From an uncultured Rikenellaceae bacterium (GTDB lineage: Bacteria; Bacteroidota; Bacteroidia; Bacteroidales; VadinHA17): 64,000 bases of DNA. Positions 1 through 64,000 of the stretch are shown here, in pieces. Positions within the stretch are counted from its first letter, which is position 1. Every line of letters starts with the position of its first letter. The stretch is taken from positions 1,310-65,309 of the forward strand of contig CAYQZL010000003.1 of assembly GCA_964421975.1 (NCBI GenBank), in the 5' to 3' direction. The notes beneath the pieces are model-generated. The model saw nothing but the letters and a program-made list of their open reading frames with translations. It ran no database searches and had not been told where the DNA came from. A program made the translations under genes and the position numbers.

Positions 1-24
1 GTAACTTATGCTTTATATCTGTTC

Positions 25-128
25 AGTCAGGTTTAACCTGACAAATAATCTACAATAAATAATTATTCTAATGAACGGTTAAATTAATAATATCTTTTGT
101 ATCATTGTAGTCAGGTTTATCCTGACAA
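25..128 (+). promoter_or_regulatory. Duplicated operator-like repeat upstream of abiEi (AGTCAGGTTTAACCTGACAA at 25-44; AGTCAGGTTTATCCTGACAA at 109-128)
   Basis: Two 20-bp copies are 19/20 identical. Each contains the inverted repeat GTCAGG-N5-CCTGAC. Starts are 84 bp apart, and the second copy ends 8 nt before the ATG at 136. Confidence 0.6.
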
Positions 129-135
129 TAGGGTT

Positions 136-957
136 ATGAAAAATAAGTACATATCAAAACAGTCAAATGAGCTTCTTTCGTGGTTTAGAAGTAATGATAT
201 GGAATGCTTTGATTACAAGGAGGCTTTTAATGCTCTTCCAGGTTCGAAAGAAAGCGCTGTTCGGGAATTATTGAGTGATATGACGAAAAGAGGATTACTA
301 ATGAGACTCAAAGAGGGGAAGTATTATATAATTCCATATGAGCAAGATTCCAAATCATTTATGCCGGATTGGCATCTGGCGGCTGAATGTCTTGTGGGCG
401 GTAAGGATTATTACATTGGGTATTATTCTGCATTAGTTATTTATGATTTAATAACACAACCTTCATTAAAAGAACAGATAGTAGTTCCAAAACAAACAAA
501 ACCATCAATAATATATATAAAGAATATCCCCTTTCAGTTTATTTTCCATAATGAACATCATTTCTTCGGTTATGAAGAAACATGGATAGATAGTTACAAT
601 AGAGTCCTTTGTTCAGATCTGGAAAAAACAATTATTGATTGCCTCTTTAAACCAGTTTATGCAGGAGGGATAGTGGAAATATCAAAAGCTATTTTCATAT
701 CAAAAGATCAAATAAATTTTGGCAAACTTCTTGAATATTTGAAGAAATTTAAATCCCAGGCTGTTATAAAAAGATTAGGTTTTCTTCTCGAACTGCTGGA
801 AATAAAGAATAACATTATAGATACCCTGCTAAAGTTGAAATCAGATTCATATGTGTTATTAGATACAGAACTACCAAAGAAAGGTAGGTTTATTACCAGA
901 TGGAGCGTCCAACAAAATATTGAGCCTGAAACAATTAAATCTGCCCTGTACACATGA
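136..957 (+). CDS. abiEi: AbiEi-family type IV TA antitoxin / transcriptional regulator
   Basis: The N-terminal wHTH-like region and C-terminal AbiEi-type domain resemble AbiEi. The gene overlaps the downstream AbiEii gene by 4 nt (ATGA). The ORF track starts at a TTG at 97, which lies inside the operator repeat, so I prefer the ATG at 136. Confidence 0.7.
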   Translation: MKNKYISKQSNELLSWFRSNDMECFDYKEAFNALPGSKESAVRELLSDMTKRGLLMRLKEGKYYIIPYEQDSKSFMPDWHLAAECLVGGKDYYIGYYSALVIYDLITQPSLKEQIVVPKQTKPSIIYIKNIPFQFIFHNEHHFFGYEETWIDSYNRVLCSDLEKTIIDCLFKPVYAGGIVEISKAIFISKDQINFGKLLEYLKKFKSQAVIKRLGFLLELLEIKNNIIDTLLKLKSDSYVLLDTELPKKGRFITRWSVQQNIEPETIKSALYT

Positions 958-1757
958 TTAAACCCGGTGAAATCCAAAACAAAGCTCGATCAGCAGGTGT
1001 CCGAGACCAGCAGATTGAGAAAGACTATATCCTATCGTGGCTCTTAAAAGGAATAAGTCAGAATAAATTACTTTCTGGAGTCCTAGTATTTAAAGGAGGT
1101 ACATGTCTTAAAAAGTTTTACTTCGAAGATTATCGGTTTTCTGAAGATCTTGATTTTACATTAGCAGATGAAAGTGTTTCAAATGATAAAATCTCAGAAG
1201 AATTTAATGACATTTTCAAATTCATTAAAGAGAAAGCAAACATCCCCTTGAATATATTAGAAAGCAATGAACATGAAGATGGAGGGCTGTACTTTTTTAT
1301 TGGATATATTGGACCACTAGGTGGGCAAGGAACTAATAAAAAAATTAAAATCGATATAGCCAGAAACGAAAAACTCGAATTTAAAACTGTTAAAAACACT
1401 ACCTTAAGATCATACTCAGATATTGATGACTACAGTATGTCATGTTATACTCTTGAAGAAATATTAGTTGAAAAAATGCGATCTGTAATTCAAAGGATGA
1501 TTGCAAGGGATTTTTATGATATCTGGTATCTGTTCGAAGAAGAGGGATTGGATGCAAATAATTATATTGTTGAATTCAAAAATAAATGTAACAGTAAAGG
1601 ATTAGATGCATTAAAATTCAAGGGTAAACTGGCCGAGCGGATCCTTCAATATCAAGGGCAATGGAAATCTTCCTTAAGGGATCAAATAAAGGATCTGCCG
1701 GATTTTGAAAAAGTTGAAAGAGATGTTCAAAGGCACATAAAAAAGATGTATTTATAA
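954..1757 (+). CDS. abiEii: AbiEii/AbiGii-family nucleotidyltransferase toxin (DUF1814)
   Basis: N-terminal signature KDYILSWLL...LVFKGGTCLKKFY...YRFSEDLDF is typical of AbiEii. The gene is translationally coupled to abiEi. Confidence 0.8.
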   Translation: MIKPGEIQNKARSAGVRDQQIEKDYILSWLLKGISQNKLLSGVLVFKGGTCLKKFYFEDYRFSEDLDFTLADESVSNDKISEEFNDIFKFIKEKANIPLNILESNEHEDGGLYFFIGYIGPLGGQGTNKKIKIDIARNEKLEFKTVKNTTLRSYSDIDDYSMSCYTLEEILVEKMRSVIQRMIARDFYDIWYLFEEEGLDANNYIVEFKNKCNSKGLDALKFKGKLAERILQYQGQWKSSLRDQIKDLPDFEKVERDVQRHIKKMYL

Positions 1758-1758
1758 C

Positions 1759-1890
1759 ATGGCGAAAAAACTGAAAGAGAAAAAAAGAAAAAGCATTGAG
1801 GAAACTTTGTGGGAGTCAGCCAATAAACTTCGTGGATCAGTTGAGCCTTCTGAATATAAACATGTCGTTCTGGATCCGAAATTTCTGTAA
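1759..1890 (+). pseudogene. hsdM: N-terminal relic (43 codons) of a type I restriction-modification methyltransferase HsdM
   Basis: Translation is MAKKLKEKKRKSIEETLWESANKLRGSVEPSEYKHVVLDPKFL*. The LW..A..LRG....SEYKHVVL block is the conserved HsdM N-terminus, and the match ends abruptly after VVL. Confidence 0.6.
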
Positions 1891-1894
1891 TGAC

Positions 1895-2060
1895 TCCTGC
1901 TGAATATTTGAAAATGATCAGCAGCTAACATAAACAGAATAATTCATAAGCTTACCGCATGAGACAGATACCAGTCCCATGTACCAGGGATAAACGGAAG
2001 CTTGCGTCGGGTAAAACAACCTCCCCATATTGCGGGGCCGTTAGCAAAAATACGTCGCGC
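1895..2060 (-). repeat. Degenerate copy of the dispersed intergenic repeat family (minus-strand ...GGTAAGCTTATGAATTATT module)
   Basis: It shares ACATAA.AC.GA...TAATTCATAA.CT..CCGC.TGAG with 3938-3985. The GCTTATG module also appears at 53090, 60776 and 62337. Alignment was by eye only. Confidence 0.3.
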
Positions 2061-2068
2061 TACTGCAA

Positions 2069-2404
2069 ATGATTAAAAAATACCTTCCATATTTCAGCGT
2101 AGTATTGGTTATCAATCTCGTTTTTTCACCAATAGCAACTGTACTTGCTACTCTTGTTTCAAAACCATTTCTGACTGATCAGGTAATTACCTTACATAAA
2201 GTGATTTCCACATTTATCTTATTCTTCATTACAGGTGGTTTTCTTATCGGAGCTTTATTTTATGAACTCGCGCGCAAAAATGAATATTATTTATACTACA
2301 ACCTTGGCATATCAAAAATCAAGTTAATCTTAATAACATACCTTTTTCATCTTCTTCTCATGATCCCATTTTTGATATTCGCTCATTATGCTAAACAAAT
2401 TTGA
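2069..2404 (+). CDS. Small integral membrane protein (about 3 TM), likely partner of the downstream ABC ATPase
   Basis: Hydrophobic 111-aa ORF that overlaps the ABC ATPase gene by 17 nt. Confidence 0.5.
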   Translation: MIKKYLPYFSVVLVINLVFSPIATVLATLVSKPFLTDQVITLHKVISTFILFFITGGFLIGALFYELARKNEYYLYYNLGISKIKLILITYLFHLLLMIPFLIFAHYAKQI

Positions 2405-3050
2405 GGCAGATAGTATAAGAAAATCCTTCGGTGAAAAACAAGTGTTGACCGATATCTTCATAATGTGTCAGACTGGAGATATTGTCGGACTTCTGGGACG
2501 AAATGGCTCAGGAAAATCTACTCTGTTAAAAATACTATATGGAACCCTGTATACTGATTATAAACATATTTCTGTCAACGATGAGATACTTGGCCAGCCT
2601 TTTAAAAAGCAGGGAATTGTTAACTTTCTTCCTCAGGATAGTTTCCTGCCTAAAGATCTGACTGTCAGGAAAACAATACAATTATTTGACCATCAGTTAA
2701 ACGATTCTGAATTCTTGAATGACAATGTTCTTTCTAAAGTATTAAATACCAAAATTCGGAATCTGTCCGGGGGAGAATCAAGGTACCTGGAAATAAAATT
2801 AATCCTGAGCACTGATTCTCAATTTGCTTTTTTGGATGAACCCTTTAACGGAATTTCTCCAATACATATTGAGCTTGTTAAAGATATGATAATCAAACAC
2901 TCAAATAAGAAAGGGATTATTCTAACGGACCACGACTATAGAAATGTTCTGGATGTCGCAAACATTTACATGATATTGTTTGATGGTGGTCTCAAAATAT
3001 TAAAATCAAAAAAAGAGTTCATTTATTGGGGTTATCTGCCTGACAATTAA
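2388..3050 (+). CDS. ABC transporter ATP-binding protein
   Basis: Walker A GRNGSGKST, signature LSGGE and Walker B FLDEP. Confidence 0.85.
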   Translation: MLNKFEADSIRKSFGEKQVLTDIFIMCQTGDIVGLLGRNGSGKSTLLKILYGTLYTDYKHISVNDEILGQPFKKQGIVNFLPQDSFLPKDLTVRKTIQLFDHQLNDSEFLNDNVLSKVLNTKIRNLSGGESRYLEIKLILSTDSQFAFLDEPFNGISPIHIELVKDMIIKHSNKKGIILTDHDYRNVLDVANIYMILFDGGLKILKSKKEFIYWGYLPDN

Positions 3051-3235
3051 AATGGCGGAAGTATTGTAAGCATTCGTGCAAAAATGGCTGGCCCTTTTAT
3101 AATGAGACTTATGATTGTTTTCATAAAAAAAATTAGAGAAGGCATAAAAAATGATCTAGTTAAGCTTAAAAAAAAAATAATGGAAAGTACTGTATATTAA
3201 GCATTAAAAACATAACAGCCACTAATACGGACCGT

Positions 3236-3928
3236 ATGAAAACAAAAGAAACTGTAAAAGTTATCCGGATAAACGGGATTAATTTTGTCTTAGACGACAA
3301 AGGGAGAATCAGAAAATTCAAGCCATGGCTCGGTGAACTGTTTGCATTTGCTTATGATTCAGTTATGCAAAAGTCCATCTTCCCTAAAAAGTTTAAAGGA
3401 AGTATTTCAAAACATATTGAACTCCTTAAAAAGGAATACGAAACTATTCAAAACAAGAATATACTGGAAATAGCCACAGGGAGTGGTTTCTCATCAGAAC
3501 TACTAAACAAAAACAATTCGTACACTGGTATTGACATTAGTGTTGGATTACTTAAGCAGGCAGTACGAAAATTTAAAGATCATCAATTTGCTGATGTTGA
3601 GTTTTTTGTTTCACCTGCTAATGATTTACCATTCAGCAATCAAATTTTTGATATAGTCATTTGCGATCTCTCCCTGAACTTTCTAGGAGACCTTGATAGT
3701 TTTATCAAAGAAATAAAAAGGGTAATGAAAACTTCATCAGTTTTTTATTGTAGTGTGCCTGTCCCTGAGAAAAAGCATTCTAAGGTAGTAATACATGGTA
3801 ACTTATATTCTGAAAATGAACTTAAAATCCAATTCGAAAAATTCAACTTTATTTTCAACCCAAGACCAATTGAAAATGGAGCTTTATTATATTTCAACGC
3901 AAGTTTGCTCCTGAATGACGAAAAATAA
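3236..3928 (+). CDS. Class I SAM-dependent methyltransferase
   Basis: Motif I ILEIATGSG, plus a post-motif FDIVICDLSLNF. Confidence 0.75.
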   Translation: MKTKETVKVIRINGINFVLDDKGRIRKFKPWLGELFAFAYDSVMQKSIFPKKFKGSISKHIELLKKEYETIQNKNILEIATGSGFSSELLNKNNSYTGIDISVGLLKQAVRKFKDHQFADVEFFVSPANDLPFSNQIFDIVICDLSLNFLGDLDSFIKEIKRVMKTSSVFYCSVPVPEKKHSKVVIHGNLYSENELKIQFEKFNFIFNPRPIENGALLYFNASLLLNDEK

Positions 3929-3934
3929 AACCAG

Positions 3935-4140
3935 TACATAACACGGACGGTGCTGTAATTCATAAACTCCCCGCCTGAGGTGATTTGCCGTTGATGTATG
4001 TAACGGTGTAAGGTCTGACGGTGCCCCTGACAAGGGAAGAGTAACTGCCTTCATGACTAATGCCAAGATCATTTAGAGCTGATAAAGCTTTAAAAGCCGC
4101 AACTTTAGCGGAGACTGACTAATTATACCCCCGGGCCTCT
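3935..4140 (-). repeat. Degenerate copy of the dispersed intergenic repeat family
   Basis: The minus strand reads ...CATGAAGGCAGTTACTCTTCCC...ATCAACGGC[20-nt insert]TTTATGAATTAC. These modules are also seen at 60601-60620, 60771-60785 and 1935-1950. No credible ORF is present. Confidence 0.3.
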
Positions 4141-4201
4141 GGTGGTAATTCGTAACTTCACAATAAACAAACAACTATAGATTAATCCTTAAAATCAGAC
4201 T

Positions 4202-4702
4202 ATGAATAATAAAACAATCTTTGATCTGATAAACAGGACTGAACATTCGGATTCAAGATCTGTTCTGAGCTCAATCAGGGTATTATATTTCGCCATGATA
4301 ATTGGTTTATTGTCATTCTTAGCAGTGACTTTCCTGATCTCACAGGATTTCAAATTTTACTTTGACAAAAGCGATCCTGTAATATTTGCAAACCTGATTT
4401 TATTCTTTCTGGCTATACCGGCAGGATACTTGGTATCTAAGGTTATATGGGGGAAGATCGAAAAAGATTTGCCGCTAAAGGACAAATTATTAAAATTCCA
4501 GCCTGGCTTTTTAATCAGAATGGGCACATGCGAAGGAGTCGGGTTATTTTCAATTGTTGGTTTGCTCTTGTCAGATAATTTAATTTATCTGGTATTCACA
4601 GGAATAATTCTATTGATCATTTTTTACTATTTCCCATTTCCTGAAAAATTAGAATTACAAATAGACCTTAATCAGACTGAGCTGGATGAATTAAAAAAAT
4701 AA
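4202..4702 (+). CDS. Hypothetical integral membrane protein
   Basis: 166-aa ORF with about 4 hydrophobic helices and a good intergenic context. Confidence 0.5.
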   Translation: MNNKTIFDLINRTEHSDSRSVLSSIRVLYFAMIIGLLSFLAVTFLISQDFKFYFDKSDPVIFANLILFFLAIPAGYLVSKVIWGKIEKDLPLKDKLLKFQPGFLIRMGTCEGVGLFSIVGLLLSDNLIYLVFTGIILLIIFYYFPFPEKLELQIDLNQTELDELKK

Positions 4703-4917
4703 TTGCGGCTGGTAAATATATAGAATAGGTTCCTGTACCACGACAAAAAAAAACAAAATCGGGGATTTAGGTACCTGAATTATCTCATCCTTGTTTCATA
4801 CGCTTAAATTAATATCAACTTCTAAAGTTAGACGCCTTAATATTTCTTTGCCAGTGAACTTCGTTAAATGGAGAACAAATTTGAATAAATTGTCCGATAA
4901 AGGGCACTTAACTGTTT

Positions 4918-4957
4918 ATTCCGGCAATTGACCCCTCATTCCGGGTTATTGACCCCC
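4918..4957 (+). repeat. Tandem 20-bp direct repeat ATTCCGG(CAA/GTT)TTGACCCC x2, with a third partial ATTGACCGG at 4991-4999
   Basis: Read directly from the sequence. It lies 60 bp upstream of the ORF at 5020. It could be a protein-binding iteron or an IS-end relic. Confidence 0.5.
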
Positions 4958-5019
4958 TGGCAAATACAAGCATCACTCAGGTCGCTATAAATTGACCGGA
5001 AAATTTAAAACTTCTTCCT

Positions 5020-5829
5020 ATGACTAAAAACTATAGATTCCGGAATATTATCCGCTCAAGGATCGCAACCTTTGACATTTTTGATGTTGGCCTGCGTAAA
5101 CACCACATAAACGCAATGCTCGAATTCGACGTTACTGAAAGCAGAGCGAGGCTCAGAGACCTGAGAAAAAAAGGGACAATAGTCTCCTTTAATGCCTGGC
5201 TGATCAAAATCATCGGAAGTGTCCTGCAAAAGCACCCGGAAGCATCTGCGTATTTATATAACAAAAAGAAACTCATTATTTTCAATGACATTAATGTTTC
5301 AATGATAGTAGAAAAGAAAATAGGAGATTCCAAAGTTCCAATTCCTCTTTTAATTGAAAAGGTAAATGAAAAATCTGCCCTTAAAATAACTCAGGAAATA
5401 GAAAATGCCAGGAATCATGATTTAAATCCGGGAGACATTGTTCTGAAAAAACAATCATCTTCATATCAAAGAATTTACTACTATCTGCCCGGGTTCATCA
5501 GAAGGCTTTTTTGGAAATTCCTGCTGAAGCATGCGAAGACAGCTTTCAAAACAATGGGTAATGTAGCTGTCACATCAATTGGGATGATCGGTAAAATAAA
5601 TGGCTGGTTCATACACAAATCAGTCCATCCGATCTCATTTGGTGTAGGATCGATCCTAAAAAAACCTGTTGTCATAAATAATGAAATTAAAATCAGGGAA
5701 ATCTTAAATATGACTATACTGGTTGACCACGATGTAATTGACGGAGCTCCAATGGTAAGATTCCTGGACGACCTGACAAACTTCATCGAAACCGGGAAAG
5801 AGATAAATGATTTAAACGATAAAAACTGA
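5020..5829 (+). CDS. Stand-alone 2-oxoacid dehydrogenase E2-type acyltransferase catalytic domain protein
   Basis: C-terminal catalytic motif DHDVIDGAP matches the DHRxxDG family motif. No lipoyl or E3-binding domain is present. Confidence 0.65.
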   Translation: MTKNYRFRNIIRSRIATFDIFDVGLRKHHINAMLEFDVTESRARLRDLRKKGTIVSFNAWLIKIIGSVLQKHPEASAYLYNKKKLIIFNDINVSMIVEKKIGDSKVPIPLLIEKVNEKSALKITQEIENARNHDLNPGDIVLKKQSSSYQRIYYYLPGFIRRLFWKFLLKHAKTAFKTMGNVAVTSIGMIGKINGWFIHKSVHPISFGVGSILKKPVVINNEIKIREILNMTILVDHDVIDGAPMVRFLDDLTNFIETGKEINDLNDKN

Positions 5830-6081
5830 CAAAAAATGGAAAGTACCTTTCTGTCCGGATTGATCTTATCAGTAATGAACTCAACACAGCCGGACCTTTT
5901 CATATGAAACACATATTCAATTCCCTGATCTTCTGAAACCATTCAAACCATCATGAGAAATCAGGTGAATACAACCATGGGAACAAAATAATATTCCCGA
6001 TTGTTATTCTTTTTAAACTCAAATTGAAAAGACAACTCTTTTGGTTCCTGCCATTTTTTATAACAATTTAAAAGAACAATA

Positions 6082-6510
6082 ATGAATATAGAAGTTGATC
6101 CAACTGCTAAATGTTTTTCTGAGGGAGAGATAATTATTAATTCACCCATAGAAAAAGTTTTTAAAATTCTGTCTGACATAAATGATTGGCCCGGCTGGCA
6201 AAGTAGTGTCTCTATAGCTCAGATAAACGGACCATCTGTAGCCGGAGCAAAATTTAAATGGAAAGCCGGCGGCTTAAACATTAATTCAGAATTTCATACT
6301 GTAAATGAAAACTCTGAAATTGGCTGGACAGGAAGGATCTGGTGGATAAAAGCAGTCCATAACTGGTATCTTAGCTCCGGAAACAATGAAACTAAAGTCA
6401 TTGTCAAAGAGTCGCTAAAGGGCTTAGGATCTTCTTTGATGAAAAAATCTCTGATTGAGGGAATGAGAAAAAATCTGGTGGAATTAAAGAATAAAGCTGA
6501 GAAGTCATAA
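6082..6510 (+). CDS. SRPBCC (START/polyketide-cyclase-like) family protein
   Basis: Size and the pattern SPIEKVFKILSDINDWPGWQ fit the family. Confidence 0.55.
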   Translation: MNIEVDPTAKCFSEGEIIINSPIEKVFKILSDINDWPGWQSSVSIAQINGPSVAGAKFKWKAGGLNINSEFHTVNENSEIGWTGRIWWIKAVHNWYLSSGNNETKVIVKESLKGLGSSLMKKSLIEGMRKNLVELKNKAEKS

Positions 6511-6694
6511 TATTAAGCTTTACAAATTCCTCATTGCCGGACCCCAACCTTAAGGCAAAAGGAAATAACAATGGATGCGATTTGAGAAATAGTCCGGTAA
6601 ATGAACTGATCAGGACTATTCAGCCTATTGCATTTGAGATTGAAGACATGGATTACGAACTTTCACATCGTGAGACTCCCGTTAACACACAGAT

Positions 6695-7273
6695 ATGAAA
6701 TACTTAATATCAATATGCTTCTTAATTCTTTTTAATATAAGTAATGCACAGTCTGATTTCTATTCTAAGCTCAGTAGTGCTGCATTGGAATTAACAAAAC
6801 AACACGTTACTTATGATCCCGGGTACTTTTCAATACCCTATCCTAACGGTGATGTTCCGGGTGATAAAGGTGTATGTACAGACGTAATTATCAGAGCATA
6901 CAGAGCACTTGGTATTGACCTTCAGAAAGAGGTACATGAAGACATGCAGGTTAACTTTTCAGTTTACCCTAACAACTGGGGTTTAACCAACCCCGATCCA
7001 AATATTGATCATAGAAGGGTACCAAACCTTATGGTTTTCTTCGCAAGAAAAGGGATTACTCTTCCAATTACCCAAAATCCGGAAGACTATTTCCCGGGTG
7101 ATATAGTATGCTGGGATCTTGGTAACGGGATAATCCACACAGGATTTGTTGTAAATACTATATCAACTTTTTCGGACAGATACCAGATCGTTCACAATAT
7201 TGGCAATGGTCAGGTAATTGAGGATTGTTTATTCAGGTTTAAAATTATTGGTCACTACAGGTACGGAGATTGA
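6695..7273 (+). CDS. DUF1287 domain protein, secreted
   Basis: Signal peptide, plus the block YDPGYFSIPYPNGDVPGDKGVCTDVIIRAYRALGIDLQ typical of DUF1287. Confidence 0.65.
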   Translation: MKYLISICFLILFNISNAQSDFYSKLSSAALELTKQHVTYDPGYFSIPYPNGDVPGDKGVCTDVIIRAYRALGIDLQKEVHEDMQVNFSVYPNNWGLTNPDPNIDHRRVPNLMVFFARKGITLPITQNPEDYFPGDIVCWDLGNGIIHTGFVVNTISTFSDRYQIVHNIGNGQVIEDCLFRFKIIGHYRYGD

Positions 7274-7396
7274 AAAAGATTAATATTATGGCTTCACCAT
7301 TATTCATACTTAAAAATGTCAGGTCTAACCCAAATACTTTTTCTGATATTAAATTCTGGCGACAATAAAAAATTGTATTTACCTGCCTGAACAGAT

Positions 7397-8332
7397 ATGA
7401 AAAGATACAGAATATACATCTTGTTCATAATTTTTGTCGGCCTTATATTACAATACAGTTGCTCTGACCATAATCCTGTTAATTATGACCCTCCTGTAGG
7501 AGCAAATTATATCGGGGAAACTGTTGAAATTACTCTGGTTAGCGGAGATATTCTGGTTGGAACCCTGACAATTCAAAAAGATCAGGAAAAGAAGTTGCCC
7601 TGTGTTTTATTAATTACCGGTAGTTCCCCGCATGACAGAGATAATTCAAAACCAGATAATCCAATAACGGCATATAGACCTTTCCGACAAATTGCTGACT
7701 TGCTATCTGCAAACGGGATTGCTGTACTGAGAATGGATGACCGGGGTGTCGGTTCTTCAAAGGGTGGGAACATAGATAAAATGACTGCTCCTGAAAGATC
7801 GGCAGATATTGAACAATTAATCAAATATCTGAAATCCAGACCAGATATTGATGACTCCAGGATCGGGCTCCTGGGATTAAGTGAAGGGGCATCAATTGCA
7901 CATATGATTGCTTCAAAGGATACTTCTGTAAAAGTTATAATTCTTCTGTCTGCACCCGGATCAAGAGGTAAGGAGATATTAAACTACCAAATTATGAATG
8001 GCATTTTAGATCAAAAAGAATTCAGAAAACTCTTAAAGAAAGACATTAATCTGAGATATCTTTATGATTATGATCCAATGGTATCAGCCAGACTTGTCAA
8101 ACAACCAACTCTAATAATTAGTGGAGAATCAGATAAGAATGTTCCACCTGAAGATGCATTAAAATTAAAAATGGAAATGAATAAAAATGGCAATCTTAAT
8201 GTCACTACAAATATTTTAAAACACCATAACCATCTTTTATTACCGGAGAATCAGGAAGGTCAAATTAATTCAACTAAAATCACAGATGAAACCCTGAAAA
8301 TTATTCTGGACTGGATCCTCGCAGAACTATGA
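7397..8332 (+). CDS. Alpha/beta hydrolase (lipoprotein)
   Basis: Lipobox-like YSCS and nucleophile elbow GLSEG. The architecture is dienelactone hydrolase/peptidase S9-like. Confidence 0.7.
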   Translation: MKRYRIYILFIIFVGLILQYSCSDHNPVNYDPPVGANYIGETVEITLVSGDILVGTLTIQKDQEKKLPCVLLITGSSPHDRDNSKPDNPITAYRPFRQIADLLSANGIAVLRMDDRGVGSSKGGNIDKMTAPERSADIEQLIKYLKSRPDIDDSRIGLLGLSEGASIAHMIASKDTSVKVIILLSAPGSRGKEILNYQIMNGILDQKEFRKLLKKDINLRYLYDYDPMVSARLVKQPTLIISGESDKNVPPEDALKLKMEMNKNGNLNVTTNILKHHNHLLLPENQEGQINSTKITDETLKIILDWILAEL

Positions 8333-8431
8333 CAGCAAGAAAATAAAAGCAGGCGATAACGCGATTATTTATAAATTAAACAGTAGGGACATTACCCGGA
8401 TCCTTAATAAACAAATTTATCATTATCTATT

Positions 8432-8908
8432 ATGCCCAGTCTGTCGCCAGGAACTCCAGGAGCAAAAGAAGCATACGGAATATCTGTTATCCGGGATGAT
8501 TATAGCATTTGCATACCATCCAAAGCATTAAAAAGATATAATATTTCAAATAATGATCTCGTACTTCTGACATCTACCCGTAAGGGAGAAGGAGGACTTG
8601 CAATTTTGAATTACGAAAAAGCCAGACAATCTGTATTTAATGAAATTATCAGGAAAATAAAAGATATAAATCTCCTCGTTTACGAAAGATCAAGACCCTA
8701 TGCTTTAACTACTGTTTCGAATGAAAGAATATTTCTAAATCAGGAGTTTATTGATGCTTTTAATTTAAAAACTGGTGATAAACTCCTTGTAATTAAGAGT
8801 ACAACTGTTTCAATGAGCTTTTCTCCAGTTGAAATATGGAAAGAAAAATTTAGGAAAAGAGGATTCCTGGATGCAATCAGAAACCTGGATAAACTTGAAT
8901 TATATTAA
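8432..8908 (+). CDS. Hypothetical protein, possibly two SpoVT/AbrB-like swapped-hairpin modules
   Basis: Two internally similar segments: ICIPSKALKRYNISNNDLVLL and RIFLNQEFIDAFNLKTGDKLLVI. This is a weak call. Confidence 0.35.
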   Translation: MPSLSPGTPGAKEAYGISVIRDDYSICIPSKALKRYNISNNDLVLLTSTRKGEGGLAILNYEKARQSVFNEIIRKIKDINLLVYERSRPYALTTVSNERIFLNQEFIDAFNLKTGDKLLVIKSTTVSMSFSPVEIWKEKFRKRGFLDAIRNLDKLELY

Positions 8909-9004
8909 AATAACATCCTGTAGCACGATCTATATGGGTAAATTATACCACCTGGCTATTGGGTTTTATGATATTGGAAAACAAAGTATAGGATAGTGTA
9001 TAAA

Positions 9005-9823
9005 ATGGAAAATAATAATGAAATCAAACTTGGCAGCGTTCAGAAAACACTGTTACTCCCTTTATGGGGAAGGGCAATTGAAACACAGAAGCCAAAACCT
9101 CTTCTGGTTGACAGAAAAGCGGTTTCTATAATAAGCAATATTCCTTATGATTTTTCTGTAATTGCAAAGAATATTCATCCATTAAGCCGGCTTAGCTGGG
9201 TTGCAAGAAGCATTTACTTTGACAAAAAAATTAAAGGATTCATAGATGTTTTTCCTGATGCAACAATAGTGAATATTGGTTGTGGCCTGGATACAACATT
9301 TGACCGTGTGGATAATGGAAAAATCCATTGGTACGATCTGGATTTGCCGGATACAATTGAGTTAAGGAAAAATTATATTTCAGAAACAGACAGAAGCAAA
9401 TTCATTTCCAAATCAGTATTTGATGCAAGCTGGTATGATTCAATTGTAAAGAAAAATAATGTTATGTTCCTGATTGCCGGAGTGCTTTATTATTTTGATG
9501 AATCTGACATAAAAATACTATTTGGTGATTTCCATACTTTTCTTCCCGGAGCAGAGATTGTCTTTGATTATGCTTCTGAATTAGGGATTAAAATTTCAAA
9601 TAAAAAAGTTCTTGAAAAAGGGGGAATGGATAAATCGGCTTATTTAAAATGGGGGATTAATTATATAACAGAAATAGAAAAATGGGCAGATTTTATAAAA
9701 GTAATCAGCCACGAACCAATGTATTATGAGTTTAAAAAGAGCTATCCGCTATTCAAGAGAATTGGTATGAGTATGGCAGATGCATTAAAAATTATGTCAT
9801 TAGCCCATATAAGGATAAACTGA
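9005..9823 (+). CDS. Class I SAM-dependent methyltransferase (leucine carboxyl / TcmP-like O-methyltransferase family)
   Basis: LLLPLWGRA...VNIGCGLDTTFDRVD...WYDLDLPD pattern. I prefer the ATG at 9005 over the GTG at 8996. Confidence 0.65.
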   Translation: MENNNEIKLGSVQKTLLLPLWGRAIETQKPKPLLVDRKAVSIISNIPYDFSVIAKNIHPLSRLSWVARSIYFDKKIKGFIDVFPDATIVNIGCGLDTTFDRVDNGKIHWYDLDLPDTIELRKNYISETDRSKFISKSVFDASWYDSIVKKNNVMFLIAGVLYYFDESDIKILFGDFHTFLPGAEIVFDYASELGIKISNKKVLEKGGMDKSAYLKWGINYITEIEKWADFIKVISHEPMYYEFKKSYPLFKRIGMSMADALKIMSLAHIRIN

Positions 9824-10025
9824 TCAAATTAAACAGGATTATCCATTGCATGGTAACGGGAAAGGGCTTTTCCCATTTAAAAGATTATTCTTTGTAACAA
9901 GAAAATTGCTTCAGCCGGTTGTATATATAACATTATTGTATAAGTTGTTATTATGAGGTGGATTTCAGAGAATATAGTCACTTCAGTATAGAAATGAGCA
10001 TAAATTATAAACACAATAACTACTA

Positions 10026-10928
10026 ATGAAAAACTGGGTAAATGGGATTCCATACGAAATTGCTTTCTGGGAAGGTGTTTATTCTAATAAAAAGCGTATA
10101 GAAAGTCTGTTTAGCTATTCCAGATACAATAAAGAAATTGAACTTATCAACTTTGATGTCAATCTATTTCTTTCACAAAAAGAAAATCCTGCAGTAGTTG
10201 ATGCTGGTTGTGGAATGAGTTTTTGTAACGGTGATAAATTGAATGGCAAACAGCTGAATGTTTGCTATATTGATCCTCTCGCACCGTTTTTCAATAAAAT
10301 AATCGAAAAGAAGAAAATTGATTTACCCAGAATAACATTTGGATTTATTGAATACCTCTCGGCATTTGTTCCCCCAAGAGCTTCTTTGATTATAGTACAA
10401 AATGCTCTTGATCACAGTATAAATCCGCTTAAAGGGATTTTGGAGTGTATTGCAAGTCTTGAAATCGGAGGTGTGTTATATTTGCGACACTTCAGAAATG
10501 AAGCAGAAACCGAAAATTATCGTGGTTTTCACCAATATAATATTTCACTGGAAAACGGTGAAATAATTATCCGGAACAAAGAATCAAAAATTAATATCAA
10601 TTCTTTAATAAAACCTTTTACTGAAATAGAAACAAGTACCTGCGGGAATGAAATTATTGCAGTTATAACAAAGAAACAGGAACTGCCAAATGAACTTATT
10701 GATTTTAAAAAAGATATAGCGTATTTATCTAATCAATATATTGAAATTATACAAAACTTCAATAAGGTCTCGTTTTCTTTTTCGTATCATTTGAGTTTTT
10801 TCAGATTACGGGTTTTACAACTATTTGTGCAACTTTTTAATTGGAAGACGAGACAGAAAATGAAAAAAATATTAAAAAAACTAACATTAAAAAAGAAGTC
10901 TACATTTGATACACAGTACCCGGAATGA
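10026..10928 (+). CDS. Putative SAM-dependent methyltransferase
   Basis: Motif I-like VVDAGCGMS, with a Lys-rich C-terminal tail. Confidence 0.45.
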   Translation: MKNWVNGIPYEIAFWEGVYSNKKRIESLFSYSRYNKEIELINFDVNLFLSQKENPAVVDAGCGMSFCNGDKLNGKQLNVCYIDPLAPFFNKIIEKKKIDLPRITFGFIEYLSAFVPPRASLIIVQNALDHSINPLKGILECIASLEIGGVLYLRHFRNEAETENYRGFHQYNISLENGEIIIRNKESKININSLIKPFTEIETSTCGNEIIAVITKKQELPNELIDFKKDIAYLSNQYIEIIQNFNKVSFSFSYHLSFFRLRVLQLFVQLFNWKTRQKMKKILKKLTLKKKSTFDTQYPE

Positions 10929-11222
10929 AGTTTTACATTGAACTTAATCCAGGCATCAATAAGGCTCACGGCTTGGCCATAGCATAACTCAAGAAACTTA
11001 AAAAACACATCTGTTATGTGATTTTTAACAAGGTCCTGTTACTAATCGGGTAAATGTGATCACAAAATGAATTATCCGGTAAAACTGTAACAGCATGGAA
11101 AATGACAGACAATAAACAAAAGAACCTGTTACTTGATATTTTAGAACAAAATATCGGGAAATAACCGCCTGAATAAAGAAATATTAAGGCTCAAATTAAT
11201 TGAAAAACCACGGAAAAGATAT

Positions 11223-11399
11223 ATGTTAATGCCACTGGCTATGACCGGATTTCTTTTAATGATAATTCACAAGATCACGTTAAGATTGGATTTTGTATCA
11301 GTTCTGCCATTGATATTGATCATCCTGGTTTTCTTCTTTTCAATGTATTTAACTTTTAAATATTCAATTTATGAGCGTTATAAGAAGCTCAACAAGTAA
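11223..11399 (+). CDS. Small (58 aa) two-TM membrane protein, below the ORF-track cutoff
   Basis: My own translation: MLMPLAMTGFLLMIIHKITLRLDFVSVLPLILIILVFFFSMYLTFKYSIYERYKKLNK. Confidence 0.3.
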   Translation: MLMPLAMTGFLLMIIHKITLRLDFVSVLPLILIILVFFFSMYLTFKYSIYERYKKLNK

Positions 11400-11424
11400 A
11401 TTGATGAGATAAAACAACTGGGGA

Positions 11425-11610
11425 ATGACTAAGAATAATGGCAGTAAATACCGTAAGGTCACAATTAAAATAAGTAGTGATGAACTCGATATGATGGAGG
11501 ATTTCCTGGTAGTTGAATTACCGGAAGATGTTGCAGAGAAATACCGCCGAAGGTGCCTGGAGATATGGCAAAGACTGGCCAGGGAATGGGATAAGCAGGA
11601 AAGTAACTGA
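11425..11610 (+). CDS. Small acidic hypothetical protein (61 aa)
   Basis: Supported only as an ORF, and I recognise no motif. Confidence 0.25.
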   Translation: MTKNNGSKYRKVTIKISSDELDMMEDFLVVELPEDVAEKYRRRCLEIWQRLAREWDKQESN

Positions 11611-11748
11611 TAAGGAAATACCTTCCATATTATTCAGATATGATTACCGCTAAAAAATGATAGCACAAAGCTGTGCCAGTTCGGTAGATAAGGAAAACCT
11701 TCATAAAGACCTTATAAACATTACCCGGATTGTTTAATTTTACAATCA

Positions 11749-12681
11749 ATGATGGAACCGGTTATAAAAATTGAAAATCTGAAAAAGAAGTTCGGGTCTT
11801 TTATTGCTGTTGACGGACTTAATTTCGGCATTTATCAGAATGAGATATTTGGCTTACTGGGTCCCAACGGAGCCGGTAAAACAACAACAATAAGCATGAT
11901 ATGCGGTTTATTGCCTCCTACTGAAGGTAGGATCACTTTTGCAAACCACCGGATTAAGGACCGGAAACTGCTGATAGGCTATTGTCCGCAGGATAATATA
12001 ATTTATCCGAAGCTGACCTGTATGGAACAATTACTGTTCATCGGTAAAATGTATGATTATCCATCAAGGTATTTAAAGATCCGTGCCGCTGAATTATTGA
12101 ACTTTTTAGGGCTGAAAGATAAAGCCGGTATCCTGGCTGGTAAGTTATCGGGCGGAATGAAACGCCGGCTCAATATTTGTCTTGCCCTGATACATGATCC
12201 GGAGATACTGATCCTCGACGAACCGGAAGCGGGACTTGATCCTCAGAGCAGGGTTTTAGTCCGCGATTTTATAAAAGATCTCGGCAAAAGGAAGACGATA
12301 ATCCTTACCACTCATAACATGGACGAAGCTGACCGTCTGGCCGACAGGCTTTCAATAATTGACCATGGCAGATTACTCAGGCTTGACACGCCACAGAATC
12401 TGAAAAAAATGGTGGGCGAGGGAGATATTCTTGAAATAACGCTGGAAAACAGCAATGAAAATTCAATGAATAGTTTTGCCGGAGATCTTTCATCACTTTC
12501 GATGAATGTTAAAATAAGTAACGGGACTGTTCTTATAAAACACCCCGGAATAGTAGAACAGATACCGGCAATAAAGAATACAGCCGATAATAACGGTTTG
12601 AAAATTTCAGAGATCAGGCTTCGCGAAAATTCACTTGAAGATGTTTTCATCCATTTAACAGGCAGAAATTTACGTCAATGA
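11749..12681 (+). CDS. ABC-2 type transporter ATP-binding protein
   Basis: GPNGAGKTT, LSGGMKRRL and LILDEPEAGLDP. Confidence 0.9.
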   Translation: MMEPVIKIENLKKKFGSFIAVDGLNFGIYQNEIFGLLGPNGAGKTTTISMICGLLPPTEGRITFANHRIKDRKLLIGYCPQDNIIYPKLTCMEQLLFIGKMYDYPSRYLKIRAAELLNFLGLKDKAGILAGKLSGGMKRRLNICLALIHDPEILILDEPEAGLDPQSRVLVRDFIKDLGKRKTIILTTHNMDEADRLADRLSIIDHGRLLRLDTPQNLKKMVGEGDILEITLENSNENSMNSFAGDLSSLSMNVKISNGTVLIKHPGIVEQIPAIKNTADNNGLKISEIRLRENSLEDVFIHLTGRNLRQ

Positions 12682-12808
12682 ATCCTTCATGAGAAACATA
12701 CACAAAAGATTATGAAAATAAATTTCAAACATGAAGGTTCCCCCGCCTGAGGCGGGGCAGGCTATTCGAACTACTTAGTTTATAACAACATAATGATATT
12801 ATTTTCGA

Positions 12809-13975
12809 ATGAAAATGCTGAGCGTATTATCAAAAAGCCTGAAGGAGCAATTAAGAAGTTACTGGGTGCTCCTGCTTACATTATCAATGGGTCCCTTCTT
12901 CATTCTTATTTATTTTCTTATAACAGAATCATCAGAGCCAAACTATAAGGTGCTGGTGATCAATGAGGATACCGGCATTATTACAGCCGGGCACCGGATA
13001 AACCATGGGAATGATTTAATAAACAGTGCTAATATCCTTGCAGCAGTCAAAGCTGAAATTCCCTTTACAGTTGAGAGGGGCAAGGGCAGAGATGAAGGCA
13101 TTGAGACTGTCAGGAACAAAAAAGCGGATGCACTTATAATTATTAACAACTCTTTTTCGCGTGCAATAGAAGGCCTCAGATCAAATGACAGCATTGTTAC
13201 TGCCGGGGTTGAATTTGTCGGGGATCTGACAAGTACAAATTATCTTATAAGTGCAGTATGGGCAAACGAATTTTTGAATGAATATGTGCTTCAGGCAAGC
13301 GGTAGTAAAAGAGTTGTTCAGGTTAAAGAAACAGCATTGGGTACCTCGGGAGTACTCAGTGAATTTGACATGGTAGTGCCGGGTATTCTTATTTTTTCAC
13401 TGATAATGCTCATGTTCACGGCAAGCATTGCTTTTGTATCAGAAGTTGAGAACAGGACAATTATGCGCCTTAAGCTATCAAAGCTTACTGCTTCAGGCTT
13501 CCTGGGAGGTATAAGTATTGTGCAACTCCTGGTCGGACTCTTATCTGTATTGCTGACGCTGCTGACGGCAATTTTACTTGGATTTAAATATTCAGGTTCT
13601 CCGGCAACCGTGATCCTCGTTGCAGGACTGACAAGTTTTTCAATCATTGCCTTCGGCCTTATAATTGCAGCACTGACCAGATCAGCGGGAGAAATTCTTG
13701 TAGTGGGCAATTTCCCCTTCTTCCTCTTTGCATTCTTTACGGGTGCAGCTTTCCCGATAAATAGCAAAGCCCTGTTTACGATCGCCGGTTACCCGGTAAA
13801 TATTCAGGGATTAATGACCCCGACCCATGCCGTTTCAGCATTTAATAAAATACTCATTATGGATATGGATCTGCCGGCTGTAATGCCGGAGATAATAATG
13901 ATAGTTATACTTACTATATTATATTTCCTCGCAGGAGGATCTTTATACAGACACAGACATTTAAAACTGACATAA
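12809..13975 (+). CDS. ABC-2 type transporter permease
   Basis: One N-terminal TM, a large loop and a C-terminal 5-6 TM bundle. It follows the ATPase gene. Confidence 0.8.
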   Translation: MKMLSVLSKSLKEQLRSYWVLLLTLSMGPFFILIYFLITESSEPNYKVLVINEDTGIITAGHRINHGNDLINSANILAAVKAEIPFTVERGKGRDEGIETVRNKKADALIIINNSFSRAIEGLRSNDSIVTAGVEFVGDLTSTNYLISAVWANEFLNEYVLQASGSKRVVQVKETALGTSGVLSEFDMVVPGILIFSLIMLMFTASIAFVSEVENRTIMRLKLSKLTASGFLGGISIVQLLVGLLSVLLTLLTAILLGFKYSGSPATVILVAGLTSFSIIAFGLIIAALTRSAGEILVVGNFPFFLFAFFTGAAFPINSKALFTIAGYPVNIQGLMTPTHAVSAFNKILIMDMDLPAVMPEIIMIVILTILYFLAGGSLYRHRHLKLT

Positions 13976-14032
13976 TAAATGATGTGCGGGGAACGGAATT
14001 TTTAGTTTTTTTGTATCCCTAAAACCTGATAA

Positions 14033-15700
14033 ATGAAAATCACAGTGAACGATACTTTACTTGAACTTCACAACGGGGCAAAAGTGAAAGATGCAATTCT
14101 GAGCTATTATTCACTAATGAGGAAAAAAGTCCCCGTACGTTTTCCCCTTGTTGAAGATAAATATGGGAACAAAGTTGCCTCCGACGGAGAGCTGACCGAA
14201 GGTAATACCCTTTTTATCAGGAATGGCCGCAGGGGACAGATTTTAATGAAGCAGCTGGTTCTTTTATTATTTGCAGGCGTATTATTTACAGGTTGCAGTA
14301 CAACGAAGCAAGCCGTTGCTCTTAAAAAGGAAGAGAAGCAGGCCGTTATCTTTGCCGTGAACGATATTCATGCCGCTATCGACAATTTCCCGAAACTGGT
14401 ATATATTGTTGACAGTTTACGTGCTATTTATCCCGATATGCTCCTTGTCGCTGCCGGAGATAATCAGACAGGGAATCCGGTGAATGACCAGTATCCCGAA
14501 AAAGGATTGCCTGTGATCGAGCTGATGAATGCCACAGGTTTTAATCTGAGTGCAGTAGGGAACCATGAATTCGATTCACATCCGGAGGGATTCAGCAATC
14601 TGACGCATAAAGCAAATTTCACCTTTATATGTGCCAATATTTCAGCGGATAAATCCAATAATATTAAGCTGGAACCCTGGAAGATAATTATTTTACCCAA
14701 CGGACTTAAACTTGCTTTTCTCGGACTTCTGCAAATAAACCAGAACGGGATTCCCGATTCACATCCGGATAACGTTAAGGGATTTACTTTCCGTTCACCG
14801 TTTGATACGGCACCTGAGTATATCTGGCTTAAGGATAAAAGTGATGTTCTTATTGCCCTGACGCATATTGGTTTTGAAAGCGATGTAAAGCTTGCCGGAA
14901 TAATGCCTCCCGGTATCGATCTGATCATCGGGGGACATTCTCATACGAGAATTGAAAAAGACCAGATACATAACGGGATCATGATCACCCAGGCTGAAAA
15001 TAAACTGAAATATGGTACTCTGATCAAGTTATCCCTAAAAAGCGACGGAAAACCGGAAAGGAACATGCAGCTCCTCAATATACGTGACTCGAAGAACGAA
15101 AAACCGTCAGTCCGTGCCATGGTTGATAAATACAACGACAATCCTGTCCTGAAGGAAGTGATAGCAACAGCTGCAGACGATTTTTCAACATATGAAGAAC
15201 TGGGATACCTTATGGCCGATGCACAACGTGATGCTGCGAATGCTGACATTGCAATTGTAAATCCCGGAGGTGTTCGTATCGATCGCCTTCCCAAAGGACC
15301 AATTTCAATGATGAATGTATATCAGCTCGATCCCTTCGGGAATGAACTTATCATAACCAGGCTAACCGGGAATGAGATCCACTCCTTAATGCATGCAGCT
15401 TTTCCAATTGACGATAAACTTCCCGTTTATCCATCAGGGATCAGGACAATACTTAAACTTAATGCCAATGGCGATCTTGAAGATGTAACTCTTCTCACCG
15501 AAAACAATACTCCACTTGATATGGATCAGACCTATACGGTCGCCATGAACAGTTATATGGCACAGGTCTACCATTATAAACACAGTGATCCCGGCCAGTC
15601 ACTGTTCATTTCCACCGCTGATGCATTGATCTCATACCTGAAAAAAACCCAGATTTTAAGGAGCTACCGGGGTGAGAAAAGGATACGGAAGATGAACTAA
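14033..15700 (+). CDS. Bifunctional metallophosphatase/5'-nucleotidase (UshA-like) lipoprotein; mature gene probably starts at 14246
   Basis: GNHEFD and GGHSH motifs. An internal MKQLVLLLFAGVLFTGCS lipoprotein signal sits at residue 72 of the ORF. Confidence 0.85.
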   Translation: MKITVNDTLLELHNGAKVKDAILSYYSLMRKKVPVRFPLVEDKYGNKVASDGELTEGNTLFIRNGRRGQILMKQLVLLLFAGVLFTGCSTTKQAVALKKEEKQAVIFAVNDIHAAIDNFPKLVYIVDSLRAIYPDMLLVAAGDNQTGNPVNDQYPEKGLPVIELMNATGFNLSAVGNHEFDSHPEGFSNLTHKANFTFICANISADKSNNIKLEPWKIIILPNGLKLAFLGLLQINQNGIPDSHPDNVKGFTFRSPFDTAPEYIWLKDKSDVLIALTHIGFESDVKLAGIMPPGIDLIIGGHSHTRIEKDQIHNGIMITQAENKLKYGTLIKLSLKSDGKPERNMQLLNIRDSKNEKPSVRAMVDKYNDNPVLKEVIATAADDFSTYEELGYLMADAQRDAANADIAIVNPGGVRIDRLPKGPISMMNVYQLDPFGNELIITRLTGNEIHSLMHAAFPIDDKLPVYPSGIRTILKLNANGDLEDVTLLTENNTPLDMDQTYTVAMNSYMAQVYHYKHSDPGQSLFISTADALISYLKKTQILRSYRGEKRIRKMN

Positions 15701-15816
15701 TTCAGAAATAGATTGTTTAGTCCTAAGAGAAGTTTGCGGATTTGGTAGTTGTTACAACATTACCTTTAAGCATTATCCGGTATTATCTGAATTATTAACA
15801 ATATAATATTTCTATC

Positions 15817-16839
15817 ATGGCTGATTTAAAAACAAATTACCTGGGATTGGAACTAAAGAATCCGGTGATAGTCGGAGCATCCAATCTTACAATGAATACT
15901 GACAATCTTAAGAAGATTGAAAAAGCCGGTGCCGCAGCTGTGGTTTACAAATCACTGTTCGAAGAACAGATACATCTTGAAAATCTTGAACTCCATGAGC
16001 TGAGGACTGAATATGAAGAGCGTAATGCCGAAATGGTTACTTTATTCCCTGACTCCAAATCAGATCCTTCATATCCGGGAGTTCATTTACTGAATCTGGA
16101 ACGGGCAAAAGAAGCGGTTTCAATACCGGTGATAGCCAGCCTTAATGCTGTGTATGATGACACATGGGTAGAATATGCAAAAAAGATTGAGGAAACAGGA
16201 GTAGATGCAATTGAGCTGAATTTCTATACTGTTCCTGAAAAGATCGATAAAGAGTATGGAGAAATTGAAAAGAAACAGATTAAGATTCTCGGTGCTGTTA
16301 AATCGGCAGTAAAAATCCCTGTTTCAGTAAAGCTGAGCCCATATTATACGAATACTCTGAGACTCATTACTGATCTTGACAAAGAGGGAACCGACGGATT
16401 TGTATTATTTAACAGGCTCTTTCAGCCTGATATTGATATTGAAGCCCAGCAGCACAGATTCCCGTATAATCTGAGTAACCCCGAAGACAAACGGTTACCT
16501 TTACGTTTTGCGGGATTGCTTTATGGTAATATCAAAGCATCAATTTGTGCAAACTCCGGAATATTCAACGGTTCAGATGTGATAAAAATGATTCTGGCCG
16601 GAGCTGATTGTGTTCAGATAGTTAGTACCGTATATCTTAATCAGATAGATGTAATCGCTAAGATCCTGCAGGAGATCGAAAGATGGATTGATTCGAACGG
16701 GTATAAATCTATTGAGGAATTCAAAGGGAAACTTTCAAGGAAGGTTTCCGGCAACGAGACTCTGTTCAACCGTACACAGTATATTGATTTTCATATGAGC
16801 ACAAAGGAAATATTGAATAAATACAGAGTGATCCATTGA
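15817..16839 (+). CDS. Dihydroorotate dehydrogenase-like (PyrD-fold FMN) protein
   Basis: N-terminus TNYLGLELKNPVIVGASNLT and overall TIM-barrel DHOD-like motifs. Confidence 0.7.
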   Translation: MADLKTNYLGLELKNPVIVGASNLTMNTDNLKKIEKAGAAAVVYKSLFEEQIHLENLELHELRTEYEERNAEMVTLFPDSKSDPSYPGVHLLNLERAKEAVSIPVIASLNAVYDDTWVEYAKKIEETGVDAIELNFYTVPEKIDKEYGEIEKKQIKILGAVKSAVKIPVSVKLSPYYTNTLRLITDLDKEGTDGFVLFNRLFQPDIDIEAQQHRFPYNLSNPEDKRLPLRFAGLLYGNIKASICANSGIFNGSDVIKMILAGADCVQIVSTVYLNQIDVIAKILQEIERWIDSNGYKSIEEFKGKLSRKVSGNETLFNRTQYIDFHMSTKEILNKYRVIH

Positions 16840-16989
16840 AGCCGGTTGAAGGGAATGATCAAAGGGTGGTTGATGTTATCATTAACCACCCTTTGTTTTT
16901 TAAGGATCCAATGGCTTTCGGAAATTCCTCATTCCCGGACTTATTAAAGCAGGGTGATGTGAGCCAGGAACTGGCAAAAGATTTACAGC

Positions 16990-17613
16990 TTAGCATCCGC
17001 CTGATGGTTTTTTCTTAGCTTTTGCAGTCACCGGTGGTTTTACTGCCTTAGGTGCCGGTGCGGCTGCTTCAGTTGAAACGACTCCCCCTCCGCCAAGTGC
17101 AGCTGCCGCGCTTTTGCGAAAATCATATCTGGCAAATTCCTCATCGGGACTGGTCTGAGATGGCGACTCCGGCGAGAGAATGTTTCCGAACCAGTAGTTA
17201 AGGCCTCCTTCCAGTACAAAGTTATTTTCATATCCGAGTTGCCGCGTTATCATCCAGGCCTGATTGGCAAAAACAGAACCGTTTGAATAGAAGACATTCA
17301 TATAAGCATCCTGATTCAGTATATCAGAATATTCATCGGAAAGGAGATTGCTGAGCGGTACATTTATCGAACCTGGTAAGCTGTAGGTATCGAATTCCTC
17401 CGGTGTTCTTACATCAATCAGTCTCAGTGAAGGATCTTTCCGGACAAGCATATCAGCCACAATATCGGGTGAAATGAACTGTACACCTGCACCTGCTTCC
17501 TGAAGAAGTTCGCCGGGTGAAAGCCGGGAATGATTTACCTTATCAGCCGGCATTGCGGCAATTATTATCCCCAGAGGAATAATTATAAGTGCGAGTAATT
17601 TCAATTGTTTCAT
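16990..17613 (-). CDS. Membrane-anchored/periplasmic rhodanese-homology protein lacking the active-loop Cys, with an Ala/Pro/Lys-rich tail ending in ...SGGC
   Basis: IDVRTPEEF...LPGSINVP rhodanese pattern, with loop FYSNGSVFANQA containing no Cys. I chose the start at MKQLKLL (17613) because the longer ORF would overlap the YeeE gene. Confidence 0.7.
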   Translation of the reverse strand: MKQLKLLALIIIPLGIIIAAMPADKVNHSRLSPGELLQEAGAGVQFISPDIVADMLVRKDPSLRLIDVRTPEEFDTYSLPGSINVPLSNLLSDEYSDILNQDAYMNVFYSNGSVFANQAWMITRQLGYENNFVLEGGLNYWFGNILSPESPSQTSPDEEFARYDFRKSAAAALGGGGVVSTEAAAPAPKAVKPPVTAKAKKKPSGGC

Positions 17614-17629
17614 TATAGTGTAATTTTGA

Positions 17630-18220
17630 TTAATATTCTTCCCTTGCAAATTTCTTTTCAGCCCATTCAGCAACAACAAACATGCCAAGAGCGGCAAGAA
17701 TCAGTAAAAGTCCGAAAAAGCCGTCAGAGAGGCCCAGTTTGTCACTTACCTTTGGTTCTCCGAGGTATCTGGCCAGATAGAGCTTTTCCCACCAGCTGTA
17801 GGTAAAGGCGAAACCGTATACACCGATGAACAGTCCTGCGATGAATACCATTGCATCAATTTTTCCTATTGCAGCTCCGCAGAAGCTTGTTCCGGGGCAG
17901 AATCCGCCCATGATAAAACCTGCTCCCATTACTATTCCACCAATTATTGCAGATGTGAGGTATGTCGGATTGACATATACGAGATCCATGTCTATCCAGC
18001 CGAAAAGGCTCATGAACAGTAAGCCCAGCATGGCTGTTATTGCTGCAGTGAAAAAGACTTTCAATACCACGGTATCATAGCCGTAGAAGATACCTGCCAG
18101 TTTCCGGCTAGATGAGAATCCGGAGCTTTCGAGTACCCAGCCGAAAGCTATTCCTATGAAGAAGGCAAACAGGAAATTTGTATTTTCCGATATTATTTCA
18201 TTTGGTGCCAGTGGTCCCAT
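17630..18220 (-). CDS. YeeE/YedE-family sulfur-compound transporter, half-size subunit
   Basis: Polytopic membrane protein with a GGFCPGTS motif. Confidence 0.75.
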   Translation of the reverse strand: MGPLAPNEIISENTNFLFAFFIGIAFGWVLESSGFSSSRKLAGIFYGYDTVVLKVFFTAAITAMLGLLFMSLFGWIDMDLVYVNPTYLTSAIIGGIVMGAGFIMGGFCPGTSFCGAAIGKIDAMVFIAGLFIGVYGFAFTYSWWEKLYLARYLGEPKVSDKLGLSDGFFGLLLILAALGMFVVAEWAEKKFAREEY

Positions 18221-18237
18221 TGTTTCCTTTTTTTATT

Positions 18238-18774
18238 TTATATCCAGTTCTTTCTGAAAAAATATGCAAGTGCAAAGGCAGTTCCGAAGATAGCCATCAT
18301 AGTTACGAATCCTCCCAGGGAAAGTACCGCCATTCCGCTTAGAGCTGACCCGCTTGTACAACCCCTTCCCAGCTGTGAGCCAAAGCCAAAAAGAACACCT
18401 CCGGCCAGTGCGAAAATAAGTCTTCTCCGGGAAGTGATCTTAGGAGAATGTTCAACCTTAAACTTTAGTCTGCCTGCAATGGCACCTGACAGAAAACCAC
18501 CAACAATTACACCGAGCATCTGGAAAACAAGCCATGATTTCATTGGATTGCCACTATGCGATTCAGCATATTCAGCCATAAAAGGCATGGACCCGATAGC
18601 ATCCTTATTAACAGTCCCGATGGTTGTTGCCACTACGCTTTTTATGGCACCACTGGCACCCAATCCCCTTCCCGCGACAAAATTTGCAGCCAGCAGGACC
18701 AGTCCCAGAAGTACACCGCCAAGATATGGATTGAGATATTTCCTGCTTTTATCTTTATTTGTGTTATTGCTCAT
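18238..18774 (-). CDS. YeeE/YedE-family sulfur-compound transporter, half-size subunit
   Basis: Polytopic membrane protein with a GRGCTSGSALSG motif. Confidence 0.75.
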   Translation of the reverse strand: MSNNTNKDKSRKYLNPYLGGVLLGLVLLAANFVAGRGLGASGAIKSVVATTIGTVNKDAIGSMPFMAEYAESHSGNPMKSWLVFQMLGVIVGGFLSGAIAGRLKFKVEHSPKITSRRRLIFALAGGVLFGFGSQLGRGCTSGSALSGMAVLSLGGFVTMMAIFGTAFALAYFFRKNWI

Positions 18775-18795
18775 ATATTATATATTTTATTGTTT

Positions 18796-19737
18796 TCAAT
18801 AAAGCCAGCGGCTTACCTGACCGGCAAAGACAAAGATAAAGCGGAAGACAAAACTGCCTGTCAGCACAAGGATACCAGGTATTACTGCAGGAATGTGTCT
18901 GCCGCGTAGTTCCATCAGGTCGAGAACGCCGGGAATGATTATACCAAGTATGACCACAAATATCCAGAAAACCATCGTATAGGGTCCGCCAAGAAATAGC
19001 TGTGCTGCTTCAATCTGGACCTGTGTACTCGCCATGAATCCCATGAACATGTGCACGATGAGGAATAGTTCCGCACCAAGTATTATAAGGTCTATCCTGG
19101 TGAACAGCAGCCTTTCTTTTTTATCCTTTGATGAAAGTACAATTGCTGCAGCTCCTGCAGAAAGTCCTGACGCAAGGAACAGCGGGCCGAGCACCGAGGT
19201 GTTCCATAGAGGGCGGGCATTGAAAGCAGAGAGTAATATCCCGGTATAAACACCGGTTATTATAGCAAATAAAAGCATCACCCATGCAAGCTGTTTCTTG
19301 TATCTGTTAAAGAAACTTTCGAGTTCTTTCAGCCATTTAAATTTCCAGTCCCAGTCAGGGAATAACTCCCTGATGTGAAGAGCACACCAGACAAAGGCTG
19401 AAACAGTTATAACGAGCAGGGTCCAGGCTCCCCACGACATTGGTGATTCAATCCTGATGGTGGTATAAAGTTGCCAGAAATATGCTTTATGGTTCAGGTC
19501 GATAAAAAGGCATGCCAGACCGATGACCAGTGCAAATGGGGCAATAAAAGGCGCTTTCCGCACTGCAGTACGGTATTCATCCTCTTTACCCAACAGGTAG
19601 TAGAGGGCAGCAAAAAACAGAACCCCGGCTGCCAGTCCACCCAGGAAAAGATATAGTGGGATAGGCCAGTGCCAGATATGTAGTTGTGGATCGACCAACA
19701 TGTTCTCCCTTCCGCTGATAATTAGTTCTTCTTTCAT
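18796..19737 (-). CDS. psrC: NrfD/PsrC-type polysulfide reductase membrane anchor
   Basis: About 8 TM over 313 aa, located downstream of the Fe-S and molybdopterin subunits. Confidence 0.75.
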   Translation of the reverse strand: MKEELIISGRENMLVDPQLHIWHWPIPLYLFLGGLAAGVLFFAALYYLLGKEDEYRTAVRKAPFIAPFALVIGLACLFIDLNHKAYFWQLYTTIRIESPMSWGAWTLLVITVSAFVWCALHIRELFPDWDWKFKWLKELESFFNRYKKQLAWVMLLFAIITGVYTGILLSAFNARPLWNTSVLGPLFLASGLSAGAAAIVLSSKDKKERLLFTRIDLIILGAELFLIVHMFMGFMASTQVQIEAAQLFLGGPYTMVFWIFVVILGIIIPGVLDLMELRGRHIPAVIPGILVLTGSFVFRFIFVFAGQVSRWLY

Positions 19738-19744
19738 TTGATTC

Positions 19745-20278
19745 TCAGATTAGGAAGTATAACTGGGGTAAGGTTCCTGCCTCAGGAATGAGGGCTTTAT
19801 GCTTACGTTTTTTCAGCACCACGCTTACATCGCTGTTCGGATCGTCGAGATCGCCGAAATACATGCATTTAGTCGGGCATACCGAAACACAGGAAGGTTT
19901 CATCCCCTGTTTTACGCGGTGGATACAGAAGGTACATTTATCTACATATCCTTTCGGATGAGGGAAACGTGCATCATACGGGCAGGATGCGATACATGCA
20001 CCACATCCGATACATTTGTTGGGTTTGACCATTACAATACCACCCTCAACAATATGACTTGCTCCCGTCGGGCAGCATCTTACACAGGGGGCATTTGCAC
20101 AGTGGTTGCATCGTTCAGATCTGAGCTCGATCTCGAGCTGGGGATATGTGCCGTCAATCACTTCCACAACCCAGTCCCGGCAGAATCCTATCGGTACATT
20201 ATTTTCTGTCTGACATGCAACAACGCAATCGCTGCAGCCCACGCACTTTTTAGTATCAACAGCCATTGCGTATCTCAT
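19745..20278 (-). CDS. psrB: 4Fe-4S ferredoxin-type electron-transfer subunit (PsrB-like)
   Basis: Multiple CxxCxxCxxxCP clusters. It overlaps the psrA stop by 4 nt. Confidence 0.85.
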   Translation of the reverse strand: MRYAMAVDTKKCVGCSDCVVACQTENNVPIGFCRDWVVEVIDGTYPQLEIELRSERCNHCANAPCVRCCPTGASHIVEGGIVMVKPNKCIGCGACIASCPYDARFPHPKGYVDKCTFCIHRVKQGMKPSCVSVCPTKCMYFGDLDDPNSDVSVVLKKRKHKALIPEAGTLPQLYFLI

Positions 20279-22512
20279 GATCTCACCTCCCCTGATTTAA
20301 GATCAGTAATGAAAGTAACAAAATTCCCCCTCATGCCAGTACCTCCCATTATCGGGTCCACCAGAACCCTGGTAATAAGGTTGGTATCACTGGCGCCCTT
20401 GCCGTAACACCGTCTCAGTTTTTTCTGGTCATGACCAAAGCCATGAACCATATAAACGGAATCCCAGCGGATACGTTCCGTTACTCTCACCTTTATCGGG
20501 AATTCGGATCTTTTGCCATCCTGGTTTTGGAGGTAAACATATTGTCCGGTTCTTAATCCCCATTCTTTAGCTACTCTCGGGTTTACCCATACGCTGTTCT
20601 CATCCATCAGGTCTGTCAGGTTCGGATTATTGGCAGTCCGGCTGAAAGTGTGCATTGGAGCACGCCCGTAATTGAGTCTGTAGTAACCTTGCGGCGGCTC
20701 TTCATGCGGAGTGTATTTTGGCATCGGATCAAATCCGGCTTCCTCAATGGAGAGCGAGTATAGCTCTATTTTACCGGTAGCTGTATAAAACTCGACATCT
20801 TCGCCGGGGGCAAAATAGAGGTCGTCATAAGGACGATCAAAGGTCCTGACACCGGTCCTCTTCATTTCTTCGAGACTGCTTCCCACCTGCTTAAGTTGCC
20901 AGTCGAGCTGATCTTCTATTTTTTCAAAGGGGAAATATTCTATTACACCAAGTCTTTTCGCAAGCTCTCTTGCCATCCAGTATGCAGGTTTAGTATTGTA
21001 TGAGGGTTCTGCTGCAGGTGCCCTGAGGGCTATCTGGGGTTTCCGGTGAGGTCCTGTTCTGAGGTCATCATATCTCTCGAGGTATGTGCATTCGGGAAGT
21101 ACCACGTCGGCCCAGCCGGTTATTTCCATTGGCATGGTGTCAATCACCACCAGAAGCTGAAGAGCCTGAATAGCTTTCAGGGTGTTTTCCTGGTTTGGCA
21201 GTGTTTCTATAAGGTTTGTACCATTAACGATCCATCCCTGGAACTGACAGTGCCTGCTGGGATCAGGGACCGTGGCATCACACACACCGTTAGCCAGTAC
21301 GGTATCAGCCAGCTTGTACATATCTGGGAATTCAGTCCTCCACGATCTTTTAGGGACAGGATAGGGGGGATGGACAGGTTCCGGAAGTTCGAAACTCTCC
21401 GGCTGGTAGAATCCACCCCTGCGGCCCCAGGAGCCAAGCAACGCATTGAGGATGGCAACTGCACGCATACGCTGGGTGTCATCACCATACCATGTAACAT
21501 GTCGTCCGGGATGAACAATCACAGCAGGAGAGGCATTAGCCATCTCACGCGCAGTCTGACGGATTATGGTTGGATCAATTGTTGTGATACCATAAGCCCA
21601 TTCGGGTGTCATGTTTTTCACATGATCCCTGAGATATTCAAATCCATAGGTATATTTCTCAACATATGGTTTGTCGTAGAGTTCTTCGGTGATAATAACA
21701 TTTATCCATGCCAGCAACAATGCCAGGTCAGTGGCAGGCTTTATCGGAAGCCAGAATTTTGATTTACCGGCAGCGGTTGAGTACCGGGGATCGACAGTAA
21801 TAATTGTAGCACCTTTGTCAATAGCATCAGACATTTCCTGTACCTGGCCGTTGTGCATGTTTTCACCGATATGGCTGCCTATCAGGACCAGGCATCTGGT
21901 ATCGCGTATATCAGTTCGTTCAGGGCTCTCAATTGTTTCACCGAAAGTTGCCTGGAAAGCCACTTCGCGCGGACCTCTGCACTGTGCATAAGATGGTGCT
22001 GCAACGTGAGGTGACCCAAGAGCACGAAGAAGGGTTGTAAAATATTTACCTCCCGATCCGTGAGTGAAGAGGGCGAGACATTCAGGACCATGTTCAGCAG
22101 ATATAATCTTTATTTTTTCAGCGATATAGTCAAATGCTTCATCCCATGTAGCCTCCCGGAAGCTCTGTCTGCCACGCTCTTCGGTCCGTATAAGAGGTGT
22201 TCGAAGCCGGTCTTCATCATAATACATCCCTATTCCTCCTGTACCACGAGGGCAGAAACGGCCATTGCAGTTGAGATCTTCATTGTTCCCAATAATCTTC
22301 TTTATTGCTCCCTTCTCATCCTTGTAGACCCACCCGGCACATTTCCAGAAACAGATCTCACAATATGTCGGGGTACGACCGGTCAGCACAGCTCCTGCTG
22401 CCTTTTGTGCTGTATTGCGTTCATTGCCAAGCAATTTCATGCCTGCTGTTCCGGCCATGACAGCTCCGGCTCCCATTGTTGTGATCCTGATGAATTGCCT
22501 TCGTGTTGCCAT
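20275..22512 (-). CDS. psrA: Molybdopterin oxidoreductase catalytic subunit, polysulfide/thiosulfate reductase type, TAT-exported
   Basis: Twin-arginine signal MATRRQFI and N-terminal CxxCxxxC...C FeS site (CEICFWKC...CPRG). The length (745 aa) also fits. Confidence 0.8.
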   Translation of the reverse strand: MATRRQFIRITTMGAGAVMAGTAGMKLLGNERNTAQKAAGAVLTGRTPTYCEICFWKCAGWVYKDEKGAIKKIIGNNEDLNCNGRFCPRGTGGIGMYYDEDRLRTPLIRTEERGRQSFREATWDEAFDYIAEKIKIISAEHGPECLALFTHGSGGKYFTTLLRALGSPHVAAPSYAQCRGPREVAFQATFGETIESPERTDIRDTRCLVLIGSHIGENMHNGQVQEMSDAIDKGATIITVDPRYSTAAGKSKFWLPIKPATDLALLLAWINVIITEELYDKPYVEKYTYGFEYLRDHVKNMTPEWAYGITTIDPTIIRQTAREMANASPAVIVHPGRHVTWYGDDTQRMRAVAILNALLGSWGRRGGFYQPESFELPEPVHPPYPVPKRSWRTEFPDMYKLADTVLANGVCDATVPDPSRHCQFQGWIVNGTNLIETLPNQENTLKAIQALQLLVVIDTMPMEITGWADVVLPECTYLERYDDLRTGPHRKPQIALRAPAAEPSYNTKPAYWMARELAKRLGVIEYFPFEKIEDQLDWQLKQVGSSLEEMKRTGVRTFDRPYDDLYFAPGEDVEFYTATGKIELYSLSIEEAGFDPMPKYTPHEEPPQGYYRLNYGRAPMHTFSRTANNPNLTDLMDENSVWVNPRVAKEWGLRTGQYVYLQNQDGKRSEFPIKVRVTERIRWDSVYMVHGFGHDQKKLRRCYGKGASDTNLITRVLVDPIMGGTGMRGNFVTFITDLKSGEVRS

Positions 22513-22536
22513 CTGAAAATATTAATTTCTGATTTT

Positions 22537-22544
22537 CAAAGATA
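22537..22544 (-). promoter_or_regulatory. Candidate Bacteroidota -7 box (TATCTTTG on the minus strand) for the psr operon
   Basis: It matches TAnnTTTG about 25 nt upstream of the psrA ATG. No clear -33 TTTG was found. Confidence 0.3.
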
Positions 22545-22837
22545 ACCTATAGTTTTTATGCCACGATTTAATAGAAAACGAAAGTATATTTTTTTTCAAT
22601 GCTCTCATCGTAAGTATGATTTATATGAGCCTGATTAATTCATAAATAAATTAGATTTATAAATTGATTCGTCCATTTTATTTTGCCTCAGGGGGGAGAG
22701 GAATTGGTGAACGACCGGGATTGTGTCAGATCACAAACGTAAAATTAAACTCCGGTGCTGTAATATTTGATTAAGAGGATCTGACAGGAAGAATCCGTAA
22801 GCTTTTATTATTTTTGATCTGATAAACTTATTCCATT

Positions 22838-24493
22838 ATGGATAATCAGGCTTTAATGTTGCTTGTTGTGGTGATCTATTTTGTCTTTTGTAACCTTTGG
22901 GCTTTATACCAGGGCAGGAAAGTAAAGACGGGATCAGACTACGCCATTGCAGGACGGAAGCTGCCAGGCTGGGCTGCCGCACTGTCCGAAAGATCGGCAG
23001 GGGAATCATCATGGGCTTTACTGGGACTTCCCGGAGCAGCTTATGCAACCGGACTTACCGAGATATGGACCGCACTCGGATGTGTTGCGGGGATTGTCAC
23101 AGCATGGATTTTTCTTGCATGGCGACTGAGAGATGAAGCTGAAAAGTATAATGTCTCGACATTTACTGCATATCTGGAAGCAAAACATGGTAAGCCGGGA
23201 AGATCCCTCCGGGCCATTTCAAGCCTTGTGATAGTATTCTTCTTCTTTTTTTATGTCGGAGCACAGTTCCTGGGTGGAGGCAAGACCTTTTATATCCTGT
23301 TTGGATTAAAACCCATTTACGGTGTGATAATAACCGCGGCTGTCATCATTCCCTATGCAATTTACGGAGGCTTCAGGAGTGTGGTATATATGGATGTAAT
23401 TCAGGCTATACTGATGATAATTACTCTTATTGCCGGTCCCGTTGTCGGGATTATTTATATAATGAATAATCCGGATGTCTTTGCATCAGGAATCCCCCAG
23501 GCACTTGCCAGATCGGGAGAAACCTATATTTCACTTACAGGAGCTGTTAAGGGTTTCGGTGCCGGACTGATAATTACCGGAGGATTCAGCTGGTTTTTCG
23601 GATATCTTGGAGGTCTGCCCCAGCTTAGTGTCAGGTTCATGGCAATAAAAGATGCAAAACAGGCACGAATTGCAAGGAATATAGGCATTATCTGGACGAT
23701 AATTGCATATATCGGAGCACTTTCAATTGGTTGGATCGGGCTGGCATTATTCGGACCCACCGGACTGACCGATCCGGAATATGTAATGCCCAGCGTAATA
23801 CTCAGATTATTTCCTCCTGTCCTTGCAGCGCTTCTCATTACCGGAGCTGTTGCTGCAATGGTATCAACGGCTGATTCACTTCTTATACTTTCGGCTACAG
23901 AATTATCGGAAAGCATATTAAAGAGGAAAGAACTGCCCGGAGAAGCAGAGGATCATTTACGGACTTTAAGAAGGCAGAGAATTACAACAACTGTAGTGGC
24001 ACTTGTTGCACTTGCACTTTCATATATTTCGCCGTCAAAACTGATATTTACAATTGTAAGCTATGTATGGGCAGGTATCGGATGTACTTTTTCGGTGGTT
24101 ATCCTTTTTACACTCTTCTGGAAAAGATACCATGGAAGAGCAGCTATTGTAACGGTTATCTCGGGTCTCCTGTTTACAATATTCTGGATAAGCGGTGGAT
24201 ATGAACAAAATTACAGGGTCACACAAAACAAGACCGACCTGCTTGTCAGTCAGCAGATCATTCAGCAGGATGATGCATTCAGGCTTATGGAGCTGGACAA
24301 TATGAGATTTATCAGCGCGGCAAAAATTGAAAAAGCGATCATTGAAAAAATCGACATGGCAGGAAGAGAAAATACTCTTCCTGTTATATCATCATCATTT
24401 ATTTCAAAAGGTATTCCGGCCCGGCTCATGACCTTCGTTTTCACATTGATTATAGCTGTTATTTCCACCTGGATAATTCCTAAAAAAGAGTAA
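22838..24493 (+). CDS. Sodium:solute symporter family (SSF) transporter
   Basis: Thirteen-plus TM helices and SSF-like N-terminal pattern (GRKLPGWAAALS...). There is an extra C-terminal soluble insert plus a terminal TM helix. Confidence 0.75.
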   Translation: MDNQALMLLVVVIYFVFCNLWALYQGRKVKTGSDYAIAGRKLPGWAAALSERSAGESSWALLGLPGAAYATGLTEIWTALGCVAGIVTAWIFLAWRLRDEAEKYNVSTFTAYLEAKHGKPGRSLRAISSLVIVFFFFFYVGAQFLGGGKTFYILFGLKPIYGVIITAAVIIPYAIYGGFRSVVYMDVIQAILMIITLIAGPVVGIIYIMNNPDVFASGIPQALARSGETYISLTGAVKGFGAGLIITGGFSWFFGYLGGLPQLSVRFMAIKDAKQARIARNIGIIWTIIAYIGALSIGWIGLALFGPTGLTDPEYVMPSVILRLFPPVLAALLITGAVAAMVSTADSLLILSATELSESILKRKELPGEAEDHLRTLRRQRITTTVVALVALALSYISPSKLIFTIVSYVWAGIGCTFSVVILFTLFWKRYHGRAAIVTVISGLLFTIFWISGGYEQNYRVTQNKTDLLVSQQIIQQDDAFRLMELDNMRFISAAKIEKAIIEKIDMAGRENTLPVISSSFISKGIPARLMTFVFTLIIAVISTWIIPKKE

Positions 24494-24666
24494 ATTGTAT
24501 GTGAAATAAAAATTTTCATTTAAGAAGCCTTTCCAGATTCTTTTCGAATTTCGCATAAACCCAGGACATATTGCCCGGTGTGTAGTGCACCCAAGGGCTA
24601 TGTGCACAATATGGATGATAAGGATGATTGTATGTGCCGGCTGAAAAGATGTGAAATGCAGATTTA

Positions 24667-25434
24667 TTACAGATCAAGTATAATTCCCACCGGGCAATGG
24701 TCTGATCCGCTTATTTCTTCGTGAATGAATGCCTCTTTTATTTTTGGAAGGAAGGATTTGCTTACCAGGAAATAATCGATTCTCCAGCCAATGTTCTTAG
24801 ATCTTGCACCGGCTCTGAAGCTCCACCAGGTGTATCTTCCTGCCTGATCAGGATATAGGTGGCGGAATGTATCGGCAAATCCGCTTCCGGTAAGTCTGTC
24901 CATACCATCTATTTCCTCCTGCATATAACCGGCTGCCTTGTTATAATTGGCTTTGGGACGTGCCAGGTCAATTTCCTTATGAGCAACATTGAGATCACCG
25001 CAAATGATAAGGGGTTTTGTTTTTTCAAGATTTTTCAGATAACTGAAAAAAGCTTTATCATATTCCTGCCTGTAACCTAATCTGGCAAGTTCAGCTCCGG
25101 AATTTGGCACATAGACATTCACCAGGAAGAAATGTTCAAACTCAAGGCACAGTACCCTTCCTTCTGTATCATGTTCCCTGATACCGATGTCCTTTGTAAA
25201 ACTCAGAGGACTTATCTTTGAGATGACAGTTGTACCTGAGTATCCGGGTCTTTCGGCTGAATTGGAAAAGATATGATAATGGTTAAAAGGTTCAAGTGTT
25301 TCGGCAACCTGTTGTTCATTTGCTTTTGTCTCCTGCAGACAGATTATATCCGGATCCATCATCCGGATATCATTGAAAAAAGATTTCTTAGCTATTGCAC
25401 GTATGCCGTTTACATTCCAGGAGATGATTTTCAT
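24667..25434 (-). CDS. xth: Exodeoxyribonuclease III
   Basis: MKIISWNVNGIRA, LQETK and SDHCP motifs. The start is set at the conserved N-terminus. Confidence 0.9.
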   Translation of the reverse strand: MKIISWNVNGIRAIAKKSFFNDIRMMDPDIICLQETKANEQQVAETLEPFNHYHIFSNSAERPGYSGTTVISKISPLSFTKDIGIREHDTEGRVLCLEFEHFFLVNVYVPNSGAELARLGYRQEYDKAFFSYLKNLEKTKPLIICGDLNVAHKEIDLARPKANYNKAAGYMQEEIDGMDRLTGSGFADTFRHLYPDQAGRYTWWSFRAGARSKNIGWRIDYFLVSKSFLPKIKEAFIHEEISGSDHCPVGIILDL

Positions 25435-25594
25435 TATTTCAATTTTATAATTGTGTAAAAATAATGACTCTTTCTTCATATACCAATGAAATACAAAACC
25501 TGCTTTCAGAAACATTACATGTAGAACAGCAAATAAATGAGCGGCTCATGTTCATGACAATAGCTTTCGGAAAGAAGACCTAATTTTAAATACA

Positions 25595-26863
25595 TCATTC
25601 AAGTTCTTTGGCAATTGCCATTGCCGCTATTGTTCCGTCGGCTACTGCAGTGGTTATCTGCCTGTATTTCTTGCTGATCACATCTCCTACAGCATATATG
25701 CCAGGCATATTGGTCTGCATATCTTCATTGGTTTTGATGAATCCCCATTTGTCAAGTTCCAGCTTATCCCTGAAAAGATCAATATTTGGTTTCATTCCTA
25801 TGAAAATAAAGACCCCGTCGCTTACAAGTTTTGTCTTCTCGCCTGTCTTTACGTTTTCAGTTTCCGTAATGATTTTATCTCCTTCTTTCCTGAATTCCCT
25901 GGGCTCATTATCAAATAGAAAACTGATCTTAGGATTTTTAAAAGCTTTTTCCTGTGCCTGCTTATTTGCCGTCAGTTTATCAAACTGATGAACAATTGTC
26001 AGCTTGTCTGCGAACCTTGTTATATATTCCGATTCTTCGACGGCAGAATTTCCGCCTCCTATTACAAGTACTTCCTTGTCATTGAAATATTTGGCATCGC
26101 AGGTTGCACAATAGGAGATACCTTTTCCCCTGAGTTCCTTCTCTCCTGCAGCACCGGTCAGGTTGGGCGTCGTACCTGTCGCAATCACGATTCTTTTTGC
26201 TTTTATTGTTTCATACTCATCAATTACGACCTGCTTATTGTCCAGATCTACATTAGTTACATCCACTGCTACTTTATAGACTGTACCACAAAGTTTTGTC
26301 TGTTCGCTCATGTTGTGAGATAAGAGGAATCCAGGCTGAGGTTCTATGAAGCCTGGATAATTTGATACCTGGTGGGTTGACGCCACATTACCTCCTGGTA
26401 ATGCAAGATCGATGAGGACGGTATTTATTTTTGACTGGCAGAGATACAATCCTGCTGTAAGACCTCCCGGGCCGGCTCCAAGGATAATTACATCAAACTC
26501 AGAGACAACCGGTTTTATCTGAGACTTAATTTCTTTTACTCTTTGAGGGCTTAACATTGAGTCGAGATTGTTAATAATCTCGCCTCTCTTTATACCGCCG
26601 CTGAGTCTGGAAGAAACCTCTTTCCCCTTATCATAAAACAGGAGTGTAGGGGACGATTTTACACCAAGCTTTTCTGCCAGGCTTCTGTTCTGCTGGCGGA
26701 ATATCTTCAGGAATTTAATATCATTCCCGTATAATTCTGCAAGATTCCCGAATTTAGAAGCAAGTGCTTCACAAGGCGGGCATTCGGTTGAATAGAAATC
26801 CAGTATTACTTTATCACCTTTTAAAACTTCGACATCAAATTCTTCAGCTGTAATTTCTTTCAT
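25595..26863 (-). CDS. Thioredoxin-domain::thioredoxin-reductase fusion protein
   Basis: N-terminal Trx fold with CPPC. It is followed by GAGPGGLTAG (FAD), redox CATC, GGGNSAVEE (NADPH) and GDV. Confidence 0.85.
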   Translation of the reverse strand: MKEITAEEFDVEVLKGDKVILDFYSTECPPCEALASKFGNLAELYGNDIKFLKIFRQQNRSLAEKLGVKSSPTLLFYDKGKEVSSRLSGGIKRGEIINNLDSMLSPQRVKEIKSQIKPVVSEFDVIILGAGPGGLTAGLYLCQSKINTVLIDLALPGGNVASTHQVSNYPGFIEPQPGFLLSHNMSEQTKLCGTVYKVAVDVTNVDLDNKQVVIDEYETIKAKRIVIATGTTPNLTGAAGEKELRGKGISYCATCDAKYFNDKEVLVIGGGNSAVEESEYITRFADKLTIVHQFDKLTANKQAQEKAFKNPKISFLFDNEPREFRKEGDKIITETENVKTGEKTKLVSDGVFIFIGMKPNIDLFRDKLELDKWGFIKTNEDMQTNMPGIYAVGDVISKKYRQITTAVADGTIAAMAIAKELE

Positions 26864-26865
26864 AT

Positions 26866-28197
26866 TTATAGTATTGATTTAAAGTAGGATGAAAAACCAA
26901 GTTCCATAAGTTCCTTTGCGGGCCTGCAATCGGGGGAGCATATTTTTCCTGTTTTGTTTCCCGCAACTGAACCACAGCCACCTCCGCATGCAAGCTGAAC
27001 GGAACAGTCTTTACATTCAGGGATTGAAGTTACATCGCGTGACTCCCATTGTGTAATTATATCTTCCTTTTTCGTGACTGAGGGGTAAAATGTTCCGAGT
27101 GATTCATCTGTTTTGCCCACGGTTGCCGTACATGAATAAATTTTTCCGGTATAGTCAAATGCCCACTCCGTCTTGCAGGCAGGACAGGAATCGAAGAGTG
27201 GTTCAGGAAGTTCTCCGTTATCAGCAAGAAATTTTGAGACAGAATAGGCTGGTTTATAAAATTCCTGAATATGAGGATTGGTTTTGATCAGTTCAAATAT
27301 TTTCTCATAAAGTGAAATCCTGTTAAAAAGCTTATCCGGTGATGACTGACAATGGTGAAGTTCATAATTCCTGCCGATCTGGGTTTTAAAATGCATGTTA
27401 GCGGTCCACCCTTTATCAATTGCGAACTGAGCGAGATCAGATAAGTTGTCAACGTTTTCTTTGTCAATCACCATCCGGAGATTGACATCGATACCGTTTT
27501 CAAGACAGGCATCTATTCCATTTACTATTTTTTCAAACGTACCTCCTCCCCCTTTCAGAAACCTCCTCCTGTTATGAACTGACTCAGTTCCGTCGAGAGT
27601 CACCTGGATTTCTCTTATTCTGCCTTTTCTTAGAACAGGAATATATTCTGTGAGAAAGTAACCGTTCGTTACAAAACATAATGAAAGGCCGGCTTCAGCA
27701 GATCTTTTTACTATATAGGTAATAAGATCCTTCTGATGCTGGTTGCCAAGCAGCGGTTCTCCTCCGAATATTGTAATATATTTTTCTCTGGCTGCAAATT
27801 CTTTTTCCACATACCTGAAGAAGGAATCAATAACCTCAATGTTCAACTCCTGTACTGGATTGTTATACTGGTCCTGATAACAGTAACTGCAGGCAAAATT
27901 GCAGCTGTAATTTGTCACAAAAAAAATCTGTATCTCTTCTTTCTCACGGTTATCCAGAAAATCGAGATATTTTCTGCGGTAAATCCTGTTTTCCTCTGAT
28001 TCGTCGGATAAATATCCTTTCATGGCCAGTTCATCAATAAATGACTGGTCATTGATTGTGCCGCCATTTTGCAGGATCTTTAATTTATCAGCATCGTCGG
28101 GTCCAAGTATATCGGCGTTTCCGGAAAGGATATTGACAATGAAATAATTCCCGGAATCCCTTATCTCAGAGAAAACATTATGCTTTGAATACTTCAT
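26866..28197 (-). CDS. Radical SAM enzyme with a complete SPASM domain and an ~95-aa N-terminal extension (peptide-maturase-like)
   Basis: CNFACSYC (CX3CX2C at residues 99-106). SPASM elements are CKTEWAFDYTGKIYSC (CX9GX4C), CKDCSVQLACGGGC (CX2CX5CX3C) and a trailing Cys. Confidence 0.85.
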   Translation of the reverse strand: MKYSKHNVFSEIRDSGNYFIVNILSGNADILGPDDADKLKILQNGGTINDQSFIDELAMKGYLSDESEENRIYRRKYLDFLDNREKEEIQIFFVTNYSCNFACSYCYQDQYNNPVQELNIEVIDSFFRYVEKEFAAREKYITIFGGEPLLGNQHQKDLITYIVKRSAEAGLSLCFVTNGYFLTEYIPVLRKGRIREIQVTLDGTESVHNRRRFLKGGGGTFEKIVNGIDACLENGIDVNLRMVIDKENVDNLSDLAQFAIDKGWTANMHFKTQIGRNYELHHCQSSPDKLFNRISLYEKIFELIKTNPHIQEFYKPAYSVSKFLADNGELPEPLFDSCPACKTEWAFDYTGKIYSCTATVGKTDESLGTFYPSVTKKEDIITQWESRDVTSIPECKDCSVQLACGGGCGSVAGNKTGKICSPDCRPAKELMELGFSSYFKSIL

Positions 28198-28200
28198 TGA

Positions 28201-28299
28201 TCAGTCATGACAACCGGCAATGGTTTTTGAGATTTTTGCACAGCACTGAGCTACTTTTGCTTTTAATCTGGCAGTTTTGTTTTTGATAAGACTTTTCAT
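28201..28299 (-). CDS. Unannotated 32-aa Cys-containing peptide MKSLIKNKTARLKAKVAQCCAKISKTIAGCHD (candidate radical SAM substrate or As(III)/thiol carrier)
   Basis: My own translation of the minus strand. The ATG lies 12 nt after the upstream thioredoxin stop, and the TGA lies 3 nt before the radical SAM ATG. The ORF fills the intergenic gap exactly. Confidence 0.55.
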   Translation of the reverse strand: MKSLIKNKTARLKAKVAQCCAKISKTIAGCHD

Positions 28300-28311
28300 A
28301 ATCAGGTTATT

Positions 28312-28779
28312 TTATTTGATTAACAATACTTCATTTATTGCCTGGACCAGACTCTCTTTTGGAAGAGCACCCATGGTAACCTGAGGTTTACCTTCAGCGG
28401 GTATAAACAGCAATGTTGGCAAACTGGTTATACCAAGATTCCCGGCAAGAATACTTTCTTTGTCAGTGTCAACTTTATAGACATCTATTCTGCCTGAATA
28501 CTCATTTGCGATCTCTTCAACAATCGGAGATAACTGTTTGCAGGGAGGGCACCAGTCAGCATAAAAATCAATTATCGCCGGCCTTTTCCCTTCATATTTC
28601 CATTCTTTATTTATGTCATAATTGAATATCATTTTTTTAAACGAATCGTTGGTCAGCATCACCACACCTGCCGATGGTGTTTTATTTACGCCAGGATCCT
28701 TATCAGATCCGCTTACAGCATTGCATTCAATTAATGTCAATGGGAGAGTAAGTACCAAAAAAAGCAAAAATTTTTTCAT
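28312..28779 (-). CDS. Secreted/anchored thioredoxin
   Basis: N-terminal signal peptide and a WCPPC active site in a Trx fold. Confidence 0.85.
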   Translation of the reverse strand: MKKFLLFLVLTLPLTLIECNAVSGSDKDPGVNKTPSAGVVMLTNDSFKKMIFNYDINKEWKYEGKRPAIIDFYADWCPPCKQLSPIVEEIANEYSGRIDVYKVDTDKESILAGNLGITSLPTLLFIPAEGKPQVTMGALPKESLVQAINEVLLIK

Positions 28780-28797
28780 ATTATCTGATTTTATTTT

Positions 28798-29454
28798 TCA
28801 ATTATTCTTACCACAGATACAATTTCCTTGTGATTTTTTACCGTAAACAGTCCAGCTGCAAACAAGGACGCTTCCTTTTTTATATGGAGCTGATTCTTCA
28901 ATAATTTTGACAGAATCAAATCCTGCTGTTTCAAGCTGTCCCAGATATTCAGCTCTTGTTACTGCTCCTGCCCAGCATTCAGCGACCGCTTCAGGATCAT
29001 TTCTGTATTTATCGGGGACAGGTTCCAAAGAGAATATATCGCTTACCACGAATCTTCCACCAGGTTTTAAGATCCGGTAAACTTCATTCCAGACAGCCTG
29101 TTTGTCGGAAGAATGATTAATTGTACAGTTGGAAATTATGAGATTGATGCTGTTGTCATCAAGACTAATCTTTTCAAGAGGACTTTTGATGAACTTTAAA
29201 TTTTTTACTCCAAGCCGTTCAGCGGTATTCTGTGCTTTGCGGATCATACCTTCAGAAATGTCTATGCCGTAAACAAAGCCGGAATCGCCTACTGATTCAG
29301 CCATCCTTATTACATCCGTTCCCCGGCCGCTTCCCAGATCAACACATATCTCTCCTTCAGATACTTCAGAATAATTTATTGCACCTCCGCATGAAAGACA
29401 GCAGGAAGATTCGGCCAGGTCACTGTATCTTTTATTAATTTCGTTGTAATTCAT
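28798..29454 (-). CDS. arsM: ArsM-type As(III) S-adenosylmethionine methyltransferase
   Basis: N-terminal SSCCLSCGG, motif I VDLGSGRGTD, IISNCTINH, ILKPGGRFVVSD and ECWAGA. These match the cysteine-bearing motifs of characterised ArsM enzymes. Confidence 0.7.
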   Translation of the reverse strand: MNYNEINKRYSDLAESSCCLSCGGAINYSEVSEGEICVDLGSGRGTDVIRMAESVGDSGFVYGIDISEGMIRKAQNTAERLGVKNLKFIKSPLEKISLDDNSINLIISNCTINHSSDKQAVWNEVYRILKPGGRFVVSDIFSLEPVPDKYRNDPEAVAECWAGAVTRAEYLGQLETAGFDSVKIIEESAPYKKGSVLVCSWTVYGKKSQGNCICGKNN

Positions 29455-29521
29455 TTTTACTGAATTTCATTTGTAACGGTAAAAAATCCGTATCCCTATA
29501 TTTCCGGTTACAATTCCGGTG

Positions 29522-29529
29522 CAAATATA
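29522..29529 (-). promoter_or_regulatory. Candidate -7 box (TATATTTG on the minus strand) for the arsM-rSAM operon, followed by a leader inverted repeat (29471-29479 / 29504-29513)
   Basis: TAnnTTTG match 68 nt upstream of the arsM ATG. TTGTAACGG ... CCGGTTACAA arms are separated by 24 nt within the leader. Confidence 0.3.
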
Positions 29530-29591
29530 GAAAGAAAATTATATAAATCGCAATAGTATCACCTAAATCTTTTTGATATCACTATTTGTCT

Positions 29592-29599
29592 TATCTTTG
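29592..29599 (+). promoter_or_regulatory. Candidate -7 box TATCTTTG for the divergent zinc-ribbon gene
   Basis: TAnnTTTG match 20 nt upstream of the ATG at 29619. Confidence 0.3.
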
Positions 29600-29618
29600 T
29601 TGTCAGAATCTTTAATGG

Positions 29619-30056
29619 ATGGAGGTAATTTTCAAAAAAGAACTGTCAGAAAAACAGCTTGAAGAGCTTTTCAGAAGTGATGATAAATGTCTCCAGTTCC
29701 TTGCAGAAATAAAATGGGAGATGGGATTTGTTTGCAGGAAATGCGGTAACGATAATTTCTGTCATGGTAAAACCCCATATGCACGCAGATGTACAAGATG
29801 CAAATCTGAAGAATCGGCAACGGCCGGGACAATATTTCATAATTGCAAATTCCCTCTCCACAAAGCATTCTACATAGCCTACAATGTTTGCAAGGGGAAA
29901 GAAGATGTTTCGACCTATGAGTTTGCCCGGAGATTATCTCTCCGGCAGATGACCTGTTGGAATTTTAAGACAAAGATTTACCATGCGCTTCAGCAGATGG
30001 AATCCCTTACTGAGAATGAAAGGTTGTCCATTCAGAAGATTTTCAGACAGGATTAA
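29619..30056 (+). CDS. Stand-alone IS1595-type transposase zinc-ribbon/HTH module with no DDE domain
   Basis: FLAEIKWEMGFVCRKCGNDNFCHGK...RCTRCKSE matches the Zn_Tnp_IS1595-like CxxC...CxxC ribbon. The ORF ends inside the next gene's stop region, so no room is left for a DDE domain. Confidence 0.6.
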   Translation: MEVIFKKELSEKQLEELFRSDDKCLQFLAEIKWEMGFVCRKCGNDNFCHGKTPYARRCTRCKSEESATAGTIFHNCKFPLHKAFYIAYNVCKGKEDVSTYEFARRLSLRQMTCWNFKTKIYHALQQMESLTENERLSIQKIFRQD

Positions 30057-30454
30057 CCGGTGACTGTTTTTACTATTTCGAGGGTCTCATCTGATGCAGC
30101 TTTCATGACTTCTGCAATTTTATCAGGCTGCCCGGCTGACAATTCTGCACCATTAATAAGTGCGGTGTAGCTTTTCCCGTCATCCTTTACATAAACTGAT
30201 ATACGGCACGGCATCATAACGGACATTATCCGTTCATGATTTAGTTCAAGCATCTGTCCCGAATATTCAGGTTTGCATATCTCGATAACTTTTACGGGTT
30301 TGACTGTTTTTCCCGAGTTAGCCAGAGATTGCTGCAGGTCATGGGTTGCGGGTACTTTCCATTCCCTTCTTTCAGCTTCCTTTACAAGTTTGTCAACTGT
30401 CTGGTCAAAGTCATACCTGCTGACCTGTTCAATGATGAAATTAGTTTTACTCAT
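30053..30454 (-). CDS. DUF302 domain protein
   Basis: Size (133 aa) and N-terminal SRYDFDQTVDKLVKEAE pattern fit DUF302. Confidence 0.55.
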   Translation of the reverse strand: MSKTNFIIEQVSRYDFDQTVDKLVKEAERREWKVPATHDLQQSLANSGKTVKPVKVIEICKPEYSGQMLELNHERIMSVMMPCRISVYVKDDGKSYTALINGAELSAGQPDKIAEVMKAASDETLEIVKTVTG

Positions 30455-30531
30455 ATCCGGTTTGTCTTAGATCCAAAGTATATTTAAATTCCTGTCATAA
30501 AGATATCCTATTTCTTCAAATTAGTAATTTA

Positions 30532-30963
30532 TCAATCCCAGACAAAGCGCCAGTTACCATCCGCTTGTCTTTTCCATACGGTATGAAAGATACCGGACGA
30601 TTCGATAATTTTTCCTGTACTGTCAGGCACCATATGAGTGTATTTACCCCAGGTATATCCGAGATCTCCTGATGCATCTGCATGATCCGGAGCCCAAAGG
30701 AGCCTTGTCCCGGACTTCAGGTTCTTAAGATAATAATCCCTTATTGCCTCTTTTCCCCTTACCAGCTTTCCTCCGCGGAGGATAACGGCACTGTCGGCAG
30801 CAAAATGGTAAAATGCTTCAGCAATGCCACGTTCACCAGCCATTGCAACGAATTCAAGCTCGGTGCTTATAATGCTTTGCCTGTCTTTGCCTGCCTTCGT
30901 TCTGCAGGAGATAGTTATCAGGGAAACGGAAAGTGTGATAAAAAGGATTGTTAAAAATCTCAT
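30532..30963 (-). CDS. DUF4440/SnoaL-like (NTF2 fold) protein, secreted
   Basis: Signal peptide and a C-terminal WKRQADGNWRFVWD pattern. Confidence 0.6.
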   Translation of the reverse strand: MRFLTILFITLSVSLITISCRTKAGKDRQSIISTELEFVAMAGERGIAEAFYHFAADSAVILRGGKLVRGKEAIRDYYLKNLKSGTRLLWAPDHADASGDLGYTWGKYTHMVPDSTGKIIESSGIFHTVWKRQADGNWRFVWD

Positions 30964-31158
30964 AGCCCGTAAAGTTTCAGAAAGTATAAAAATAATTAAT
31001 AATTATCAGTTGCTTAGTGAGCTCTTATGTAATCTGAATGAAAAATGGCAGGAATCTTTGCTGAACATATATAAACACCCTATTTTTGACATAAATCCAT
31101 TTGTATCCTTCGTACCTGCCTTGGCTTCGGACAGGGTAAGATATTAATAAACCACAGA

Positions 31159-32925
31159 ATGAAAATTATATGGAAGTACCTGAAACCATTCAGGAACTGG
31201 CTTTTTCTGGCGATGGGACTTGCAGCTGTTGCACAGGTCCTGGAGTTGATTGATCCTATCATTTTCGGAAAGATAATCGACAATTTTGCGGTCAATACTG
31301 ATGGCCGGAGCCAGGAACAGCTGGTAAGGGGAGTGCTCAGACTTCTGGCTCTGGCAATTGGCATTGCATTGCTTGCCAGGCTGGCGCATGCTTTTACTGA
31401 CTATTTCACACGTCTGGTAGTCCAGAAATTCGGTCTTTCGGTTTTCGATGAAGGATTGAAACATACTCTTCGTCTTCCTTACAGTGAGTTTGAAGAGACG
31501 AGCAGCGGACATCTGTTGTCATTACTGCAGAAGGTCCGTAATGACAATGAAAGGTTTATAAACTCTTTTATTTCGTCTTTGTTTTCAGCACTTGTAGGGG
31601 TATCGTTCCTTATCTGGTATGCAATAACAAAGCATTGGGCGCTGATACCTGTTTTTCTGATCGGGGTGGTCTGGCTTGGAGGACTGACCGGATTGCTGAG
31701 CCGTAAAATTAAAACCATTCAACGCTCAGTTATTCAGGAAACAAATAAAATGAGCGGATCAATTACCGAATCGCTCAGGAACATTGAATTTGTAAAAAGC
31801 ATGGGTCTTACCTGGCCGGAGATTAAGAGACTCAGGACATTTACAGGTAATATTTTCAATCTTGAGATGAAGAAGGTTAAAAAGATAAGGACTCTTTCTT
31901 TCCTTCAGAGATCAGTGTTGCTCATTCTCAAGGAATCAATATTGTTCATTCTTTTATGGCTCATATTCAGGCATTTGTTAACAACAGGAGAACTGATCGC
32001 GATGCAATTTATCTCCACCCGGATCATGTTCCCCCTGCAGGAGCTTGGATCTATAATACTGGCATATCGGGAAGCAGAAGCATCTCTTCAGATCTTCAGT
32101 GGTCTTATGAAAAAGGAGACTGAATACAGGCCTGAAGAACCGGTCGATATCGGTGATATTGAGAACCTGCGTTTTGAAAATGTCAGTTTCCGTTACCGTA
32201 AAGCAGATCATGATGCAATTGAGAATCTTTCATTCAATGTCAGCTTAGGTGAGACTATTGCTTTTGTTGGTCCTTCGGGTTGCGGTAAATCGACACTGGT
32301 CAAGCTGCTGGTAGGTCTGTATCCTCCCACCAGAGGGAATATTTATTTTGATGATATACCGGCTAAGGATATAAGATATAACAGGATGAGACGGCAGTTA
32401 GGTTTTGTTACACAGGATACCCAGCTTTTTTCCGGGTCAATCCGAGCAAACCTTCAGTTTGTAAAACCCGATGCATCTGACGAAGAGATTCTGGAAGCAC
32501 TGAGAAAGGCATCTTCGCTTAAGATTGTTGACGGATCTCCGGATGGCCTGGATACAATTCTGGGTGAAGGAGGCAAGATGGTCTCGGGTGGTGAAAAACA
32601 ACGGCTGGCTATCGCAAGGGCTCTGGTACGTAATCCGAAAGTACTGATCTTTGATGAGGCCACATCTGCACTTGACTCTCTGACTGAAGAACAAATTACC
32701 GATACACTCAGGGAAATTTCGGCAGGTAAAAAACAGATCATTCTGATGATTGCACACCGCCTGTCAACCATTATGCATGCCGACCGGATCTATGTCCTGG
32801 AAAAAGGAAAGATAGTTGAAGAGGGAAGCCAAGATACACTTCTGGAGCACAAAGGGCTATATTATGCCATGTGGAGGCAGCAGATAGGTGAACGCGAATC
32901 TGTTTCACGTTATGCCGTTTTATGA
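31159..32925 (+). CDS. ABC exporter, fused permease/ATPase (MsbA-like)
   Basis: Six-TM N-terminal half, then GPSGCGKST, VSGGEKQRLAIAR and LIFDEATSALD. Confidence 0.9.
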   Translation: MKIIWKYLKPFRNWLFLAMGLAAVAQVLELIDPIIFGKIIDNFAVNTDGRSQEQLVRGVLRLLALAIGIALLARLAHAFTDYFTRLVVQKFGLSVFDEGLKHTLRLPYSEFEETSSGHLLSLLQKVRNDNERFINSFISSLFSALVGVSFLIWYAITKHWALIPVFLIGVVWLGGLTGLLSRKIKTIQRSVIQETNKMSGSITESLRNIEFVKSMGLTWPEIKRLRTFTGNIFNLEMKKVKKIRTLSFLQRSVLLILKESILFILLWLIFRHLLTTGELIAMQFISTRIMFPLQELGSIILAYREAEASLQIFSGLMKKETEYRPEEPVDIGDIENLRFENVSFRYRKADHDAIENLSFNVSLGETIAFVGPSGCGKSTLVKLLVGLYPPTRGNIYFDDIPAKDIRYNRMRRQLGFVTQDTQLFSGSIRANLQFVKPDASDEEILEALRKASSLKIVDGSPDGLDTILGEGGKMVSGGEKQRLAIARALVRNPKVLIFDEATSALDSLTEEQITDTLREISAGKKQIILMIAHRLSTIMHADRIYVLEKGKIVEEGSQDTLLEHKGLYYAMWRQQIGERESVSRYAVL

Positions 32926-32943
32926 TTTCCGGAATTATATGTT

Positions 32944-33822
32944 TTATTTCTTTAGTTCCTCAAATCCTTTCCCATATACACCCATTACGTTTGCTACGGT
33001 AATAAAGGCCTCGTTATCAATGCTTTTTATGATCCTGTAAACATCGCTTGCTTCATGTTTTCTTATCATGGTTATTATAACCTTCTGGCTTTCCTTGGTG
33101 TACCAGCCTGTGCCGTCGAGAACTGTTACTCCCCTGTGCATCCTGGTCGTTATCTCATCAGCTATCTTTTCAAAATGCCTTGAGAATATGAACATCTGTA
33201 CGGACTGTCTGTTGCCCGTGAGTATTGAATCAAGGGTATAAGCCTGTATTGCCATTGTTACGAAACCGTAGACCATAGTCTCCACCCGTTGTGCAGATTC
33301 AAGGTGGGTTAAAATAAGATATGAAGAACTTATAATAATAACATCACAGTATAGTATTATTCTTCCGGGGCTGATATTGCGGTATTTATTAATTACAAGG
33401 GCTATTATATCTGTTCCGCCGGTACTTCCTCCCTGTGTGAAAACTATACCCAGACCCGTACCGCAAAGTATCCCGCCTATTATGGCTGACATGAACTTTT
33501 CCTGTACCACAGGAGCGGGAATGAGCGGCTGCAATATCGTAAGCATGGTTGCAGAAAGCGCTACGCCGTAAATTGTTTTGATACCGAAGCTGGTCCCAAG
33601 GCTTTTTAGAGCAATAATCATAAGGAGCACGTTAATGGCGAAGTAGGTATATCCCATAGGAATACCTGTGGCGTAGAAGACGATCGCGCCAATACCTGTA
33701 ACACCGCTTCCCGATATCTGGTGTGGCAGAAGAAAAGCTGTCCATGCCACCGATAATACAAGCAAACCGAACGCTATCATAAAATAGGTCCTGACATTGT
33801 CAATGATTGTTCGAAGTGCCAT
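32944..33822 (-). CDS. YitT-family membrane protein (DUF2179 C-terminal domain)
   Basis: Polytopic N-terminus with GGSTGGTDI and a C-terminal DUF2179-like segment. Confidence 0.75.
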   Translation of the reverse strand: MALRTIIDNVRTYFMIAFGLLVLSVAWTAFLLPHQISGSGVTGIGAIVFYATGIPMGYTYFAINVLLMIIALKSLGTSFGIKTIYGVALSATMLTILQPLIPAPVVQEKFMSAIIGGILCGTGLGIVFTQGGSTGGTDIIALVINKYRNISPGRIILYCDVIIISSSYLILTHLESAQRVETMVYGFVTMAIQAYTLDSILTGNRQSVQMFIFSRHFEKIADEITTRMHRGVTVLDGTGWYTKESQKVIITMIRKHEASDVYRIIKSIDNEAFITVANVMGVYGKGFEELKK

Positions 33823-34079
33823 AATTCACTTTTAATTTGTTCACAAAAGTATATTGAAGGTGTTACACTTCCTAAAAGAAACTTCTGGTTAATCTTTATA
33901 AATCCGGAATTCAGGATTTGTGAATCCGTAACGAGGGAGAATAACCAGATTACTTCAGGGGCATTCCCCTAAGGCGAACGGATTTAAATTGTACAAATCA
34001 TAAGTAAATACCCGGAAGTTTTTAGCTTTCTGATGTCAAAGAATAACTCTGTTTGACTGACCGGATAAAATATTATGAC

Positions 34080-36203
34080 TTAATTATTGCTTTGATCTGA
34101 AACAGCTTTTTTTGCTTCCAGAATATCATTCTGTAGCAGTCTCAGGTATCCGGAATATTTACTGTCAACCTCTTCAAGAATATCCAGGGCTTCATGATGT
34201 TTACCAAGCTTATTTAATGCCACACCCTTTACCCATAATAAGGATATGTTGTCCGGAAATTTGTTAAGACCCTCCTGAGCCAGTTTCAAACCTTCTTTGA
34301 TACCAATGCCCGACCTGACCAATAATCTTGCAAGGTCACGGATCCTGTTGGGATTATCGGGATTGAGAATATAAGCTCTCCTGAAATGCCTGGCGGCATT
34401 AAGAGTGTCCTTACCGTGAACATACATTTTCCCGATTGCCCATTCCTCAGATGATTCAGGTAAATTAGCCTTCTTACAGGCTGCCCTGATCTCATAAATG
34501 ATCTCTGAAACTGAGTTTGTATCTTCTGACATAACATAGCCGCTTCCCTTATAAATCAGACATATTCTGTTATCAGGATTGATTTTTAGTCCTGATTCAC
34601 TGATCCTTTTTACTTCTGCAGGCAGACCGGCCATTAATAAAACATCACAGTAATCGTTATAATACCTGTCATATTTCCATTCGCTGCCCCTTTTATTGCT
34701 GATTTCTTCAACTTTCCGGAATGCCGCAACAGCCTTGTCATACTGATGTAAAGCTTCATTATAAGTAACTCCCAGATCAAGCCATAATAACCGGGATTCT
34801 ATTTCAGACTCTTCAAGCAGTCTGCAATTCCGGATTATATCCTCCTGATTTTCACTTATCAGACAGGCATACCACAGAGCAACCCAGTTTTGATATTTCA
34901 AAGGGAGCCTGTCCTTATTTTTAAAAGCTTTTTCAGTCCAGATCATTGATTTTGTATATCCAGGATCCAGATTGCTGAAATTATATGCAAATGCCAGATA
35001 AAACGAAGCAAAAGTAAATGTTGAATCAATTTCCACTGATTTTGTCAGAGAATTAATGGCAGACTCATAATCAGAAGCCAGTATCATATTCATTCCTTCA
35101 ATGAAATGTCTGTAGGCCTCTACTTTATTCGGGTATACTTCCTGAAAATCATTATCTGTCTTCTGGCTTATTGCCCTGGTTTCCAGGAAATTTTTTACTT
35201 CATCACATAAAGAATCCACCAGATAGAGATATTCTGAAGATCTCAGATCACCTTCCACTCGCTGAGTCCATATTATTTCACCGTTTAATGTATGATATAG
35301 ATTTGCCAGGATCCGGAATATTCCATCCATTCCGTGAATGCTGCCTGATAAATAAATTTCGGCTCCGGCTTTTTTTGCCACTTCTTTCGCCATGGCTGGT
35401 AAAAGGGAGGCTGTGAAAACCTGATCCATGCTTTCCATAACATCATACATCGTCTGGTCATCACTTACAGCCAGTTCCGGTGAATTGCCAAGACCATTTA
35501 TTATCAGAGAAGAGATGCCTCTTTGAAACCAGTTAAGTGAGGAATCACCAGTAAGGTTTTCAAAAGGTAATACAGCTATTGACATTTTTGTACTTATATC
35601 TTTGGCAATATTTGCTTTATCTGCAGGGAGATCCTTTAGTAAAATATATAGGATCAGTGTTATTACTGATGCTACTATCCCTGAGATCGTCAGTAATCTG
35701 TAATTTTTATATTGTGAAGGTTTTCCCGGTGAATATTTTCTTAGCTCTTTGATGGTTCTCTCCCGGATTTCCATGTTAACATTTCCTTCCTTCAATCTAT
35801 ATGGTCGGTCGTCTATATATCCCAGATACCACCTGATAATAATACCAAGATTGATAAGGACCGGCTTCACCTGTGCAGGATCAAAATCCTTAGGATGGGT
35901 TCCAAAAGTCGATAAATTATTCAGACCATGCATTGAGGCTATTATATTTGACGGGACCATTTCTTCCTTATTCAGCTTATCAATAATCCCCTGTAGTGGT
36001 TCCGTTTTCCGGGATCTTCTAAGTTCATTCTCACAAAGGTCAGTAATGATAACCTCCAGGCATCTCCTTGAATAGAGCATAAGAACATTAGGATCCTCAC
36101 TCCTGAATAACTGATACAGTTCCTTCTCCAGAACGGGTAATTGTTCCCGGAAGGATTCATGGAGTTTTCTTAATTCCTTTATTTCAGATGACCAGATAAT
36201 CAT
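34080..36203 (-). CDS. DUF4145-like N-terminal domain / single TM / TolB_N-like segment / TPR-repeat protein (paralog A)
   Basis: The N-terminal ~130 aa are homologous to 54502-56682 and 57132-59318. TM helix near residue 175, the block SIAVLPFENLTGDSS, then TPR-like repeats. Confidence 0.7.
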   Translation of the reverse strand: MIIWSSEIKELRKLHESFREQLPVLEKELYQLFRSEDPNVLMLYSRRCLEVIITDLCENELRRSRKTEPLQGIIDKLNKEEMVPSNIIASMHGLNNLSTFGTHPKDFDPAQVKPVLINLGIIIRWYLGYIDDRPYRLKEGNVNMEIRERTIKELRKYSPGKPSQYKNYRLLTISGIVASVITLILYILLKDLPADKANIAKDISTKMSIAVLPFENLTGDSSLNWFQRGISSLIINGLGNSPELAVSDDQTMYDVMESMDQVFTASLLPAMAKEVAKKAGAEIYLSGSIHGMDGIFRILANLYHTLNGEIIWTQRVEGDLRSSEYLYLVDSLCDEVKNFLETRAISQKTDNDFQEVYPNKVEAYRHFIEGMNMILASDYESAINSLTKSVEIDSTFTFASFYLAFAYNFSNLDPGYTKSMIWTEKAFKNKDRLPLKYQNWVALWYACLISENQEDIIRNCRLLEESEIESRLLWLDLGVTYNEALHQYDKAVAAFRKVEEISNKRGSEWKYDRYYNDYCDVLLMAGLPAEVKRISESGLKINPDNRICLIYKGSGYVMSEDTNSVSEIIYEIRAACKKANLPESSEEWAIGKMYVHGKDTLNAARHFRRAYILNPDNPNRIRDLARLLVRSGIGIKEGLKLAQEGLNKFPDNISLLWVKGVALNKLGKHHEALDILEEVDSKYSGYLRLLQNDILEAKKAVSDQSNN

Positions 36204-36301
36204 TACAAAAGAAATTATTCTGCGTTCCTGAGACTAATAACGAAACCTTCCCCTGCTATCAGTTACTTTGAATATTAATCCCGGAAGTATTTTATCCGGT
36301 T

Positions 36302-36745
36302 TCAGAGAAGCACCCCCAACACTATAATGATATAAAATACAATTGCAGCAATTATTTCCAGGGCAAGGTGCTTTCTCCTGATACTTACAAATGCAGGTGA
36401 TGGTTCTTCTGATGCAGCAGGAGCAAGTCTGAGAAACTCAGGTTCAGTAAGTTTGTCTATAATCAGACCAAGTATCCATACTATTGCAACAAAAATAAGC
36501 TTTACAATCATCAGATTTGAAAGACCATATCCCATAAAAAGCCAGGTAATGCCTGATAAAGTCATCATAATCAATCCCAAAACAAGAATTTTGGTTAAAG
36601 GTTTCACAACCTTAAGGTAGACGGGGAGAAAAGCATTGTCTTTGTTACATTTAAGCAACAAAACGACCTTTGCGGTCGCACAACCTACACCTAGTGCCAG
36701 CCCTGCCAGATGGACCAGCAAAATGATTGTCCATAAAGAAAACAT
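36302..36745 (-). CDS. Hypothetical 4-TM membrane protein
   Basis: Hydrophobic ORF lying between the Rrf2 regulator and paralog A. Confidence 0.5.
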   Translation of the reverse strand: MFSLWTIILLVHLAGLALGVGCATAKVVLLLKCNKDNAFLPVYLKVVKPLTKILVLGLIMMTLSGITWLFMGYGLSNLMIVKLIFVAIVWILGLIIDKLTEPEFLRLAPAASEEPSPAFVSIRRKHLALEIIAAIVFYIIIVLGVLL

Positions 36746-36806
36746 CTTATTATCCCTCCATTAGTTAAAGTTAATATTGGTAAAATACGAGTGCTCATTA
36801 TGATTA

Positions 36807-37241
36807 TTAATGATGTGAATAATATAATTTTCTTTCTTTATGTTCTTTGATCAGATTTTCGAGAGTAAAAGATTCGAAATATTCAGTAATAAGGGTATTC
36901 AAACCTTTCCAGAAATATAAAACCCCGCATGTGTTTTCGAGATCACAGGAATAACTGGCGGAGGTACAATCGACAATATTTATCCCTGGTTCAAAAGCTT
37001 TATAAATATCCAGGATTTTGATTTCCGATGGTTTACGGGTGATCCTGTAGCCGCTTTTTTTCCCTTTCAGGTTTGTTATAAGCCCTGCTGTTTTCAGGTT
37101 GGTGATAATACTGTCAAGGTATTTATTTGAAATCTTCTGGCGTTCCGAAATGTCTTTCTGAAAAACACCGGTTTCAGTTTCCGCAAGAGCAATTTCGAGC
37201 ATTGCCCTTATTCCGTATCTTATTCTTGTATTGAATTTCAC
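36807..37241 (-). CDS. Rrf2-family transcriptional regulator
   Basis: N-terminus TRIRYGIRAMLEIA, a wHTH and C-terminal Cys residues. Confidence 0.8.
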   Translation of the reverse strand: MKFNTRIRYGIRAMLEIALAETETGVFQKDISERQKISNKYLDSIITNLKTAGLITNLKGKKSGYRITRKPSEIKILDIYKAFEPGINIVDCTSASYSCDLENTCGVLYFWKGLNTLITEYFESFTLENLIKEHKERKLYYSHH

Positions 37242-37614
37242 GCAGGCCTTTTATAATTTGAAGCATTAATCGTTTAATTCACAAATATTTAAATGAATCT
37301 TTAAATTATTTCTGATCTGTTTTTGTCGCGTATCCTATAAATCCTACATAATATATAGGGTAAAATTAAGAATTATATTTTAACTGGCAATGATTTCTAT
37401 TAAGAATATTTTGAAATATGGATTATTTATATTTTTTCTAAATAGAACATGATGCCCGGAAATATCAAAGGGAGCAGGTCTGGCTGAGGGCTGGAAGGTC
37501 TGGTTCTCCTGACCATTTGAATCTGTATAATACTGATAAAGGAGTCTGTTACAGGAGGGTGATTATGAGTTTTACTGGAGGATAGAATAGAATTCAATAC
37601 TACCCGGAAGTCCG

Positions 37615-38676
37615 TTAATCAGGGGGCAACAGGTTTATCCTGAATGCTTTGTCCCTGTTACAGATGAGTTTTCCGTCTGCCACTTCAAGTTCAGCTGCCT
37701 GCAGTGCAGTATGCCTGTTTGAAAATGGAGAAATACCATTCACGGGGGGAACTCTTTCGGTAAAAGGATGGGTAAAATAAATTATGTATGCCTTTTCACC
37801 GGAAACAACTACATCTGCATGCTTGCCGATAGTGCCGTCACTGTTCCTGGTCCCGGGCCTGTCAAGTATTTTTCCCTGATATATCCAGCTGTCAAGATTA
37901 TCCGACCTGTAGACATCAAGACCGCTGTTTGGGTCTTTTATCAGCCAGTATGATCCTTTAAAACGGAATGCTTTGGGACCTTCCCCATACAATTTTGAAA
38001 CACCAGGGTCTTCGACCGGTTTCCAGATTTTCAGATCTGTACTCTCAACGGCAAGAGTTTTTGAGCCATTTCCCTCATCTTTATACCACATCCGCCACTT
38101 TTTATCAGGCATACAAATAAGTGTCGCATCAATGCAATAGTCTGAGCTTAAAGGGATCCTCTGTGCGAATTTCCAATTCCACAGGTCATCTGAAGTATAG
38201 TGGAAGATATATCTTTCGCCACCCCATTTTCGATGGGTTTCAGCTGCACCGGGAACATAACTCGGAAAAAGATGAAAAACACCTTTTTCATCAAGAATTA
38301 TATCAGGCGCCCAGAATGAATAAGCACTGTCGGGATGAAAAAGAGGTAAGGTCCCTTTATAAATCCAGGTAAATCCGTTATCCGGAGATTCAGCTACTCC
38401 GATTTCACTGCCATGGCACCATTCAACACCCGGAAGATCAAGCTTGGCTCTCCTCTGGGTGTAGAACATCCACCAGACCTTTAAGGAAGGATTCCATACA
38501 AGAACCGGATCTGCAACACCATCATACACCGGGTCCCGGTACAAAGGTGCTGGTGTACTGGCTGACAGAATTTCAGGATCTGTTACTGTAACTAACCTGA
38601 TTCCTTCCTGGGCCAGATTTTTCCCGCCTGTAAGAAAAATCAACATGACCGGGAATAATATTGTTCTGATTATCAT
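37615..38676 (-). CDS. Secreted five-bladed beta-propeller glycoside hydrolase-like protein (GH43-like)
   Basis: Signal peptide and motifs DPVLVWNP...WWMFYT and FWAPDIILDEKGVFHLF. Assignment to a specific family is uncertain. Confidence 0.5.
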   Translation of the reverse strand: MIIRTILFPVMLIFLTGGKNLAQEGIRLVTVTDPEILSASTPAPLYRDPVYDGVADPVLVWNPSLKVWWMFYTQRRAKLDLPGVEWCHGSEIGVAESPDNGFTWIYKGTLPLFHPDSAYSFWAPDIILDEKGVFHLFPSYVPGAAETHRKWGGERYIFHYTSDDLWNWKFAQRIPLSSDYCIDATLICMPDKKWRMWYKDEGNGSKTLAVESTDLKIWKPVEDPGVSKLYGEGPKAFRFKGSYWLIKDPNSGLDVYRSDNLDSWIYQGKILDRPGTRNSDGTIGKHADVVVSGEKAYIIYFTHPFTERVPPVNGISPFSNRHTALQAAELEVADGKLICNRDKAFRINLLPPD

Positions 38677-39001
38677 ATGTTTAGTAATTTTATTATTGTT
38701 TTTCCTGTATTAATTTCTTCAGTTTCAAGCCTTTTTTGTAACCATTTTTAAGTGGTTATTCAGAATCCGTTTACTGAGATCACATTATACCGGACCGGAT
38801 TGATCTGATGAAATCGGAACCATTCCATTGAATGAAATACAAAAATAGAAATAATATGATGACTGGCTGATTCTTCTTCAATTCTCAGTTCCCAGGGTTA
38901 CTGACGTTTTATTTGACTTCGGCTTTTTATTGGTGTAATTTGCAATTATATTAATAACAATTCAGATTTTTTTGATTATTAAATATTCATCAGCTCAGAA
39001 A

Positions 39002-39544
39002 ATGCAGGAATTACATTTAAATAAAGCATTTATGCTGCTGGAACCCGGCCCGGTTATCCTGGTAACAACAAACTTCAAAGGGAAAAGCAATATAATGACG
39101 ATTTCCTGGCATATGGTTATGGATTTCACTCCCCGGTTTGCATTGATGACAGGAGCATGGAATTATTCTTTTAACGCCCTCATGAAAAACAGGGAGTGTG
39201 TAATAGCTGTACCAACAGTCGATATTTCCAGGACGGTTGTTGAAATCGGAACATGCTCAGGGTCAGATACTGATAAATTCCGGAAGTTTGAGCTAACACC
39301 TCTTAAAGCAACGTCAGTTAAAGCTCCATTGATCAAAGAATGTCTGGCAAATATCGAATGCCATGTTACTGATTATATTGAGAAACATAATATTTTCATT
39401 CTTGATGCGGATCATGCATGGATAGATACTGATCGTAAGGAACGCCGTACAATACATGCTACCGGAGACGGAACTTTTGTTGCTGATGGCCAGAAAGTAA
39501 GTTATAGGAAATTAATGCTTTCAAAGCTTCCTCCGGGAGTATGA
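39002..39544 (+). CDS. Flavin reductase-like FMN-binding protein
   Basis: PGPVILVTT...NIMTISWHM pattern. I prefer the ATG at 39002 over the TTG at 38972. Confidence 0.7.
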   Translation: MQELHLNKAFMLLEPGPVILVTTNFKGKSNIMTISWHMVMDFTPRFALMTGAWNYSFNALMKNRECVIAVPTVDISRTVVEIGTCSGSDTDKFRKFELTPLKATSVKAPLIKECLANIECHVTDYIEKHNIFILDADHAWIDTDRKERRTIHATGDGTFVADGQKVSYRKLMLSKLPPGV

Positions 39545-39578
39545 TTGTTAAATTTATAAACTAACAGATTCATCAGAA

Positions 39579-40079
39579 ATGAAAACAACATCGTATATTA
39601 TAGTTTTAATTGCCTTTATAATTAATTCCTGCCACACCTCAACCAAAGTAATTCCTGTTGATATGGATGAATATAAAAAAGCTGTGACCAGTGTATTAGA
39701 TGCACATTGGACTGCTGTAAAAGCAAAAGATGCTGATGCTGTAATTGCTTTAGTGACAGATGATTTTCTCTCTTGCGGATCCGATCCGGAAGAATTCTGG
39801 AATAAAACTGAAATGTATAATACTGTTAAACAGATGTTTACCAATAAAGAATTAAAGATAGATATCACTATTGATAAACGTGAAATTCGAATTGCCCGGG
39901 ATGGTAATTCAGCAATTGCCCTTGAGCAGATGTTTATGAAGCCTTTTAGTCAGAGAATCCCCGTCCGGACTGTTTATCATCTCGTTAAAGATAATGATAC
40001 CTGGCTGATTGATTTTACGAGTACCGGTTTTATCCCCAAAAATGAGGACATAGACAAACTTAATATGGCGCTGGAATAA
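39579..40079 (+). CDS. NTF2-fold (SnoaL/DUF4440-like) lipoprotein
   Basis: Lipobox INSC and a C-terminal KDNDTWLIDF pattern. Confidence 0.55.
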   Translation: MKTTSYIIVLIAFIINSCHTSTKVIPVDMDEYKKAVTSVLDAHWTAVKAKDADAVIALVTDDFLSCGSDPEEFWNKTEMYNTVKQMFTNKELKIDITIDKREIRIARDGNSAIALEQMFMKPFSQRIPVRTVYHLVKDNDTWLIDFTSTGFIPKNEDIDKLNMALE

Positions 40080-40199
40080 ACTCGATCTTTGTTCTATTCA
40101 GTTGATGTAATTTGAATTATATTATTGACAATTCTGATTTATGATCGTGGTTTAAGCTCATTTCTGCCGGCAGGATGCACTATAGAGGGAGAATGAAAT

Positions 40200-41051
40200 C
40201 TATTGTACAATGATAATGTTGGATACTGCTCTGGCTCCCTCATGGTCGAATTTCCGATTATCACACGGCATATTGACGATTCCGTTGAAAGGATTCTTTC
40301 TGATCCACATTGTTGTAGATCCTCCGCCATCCAGGTTTACTGCATCTTTGCATCTAAGCGATAACATTAAATTGGTCAACTCTTCCAGGGTCATACCTGC
40401 TGCAAATTCAGTCCTGCCGTCAACTGTAACCAGCAGGATCCGGGATTTGCCTCTCATTCCTATTGCCGTACGTGGATGTTTTAGAGTTACAAGAGATGTC
40501 CCGGGAAGAACGGCTTTTTGTTTATCTTGCAGCAATAGAGGTCCTGTCACCAAAACATCCTGAAAATCAGTATGGTTATCATACCATTCGTTTGAATGAC
40601 TCTCTTCTATGAATACACTGTTATTAAGATCAATAAGCAGGGATCCATTCAAATTAATATTTCTGCTCCATTTCAAAGCAGTATCTGATTCCTGTATTTT
40701 TCCTTCCGTTCGGATGTAAGTTACAGACCCTCCCTCTTTTATATTAAAGAATCCTCCGTTTATTGCAGCCAGGGCATTTGTAGATTCAACCTGTTCGTTT
40801 ACCGGAAGGTTTTTCCCGGGATTATAAAGAAGCGAAATTTCCCTTTTACGTGTATTAACAAGAAGAATATTCACATTCTGGGCCTCCTGTCCGGGAAGAT
40901 TAGTATGTGATGATTTCCAGATCAAGCCTTTATGCACTTTTTCCCGTGTCCACTTAATGTTTTTAAAGCTTACAAGCTGTCCTCTGAGATCGTCAGATGC
41001 TGTAATCAGACATATTAATAAGCTCAGGATTACGATCGATGGTTTTTTCAT
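40200..41051 (-). CDS. Phosphodiester glycosidase family (DUF2233) protein, secreted
   Basis: AINGGFFN, RTAIG and AVNLDGGGSTTM motifs. Confidence 0.7.
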   Translation of the reverse strand: MKKPSIVILSLLICLITASDDLRGQLVSFKNIKWTREKVHKGLIWKSSHTNLPGQEAQNVNILLVNTRKREISLLYNPGKNLPVNEQVESTNALAAINGGFFNIKEGGSVTYIRTEGKIQESDTALKWSRNINLNGSLLIDLNNSVFIEESHSNEWYDNHTDFQDVLVTGPLLLQDKQKAVLPGTSLVTLKHPRTAIGMRGKSRILLVTVDGRTEFAAGMTLEELTNLMLSLRCKDAVNLDGGGSTTMWIRKNPFNGIVNMPCDNRKFDHEGARAVSNIIIVQ

Positions 41052-41494
41052 AAGAAGAATGATTTAAAAAAGTAAAAATAAATTATGTTTGGATAAATAA
41101 GGCCATTATACCACTATGTCAGTTATATTATTGTAAGTCAGATTTGAATAGTTGATCCTCTAGACCTATAAAAACCGGGCTTGCAATGATAAGAAGGAGA
41201 TTAGTGTATATGAGGTAAAGAGTTACTTTCATAATAATTAATGCAGGGAATTAAAAACATACCGGATGTAATAAGAAATAGCATAGATTTATAAAGGGTT
41301 GTATCAGTTTGTACCAGTTTATTTTGTAACAGAAAATAGTAAAAGAATTTATGATTTATACCGGTATAGAACAAATTCCGGGAACAGGCAGGCACGCGAT
41401 TTTTTTAAGAAGTTTGTTGAAATGACTTTTTAAAATGAAATTTATCACTTAGATTTATTTAAAAAGCTCTTCATTTATATTTGCAGCTAAACAT

Positions 41495-42487
41495 ATGGAA
41501 ATACAGAACGAGGAAAAATTCATCAAAGAAGTTGAAAGCTTAATCAATCCTATGGCAGTCAGTGATCTGCTTTTCTTCCAGAAACTTAAGAGATTATTAC
41601 CTTCCCCAGTCATGAAGCGATTGCTGTACAGGGCTTCAAAGAATACTCCTTATATAGGTTTTGTGATTGATCCGTATAGTCTTTTTCTGTTCTTCAGGCT
41701 CACTGATATTGAAAATGCAAAATCACTTCTGCCCGGTAGGTATGAGCTGGCAAAGACAAGATTATTTACCGATGATGAAGCGGATTATTACATGGGGATT
41801 GGCAATCTTAATACCCGTGCAAGTACTTTCTGGGGCACAAGACTGGAGGCTTACCTCATTGCAACAGATAAGAATACCGGACTATTGTCTTTCATTTTCA
41901 TTGATATATTGAGCAATACAATAATAGCTCTGCCGGACAAAGGAATTTCTGATCCGAACTGTAAAAAAGCTATTTTCACGACGAATGCAAAGGGGCAGGT
42001 ATTTCTTGATATACAGGAAAAAAGGACAGGCAGAATGCTTTCATTAACAGGAAGCATAAAGAACGGGAAGATACGAAGACTGGATCAAAGTCTCTGGCTG
42101 ATGGGGAATACCTCAATAGGCCACTGTAATAGATTTATTAAAGGGGAAGACAATCCTTTTGCCGTGATATTTGATCCGGCAGAAGTGTATGAAGCGCTGG
42201 ATGTTCCTCGGGAAGATATTCATATAACAATGAACACACTTTTTCCGGGCCTGGCACATAAGGAAATCAGTAAGGCAATCTGTTTCCCTTTCGCACAGCA
42301 CTATATTGCTGACAGCCCCGGTTGTTATACCACAGTAAAGGACCGGGATGATTTAATTAATAAATATAACAAACTTGCTGAATCTGAAAACTTCAAAACA
42401 TTTTCTGCAAGTACAATAGTAAAACAGATCTCTGTAGTTACTGTTATTATTATTCTTATTACAGTTTTACTCCTGCTTTTAATATAG
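41495..42487 (+). CDS. Hypothetical protein with C-terminal TM anchor
   Basis: 330-aa ORF with a TATATTTG -7-like box at 41476-41483. I recognise no family. Confidence 0.45.
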   Translation: MEIQNEEKFIKEVESLINPMAVSDLLFFQKLKRLLPSPVMKRLLYRASKNTPYIGFVIDPYSLFLFFRLTDIENAKSLLPGRYELAKTRLFTDDEADYYMGIGNLNTRASTFWGTRLEAYLIATDKNTGLLSFIFIDILSNTIIALPDKGISDPNCKKAIFTTNAKGQVFLDIQEKRTGRMLSLTGSIKNGKIRRLDQSLWLMGNTSIGHCNRFIKGEDNPFAVIFDPAEVYEALDVPREDIHITMNTLFPGLAHKEISKAICFPFAQHYIADSPGCYTTVKDRDDLINKYNKLAESENFKTFSASTIVKQISVVTVIIILITVLLLLLI

Positions 42488-42491
42488 TATA

Positions 42492-44087
42492 TCAGGAGCC
42501 CATGATACGGTTTGCGGCCAGTTTCCCGGTGAGAATTGACATAGGAACTCCGGCAGGACTATAGGTCCATTGTCCTGCCTGGTATATTGAAGGTATTGGG
42601 GTTATAACAGCCCGGTTTGCAGCCATTATCTTATTTATGACCGGAACCGGTTCGCGGAAAGACCAGCCGGTAATAGCTCCCTCAGAAGAACCAACTCTCT
42701 TTTCATAGCTGAGAGGGGAAAAAGAAAAACTTTCCATTGCCTTTTCCTTTAACATGGGATAAACTGATGCGGCAAGTACTTTAATGATCCGTTCTTCCAG
42801 TTCCGTAATAAATTCACTATACCAGCCTGCCTCATTGACCAGTTTAAACAAATCATAATCGGTAAGAGTACTGATAATAAGTCCCGTTTTGCCTTCAGGA
42901 GCCATATCAGGATCTTTAAGGGCTGGGATTGAGATTTCGTATGTATTCAAAGCCAGAAATTTATCGAGCCAGTTCAATATCGTTGTTTTGTCCGGCCTGC
43001 CGGGGGCGCTTAAAATCCTGTCAAGATCACCACGATGTGTTTCTCCCAGTCCCTCTTTTGACGGAGAATAAAAGAAGTGTCCGTGAGAAATTCTTTTAAA
43101 ATTTTCAACTGGTTCATCAACCTCAACAAATAGCGTAAATACAGAATCACCTCCTCTTTTTCCAAGTAAGCGGCTTTTTACTTTTTCAAAGTTTGTCATG
43201 ATCTTTCGGGACAATCCTTCTGTAGAGGTAATCCTGTATAAGGTCTTAAGGTCAGCAGCCCAGACAAGATTTTGATAGAAATAGCCGGTATTATTATGAT
43301 CGATAACCCTCTTTTCAGGGGCCAGTACCTTTGTAATGGTCGTTTCACGCAGTATCTTACCGCCCCATTCAAGGAACCTTTTTTCAACTGCCCCGGCCAG
43401 TTTGCCGACACCTCCCCTGGGATAGAAATAATCCAGGTAAAGAGAAAAATAGCTCAGCGCAAAAAATGCCGGAGTATTCCTGAAAAAATGCTGTGAGATA
43501 ATATCTCTGAGAGAAGGATTTTTAATGATCTTTTCCAGATATGGTTCAACCGGCACATTCATCCGGTTTACTTTACCTGTTGTAAACAGGAATTTCGGCA
43601 ACCAGGGCAGAAGTTCTTTAAAAAGATAAGCTCTGTCATACCTCAGATCCTTGAAAAAGGGATTTTCTATACCGTAAAGCACATCCATGTGCTTCATTAC
43701 CTTTCTGATTATTTTTATTATTTGATCTGTTTCGGCTTCACTTTCCGGGTATAGTTTCTTCAGCAGATTCCCGTAATCAGTTAAGTTTTTTATACTTTCG
43801 ATATTCAGTATTTCATTCTCCACGCCAACTGAAACAGGACTTTTAACGATTTCGAGTTTAATACCCAGTTCATTTAACATCGGAAAAATAATGCCTGCAT
43901 TTTCAAGAGCCCTGATCCCCGTGTCAAACCGGAATCCGTTGTGTGAAAAAGAATTCACCAATCCGCCACATTCCTTATTCTTTTCGATAAGCAGAACGCG
44001 ATGTCCCTTTTTAGCAAGGAAGGCAGCGCAGGTTAATCCTGCTATTCCTCCACCAACGACTATTGACTGATATTTCACTTCCTCCAT
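42492..44087 (-). CDS. FAD-dependent oxidoreductase, phytoene-desaturase/amine-oxidase family
   Basis: N-terminal dinucleotide motif VVGGGIAGLTCAAFLAKKGHRVLLIEKN. Confidence 0.8.
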   Translation of the reverse strand: MEEVKYQSIVVGGGIAGLTCAAFLAKKGHRVLLIEKNKECGGLVNSFSHNGFRFDTGIRALENAGIIFPMLNELGIKLEIVKSPVSVGVENEILNIESIKNLTDYGNLLKKLYPESEAETDQIIKIIRKVMKHMDVLYGIENPFFKDLRYDRAYLFKELLPWLPKFLFTTGKVNRMNVPVEPYLEKIIKNPSLRDIISQHFFRNTPAFFALSYFSLYLDYFYPRGGVGKLAGAVEKRFLEWGGKILRETTITKVLAPEKRVIDHNNTGYFYQNLVWAADLKTLYRITSTEGLSRKIMTNFEKVKSRLLGKRGGDSVFTLFVEVDEPVENFKRISHGHFFYSPSKEGLGETHRGDLDRILSAPGRPDKTTILNWLDKFLALNTYEISIPALKDPDMAPEGKTGLIISTLTDYDLFKLVNEAGWYSEFITELEERIIKVLAASVYPMLKEKAMESFSFSPLSYEKRVGSSEGAITGWSFREPVPVINKIMAANRAVITPIPSIYQAGQWTYSPAGVPMSILTGKLAANRIMGS

Positions 44088-44093
44088 ACGATT

Positions 44094-45056
44094 TCAAGGG
44101 TTGCATAATATATCCTTAATTCCGGTCATTTCCAGACTTTTTGTCCAAAGTTCATGTGCAGCTTCCCTGTCAAGGGCGGGTGGTGCGGGTTCTTCCCCGG
44201 TAGTCAGGTTAAAGAATTTTCCGTTTACTCCTTCCATCTCAGATGAAGCTCCAAGGTAATAGATTGACTCAGCTGCAATTTCAGTTGGTCTCAGGGTCTT
44301 ATCAAAAAGATGTTTCTTTATCCAGCGGTACACCGGACCATTATCCTTTCCTGTTTCTGATCTGACTGCACCCGGATGCATTGCATTTATGGTTACTCCC
44401 GTGGGTCGGAAGTATTCAGCAAAGATGAGCATTGACAGTAGCTGTGCAAGCTTGGCCGAACCATAACTTTTCAGTCCGGAATAGCGACGTTTTTCCCAGT
44501 TCAGGTCATCAAGCCGCAAGCCCCAGGCAGCAAAACGGTGACCTTCCGAATTGACCAGAATGATCCTGCCTTTTTTCCGGGATTTTAACTTTTCACAAAG
44601 GAGAATATTTATCATAAATGAAGAAAGATGATTTACCACAAAAACCTTGTCAAATCCTTCTGCGGTAAGCTCTCTCCTGGTAAGATAGGTACCGGCATTG
44701 TGAATCAGCACATCAATCTCTCTTTCAAGCCTTAAAAGTTCTCCTGCAACCCGGTAAATATCCTGCAGATTACTCAGATCAGCGATTATATAATCACAGC
44801 GTACGCCATATTCCTTTTCTATTTCAGCTTTTAAGGCATCGCTTTTACTCCCGTTGCGGTTAATGCAAAGAAGCCTTGCCCCATGGGAAGCAAATTTACG
44901 GGCCGTAAAGTAACCTATGCCTGATGTAGCGCCGCTGATAACTACAAGATGGTCCTCAAGATCAGTGGTACATATTTTGGGATCCCGCCTGTTGTTTCTT
45001 ATCATGGCCGCAATGTTCGACCATTTGTATTCATTAAAATATTCAGGTAGAGACAT
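44094..45056 (-). CDS. Short-chain dehydrogenase/reductase (SDR)
   Basis: ISGATSGIG cofactor motif, NAG, and a YxxxK-region equivalent (YGSAK). Confidence 0.85.
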   Translation of the reverse strand: MSLPEYFNEYKWSNIAAMIRNNRRDPKICTTDLEDHLVVISGATSGIGYFTARKFASHGARLLCINRNGSKSDALKAEIEKEYGVRCDYIIADLSNLQDIYRVAGELLRLEREIDVLIHNAGTYLTRRELTAEGFDKVFVVNHLSSFMINILLCEKLKSRKKGRIILVNSEGHRFAAWGLRLDDLNWEKRRYSGLKSYGSAKLAQLLSMLIFAEYFRPTGVTINAMHPGAVRSETGKDNGPVYRWIKKHLFDKTLRPTEIAAESIYYLGASSEMEGVNGKFFNLTTGEEPAPPALDREAAHELWTKSLEMTGIKDILCNP

Positions 45057-45071
45057 ATTTGAATAAGTTGA

Positions 45072-45545
45072 TCAACCAAATTTCTTTATCATAAACCTCC
45101 TGTAAGCCTTTCCAAACCGGGGAATATTGTCAAATATGTCGCCCCATAAATCGTAGTAATCCCTTTGCTCAATTATTTTCCCCTCCTCATTTAATGTCAG
45201 CCGGCTTGATCCATATAATACTGAGCTTGGGTTCTTCTTAAATTTAATGGTCATCTCCCATTCGATAAAAGCAATGCTGTTATGAATAACTGCATTTACA
45301 ATATTCATTTTAAGGTCCTTTGAACGATTAGTCAAACGTTCGGTCATTGCCCTGAATTCTTCTATCCCGTGTATTGCCTGAATGGAATCCCTGAAGTATA
45401 TATTATCATCGTAATAGGGAAGGATGTGTGACCAGTCGGGCTTTCCCAGGGTATTGTAAGTTTTAGACCATAATTCTTTCAGGATTTCAGCATTTAAACC
45501 AGTCACGGCTGATTTCTCTTCCTGATCTGTTGGATTCTCATTCAT
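45072..45545 (-). CDS. NTF2-fold (SnoaL-like) protein
   Basis: Size and pattern fit the fold. It is in an operon with the SDR and FAD oxidoreductase genes. Confidence 0.55.
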   Translation of the reverse strand: MNENPTDQEEKSAVTGLNAEILKELWSKTYNTLGKPDWSHILPYYDDNIYFRDSIQAIHGIEEFRAMTERLTNRSKDLKMNIVNAVIHNSIAFIEWEMTIKFKKNPSSVLYGSSRLTLNEEGKIIEQRDYYDLWGDIFDNIPRFGKAYRRFMIKKFG

Positions 45546-45635
45546 TTTTTACTGGTTTTTGGATTTGATTCTAATACCTTTTATCGGAAATAACCAGACG
45601 GGATTTATATTTCGATGTTTCCCGGCATCTCCCTT

Positions 45636-46508
45636 CTACTTCTTCTTTTTACCTGGTAAGAATTCCGGTTCTTCAGGGAATATATCATTTCTTATTCGCA
45701 TTAATTCTTCGGATGTATCAATATCGGGACTGACCTTAACCAATAATACCGGACTCAGTCCTTTGTCGGGATGCTGAATAGAATTGGATTTCTGCCTCAG
45801 GATTTTTCTTGAAGCTCCGACAACAAATTGCTCCGATCGGTCGGTAACAAATCCGCTCAGTGTACCGTTATTGTTAAGGGTAAGATAATTGCTGAAAATC
45901 TCCCTTCGTGTTATATAAATCTCCCCCTTGAAAAACTTCCCCACGCTGATTTGGACAGTAACTCCGGGATTTCCATCCTTATCCGGATCTGTTAAGTTCG
46001 GGTCATTGGGATCGGTTGAAAGGGATTTCATCGGATCACCTTCAATTCCAAGGAGGCTTGGGCTCTCGGGACTGTAAATATGCCAGTTTCCGTCTTTCCG
46101 GAATAATTCAACTTCCCGTACCCTGGGTTTGATCGCCTGGACTGCTTCGTCACTGAATACTGATTTAGCATTTTTCCTGCTAAGTTTTTGTTCTGCATGC
46201 ACAAAACGGTCTGACTGCATAAGCCTGCCTTCATCCAGGTAGAAATCAGTAAATCCATATGAAATGATAAAGGTCCGCATTGTAGTTCTGGTAGTGGTGT
46301 CTTCGTATGCCACCACATCATAGTGTGCATAATGACCCGCTATCTCTTTTAATGCACTTTCTCTGTCTGTCAGCTGGTGTGAGTCCGATACATCCTGTTC
46401 GAAAACGTATAAAGGCGATTCCGGCCAGTCCAAAGGTTTTGAACATGAATAAAGGATAAGCAAAGAAGCTAAGAATCCCGGATAGAACCACCTGTCCCTG
46501 TGAACCAT
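45636..46508 (-). CDS. Hypothetical lipoprotein
   Basis: Lipobox LYSCSK and no recognised domain. Confidence 0.45.
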   Translation of the reverse strand: MVHRDRWFYPGFLASLLILYSCSKPLDWPESPLYVFEQDVSDSHQLTDRESALKEIAGHYAHYDVVAYEDTTTRTTMRTFIISYGFTDFYLDEGRLMQSDRFVHAEQKLSRKNAKSVFSDEAVQAIKPRVREVELFRKDGNWHIYSPESPSLLGIEGDPMKSLSTDPNDPNLTDPDKDGNPGVTVQISVGKFFKGEIYITRREIFSNYLTLNNNGTLSGFVTDRSEQFVVGASRKILRQKSNSIQHPDKGLSPVLLVKVSPDIDTSEELMRIRNDIFPEEPEFLPGKKKK

Positions 46509-46548
46509 AGCTGTTCAGAATGATAAAAGTTTCAGCAAATTTATTTTA

Positions 46549-46998
46549 TTATTCGTGTTTATCCATGATTTCTGACAGGATATTTACTGCATCTGCCACG
46601 TATTTTTCACACCTGATTTTAAAATAATTCTGTTCAACGATTTTCTTATTGTCAACGGGATTGTTCATATCAAGCCCGTCAAGTAAAGCAAGACAATTCT
46701 CCGATCCGTTGAGTCTCTTAAATTCATCGAAGAACTCTTTTGTTATCCGGTAGGTATTTTTCTTTTTCTCCTCAGGATCATTCAATCCTTTGCCATATTT
46801 CAAACCCAGTACCATCAGGGCACCTGTGACGGCACCGCAGATATATTGCTGACGGCCCATTCCTCCTCCGAAAGCAGTCGCGATCTTTAAACAGTCATCC
46901 TCAGATAATTCAAGTTCCTGTCCGAAGGTTACCAATACCGATTGAGAACAGTTATAACTGTTTCTGAAATAAGCCAAAGCTTTATCTGTTTTATCCAT
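46549..46998 (-). CDS. C_GCAxxG_C_C family redox-related protein
   Basis: YNCSQSVL and ICGAVTGALMVLG motifs. The start is set at MDKTDK and overlaps the arsC stop by 8 nt. Confidence 0.7.
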   Translation of the reverse strand: MDKTDKALAYFRNSYNCSQSVLVTFGQELELSEDDCLKIATAFGGGMGRQQYICGAVTGALMVLGLKYGKGLNDPEEKKKNTYRITKEFFDEFKRLNGSENCLALLDGLDMNNPVDNKKIVEQNYFKIRCEKYVADAVNILSEIMDKHE

Positions 46999-47437
46999 GA
47001 ATTTCCGGTTTGATTTTTTCTTTATATAGTTTGAAAAAGTCATCTTTTATCATATCCCTGATCCTTCTGAATTCACTGAATATATACTCCTCAGCCCCAG
47101 TCTTATGCGAAGGATCTTCATACCCCATATGTAAGCGATGTTTCACATTCCCGGCGAAAACCGGGCATGATTCGTTTGCATCATCACAGACCGTAATCAC
47201 ATAATCCCAGTTTTCATTAATAAAAATATCAACATTTTTGGGATAATTATCGCTTATATCAATTCCTGCTTCAGCCATTACTTTTACTGCTTTTGAATTG
47301 ATCCGTGCAGCAGGAACAGTTCCTGCAGAAAAAACTCTGATCTCTTTATCGAATGATTGAAGGAATCCGTGTGCCATCTGACTACGGCAGCTGTTCCCGG
47401 TACAAAGTATCAATACCCTGATCTGTTTACCTTTCAT
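46991..47437 (-). CDS. arsC: Arsenate reductase, LMW-PTPase type, thioredoxin-coupled
   Basis: CTGNSCRS P-loop plus a CDDANESC pair corresponding to the Cys82/Cys89 relay of Trx-coupled ArsC. Confidence 0.8.
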   Translation of the reverse strand: MKGKQIRVLILCTGNSCRSQMAHGFLQSFDKEIRVFSAGTVPAARINSKAVKVMAEAGIDISDNYPKNVDIFINENWDYVITVCDDANESCPVFAGNVKHRLHMGYEDPSHKTGAEEYIFSEFRRIRDMIKDDFFKLYKEKIKPEIHG

Positions 47438-47488
47438 GGTTAATAATTTTCTTCTGTCACTGCAAAACTAATAAATCATTTCGTATAT

Positions 47489-47863
47489 TTGCGAAATATA
47501 AAAATAAATTTTCCCAAAGTGACAACGAAAGTAAAGCTTCCTGAAAATGCAGTTGAGATTGCAAGGATTTCAAAAGCACTCAGTCACCCGGTCAGGGTTT
47601 ATATCATAAAGAAACTGGCTAAAATGGATTCCTGCTGTTACAGCGGGGACCTGGTCGATGAACTTCCTGTCGGAAGGTCTACCCTGTCACAACATCTGAA
47701 GGAGTTGAAATATGCAGGACTGATCCAGGGAGAGATCAATTCCCCATATATAAGATATTGTATTAACAGGCAAAACTGGGATACAGCCAAAAGATTATTT
47801 GAAAATTTTCTGAATGAAAACGCCCCTGCAAATATTATGTGTGAAAGTTCTGATGCTTTGTAG
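47489..47863 (+). CDS. arsR: ArsR/SmtB-family metalloregulator
   Basis: HPVRVYIIKKL...SCCYSGDLVDELPVGRSTLSQHLKELKYAGLI. The start codon is uncertain (TTG in the track). Confidence 0.75.
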   Translation: MRNIKINFPKVTTKVKLPENAVEIARISKALSHPVRVYIIKKLAKMDSCCYSGDLVDELPVGRSTLSQHLKELKYAGLIQGEINSPYIRYCINRQNWDTAKRLFENFLNENAPANIMCESSDAL

Positions 47864-48182
47864 AAATAAGCCTGGTCTTGTTATAAACGGAAAGGTTGTT
47901 TTAAAAGGCCGTGTTCCCTCAGCAAAGGAGTTAAAGGAAATTATAGCTGACCGGGCCTGGGATCTGCAAAATGATATGGAAATTAAAAAAGAACTTAAAA
48001 TCCTGGGCTGGATAACGGCAGTGTTTGCTTTTGCATTTTTTCTGCCGGTTGATAGTTCACGATTCAATACAGCAACTTCAGAAACACTTGATCTTGTAAA
48101 ATGGTATGCTCAGATTGACGGCTATGCCCATTATTCCTTTAATAAAGTATACTCCTTTCAGCCCGGATGGAGCCAGGCCTGA
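47814..48182 (+). pseudogene. Decayed fusion of a thioredoxin_3/glutaredoxin-like gene relic and the N-terminus of an ars-associated DUF318-type permease
   Basis: PGLVINGKVVLKGRVPSAKELKEII resembles the C-terminus of small redox-active disulfide proteins, but the CxxC part is missing. MEIKKELKILGWITAVFAFAFFLP...RF...WYAQ resembles a permease N-terminus, then similarity ends. The ORF also overlaps the arsR 3' end. Confidence 0.4.
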
Positions 48183-48276
48183 GCATGTGAAGCTATGTTT
48201 AAATGAGGGACCTCTATCGAAGATTTCTACGAATTAGCTGCTATCGGATGGGTTGAATAAATATTTCCGCTGTATA

Positions 48277-49536
48277 TCAGCTGCCTGCAGCCTTCTGAAC
48301 CTCCTCCCAAACCCGCAGGAAATTTTCAGATAATATCTTTACTATATCTTCTTCAGAATAACCTCGCTTCAGCAATTCAAAAACGATTACAGGATAACCT
48401 GAAACATCTGGTACATCAGCAGGTTTTAATGGTCCGACACCGTCAAAATCAGAACCCAGACCTACATAATCAATTCCTGCCACCTTTATTACATGCTCAA
48501 TGTGGTCAACAAGCTGTCTGGAGTCGCAGACCAGCCTGTGGGTTTTGGCAAACTCCATTATCAGATCGTTGCCTTCCTTTGTATCATATTTCAGGTTTTT
48601 GGATTCAAGTATTTGCTGGATTTCTTCTGTATTCTTCATACATACTGAATCAAGAAACTGGGTACAGAAGTTCACCATGATCACGCCCTGCTTTTCAGCT
48701 ATGGCCCTGATAAGATCATCGGGCAGGTTCCTCTCGAAACCGGGTACGAAATGTCTGCAAGATGAATGAGATGCTATCACGGGAGCTTTTGATAATCTCA
48801 ATGCCTGCAGTACCGTACTGTCGGATGAATGTGAAATATCGACCATTATTCCAAGCCGGTTCATTTCCCTGATCACTTCCGATCCCAGGGGACTTAATCC
48901 ATTCCACTTCCGTTCGGGATCAAAATTAGAATCACATATCAGGTTTGCCTTATTGTGGCAAAGAGTTATATAGGCGATTCCCTGATCTTTAAGGTATTTA
49001 AGGTATTGCAGATCTTCTCCGGCCGGTGATCCGTTTTCAAGACAGGGGATCAAAGAGAACAACTCTTTGCCGAAGTTGCTTCTGACCTCACCGGGGGTGG
49101 TTGAAACAGCGAATTTATCAGGATATGCTTCAGGATAATGCCTGATGATCTTCAGCATAGTATCAACCATCTGACGTCCTTTGCCTATATCAAAGTCGGA
49201 ACTGATATAAGCAACTGACAATACGGCATCAAGTCCTCCCTTCCTTGCTCTTATCAGATCAAAATCCCCTTTTGAAGTCTGCATTGATATGTCTCCGGGA
49301 TTTCCCAGAATAAAATCCGGCCAGTCGATGTGGGAATCAAGTATCAGATTTGTCCGGCAGATCCTCTCTGCCTCCTGTCTCAGCTTTATGTCAGGATCCT
49401 TGCCGGGAGAATTTTTACAGGAAAAAGCCATCACAAAAAGAATAATCAGTCCGCAAATAACAACAACTTTATCTGAAACAGAAAAAGTATTGAAAGTATT
49501 TCTATGGTTATTCATAATAATTTGATTATTAATCAA
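48277..49536 (-). CDS. Membrane dipeptidase (peptidase M19), lipoprotein
   Basis: DSHIDWP, ASHSS and GSDFDG motifs. The exact start is uncertain. Confidence 0.8.
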   Translation of the reverse strand: MINNQIIMNNHRNTFNTFSVSDKVVVICGLIILFVMAFSCKNSPGKDPDIKLRQEAERICRTNLILDSHIDWPDFILGNPGDISMQTSKGDFDLIRARKGGLDAVLSVAYISSDFDIGKGRQMVDTMLKIIRHYPEAYPDKFAVSTTPGEVRSNFGKELFSLIPCLENGSPAGEDLQYLKYLKDQGIAYITLCHNKANLICDSNFDPERKWNGLSPLGSEVIREMNRLGIMVDISHSSDSTVLQALRLSKAPVIASHSSCRHFVPGFERNLPDDLIRAIAEKQGVIMVNFCTQFLDSVCMKNTEEIQQILESKNLKYDTKEGNDLIMEFAKTHRLVCDSRQLVDHIEHVIKVAGIDYVGLGSDFDGVGPLKPADVPDVSGYPVIVFELLKRGYSEEDIVKILSENFLRVWEEVQKAAGS

Positions 49537-49571
49537 AATTACTCCATTTGTTCCGGAAAGACAATAAGATT

Positions 49572-50405
49572 TCAGATGCTTGCTTTTTTTGACTTCCTGA
49601 GACCATATATTATAAATCCAATTCCCACTAAAATAAAAGGAAGGCTTAAAACCTGTCCCATATTTAATGCCATCTCATCCTCAAAGCCAACCTGATTTTC
49701 CTTTACAAATTCAATCAGAATTCTGGCTGGAAAAAATAAAACAGATCCTAGCCCAAAGAAGAATCCGTTTTTAAGTCTGTCTCTGAATTTCTTATAAAGG
49801 GTCATCATAATTGCAAAGATGAACAGATAAGAGATCGCCTCATACAATTGAGACGGGTGTCTGGGTACATTATCTACCCGCTCAAAGATCACACCCCAGG
49901 GCAAGGTAGTCGGAATGCCGATAATTTCAGAATTCATAAAGTTACCCAGTCTGATAAATCCAAAGCTCAATCCTGCAACAACCGCAATCAGATCAATGGC
50001 GTCAAGCATTGAATGTTTAGTTTTTCGCGAATAGAAATATAACGCAATGAGTAAACCTGATACACCACCATGGCTTGCCAATCCCTGATATCCGGTGAAC
50101 TTTATCCCACCATCAGGAAGGAAAGTAAGCGGCAGAATCATTTCAAGGGGATGTGATAAATAGTAAGATGGCTCGTAAAATAAACAGTGTCCTAATCGTG
50201 CCCCTGCAATAATCCCAATCATGCCAAAAATTGCTAATTTCTCCAGGTGCTCAGATGGAAGGTTTTCTCTTTTATAAATCCAGCCTAAAATATAGATGCA
50301 AAGGATCAATCCAACTACAAAGAGCAATCCATAGTATCTGATCGAAATCCCGAAGATATTTATTATCTCAGGGTCAGGATTCCAGCGGATATAGTTTAAA
50401 ATCAT
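49572..50405 (-). CDS. lgt: Prolipoprotein diacylglyceryl transferase
   Basis: N-terminal pattern and RLGNFMNSEIIG signature. Confidence 0.9.
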   Translation of the reverse strand: MILNYIRWNPDPEIINIFGISIRYYGLLFVVGLILCIYILGWIYKRENLPSEHLEKLAIFGMIGIIAGARLGHCLFYEPSYYLSHPLEMILPLTFLPDGGIKFTGYQGLASHGGVSGLLIALYFYSRKTKHSMLDAIDLIAVVAGLSFGFIRLGNFMNSEIIGIPTTLPWGVIFERVDNVPRHPSQLYEAISYLFIFAIMMTLYKKFRDRLKNGFFFGLGSVLFFPARILIEFVKENQVGFEDEMALNMGQVLSLPFILVGIGFIIYGLRKSKKASI

Positions 50406-50532
50406 ATTTGATGCTTCAATATTTTAATGAAAATCTTTATTAAAGAATTAATCTCTCAAATTTACGATCTTATGGTATTCCGGGAAATATTAATTTGTTA
50501 GATTTGAATTGATAAATGCTTATTTATTCAGT

Positions 50533-51390
50533 ATGAGAACTTACTACATTTTTTTGATTCTAATTATGAATTTGCATTCCCTCAGCTGCCAGGATGCCGG
50601 GGACAAGGAATTTTCATCAGGCCCGGAAAAGGGAACACTCATTATCATTGGTGGAGGTGATATAAGTGAATCACTGAATAAAAAGATAATTGAAATAAGC
50701 GGAGGTCTTGAAATTCCTATCGTGATTATTCCCACAGCTGACGGGAAAGAAAACTATGATGAAAATTTTGGTGAAGCAGGATTGCTCAGGAAAATGGGTG
50801 CAACCAATGTCACAGTTCTGCATACGAATGACAGGAATGTTGCGAATACCGAAGAATTTGTAAAGCCACTTTTGAATGCCAGGCTGGTCTGGTTTAGCGG
50901 GGGGCGTCAATGGAGACTTGTTGATGCGTATAAGAATACCCTGACCGAAAAGATGCTATGGAAAGTTCTTGAAAACGGAGGTACGATAGGAGGATCTTCG
51001 GCTGGCGCTACAATTCAGGGCAGTTTTCTTGTACGTGGAGATACTAAGAATAATCAGATCATGATGGGGGATCATCAGGATGGATTTGGCTTTCTGAAGA
51101 ATGTCGCCATTGATCAGCATGTACTTGCCAGAAACCGGCATTTTGATATGTTTGAAATACTGAAGAATCGTCCTGAATTACTTGGAATTGGCATTGATGA
51201 GTCAACAGCAATAATAGTGAGAGGAGATATTTTTGAAGTAGCGGGGAAAAGTTATGTTGTTGTTTATGATGGGAAATTCTGGTCGAGGGAGGGCTCGGAG
51301 TTAAAGCAATTACCTGAGAAAGAACAGATCTTCTATTTCCTCCGGGAAGGCGATAGATACAATCTGAGGGAAAGGATGTTAATTAAGTGA
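50533..51390 (+). CDS. Cyanophycinase-like peptidase S51
   Basis: IIGGG, IPTADG and GGSSAGA nucleophile motif. I prefer the ATG at 50533. Confidence 0.7.
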   Translation: MRTYYIFLILIMNLHSLSCQDAGDKEFSSGPEKGTLIIIGGGDISESLNKKIIEISGGLEIPIVIIPTADGKENYDENFGEAGLLRKMGATNVTVLHTNDRNVANTEEFVKPLLNARLVWFSGGRQWRLVDAYKNTLTEKMLWKVLENGGTIGGSSAGATIQGSFLVRGDTKNNQIMMGDHQDGFGFLKNVAIDQHVLARNRHFDMFEILKNRPELLGIGIDESTAIIVRGDIFEVAGKSYVVVYDGKFWSREGSELKQLPEKEQIFYFLREGDRYNLRERMLIK

Positions 51391-51501
51391 AAAATAAATG
51401 CAGATTATAAAGGATTTTATTAATCTGGACCAGTGCTTTGAACCTCTTCAGCAATATAGCTTGCAGCGGAAGGCACAGACCTGAAAGAAACAAGAGATCA
51501 C

Positions 51502-52011
51502 ATGCGGGAATGGATTAAGGCAAACAAATTGAGTTTCAAAGTTGGTTCATCCGAATGGAGTAATTTTTTCGGATTACCAATTGGCTTATTAATTTTTGGA
51601 TTAATGATGCTTGTCTTTGTTTTAGGGCCAAAGGATTCAGCTGAGTCAACTCATTTTTTGATAGCCTTCTTCATTTTAGCTGTTTCTGGCGTAATAACTT
51701 ATGCTGTACAACTTAGAAAACTGAGGTTTAAGACATTTGAATTAAAAAGAGATCCTGAAGGTTTCAGGAAAGAGGTTCGGGAAATCCTGATTACGAATAA
51801 TTGGGAAATCGAATATGATAATAAGCTGTTTATGCAGGCAGTACAGAGAGGTAGTGTATTAAATCTGGACATGGTTATTTTAGTATTTAAAGAAAGAGTT
51901 ATCAGATGGAATGTCATACACCACCCTGAAAGTCGTAATTCGATAGCAGCCCTGTTATCATTAAACCGATACGGCAGGAGAATAATTAAACAGATAAAAG
52001 CCTGTACATAA
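51502..52011 (+). CDS. Hypothetical 2-TM membrane protein
   Basis: ORF with two hydrophobic helices. Confidence 0.4.
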   Translation: MREWIKANKLSFKVGSSEWSNFFGLPIGLLIFGLMMLVFVLGPKDSAESTHFLIAFFILAVSGVITYAVQLRKLRFKTFELKRDPEGFRKEVREILITNNWEIEYDNKLFMQAVQRGSVLNLDMVILVFKERVIRWNVIHHPESRNSIAALLSLNRYGRRIIKQIKACT

Positions 52012-52205
52012 AAAGAAAATAACTTTAAGGTTCGTTCAGGTTTTGGTGGTAATAATGTTGTTTTTAATAGCCATTATTGACGGAAAAGGGATTCTGGCAA
52101 ATGGCTCATGTTTCAAGAACCGCTTTTGCCATGACTATGTTAATCATATTTTAAATTGTCCACAACCAGTCGATCCCCAAAGCCCATTCCGGCAATGATT
52201 GTTTT

Positions 52206-52793
52206 TTAATAATATTTTTCAATTCCTCCATAACCTTTTATAAGTTTATTTTTTCGTGTTTTATCGATAAAGCTGGAAAGTCGTTTTTTAAACTCATCTG
52301 GTCTGTTACGGGCACTGTCAATATAGGCGATGCGAATTCTTTTATAAGAATCCGAAAACATTTGATAATTCTCCCATGCCGTTCTATCTTTTTTTATCGT
52401 CTCAATAATATCGGAAGGGGGTAGGAATTTGTCATTAATTGTATGTTTTACAATAAGCTCAAGTGAAGGATGGATCATTTTTTTATCAAAAAGCCATTTT
52501 AGTCTTTCTTTATTAGCCTGTGAATAATCACTTTTAGGATTTCTTGGAGTAAATCGTTGAATAGTATTGTTGTTGTCAAGTGCTTTTATTGTACTATCAA
52601 TCCATCCAAAACAAAGAGCTTCCTCGACAGCGTCGTTGTACGGAATACGGATTTTCCCGCTATTTTTTTTGGGATAAACCAGCCAGATTTCTGTTGATTT
52701 GTCAAAGTTTTCACTAAGCCAATCCCGCCATTCATTTCTTGTTGTCACATAAAGAGTTTTGTTTGTAGTCATGGCACTTTGATATTTGTACAT
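52206..52793 (-). CDS. YdeI/OmpD-associated family protein
   Basis: WRDWL...EIWLVYPKK...YNDAVEEALCFGWIDS pattern. Confidence 0.65.
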   Translation of the reverse strand: MYKYQSAMTTNKTLYVTTRNEWRDWLSENFDKSTEIWLVYPKKNSGKIRIPYNDAVEEALCFGWIDSTIKALDNNNTIQRFTPRNPKSDYSQANKERLKWLFDKKMIHPSLELIVKHTINDKFLPPSDIIETIKKDRTAWENYQMFSDSYKRIRIAYIDSARNRPDEFKKRLSSFIDKTRKNKLIKGYGGIEKYY

Positions 52794-52957
52794 AAGTTGG
52801 CCGGATAATACCGGTTTTTTTATGTTTATTAAAAGTAGACATAATTTTTCATCCAGTTTTCATTTAAAATCTGCCACCAACCGGAAACAAACCTGGAATT
52901 GGTCTGGTATGTATCGGATTTTAAGCGGACCAAAAGTGGCATTTTTAAATTCTCCGC

Positions 52958-53096
52958 TGATGGGAAAGCCCGAAGCATTGATCACTTCTGGCCGGTCTGA
53001 AGTTCAAAAATATAATGTATTTAAAAACAGCCATTTACAGCCGGCTGGCGATGGTCAACCAACTCCGGCTGAGAGTGGTCAAGGTTAACGGCTTAT
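52958..53096 (+). repeat. MITE-like dispersed repeat, copy 1 (core 52978-53082 bounded by TTGATCAC ... GTGGTCAA)
   Basis: Near-identical to 60642-60781. It has internal sub-repeats CCGGCTG-N5-TGGTCAA x2 and an inverted TTGATCACTTCTGGCCGG. Confidence 0.7.
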
Positions 53097-53277
53097 GTAA
53101 TAATACATGAACACAATATTTATCTTCACCAGCCGGAGCTTCAGTTTCTGAAAGGGAGCAGGAACAAATTTATTACCATTCTGAACAGAAAGAATTTAAG
53201 CTTTTCTTAAAAAAAAGCTAAATTTCTGTAACAAAAGTGTTCACTGATGTACTAAATAAATAAAGGGACCAATTCAT

Positions 53278-53799
53278 ATGGAGAACAAAGAAGAACAGTT
53301 CCGGAAGATAATTTCCGGAAACAAAAAAAAAATAGTACACATATGCAGGTATTATGCTCCGACACCAGATGACCAGATGGATATCTATCAGGAGATCCTG
53401 ATGAATATATGGAGAAGCCTTGATTCATTCCGGGGGAAGTCTGAGATCAGCACCTGGGTTTACAGGATAGCGATAAATATTGCTTTAAGGTATGCAGGTA
53501 AAAATTACAACCAGATGAAGATGAATGTGGATATTGATTCACCGGAAATCAGGAACACTCTTACAGGAGAGGAAGATGATACATTTGTGAGGGAAGAACA
53601 ACTGCAGAATCTGCAAACGCAGCTGAACCAGTTAAGCATTATCGACAAGGCGATCATGGGGCTTGTCCTGGATGAGCTTTCAACCAGGGAAATTGCAGAC
53701 ATAATAGGCATTACGGAGCCCAATGTCAGGGTAAAAATACACAGAATAAAGGAGACATTACGTGAAACAATGAAAGGAGGCCGGTATGAATACAGATAA
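53278..53799 (+). CDS. ECF-type RNA polymerase sigma-70 factor
   Basis: Region 2 (DIYQEILMNIWRSL...) and region 4 (LSTREIADIIGITEPNVRVKIHR). Confidence 0.85.
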   Translation: MENKEEQFRKIISGNKKKIVHICRYYAPTPDDQMDIYQEILMNIWRSLDSFRGKSEISTWVYRIAINIALRYAGKNYNQMKMNVDIDSPEIRNTLTGEEDDTFVREEQLQNLQTQLNQLSIIDKAIMGLVLDELSTREIADIIGITEPNVRVKIHRIKETLRETMKGGRYEYR

Positions 53800-54382
53800 T
53801 AAAACAACAGGCAAAGAAATTCTGAAAAACAGCAGCAATGCAAATAATTTCAATGATATGAATACCTTAATGACCAGGTTTAAAGAAGAAGATAACAGGA
53901 ATACCAGGAAAATGAAATTTTTCAAATGGCTTTTTCTTGTTATGATAATCATCTATACGGCACTTTTTGTTGTCAATCCCGATCCTTCTCTTGCTATGCG
54001 CTACAGGATTTCAGGGCTTTGTTTTGTCAGCGCATTTGCATTATTCGCTGTATTTTTTAAAAAGTATCATTCTGAATTCCGCAAGGTCGACTATTCTGTA
54101 TCTTCATTCGAAATGCTGAACCAGGCGGCTAAACGCTATGATCTGACCTTCAGCCGGTATTTATTTATGCTGCCATCAATCCTGCTTATAGATGCCGCCG
54201 TGGTAGTTTCCGAAATAAGCGAATGGACAACAGTTGAACTGTTAAACAGGATACTATACGTTCAGGCTTTTTATATCCCGATAATGCTGATATCGGCATT
54301 TACAGGATACCTGATATGGCGAAAGAAGCAGAAGCCGTTACGTGATGCCGCTTTACGACTTCTGGAAGAGCTGAAAGGCTAA
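53786..54382 (+). CDS. Membrane protein, candidate anti-sigma factor
   Basis: It overlaps the sigma gene stop by 14 nt and has about 4 TM helices. Confidence 0.45.
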   Translation: MNTDNKTTGKEILKNSSNANNFNDMNTLMTRFKEEDNRNTRKMKFFKWLFLVMIIIYTALFVVNPDPSLAMRYRISGLCFVSAFALFAVFFKKYHSEFRKVDYSVSSFEMLNQAAKRYDLTFSRYLFMLPSILLIDAAVVVSEISEWTTVELLNRILYVQAFYIPIMLISAFTGYLIWRKKQKPLRDAALRLLEELKG

Positions 54383-54501
54383 GGATTTTCCACTATATCG
54401 GCTTCCCTGTAGTTTGTTCCAATTTTCTTTTAAGATATAATTGTTTCAGACCTTGACAGGTATCACCTTACACACTATTCCAGGCTTTCGGCTTTTGCAG
54501 T

Positions 54502-56682
54502 TTACAACATCCCCTGCTTCTCAAGCCATTTCCTTACTCTTTCATGCTCTGCCTGGTATTTGGCTTCCGTGTCTTTTACGATATCCTGAAATTCAGGATC
54601 ATTTCGGATCCTGTAAAATAATGGATCATATTTTAAATAAAGTATCCACCATAAAGAAAAATTACTTCTTCTTTCAAATTCATGGAGATACTTGTAGGCT
54701 TTTTCCTTTTCACCTAAAAATGCATACGTTGCTGCTAAATCATATATTGCAGCATTTGATCTTGATTGCCGTCTATTGAGTCTTAGAGCCTCTTCACTAA
54801 ATTTAATCTGCTGGTCAAAATAGTACTTTGCTTCTTTTTCTTTACCAGCACGGTTGAATGCATAACCTATCCGATGAGAGGCCTGCAAATTTAACTCACC
54901 TGACTTCTTATATTGGTCCTCTAATCTTTTTGCGAGTAAATATGCTTCTTCTACTACATCACCTAACATCATTAGCTCAAATGGGAAGTAAGTCGAATTT
55001 TTTTTGGCTATTTCTCGCTCAATCCTGAGGCCTTCTTCAATATTTCCCGAGTAAAATGCAAATTCTGCAAGCTCACCAAGTCTATGATTAATGCCACTAT
55101 CAATTACAAATGCTTGATCATAATAATATTTTGCTTTGTCTGGCAAGCCAATGTCCTGATATATATGACCCAGAGCTCTTAATAATAGCGGACGATCATT
55201 ATTCCCACAAAGGTTTAATGCATTATTATAGTTATCTATACATTTGATAAAATCAATCGAAAGCCAGGTCAGAATATATCCTTTATCCAGATATACAGCA
55301 AGGTAATTCGGATTATATTTTAAAGCATTATCAAAATGAGTTATAGCCATATCAAATTCTCCCTTTGCCATGTAATATTTCCCTTTTAAATAATATGCCT
55401 CATCCAGTTTGTCATCAATGGATAAAGCCTTATCTATCAAAGTCAGCATTGAATCCAGGTAGTCTTCTTTAAAAAAATCTTCCCACTGGTACCTTATCAT
55501 AAAGGCATTGGCCAAACCACTATAAGCTCTTGCGAAAGTAGAATCTTCTTTAAGGGCGTCCCTATACAAGTTTACGCTTGTATAATAATCGCTTATGTCC
55601 TTATTTTTTCCATATTCCTTTAGAAAATCGTTTGCTTTTATGTATGAATTATATGCTGGTATGCTTGATGTAGGATTCTTATCAATGAGTTGTTTTTCTT
55701 CAGGGGTTATGATTGCTTCAATTTTAGTAGCTACCAACTGAGCTATTTCACTTACCAAAGAAAATACCTCATCTATATTTGAATCATACTTATATGACCA
55801 TAAATGCTTATCTTTCCTACCATCAAGTAGCTGAACAAATAATTTGACTTTATTTCCGTCTCTATGACCGCTGCCTTCAAGAATGTAGTTTACATTCAGT
55901 TTTTTTGCAATAGTTGGGATAGATTCCGGATTATCACGGTACTGTTCAACTGTTGTGCGACTTCGCACACTAAGGTCTTCTATTTTGCAAAGATTATCAA
56001 GGATAGCTTCCATAAGTCCATTAATGAAATACATACGCTCCTGATCAGGACTATCGTTTACAAATGGCAATACAGCTATTGATTTTTCACGTTCCTGTTT
56101 TTGCCTGCCCCCACCTATGATTCCTGTTATAGACAAAACTACCACAACGATTGCTATGAGTAGGATCAAGGATGAAATCAAACCTGTCAACCTTTTCTTT
56201 TGAGCTGCAGCACTTTTTTTGGGTTCCCCGGATTCCTTGCTTTCCAACCTGATCTCTTCAACTGGCCTGGCTTTAGCTTCTGTTCTACCCTCCTGGAACT
56301 TGAGATACCACTTGATGATAATATCAAGATTATTCAGAACTGGTTTAACCTGCTCAGGATCAAAATCTTTTGGATGTGCACCATAAGTTGAAAGTTCATT
56401 CAGCCCGTGTATTGATGTTATTATGTGGGAAGGAACTATTTCCTCTTTATGGAGCTTATCTATGATTCCTTTTAGAGGTTCGGTTTTTCTGGGCCTTTTC
56501 AGTTCACATTCACATAGATCAGTTATGATAACCTCAAGGCATCTCCTTGAATATAGAAGGATCATATTCTCATCATCAGCTTTTATAAGCTTTTCCAGTT
56601 CCTTTTCGAGTTCGGGAAGCTGACCTCTGAAGGATTCATAAAGCTTCTCAAGTTCTTTTATTTCGGCTGACCAGATTGGCAT
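54502..56682 (-). CDS. DUF4145-like / TM / TolB_N-like / TPR protein (paralog B)
   Basis: See paralog A. It shares the C-terminal KYDPLF...AKYQAEHERV.KWLE.QGML with paralog C. Confidence 0.7.
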   Translation of the reverse strand: MPIWSAEIKELEKLYESFRGQLPELEKELEKLIKADDENMILLYSRRCLEVIITDLCECELKRPRKTEPLKGIIDKLHKEEIVPSHIITSIHGLNELSTYGAHPKDFDPEQVKPVLNNLDIIIKWYLKFQEGRTEAKARPVEEIRLESKESGEPKKSAAAQKKRLTGLISSLILLIAIVVVVLSITGIIGGGRQKQEREKSIAVLPFVNDSPDQERMYFINGLMEAILDNLCKIEDLSVRSRTTVEQYRDNPESIPTIAKKLNVNYILEGSGHRDGNKVKLFVQLLDGRKDKHLWSYKYDSNIDEVFSLVSEIAQLVATKIEAIITPEEKQLIDKNPTSSIPAYNSYIKANDFLKEYGKNKDISDYYTSVNLYRDALKEDSTFARAYSGLANAFMIRYQWEDFFKEDYLDSMLTLIDKALSIDDKLDEAYYLKGKYYMAKGEFDMAITHFDNALKYNPNYLAVYLDKGYILTWLSIDFIKCIDNYNNALNLCGNNDRPLLLRALGHIYQDIGLPDKAKYYYDQAFVIDSGINHRLGELAEFAFYSGNIEEGLRIEREIAKKNSTYFPFELMMLGDVVEEAYLLAKRLEDQYKKSGELNLQASHRIGYAFNRAGKEKEAKYYFDQQIKFSEEALRLNRRQSRSNAAIYDLAATYAFLGEKEKAYKYLHEFERRSNFSLWWILYLKYDPLFYRIRNDPEFQDIVKDTEAKYQAEHERVRKWLEKQGML

Positions 56683-56825
56683 TGGCTCAACTTTTTGATT
56701 AATTCAGAATTTTGGTTTATTGGTTCCTTGTTACTCGTTCCTGGTTCTTCGGTGTACTTCCCAGGACATCAGGTACTTGTTATCTGCTAATCTCTGTATC
56801 ACCTGTCGCCTGACGCCTGAAATGT

Positions 56826-56937
56826 AAAGTTAGGCTATCCTCATGCCAAAGTCAATTTTTTTCAACCTCTGAGAAGATTATTACATTTGAAGATTGTCCT
56901 AGAAAAAGTTTTTAGGACTTTTCACGACTGGTCATTT
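56826..56937 (-). promoter_or_regulatory. Conserved promoter/leader block of paralog B (duplicate of 59350-59460)
   Basis: About 112 bp aligns with the block upstream of paralog C. The minus strand contains TAACTTTA in B versus TAACTTTG in C, a -7-like box. Confidence 0.5.
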
Positions 56938-56953
56938 ATATCACTCACAAATG

Positions 56954-57018
56954 TTCTTGTAAGTGTCTGATTTTCCAGAAATCCGTTCTTTTTTGACCAC
57001 TTCAAGGAAAGGTCTGAC
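56954..57018 (+). repeat. Dispersed repeat CTTGTAAGTGTCTGATTTTCCAGAAA...TTGACCACTTCAA (copy 1)
   Basis: Highly similar to 62825-62889. The TTGACCACTTC...GGTCTGA part resembles the left end of the MITE-like repeat. Confidence 0.6.
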
Positions 57019-57131
57019 AGCTTAAACATTTATTAACAGCAAGCTTTTAACTCTAGAATGCTAAAAAAGGGAGATCTAGTTCTGGATTTGAGTTGTGAAT
57101 TATTATGGATAATTTTGATCAGAATGTTGGT

Positions 57132-59318
57132 TTACAGCATTCCCTGCCGCTCAAGCCATTTCTTCACCCTTTCATGCTCTGCCTGATATTTGGCTTCCAT
57201 GGTTTGAAGAATATTTTTAAATGGTTCTTCGCTTTTAATTGTATCAAATAGAGGATCATATTTTGTCAGCGTTATCCACCATTTTGGAAAAAAATTCAGT
57301 TTAATGAAGTCATTTAAATTTATGTATGCTTTTTCCTTATAACCTAAAAAAGCATAGACTGCTGCAAGATTATATTGAGCCTCCTTTGAACTTGCATAGA
57401 ACCTTCCCTTTTCAATGCTCTCAGTACAATACTTGATTTGTTCATTGAAATAGTAATCGGCTTCTTTAAGTTTACCCATCTTCCAAAAGGAATATCCGAT
57501 TCGATGAGAATGATACAGAGGTAGTTTTCCTGTTTCTTTAATCTGTTCTATATATTTGACAGCCAATAAATATGCTTCCTGATTTCGTCCCTCAATATTC
57601 AATTCGACTAAATTATTATAATCATATACGGAGTCTGTTGCAAAGGCTTTATCTCGCCATTTTCCAGCTGCAGCAAAATTTTCATTACTCCATTCTATAT
57701 TCTCCAAATTTCTGAAATAAGCAGCTGAATCTCCATCCAGCGTATATGCCTCATTATAATAATATTTTGCTTTATCAATGAATCCTACATCCAAATAATA
57801 CTGTGCTATGTGCCTTAAGTATGTTGGTAACATTACGCCATGATACCTGTTTATTGCCTTATATGCATTCTTAAATGTTTCAACATAATCTTTTAATAAA
57901 TGCGATATTTTCGTTTTTTGGGCATATGCCAAATAATCATTAGGATTGTATTTCAATGCTCTGTCATATTCTTCAGAAGCCTTTTCTATTAAGCCTTTTG
58001 CGTAATAACAATTCCCCCTAAGGATATATGCATCAGACAGTTTATCATCGATTGATAAAGCTTTATCTGCAAATATCAGAGCGGAATCCATGAAGTTCTC
58101 ACTAAAATATTCATTCCAGAAATGTTTGTTCAAATAGACTCTTGCCAGACCTGTATAAGCCTTAGCAAATGTGGCATCATATTTTAGTGCTTTTAGAAAG
58201 GAATCTTCAGCATTTTGAAGGGCCTCTTTATTCCTATTATCAAGCTCATATTTTGTAAGTTCCTCGTTTCCTCTTTGGTAAAAATCATCAGCTGTCAGGC
58301 TTGAGGTAGGGATTTTTTCAATTAGTTGTTTTTCTTCAGGGGTCAGAGCAGTTTTAAGTTCTGCCGCGACAGATACCGCAATCTCACTTATTATCTTTAT
58401 ATAATCATTTACCTCTCTAATTTCCTGATCATAAGCTTTAGCCCAGAGATGAGATTCTTTACCCTTAGCCTTAATTAACTGTACCGTTACACTGAAAGAA
58501 TTCCCATACTTTTGTCCGCTTCCCTCAAGGATGTAATTGACGTTCTGCTCTCTTGCAATCTCAGGAATTGTTTTGTCGGTATTCCTGTATTGTTCCATAG
58601 AAGTACGGGAAAGGACACGAAATGACTTTATTAATTGAAGATTAGTTGTGACCCTCTCCATAAGACCATTAATGAAATATAAATATGTAGTATCTCTGCT
58701 CTCAATTCGAAAGGGCAATACAGCTATTGATTTTTCAAGTTCCTGTTTTTTAATGACACCTGTAAAGTATAGGACTCCAATTATAATTACAATAGCCATT
58801 ATGACCGCCGAGAGCCATACCCCCAATCTTTTATGAGGGACCTGAGTACTTGTCTTTACATCTTCAGCGTTTTTTTCTTCCTTTCTTATCTCTTCAACTG
58901 GTTTTTCTTTAAATTTTGCTTTGGCCTCCTTATACTTCAGATACCACTTTATGATAATATTAAGATTATTCAGAACTGGTTTTACCTGTTCCGGATCAAA
59001 GTCTTTAGGATGCGTCCCGTATGTGGATAGGTCGTTCAGACTATGCATTGAAGTTACTATGTGAGCAGGTATTTTCTTTTCCTTGTTAAGTTTATCAATA
59101 ATACCCTTGAGAGGTTCTGTTCCCCTTTCTCTTTTTAATTCACACTCGCATATAAAGGAAACAATTATCTCGAGACATCTCCTGGAATAGAGTAGGATAA
59201 CATTTTCATCCTCAGTTTGTATCAGGTGTCCCAGCTCTTTTTCAAGGTCAGGGAACTGATTTTTAAGAGAATCATAAAGTTTTTCAAGTTCTTTTATTTC
59301 TGCCGACCAAATTGACAT
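57132..59318 (-). CDS. DUF4145-like / TM / TolB_N-like / TPR protein (paralog C)
   Basis: 96/128 identical to paralog B over the N-terminal domain by my hand alignment. Confidence 0.7.
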   Translation of the reverse strand: MSIWSAEIKELEKLYDSLKNQFPDLEKELGHLIQTEDENVILLYSRRCLEIIVSFICECELKRERGTEPLKGIIDKLNKEKKIPAHIVTSMHSLNDLSTYGTHPKDFDPEQVKPVLNNLNIIIKWYLKYKEAKAKFKEKPVEEIRKEEKNAEDVKTSTQVPHKRLGVWLSAVIMAIVIIIGVLYFTGVIKKQELEKSIAVLPFRIESRDTTYLYFINGLMERVTTNLQLIKSFRVLSRTSMEQYRNTDKTIPEIAREQNVNYILEGSGQKYGNSFSVTVQLIKAKGKESHLWAKAYDQEIREVNDYIKIISEIAVSVAAELKTALTPEEKQLIEKIPTSSLTADDFYQRGNEELTKYELDNRNKEALQNAEDSFLKALKYDATFAKAYTGLARVYLNKHFWNEYFSENFMDSALIFADKALSIDDKLSDAYILRGNCYYAKGLIEKASEEYDRALKYNPNDYLAYAQKTKISHLLKDYVETFKNAYKAINRYHGVMLPTYLRHIAQYYLDVGFIDKAKYYYNEAYTLDGDSAAYFRNLENIEWSNENFAAAGKWRDKAFATDSVYDYNNLVELNIEGRNQEAYLLAVKYIEQIKETGKLPLYHSHRIGYSFWKMGKLKEADYYFNEQIKYCTESIEKGRFYASSKEAQYNLAAVYAFLGYKEKAYINLNDFIKLNFFPKWWITLTKYDPLFDTIKSEEPFKNILQTMEAKYQAEHERVKKWLERQGML

Positions 59319-59349
59319 GGCTTTGCGAAATTGTTCATAATATCAACTC

Positions 59350-59460
59350 AAAGTTACGCTATCCTCACACCAAAGTCAATTTTATTACCTTCTGACAAGG
59401 TTATTGCATTCAAAGATTGTTTTAGAAACCTTTTTTGGGACTTTTCATGACTGATCATTT
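59350..59460 (-). promoter_or_regulatory. Conserved promoter/leader block of paralog C with -7-like TAACTTTG (59349-59356, minus strand)
   Basis: It aligns with 56826-56937. The -7-like box lies 31 nt upstream of the ATG. Confidence 0.5.
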
Positions 59461-59912
59461 TTGACTAATCTTTTCCTTTACCATTCTGAAAAAGCACCCC
59501 AGAAACGACCAGAATCAACCAGAATCAAAATTTGTGATATGGGTTTCATTAAGATTACAGGACTCACATACCCTTTAATGAAGACTCCTGTGGGAATCCT
59601 GGCCGGGAGAAAAAAGTATGTTGGATGCGGTCTCAAATCTGACCCAGAGACACGATCTCCAGGTTGGGCGAGATCTGGTGAGAATTGTTGAAGGGTCGTC
59701 GGTCTGATCCAACCAGAAAGATTGATTACCCTCGGCCATTTTAATGTTGAGAAGCATGATTCACATAAAAACAGCCATGAAGATTTGTAACTAAGAATTC
59801 ACTATCTGCTTACTTTATAAAACCAGTCCGGTTGTATTTGATTTGATGATTTATGCGATGCAAATTAAATTGATCGCTGGAGTATATTTCATATCTTTGG
59901 TTTACGTTAACC

Positions 59913-60470
59913 ATGAAGGATCTGAAAAAGATTTTTATCGTCTTTTTTTTCTTCTTAATACCTATTGATCAATCCATGGCTCAGACAAAAACCTTTGTCC
60001 CTTCAGACTTTGAAGTTCCTGAAATGTTGGAAACTCAGCATTTCAGATTAAGAATGCTGACTGTGAATGATGTTGTTAAAGATTATGATGCAGTGATGAC
60101 CAGCATTGATCATCTTCATGGAGTATTTGGACCCGATTCTCAATGGCCATCAAAGGATTTATCCTTCGAACAGGATTTGATTGACCTGGGTTGGCATCAG
60201 AAAGAATTTCAAAAACGAAGTTCTTTTGCATATACAGTTGTATCACTTGATGAAAGGACTGTATTAGGATGTCTATATATTTTCCCGACGAATAAGCTAA
60301 CATTCGATTCTGAGGTTACGATGTGGGTTCGAAAGAGTGCCTATGACGAAGGGCTCGATTCTATCTTATTTACAGCTGTCAGGGAATGGATTTCGAAAGA
60401 ATGGCCGTTTAAAAATCCTGGTTATCCAGGGAGAAGTATATCTTGGGCTAACTGGGAGTCAGCCAAATAA
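59913..60470 (+). CDS. Secreted GNAT-like acetyltransferase-fold protein
   Basis: Signal peptide plus the pattern FRLRMLTVNDVVKDYDAVM...GCLYIFP. This is a moderate-confidence call. Confidence 0.45.
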   Translation: MKDLKKIFIVFFFFLIPIDQSMAQTKTFVPSDFEVPEMLETQHFRLRMLTVNDVVKDYDAVMTSIDHLHGVFGPDSQWPSKDLSFEQDLIDLGWHQKEFQKRSSFAYTVVSLDERTVLGCLYIFPTNKLTFDSEVTMWVRKSAYDEGLDSILFTAVREWISKEWPFKNPGYPGRSISWANWESAK

Positions 60471-60641
60471 GTCAGTACGAATTGCATATCCAGGCGGGGT
60501 CGTCAAGTATTGTCTTAGCCCCCAAATAGCCAGACATAATTTTAAATCCATTCCCAACCTCTTTATTTTTCTTTTTGTTTGAAACCAATTTTTGGCCTTG
60601 GGTTACTCTCTTCCTGGTGCATTTGCTGAAGAGCGGTAAAT

Positions 60642-60781
60642 ATGATGGAAAAGCCGGAAGCATTGACCACTTCTGGCCGGTCTGAAATTCAAGAATATAA
60701 TGTATTTAAAAACAGCCATTTACAACCGGCTGGCGATGGTCAACTAACTCCGGCTGAGAGTGGTCAATATCAACGGCTTAT
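60642..60781 (+). repeat. MITE-like dispersed repeat, copy 2 (core 60663-60767)
   Basis: Aligns with 52958-53096 over its whole length with only scattered substitutions. Confidence 0.7.
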
Positions 60782-61001
60782 GCATCAATAAACTAAATCA
60801 CTCCATTTCACCTGTAGTATTAGTAAACAGGTAGTGACACATTAAAGAGAATGGGTACATGATTATCTGTCCCGGAATGGTCATTATCTTAGCTAACTGA
60901 TATTAATTATGATATTCACACTGATAAAATATTTCCAGAATCATATCCGGAATGGATTTATTTTCCTAAATTTTCATTTTTAATCTTTAAATAATCACTA
61001 T

Positions 61002-62204
61002 ATGAGCATAAAAGGAGATTCAAATCCGATTGGCAGAAGGGAATTTATAAGGAAAAGTTCTCTTGCAGCCATATCGTTTCCGGTAGCAGGAAGTCTTTCA
61101 GCTGAAAAGCCAAATAATACTGAGACAGGCAAGTTTAATATAAATACTCCTGAATGGCGCAACAGACAGGAAGAGATGTTTTACCGCCGGCTGGGAAGAA
61201 CAGGATTGATGGTTTCAGAACTGGTTTATGGCACAGAAAGAAACAATCCTGATAATATACGCCCTGTTGAGATTGCTTTTGAGAGAGGGATCAATTATTT
61301 CGATACAGCACCTTCTTACAATAAAGGTTTGGCAGAAGCTACTCTTGCAAAGGTATTTAACACACCCTCAAAAAGAGATAAAACCTTCGTTGCAACAAAG
61401 ATCACTGCTTTTATTCCGACAAGAAACCGCCTTTACCGTGAAATCTTTGACAAGCTTTCCGGTTCCAAACAGAATGAGATTAGAGAAAAAGCCGGAAGGC
61501 TTCGTCTGGAATGCGGTATAGAGAAACCTGAATATTTTATGGTTTATTGGCCCGGACAGCAGCAACAGATGGATGGTGCCTTTCTGAGTGATGCCATGAA
61601 AGATGAATACGGGGACAGAATTGAAAGAAGTCCGGAACTTAAGAAAGTCATAGTAAACAGTGTTGAAGAATCTCTGAAAAGAGCTGGCACAGATTATTTT
61701 GATGTACTTCATTGTCCACATGCCGCTGCAACATCAGAAGAGATCAGTAATCCCATCATACCTGAAACTTTCAATGAACTGAAAAAGCAGGGGAAGGTAC
61801 GTTTTCTGGGATTCTCCTCACATCATGGCATGGCGGAACTACTTAAAACAGCAATGGAGCTTGACTATTATGATGTTGTTATGCTTGCCTACAATGTTAT
61901 AAACCATGCTTTTCTGGATCATCTTCTGATTAGTGCGAGGGAAAAAGGTATCGGTCTTATAGCGATGAAGGCAGCAATGGCAGTTGCAACACCTTATGAT
62001 CCGGAAAAGGTTCCTGTACCTGAATGGAGAGTCAGCAAGCTCAACAGGATAATTCCTGAAGAGATGAAACTCCAGATTAAAGCATTCCTGTGGGCACTTC
62101 AGAATAATGATCTTTCTGCAGTCAATGCCGGCATGTATACTGAAGAAATGGTTCTTGATAATCTTACCGCGGTGGGAAGAAAAATAGATCTTAATCTTGC
62201 CTGA
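61002..62204 (+). CDS. TAT-exported aldo/keto reductase
   Basis: Twin-arginine signal GRREFIRKSS and AKR motifs (GINYFDTAPSY, GFSSH). Confidence 0.8.
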   Translation: MSIKGDSNPIGRREFIRKSSLAAISFPVAGSLSAEKPNNTETGKFNINTPEWRNRQEEMFYRRLGRTGLMVSELVYGTERNNPDNIRPVEIAFERGINYFDTAPSYNKGLAEATLAKVFNTPSKRDKTFVATKITAFIPTRNRLYREIFDKLSGSKQNEIREKAGRLRLECGIEKPEYFMVYWPGQQQQMDGAFLSDAMKDEYGDRIERSPELKKVIVNSVEESLKRAGTDYFDVLHCPHAAATSEEISNPIIPETFNELKKQGKVRFLGFSSHHGMAELLKTAMELDYYDVVMLAYNVINHAFLDHLLISAREKGIGLIAMKAAMAVATPYDPEKVPVPEWRVSKLNRIIPEEMKLQIKAFLWALQNNDLSAVNAGMYTEEMVLDNLTAVGRKIDLNLA

Positions 62205-62221
62205 TTGCAAAAGCCTTTGAT

Positions 62222-62344
62222 ACTGACCATTTCCAACCGGTATATATTGACCACATCAGGTCGGAGTAAATCTCATGAATTATGGATAAATATGAAAATA
62301 AATATATTTCCGGCTGAATTTGGTTAAAGCGACCGGCTTATGCA
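62222..62344 (+). repeat. Diverged third copy of the MITE-like repeat
   Basis: TGACCATTTCCAACCGG, TTGACCACATCAGGTCGGAG, CCGGCTGAATTTGGTTAA and GACCGGCTTATGCA modules appear in the same order as in copies 1 and 2. Confidence 0.45.
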
Positions 62345-62608
62345 GGTTATGACAAAGGCTTTATATATCATCTTGAGAAAGAATATTCAGGCTCACATAC
62401 AGATTTAAAAGCAAAACTATTTATGACTGCAGGGGAAACAGAGGATTCATCAATGGCCATAAATGTGGATAAAATGGCTGGTATCCTTGAATCACGAAAG
62501 TATCCTGGATTTACTGTCACAACATATGTATTTCCAAATGAAACACATCAGTCCTGTATACCTGCATCGATAATGAGAGCTTTTCGGGTTCTTTATAGTA
62601 AACCATAG
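62345..62608 (+). pseudogene. C-terminal fragment of an alpha/beta-hydrolase (esterase) gene, truncated at the repeat boundary
   Basis: The frame is open from 62318. ...KLFMTAGETED...YPGFTVTTYVFPNETHQSCIPASIMRAFRVLY resembles esterase C-termini. No N-terminal catalytic part is present. Confidence 0.4.
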
Positions 62609-62746
62609 AACAATTAATATTGACAATATAATTCAGACAGATTTGCAAAGATATTTTTTAAGACCAGGATCTTATTGAATACCTGAAGTGAGTATCCAAA
62701 ATATCATGAAGGAATTTCGTGAATTTTATCGAAGACCTTGCACCAA

Positions 62747-62795
62747 ATGCTGACGCTAACGGTCAGCATCGTGACCCCTGACGCTTCGGTCAGGG
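62747..62795 (+). repeat. Two adjacent stem-loops with the same core (ATGCTGAC-GCTAACG-GTCAGCAT; CCCTGAC-GCTTCG-GTCAGGG)
   Basis: Read directly from the sequence: an 8-bp stem and a 7-bp stem. Both are built on CTGACGCT..CGGTCAG. Confidence 0.5.
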
Positions 62796-62824
62796 CGCCA
62801 GGACAAAAAGACACCATCCAAGAG

Positions 62825-62889
62825 GTCTTGTAAGTGTCTGATTTTCCAGAAAGCCGTCCGACTTTGACCACTTCAAAAGAAGGGCTGGG
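62825..62889 (+). repeat. Dispersed repeat CTTGTAAGTGTCTGATTTTCCAGAAA...TTGACCACTTCAA (copy 2)
   Basis: Aligns with 56954-57018. Confidence 0.6.
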
Positions 62890-63111
62890 AACACTTGAAC
62901 AGGTCTTGACTCCTGGGATTTATTAATCGGTGACTCAGATTTATTTGACTTCGCCTTTTGCCTGCTCCTGAGTCATGCAATTTTGATAATTATTCCGGTC
63001 CTTCAGTTTTTAAAGGATCATTTATTTATTTTTACTGTATGTAAATGAGCTAAGTCACACTGAGTATGAAATACCCTTAATTATAACAGTACTATTTTAA
63101 TACCTGAAACT

Positions 63112-64000
63112 ATGACAACAAGACGGACTTTTCTGAAGAACACTGCACTTGCCTCTGCCGGGCTGGGACTGGCTCCTGTTGTATCAGGAACATTAACCGC
63201 CTGTGCACCCTCAGACAGAATAAATGTCGGACTCATTGGCTGTAACGGAATGGGATTCAGTAATCTGAGAGAATTTCTTAATCATCCCGAGGTTGAATGC
63301 ATTGCTTTATGCGATATTGATGAAACCGTTCTAAACCGCAGGGCCGGCGATGTTGAGAAAATACGGGGCAACCAGCCGGCAAACCTGTACAAGGACTGGC
63401 GCAGGCTGATCGATAACAGGGATGTTAACCTGGTGATAGTAGGAACGCCCGATCACTGGCATTGCCTGCAGATGGTTGCCGCCTGCGAGGCTGGCAAGGA
63501 TGTATATTGTGAAAAACCTCTGGGAAGAACGATAGAAGAGTGCAACATTATGATTAATGCTGCAAAGAAGAACAAAACTGTTGTTCAGGTGGGACAGTGG
63601 CAGAGGAGCGATCCTCACTGGCTGGAGGCTGTTGATTTCCTGAGGTCGGGGAAGCTCGGGAATATCAGGATCGTAAGAGTCTATTCATATCAGGGCTGGA
63701 ACACCTCCATACCTGTGGTTGCTGATGAGCCTGTTCCTCAGGGTGTTGATTATGACATGTGGCTCGGTCCGGCACCCTCCCGCCCATTCAACCGTAACCG
63801 CTACCATTTTACATTCAGATGGTTCTGGGATTACGCCGGGGGACTTATGACTGACTGGGGTGTCCATCTCCTCGACTTTGCCTTATACGGGATGAACGTT
63901 ACTGCACCGAAATCAATTATGGCCATGGGCGGTAAGTATGGCTACCCCGACGATGCATGCGAAACACCCGACAGCCTGCAGGTTATTTATGAATTTGATG
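63112..64000 (+). CDS. TAT-exported Gfo/Idh/MocA-family oxidoreductase (3' end beyond the window)
   Basis: My own translation: MTTRRTFLKNTALASAGLGLAP..., INVGLIGCNGMG Rossmann motif, and EKPL. The ORF is open to the window end, so it is absent from the ORF track. Confidence 0.8.
   Translation, partial: MTTRRTFLKNTALASAGLGLAPVVSGTLTACAPSDRINVGLIGCNGMGFSNLREFLNHPEVECIALCDIDETVLNRRAGDVEKIRGNQPANLYKDWRRLIDNRDVNLVIVGTPDHWHCLQMVAACEAGKDVYCEKPLGRTIEECNIMINAAKKNKTVVQVGQWQRSDPHWLEAVDFLRSGKLGNIRIVRVYSYQGWNTSIPVVADEPVPQGVDYDMWLGPAPSRPFNRNRYHFTFRWFWDYAGGLMTDWGVHLLDFALYGMNVTAPKSIMAMGGKYGYPDDACETPDSLQVIYEFD

Follow-up and report, generated by a model that had tools for sequence, protein, structure and literature searches.

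A conserved 32-codon gene, probably encoding the substrate of an adjoining radical SAM/SPASM enzyme, in a four-gene cassette with an ArsM-like methyltransferase

What does a 32-codon open reading frame do between a thioredoxin gene and a radical SAM gene, and is it a gene at all? This is the question raised by one locus in the 64,000-nt stretch of DNA from an uncultured Rikenellaceae bacterium that we analyzed (hereafter, the window). An earlier note on this DNA had described the open reading frame as an unannotated peptide gene exactly filling the gap between its neighbors, had read the arrangement as that of a precursor and its maturase, and had compared the cysteines of the peptide with the arsenic-binding site of ArsD. 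Our analysis demonstrated that this small open reading frame is a genuine and strongly conserved gene, and we consider it most likely that its product is the dedicated substrate of the adjoining radical SAM/SPASM enzyme, within a four-gene cassette that also encodes a short ArsM-like methyltransferase and a thioredoxin-thioredoxin reductase (Trx-TrxR) fusion.

A conserved small gene

Translation of the minus strand at 28201-28299 gives a peptide of 32 amino acids, MKSLIKNKTARLKAKVAQCCAKISKTIAGCHD, which begins with an ATG, ends at a TGA, and contains cysteines at positions 19, 20, and 30, all as previously described. The distances to both neighbors had also been given correctly, with the ATG located 12 nt past the TAA of a gene encoding a 155-aa thioredoxin (28312-28779, minus strand), and the TGA located 3 nt ahead of the ATG of a gene encoding a 443-aa radical SAM enzyme (26866-28197, minus strand). 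The gap itself spans 114 nt (28198-28311) rather than the 113 nt claimed. The description of the peptide as unannotated is untenable, since an identical 32-aa sequence exists in a public protein collection as a predicted protein on a 71.8-kb contig, and homologues of the peptide have been deposited under the name "hypothetical protein" (e.g., BWX96_01918).

By size alone, this open reading frame is within what would be expected by chance, since our listing for the 13 kb around it contains 146 open reading frames of 25 aa or more; it is conservation that lifts it beyond chance. Scanning one genome per species with the radical SAM protein identified 80 loci in Bacteroidales-type metagenome-assembled genomes (MAGs), with radical SAM enzymes that are 65-78% identical (the enzyme-first loci). 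The region upstream of homologous radical SAM genes was where the earlier note had proposed to look for conservation, and we found that a homologous peptide is encoded on the same strand in 76 of these 80 loci, lying within approximately 430 nt upstream of the enzyme in 74 of them and 1.1 and 4.5 kb away in the remaining two. The exact fit to the gap holds in this genome and not elsewhere, as in other loci, those two aside, between 5 nt and several hundred nt separate the peptide stop from the radical SAM start.

Analysis of 72 distinct 99-nt coding sequences of the peptide, in which synonymous sites are near saturation (pS of approximately 0.75), demonstrated purifying selection that differs by segment. 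The conserved N-terminal motif, MKSLIKNK (codons 1-8; 28276-28299, minus strand), has a pN/pS of 0.137, and is followed by a variable linker with a pN/pS of 0.62 (codons 9-16; 28252-28275, minus strand) and by a near-invariant core, AQCCAKISKTIAGCHD, with a pN/pS of 0.075 (codons 17-32; 28204-28251, minus strand), which contains all three cysteines and reaches the C-terminus. In the core, 11 of 16 codons are fixed in amino acid, with third positions using all synonymous codons, and the peptide frame is the sole frame that is open in all 72 distinct coding sequences. The abundance of open reading frames of this size in the surrounding 13 kb is the one point that speaks for a chance open reading frame or a non-coding spacer, and this explanation, to which we give practically no credence, is refuted by the comparative data, i.e., by the codon-position pattern, by the low pN/pS of the core, by the single frame open in all orthologues, and by the more than 1000 homologous clusters described below. 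In addition, a scan of the whole window against Rfam matched no family. A search of 85 loci found no TGA in place of a cysteine codon, i.e., no selenocysteine variants, and no additional copies of the peptide, which is also present as a single copy in the window.

Two profile searches, seeded with natural N-terminally extended open reading frames as the first row, recovered 1178 and 1331 peptide clusters at 90% identity, none of which contains a Pfam domain; those listed with a source name are called "hypothetical protein". When 1.84 billion representatives were searched without filters, 119 peptide representatives at 50% identity were identified (E ≤ 0.001), and the family shows a consistent pattern of an MKSL(I/V/T)KK-type N-terminus, a variable linker, and a near-invariant AQCCAKxSxxxxGCHD followed immediately by the stop codon. 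The linker spans from a few to approximately 35 residues, and most of the difference in peptide length across the family (30 to approximately 62 aa) lies in this segment. The CC pair is found at a fixed position in 115 of the 119 representatives, the third cysteine is kept in 117, and GCHD forms the C-terminal end in 114; a start of the form M[KRTQ..][S/T..][LVI..], a loose pattern applied to the region before the core, is present in 115. A second CC pair occurs in the leader of 15 representatives, and in a GC-rich soil subfamily represented among the metagenome loci the peptide has the form ...ACCAPEK.AQCCAK.... No curated family covers the peptide, which has no match in Pfam at E ≤ 0.01 or in NCBIfam at E ≤ 10. 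This organization, with one conserved segment at each end, is that of a bipartite precursor, in which a recognition segment is joined to a core, and MKSLIKNK may serve as the recognition (leader) element for an RRE-like domain predicted in the enzyme (see below).

Gene company of the peptide

In the window, the peptide gene sits within a co-directional series of genes in the order ArsM-like methyltransferase, thioredoxin, peptide, radical SAM/SPASM enzyme, Trx-TrxR fusion, and then exodeoxyribonuclease III, and our scan of the coding strand found no terminator-like site inside the cassette. The Trx-TrxR fusion (25595-26863, minus strand) is a protein of 422 aa with CPPC and CATC motifs, and is present in nearly all related loci. 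The 155-aa thioredoxin, which contains a WCPPC motif and a hydrophobic, signal-peptide-like N-terminus, is an accessory member of the cassette that is missing from part of the loci. The methyltransferase, the radical SAM enzyme, and the reductase fusion flank the peptide in nearly all of the 80 enzyme-first loci.

The same company was seen when we started from the peptide rather than from the enzyme, using 120 metagenome loci retrieved with a degenerate DNA pattern for the core (the peptide-first loci). Of the 100 loci with enough flanking sequence, 81 have a radical SAM gene no more than 1.5 kb downstream of the peptide and on its strand; a methyltransferase gene is located upstream of the peptide in 76 of 84, and all three partners are present in 21 of the 24 loci that have large flanks on both sides. 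We also examined six peptide-first contexts from MAGs labelled Myxococcota, Deltaproteobacteria, Spirochaetia, and Pseudomonadota, from a Polyangiaceae bin, and from one unlabelled assembly, and all six contain the methyltransferase, the peptide, the radical SAM enzyme, and the Trx-TrxR fusion, in two different gene orders. The pairing of a short, co-directional gene with a radical SAM gene, as is seen with peptide precursors, is therefore found in both sets and in each of these contexts (76/80, 81/100, and 6/6).

The most faithful companion gene of the peptide is the short ArsM-like methyltransferase. In the four loci with a split cassette of a Prolixibacteraceae-type arrangement, the peptide stays with the methyltransferase, and in five loci of the GC-rich soil subfamily the order is methyltransferase-peptide-reductase, with the radical SAM gene convergent or upstream. 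In this subfamily, the peptide is found directly ahead of the Trx-TrxR gene or of a thioredoxin gene, and in one locus it is located after a sigma-54 activator and before a thioredoxin. The tightest physical link of the peptide is therefore not always to the radical SAM gene, since these split and GC-rich loci pair it otherwise. In another locus, a small open reading frame following a second methyltransferase gene proved to be unrelated to the peptide.

On the other side of the methyltransferase gene, the window encodes a divergently transcribed zinc-ribbon protein of 145 aa (29619-30056, plus strand) containing only an IS1595-type N-terminal domain, and a zinc-ribbon protein of approximately 144 aa is found at the same position in 54 of 86 clustered sequences. 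We considered whether this IS1595-like open reading frame could be the remnant of a transposon that disrupted the operon, and rejected this, as it is conserved in place in 54 loci; it is probably a regulator. A DUF302 protein of 133 aa (30053-30454, minus strand) is a frequent neighbor of the cassette, found in 41 loci, and the recurrent neighbors further include a DUF6132-like Cys-rich membrane protein, a YgaP-like membrane protein, and OsmC. This neighborhood suggests a role in the handling of thiols, redox, or sulfur and not a classical ars operon; ArsA, ArsR, ArsC, and Acr3 are absent among the recurrent neighbors, in the six peptide-first contexts, and among the window genes that were scanned, and the molybdoenzyme present in the window is PhsA-like and not ArrA. 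Genes of the rhodanese, TauE, and YeeE types also occur near the cassette, each in one or two loci only. A leader peptidase and an exporter are typical, and not obligatory, companions of a modified peptide, and we found no leader protease or peptidase, no exporter, and no immunity gene among the conserved neighbors or in the six contexts from other phyla. The window does encode an ABC transporter (31159-32925), which is not part of the recurrent neighbor clusters.

The radical SAM/SPASM enzyme and the methyltransferase

The 443-aa enzyme, which we propose to be the maturase of the peptide, matches PF04055 and contains the radical SAM motif CX3CX2C in the form CNFACSYC. Its SPASM region contains the complete set of seven cysteines (C338, C356, C395, C398, C404, C408, and C424), all of which are invariant in orthologues of 45-53% identity. 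The best NCBIfam matches of the enzyme are all to peptide maturases (CefB, TIGR04463, PapB, Clo7bot, DynA, and the SCIFF maturase), some of them aligned from residue 1. The two best-scoring curated families, CefB and TIGR04463, align over the full length from residue 1, also with orthologues from other phyla, which indicates that the enzyme shares the domain architecture of these families. The scores of the enzyme are 148 bits against CefB (NF038107; cut-off 600), 144 bits against TIGR04463 (cut-off 525), 129 bits against PapB (NF047865; cut-off 340), and 83 bits against the SCIFF maturase (TIGR03974; cut-off 425), which places it outside these families, and orthologues from other phyla also score below the cut-offs. 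Since the enzyme falls far short of the cut-off of every curated maturase family, its reaction could differ from thioether formation. The closest solved relative is CteB, a thioether-forming SCIFF maturase, both by sequence (E = 3e-14) and as the best fold match over the full length in a Foldseek search with an AF2 model of the enzyme. This model, which has a mean pLDDT of 62 with values below 50 in the SPASM half, was used for N-terminal topology and fold ranking only. In residues 1-70, where pLDDT is 80-93, the model contains strands at 7-11, 18-22, and 27-31 and helices at 33-43 and 51-59, and we predict from this topology, rather than from a domain-level match, that these residues form a RiPP recognition element (RRE)-like domain.

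The methyltransferase (28798-29454, minus strand) is a short SAM-dependent protein of 218 aa with SSCCLSCGG, ISNCTINH, and AECWAGA motifs, and its nearest solved structures are ArsM enzymes. The LSCGG, ISNCTINH, and AECWAGA motifs align with Cys72, Cys174, and Cys224 of CmArsM, so that the metalloid-binding cysteines are all retained, with an extra CC pair ahead of the first cysteine motif, and the motifs recur in orthologues with Myxococcota, Spirochaete, and other labels that are 47-55% identical. The protein scores 194 bits against the ArsM model NF008823 (its orthologues, 184-221 bits), and so lies outside this family as defined by a cut-off of 263. The match covers model positions 59-234 of 272, and the N-terminal segment and the last approximately 40 positions of the model are therefore unmatched; sub-threshold matches to the arsinothricin and arsenosugar ArsM models were also found. 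We asked whether the peptide could be a split-off N-terminus of ArsM, and rejected this possibility: the peptide is encoded downstream and not upstream of the methyltransferase, which retains SSCC-LSC cysteines of its own, and the peptide has no HMM similarity to ArsM models.

A probable substrate, and the alternatives

The two-part conservation of the peptide, its linker of free length, the RRE-like domain predicted in the enzyme, and the near-obligate pairing of the two genes together make the peptide a probable substrate of this enzyme. The precursor-maturase reading in the earlier note thus gains support, also from the presence of CX3CX2C and a seven-cysteine SPASM region and from CteB as the nearest structure. 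By this reading, the conserved N-terminal MKSLIKK would dock as a strand on the N-terminal RRE-like domain of the enzyme, the variable linker would bridge to the active site, and the invariant C-terminal core would be altered by radical chemistry. By analogy with related maturases, the likeliest change would be one or more cysteine-derived crosslinks, i.e., thioethers of the sacti- or ranthipeptide type, whose formation would be aided by the two auxiliary Fe-S clusters in the SPASM domain. The cassette is completed by the Trx-TrxR fusion, which would provide NADPH-driven disulfide reduction, and by the ArsM-like methyltransferase with its full set of metalloid-binding cysteines. The product is probably not a secreted antibiotic, since the core is invariant across phyla and ends at a fixed C-terminus and since no leader protease, exporter, or immunity gene belongs to the conserved neighborhood. 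An intracellular role is more likely, either as a thiol-based peptide or as a cofactor derived from the peptide, in which the product would work together with the methyltransferase and the reductase on a soft metalloid or on a reactive sulfur or selenium species. Several observations speak against this reading. All of the chemistry is argued by analogy, and the enzyme comes nowhere near the cut-off of any curated maturase family; the structure model is of low confidence in its SPASM half, and the RRE-like domain is deduced from predicted topology. In addition, the peptide stays with the methyltransferase and not with the radical SAM gene in split cassettes, and a RiPP system without a leader peptidase is unusual.

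The systems that this cassette most resembles are those of the SCIFF/ranthipeptides and sactipeptides (CteA-CteB, PapA-PapB, and Tte1186a-Tte1186), where a short cysteine-containing precursor is likewise encoded beside a radical SAM/SPASM enzyme with an N-terminal RRE (predicted in our case). The SCIFF precursor, like this peptide, is highly conserved and not hypervariable. In contrast to the SCIFF and PapB systems, this peptide contains only three cysteines and belongs to no curated precursor family, and it lacks the Cys-every-fifth pattern that goes with CefB, a family of which the enzyme is not a member. The cassette also differs in including an ArsM-like methyltransferase and a Trx-TrxR fusion, neither of which is, to our knowledge, part of the CteA-CteB, PapA-PapB, or Tte1186a-Tte1186 systems.

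The methyltransferase is the basis of a quite different explanation, which we regard as unlikely, where the peptide is not modified at all and acts as a chaperone or thiol donor. The reduced peptide would bind As(III) or another soft metalloid through Cys19, Cys20, and Cys30 and pass it to the ArsM-like methyltransferase, the Trx-TrxR fusion would keep the peptide reduced, and the radical SAM enzyme would have a separate role; the parallels would be the transfer from ArsD to ArsA, or from As(GS)3 to ArsM, here in organisms without glutathione. ArsD binds As(III) through Cys12, Cys13, and Cys18, and the form of As(III) that ArsM prefers is the thiol conjugate. The three invariant thiols of the peptide, two of them vicinal, the retention of the ArsM metalloid-binding cysteines, the constancy of the methyltransferase as the upstream neighbor, even in split cassettes, and a dedicated disulfide reductase in nearly all related loci are all consistent with such a role, and the presence of an ArsM-like enzyme next to three thiols gives a real, if circumstantial, reason to test metalloid binding. 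However, the ArsD-type cysteine arrangement proposed in the earlier note finds no support here, as the spacing is CC-x9-C in the peptide and CC-x4-C in ArsD, and the peptide, which matches neither ArsD nor any other curated family in Pfam or NCBIfam, is 32 aa in length against about 120 aa for ArsD. The partner here is a radical SAM enzyme and not ArsA, and no ars resistance genes were seen around the peptide; instead of ArsR, ArsC, Acr3, or ArsA, the recurrent neighborhood holds DUF302, DUF6132, YgaP-like membrane, and OsmC proteins and sulfur-transport genes, and the nearby molybdoenzyme is of the PhsA and not the ArrA type. A chaperone role would also leave unexplained the conserved N-terminal motif with its free-length linker, and the near-obligate presence of a maturase-like enzyme with an RRE-like domain.

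Three further readings accept that the peptide is modified, and differ in what becomes of it. The peptide could be the scaffold of a redox cofactor or small molecule, as in PqqA/PqqE or MftA/MftC, with invariant C-terminal residues that would be crosslinked or rearranged by the radical SAM/SPASM enzyme and methylated, to give a redox-active cofactor for recycling by the Trx-TrxR fusion. Such a system would share a small peptide with an invariant C-terminus, ending here exactly at GCHD in 114 of 119 representatives, as well as a radical SAM/SPASM enzyme with PqqE among its structural relatives, a wide spread across several phyla without exporter or immunity genes, and a dedicated reductase. This reading overlaps with that of the substrate, with only the fate of the product being different, and we give it a small chance of being correct: PqqB/PqqC/PqqF- or MftD/MftE/MftF-like enzymes, or a peptidase, are not found in the recurrent neighbor clusters or in the contexts from other phyla, no candidate cofactor-dependent enzyme co-occurs, the residues involved would be Cys, His, and Asp in place of Glu/Tyr or Val/Tyr, and the predicted RRE-like domain is part of the enzyme itself, unlike PqqD and MftB, which are stand-alone proteins. 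A secreted antimicrobial sacti- or ranthipeptide, i.e., a bacteriocin, would be in keeping with a short Cys-rich peptide that adjoins an enzyme related to the maturases of these classes, but is very unlikely given that the core stays the same from phylum to phylum and does not diversify, that a C39 peptidase/ABC exporter, a leader protease, and an immunity gene are all missing from the conserved neighborhood, and that the ABC transporter of the window (31159-32925) is not a recurrent neighbor. A bolder idea, which we put forward as improbable, is that the cassette makes a ribosomal peptide bearing a covalently bound methylated metalloid (an "arseno-RiPP", or its selenium or antimony equivalent). 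The three core cysteines would chelate As(III), a carbon radical made on the core by the radical SAM/SPASM enzyme would attack the bound metalloid and form a C-As bond, a step modelled on the chemistry of ArsL/ArsS and on the sulfur attack in sactipeptide synthases, and the ArsM-like enzyme would then methylate the arsenic, with reduction supplied by the Trx-TrxR fusion. If true, this would explain why the four genes travel together. The arsenosugar (ArsS) and arsinothricin (ArsL) systems likewise combine an ArsM-family methyltransferase with a radical SAM enzyme, but in the cassette described here that enzyme is of the peptide-maturase type, with SPASM and a predicted RRE, and is accompanied by a ribosomal peptide; ArsS and ArsL are absent among the 25 best NCBIfam families listed for the enzyme, and the methyltransferase, a short protein of 218 aa, does not reach the ArsM cut-offs.

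The modified-substrate reading remains the one that we prefer. A full-text literature search, including a survey of Bacteroidales RiPP clusters, found no description of this cassette, and a selenoproteome review that lists ArsM-like and radical SAM selenoproteins does not describe it. NCBIfam contains no curated model for the peptide or one that admits the enzyme, and Pfam has none for the peptide. The set of methyltransferase, peptide, radical SAM enzyme, and Trx-TrxR fusion is thus apparently undescribed, and is found in anaerobes of several phyla; we infer that it represents a radical SAM/SPASM-modified peptide system with an unprecedented set of partners.

If this reading is correct, these genes would represent a large family of peptides and enzymes, with more than 1000 clusters at 90% identity, in anaerobes of sediment, soil, and wetland, and would connect the radical SAM chemistry of peptides with a methyltransferase of the arsenic type and with a thioredoxin reductase dedicated to the cassette. 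With four genes and a putative substrate of 32 residues, the system is small and tractable. Bacteroides, at least, are not known to contain glutathione, and the cassette raises the question of how glutathione-free anaerobes handle soft metalloids or reactive sulfur or selenium, and whether the methylation of metalloids may make use of ribosomal peptides as carriers or as scaffolds. The cassette also illustrates that the conserved center of an operon can be a gene that falls below the usual open reading frame cut-off.

Arrangement of the cassette and its variants

In the window, the TAA stop codon of the 155-aa thioredoxin gene shares its frame with the ATG of the peptide gene, which lies 12 nt further downstream (28300-28314). 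This 12-nt TAA-to-ATG spacing is not kept in the other loci, and because it varies among them, the in-frame placement is probably incidental. Among the related loci from other MAGs and metagenomes (L-numbers, each with its own coordinates), several carry split cassettes (L045, L050, L107, L156; L036, L042, L051), where the methyltransferase and peptide genes are separated from the radical SAM and Trx-TrxR genes by 1 kb to >5 kb, with the peptide gene remaining beside the methyltransferase gene. One contig (L001 1-6423, from the MAG that also holds L004) bears the unit of peptide, radical SAM enzyme, thioredoxin and Trx-TrxR fusion as a tandem duplicate.

Gene order is permuted in a GC-rich soil subfamily (L099, L113, L115, L127, L129, L135, L138, L141, L149, L160, L173, L181, L200), and here the peptide leader contains a second CC motif, M.LLTK..ACCAPEK.AQCCAKASRLVSGCHD. 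For example, the peptide in L113 has a sigma-54 activator on one side and a stand-alone thioredoxin on the other, with a YeeE-type gene close by, and TauE and YgaP-like genes adjoin it in L149.

Small Cys-containing proteins and other neighbors

A DUF6132-like membrane protein of ~80 aa, with the motifs GCxSGxC and SPCxxxxC, is encoded immediately 5′ of the methyltransferase gene in 48 loci (L003 3395-3643, L050 4704-4946 and 46 others), and in 40 loci (L022 7668-7871 and 39 others) the Trx-TrxR gene is followed by one for a YgaP-like transmembrane protein (PF11127) of 67 aa, in which a CP motif is conserved. Both genes are absent from the window; at the site of the DUF6132-like gene, the interval between the methyltransferase start and the zinc-ribbon gene measures only 164 nt. 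Spirochaete- and Myxococcota-type loci contain, after the cassette, a conserved 54-58-aa protein (L082 9665-9829, L084 6562-6732, L085 8821-8997) whose motif, QTIDCC.DEI, presents another vicinal Cys pair besides that of the peptide; no homologue was found in the window or among the Bacteroidales loci. Myxococcota-type loci also have a MarR-family regulator 5′ of the cassette; an OPT-family oligopeptide transporter lies 3′ of it in one context, and another context contains a fragment of such a transporter (jointly, L081 6867-7319, L085 4848-5252, L083 11155-11748 and the context of the database match P0272).

Flanking genes in the window and a candidate regulator

Encoded 3-8 kb from the cassette are a PhsA-like molybdopterin oxidoreductase together with its 4Fe-4S and NrfD subunits (18796-22512, minus strand), which belongs to the thiosulfate/polysulfide reductase type rather than being an ArrA, and a sulfur-transport protein of the YeeE/YedE type (17630-18220, minus strand). 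An Rrf2-family regulator (36807-37241, minus strand) lies 7 kb from the cassette. Divergent from the cassette is a 145-aa zinc-ribbon ORF (29619-30056, plus strand), which matches IS1595 transposases in its zinc-ribbon N-terminal part only. Its identity as an IS remnant is ruled out, in that a counterpart of ~144 aa is kept in place, between the DUF302 and methyltransferase genes and in divergent orientation, in 54 related loci. This zinc-ribbon protein has probably been domesticated to regulate the cassette by binding DNA.
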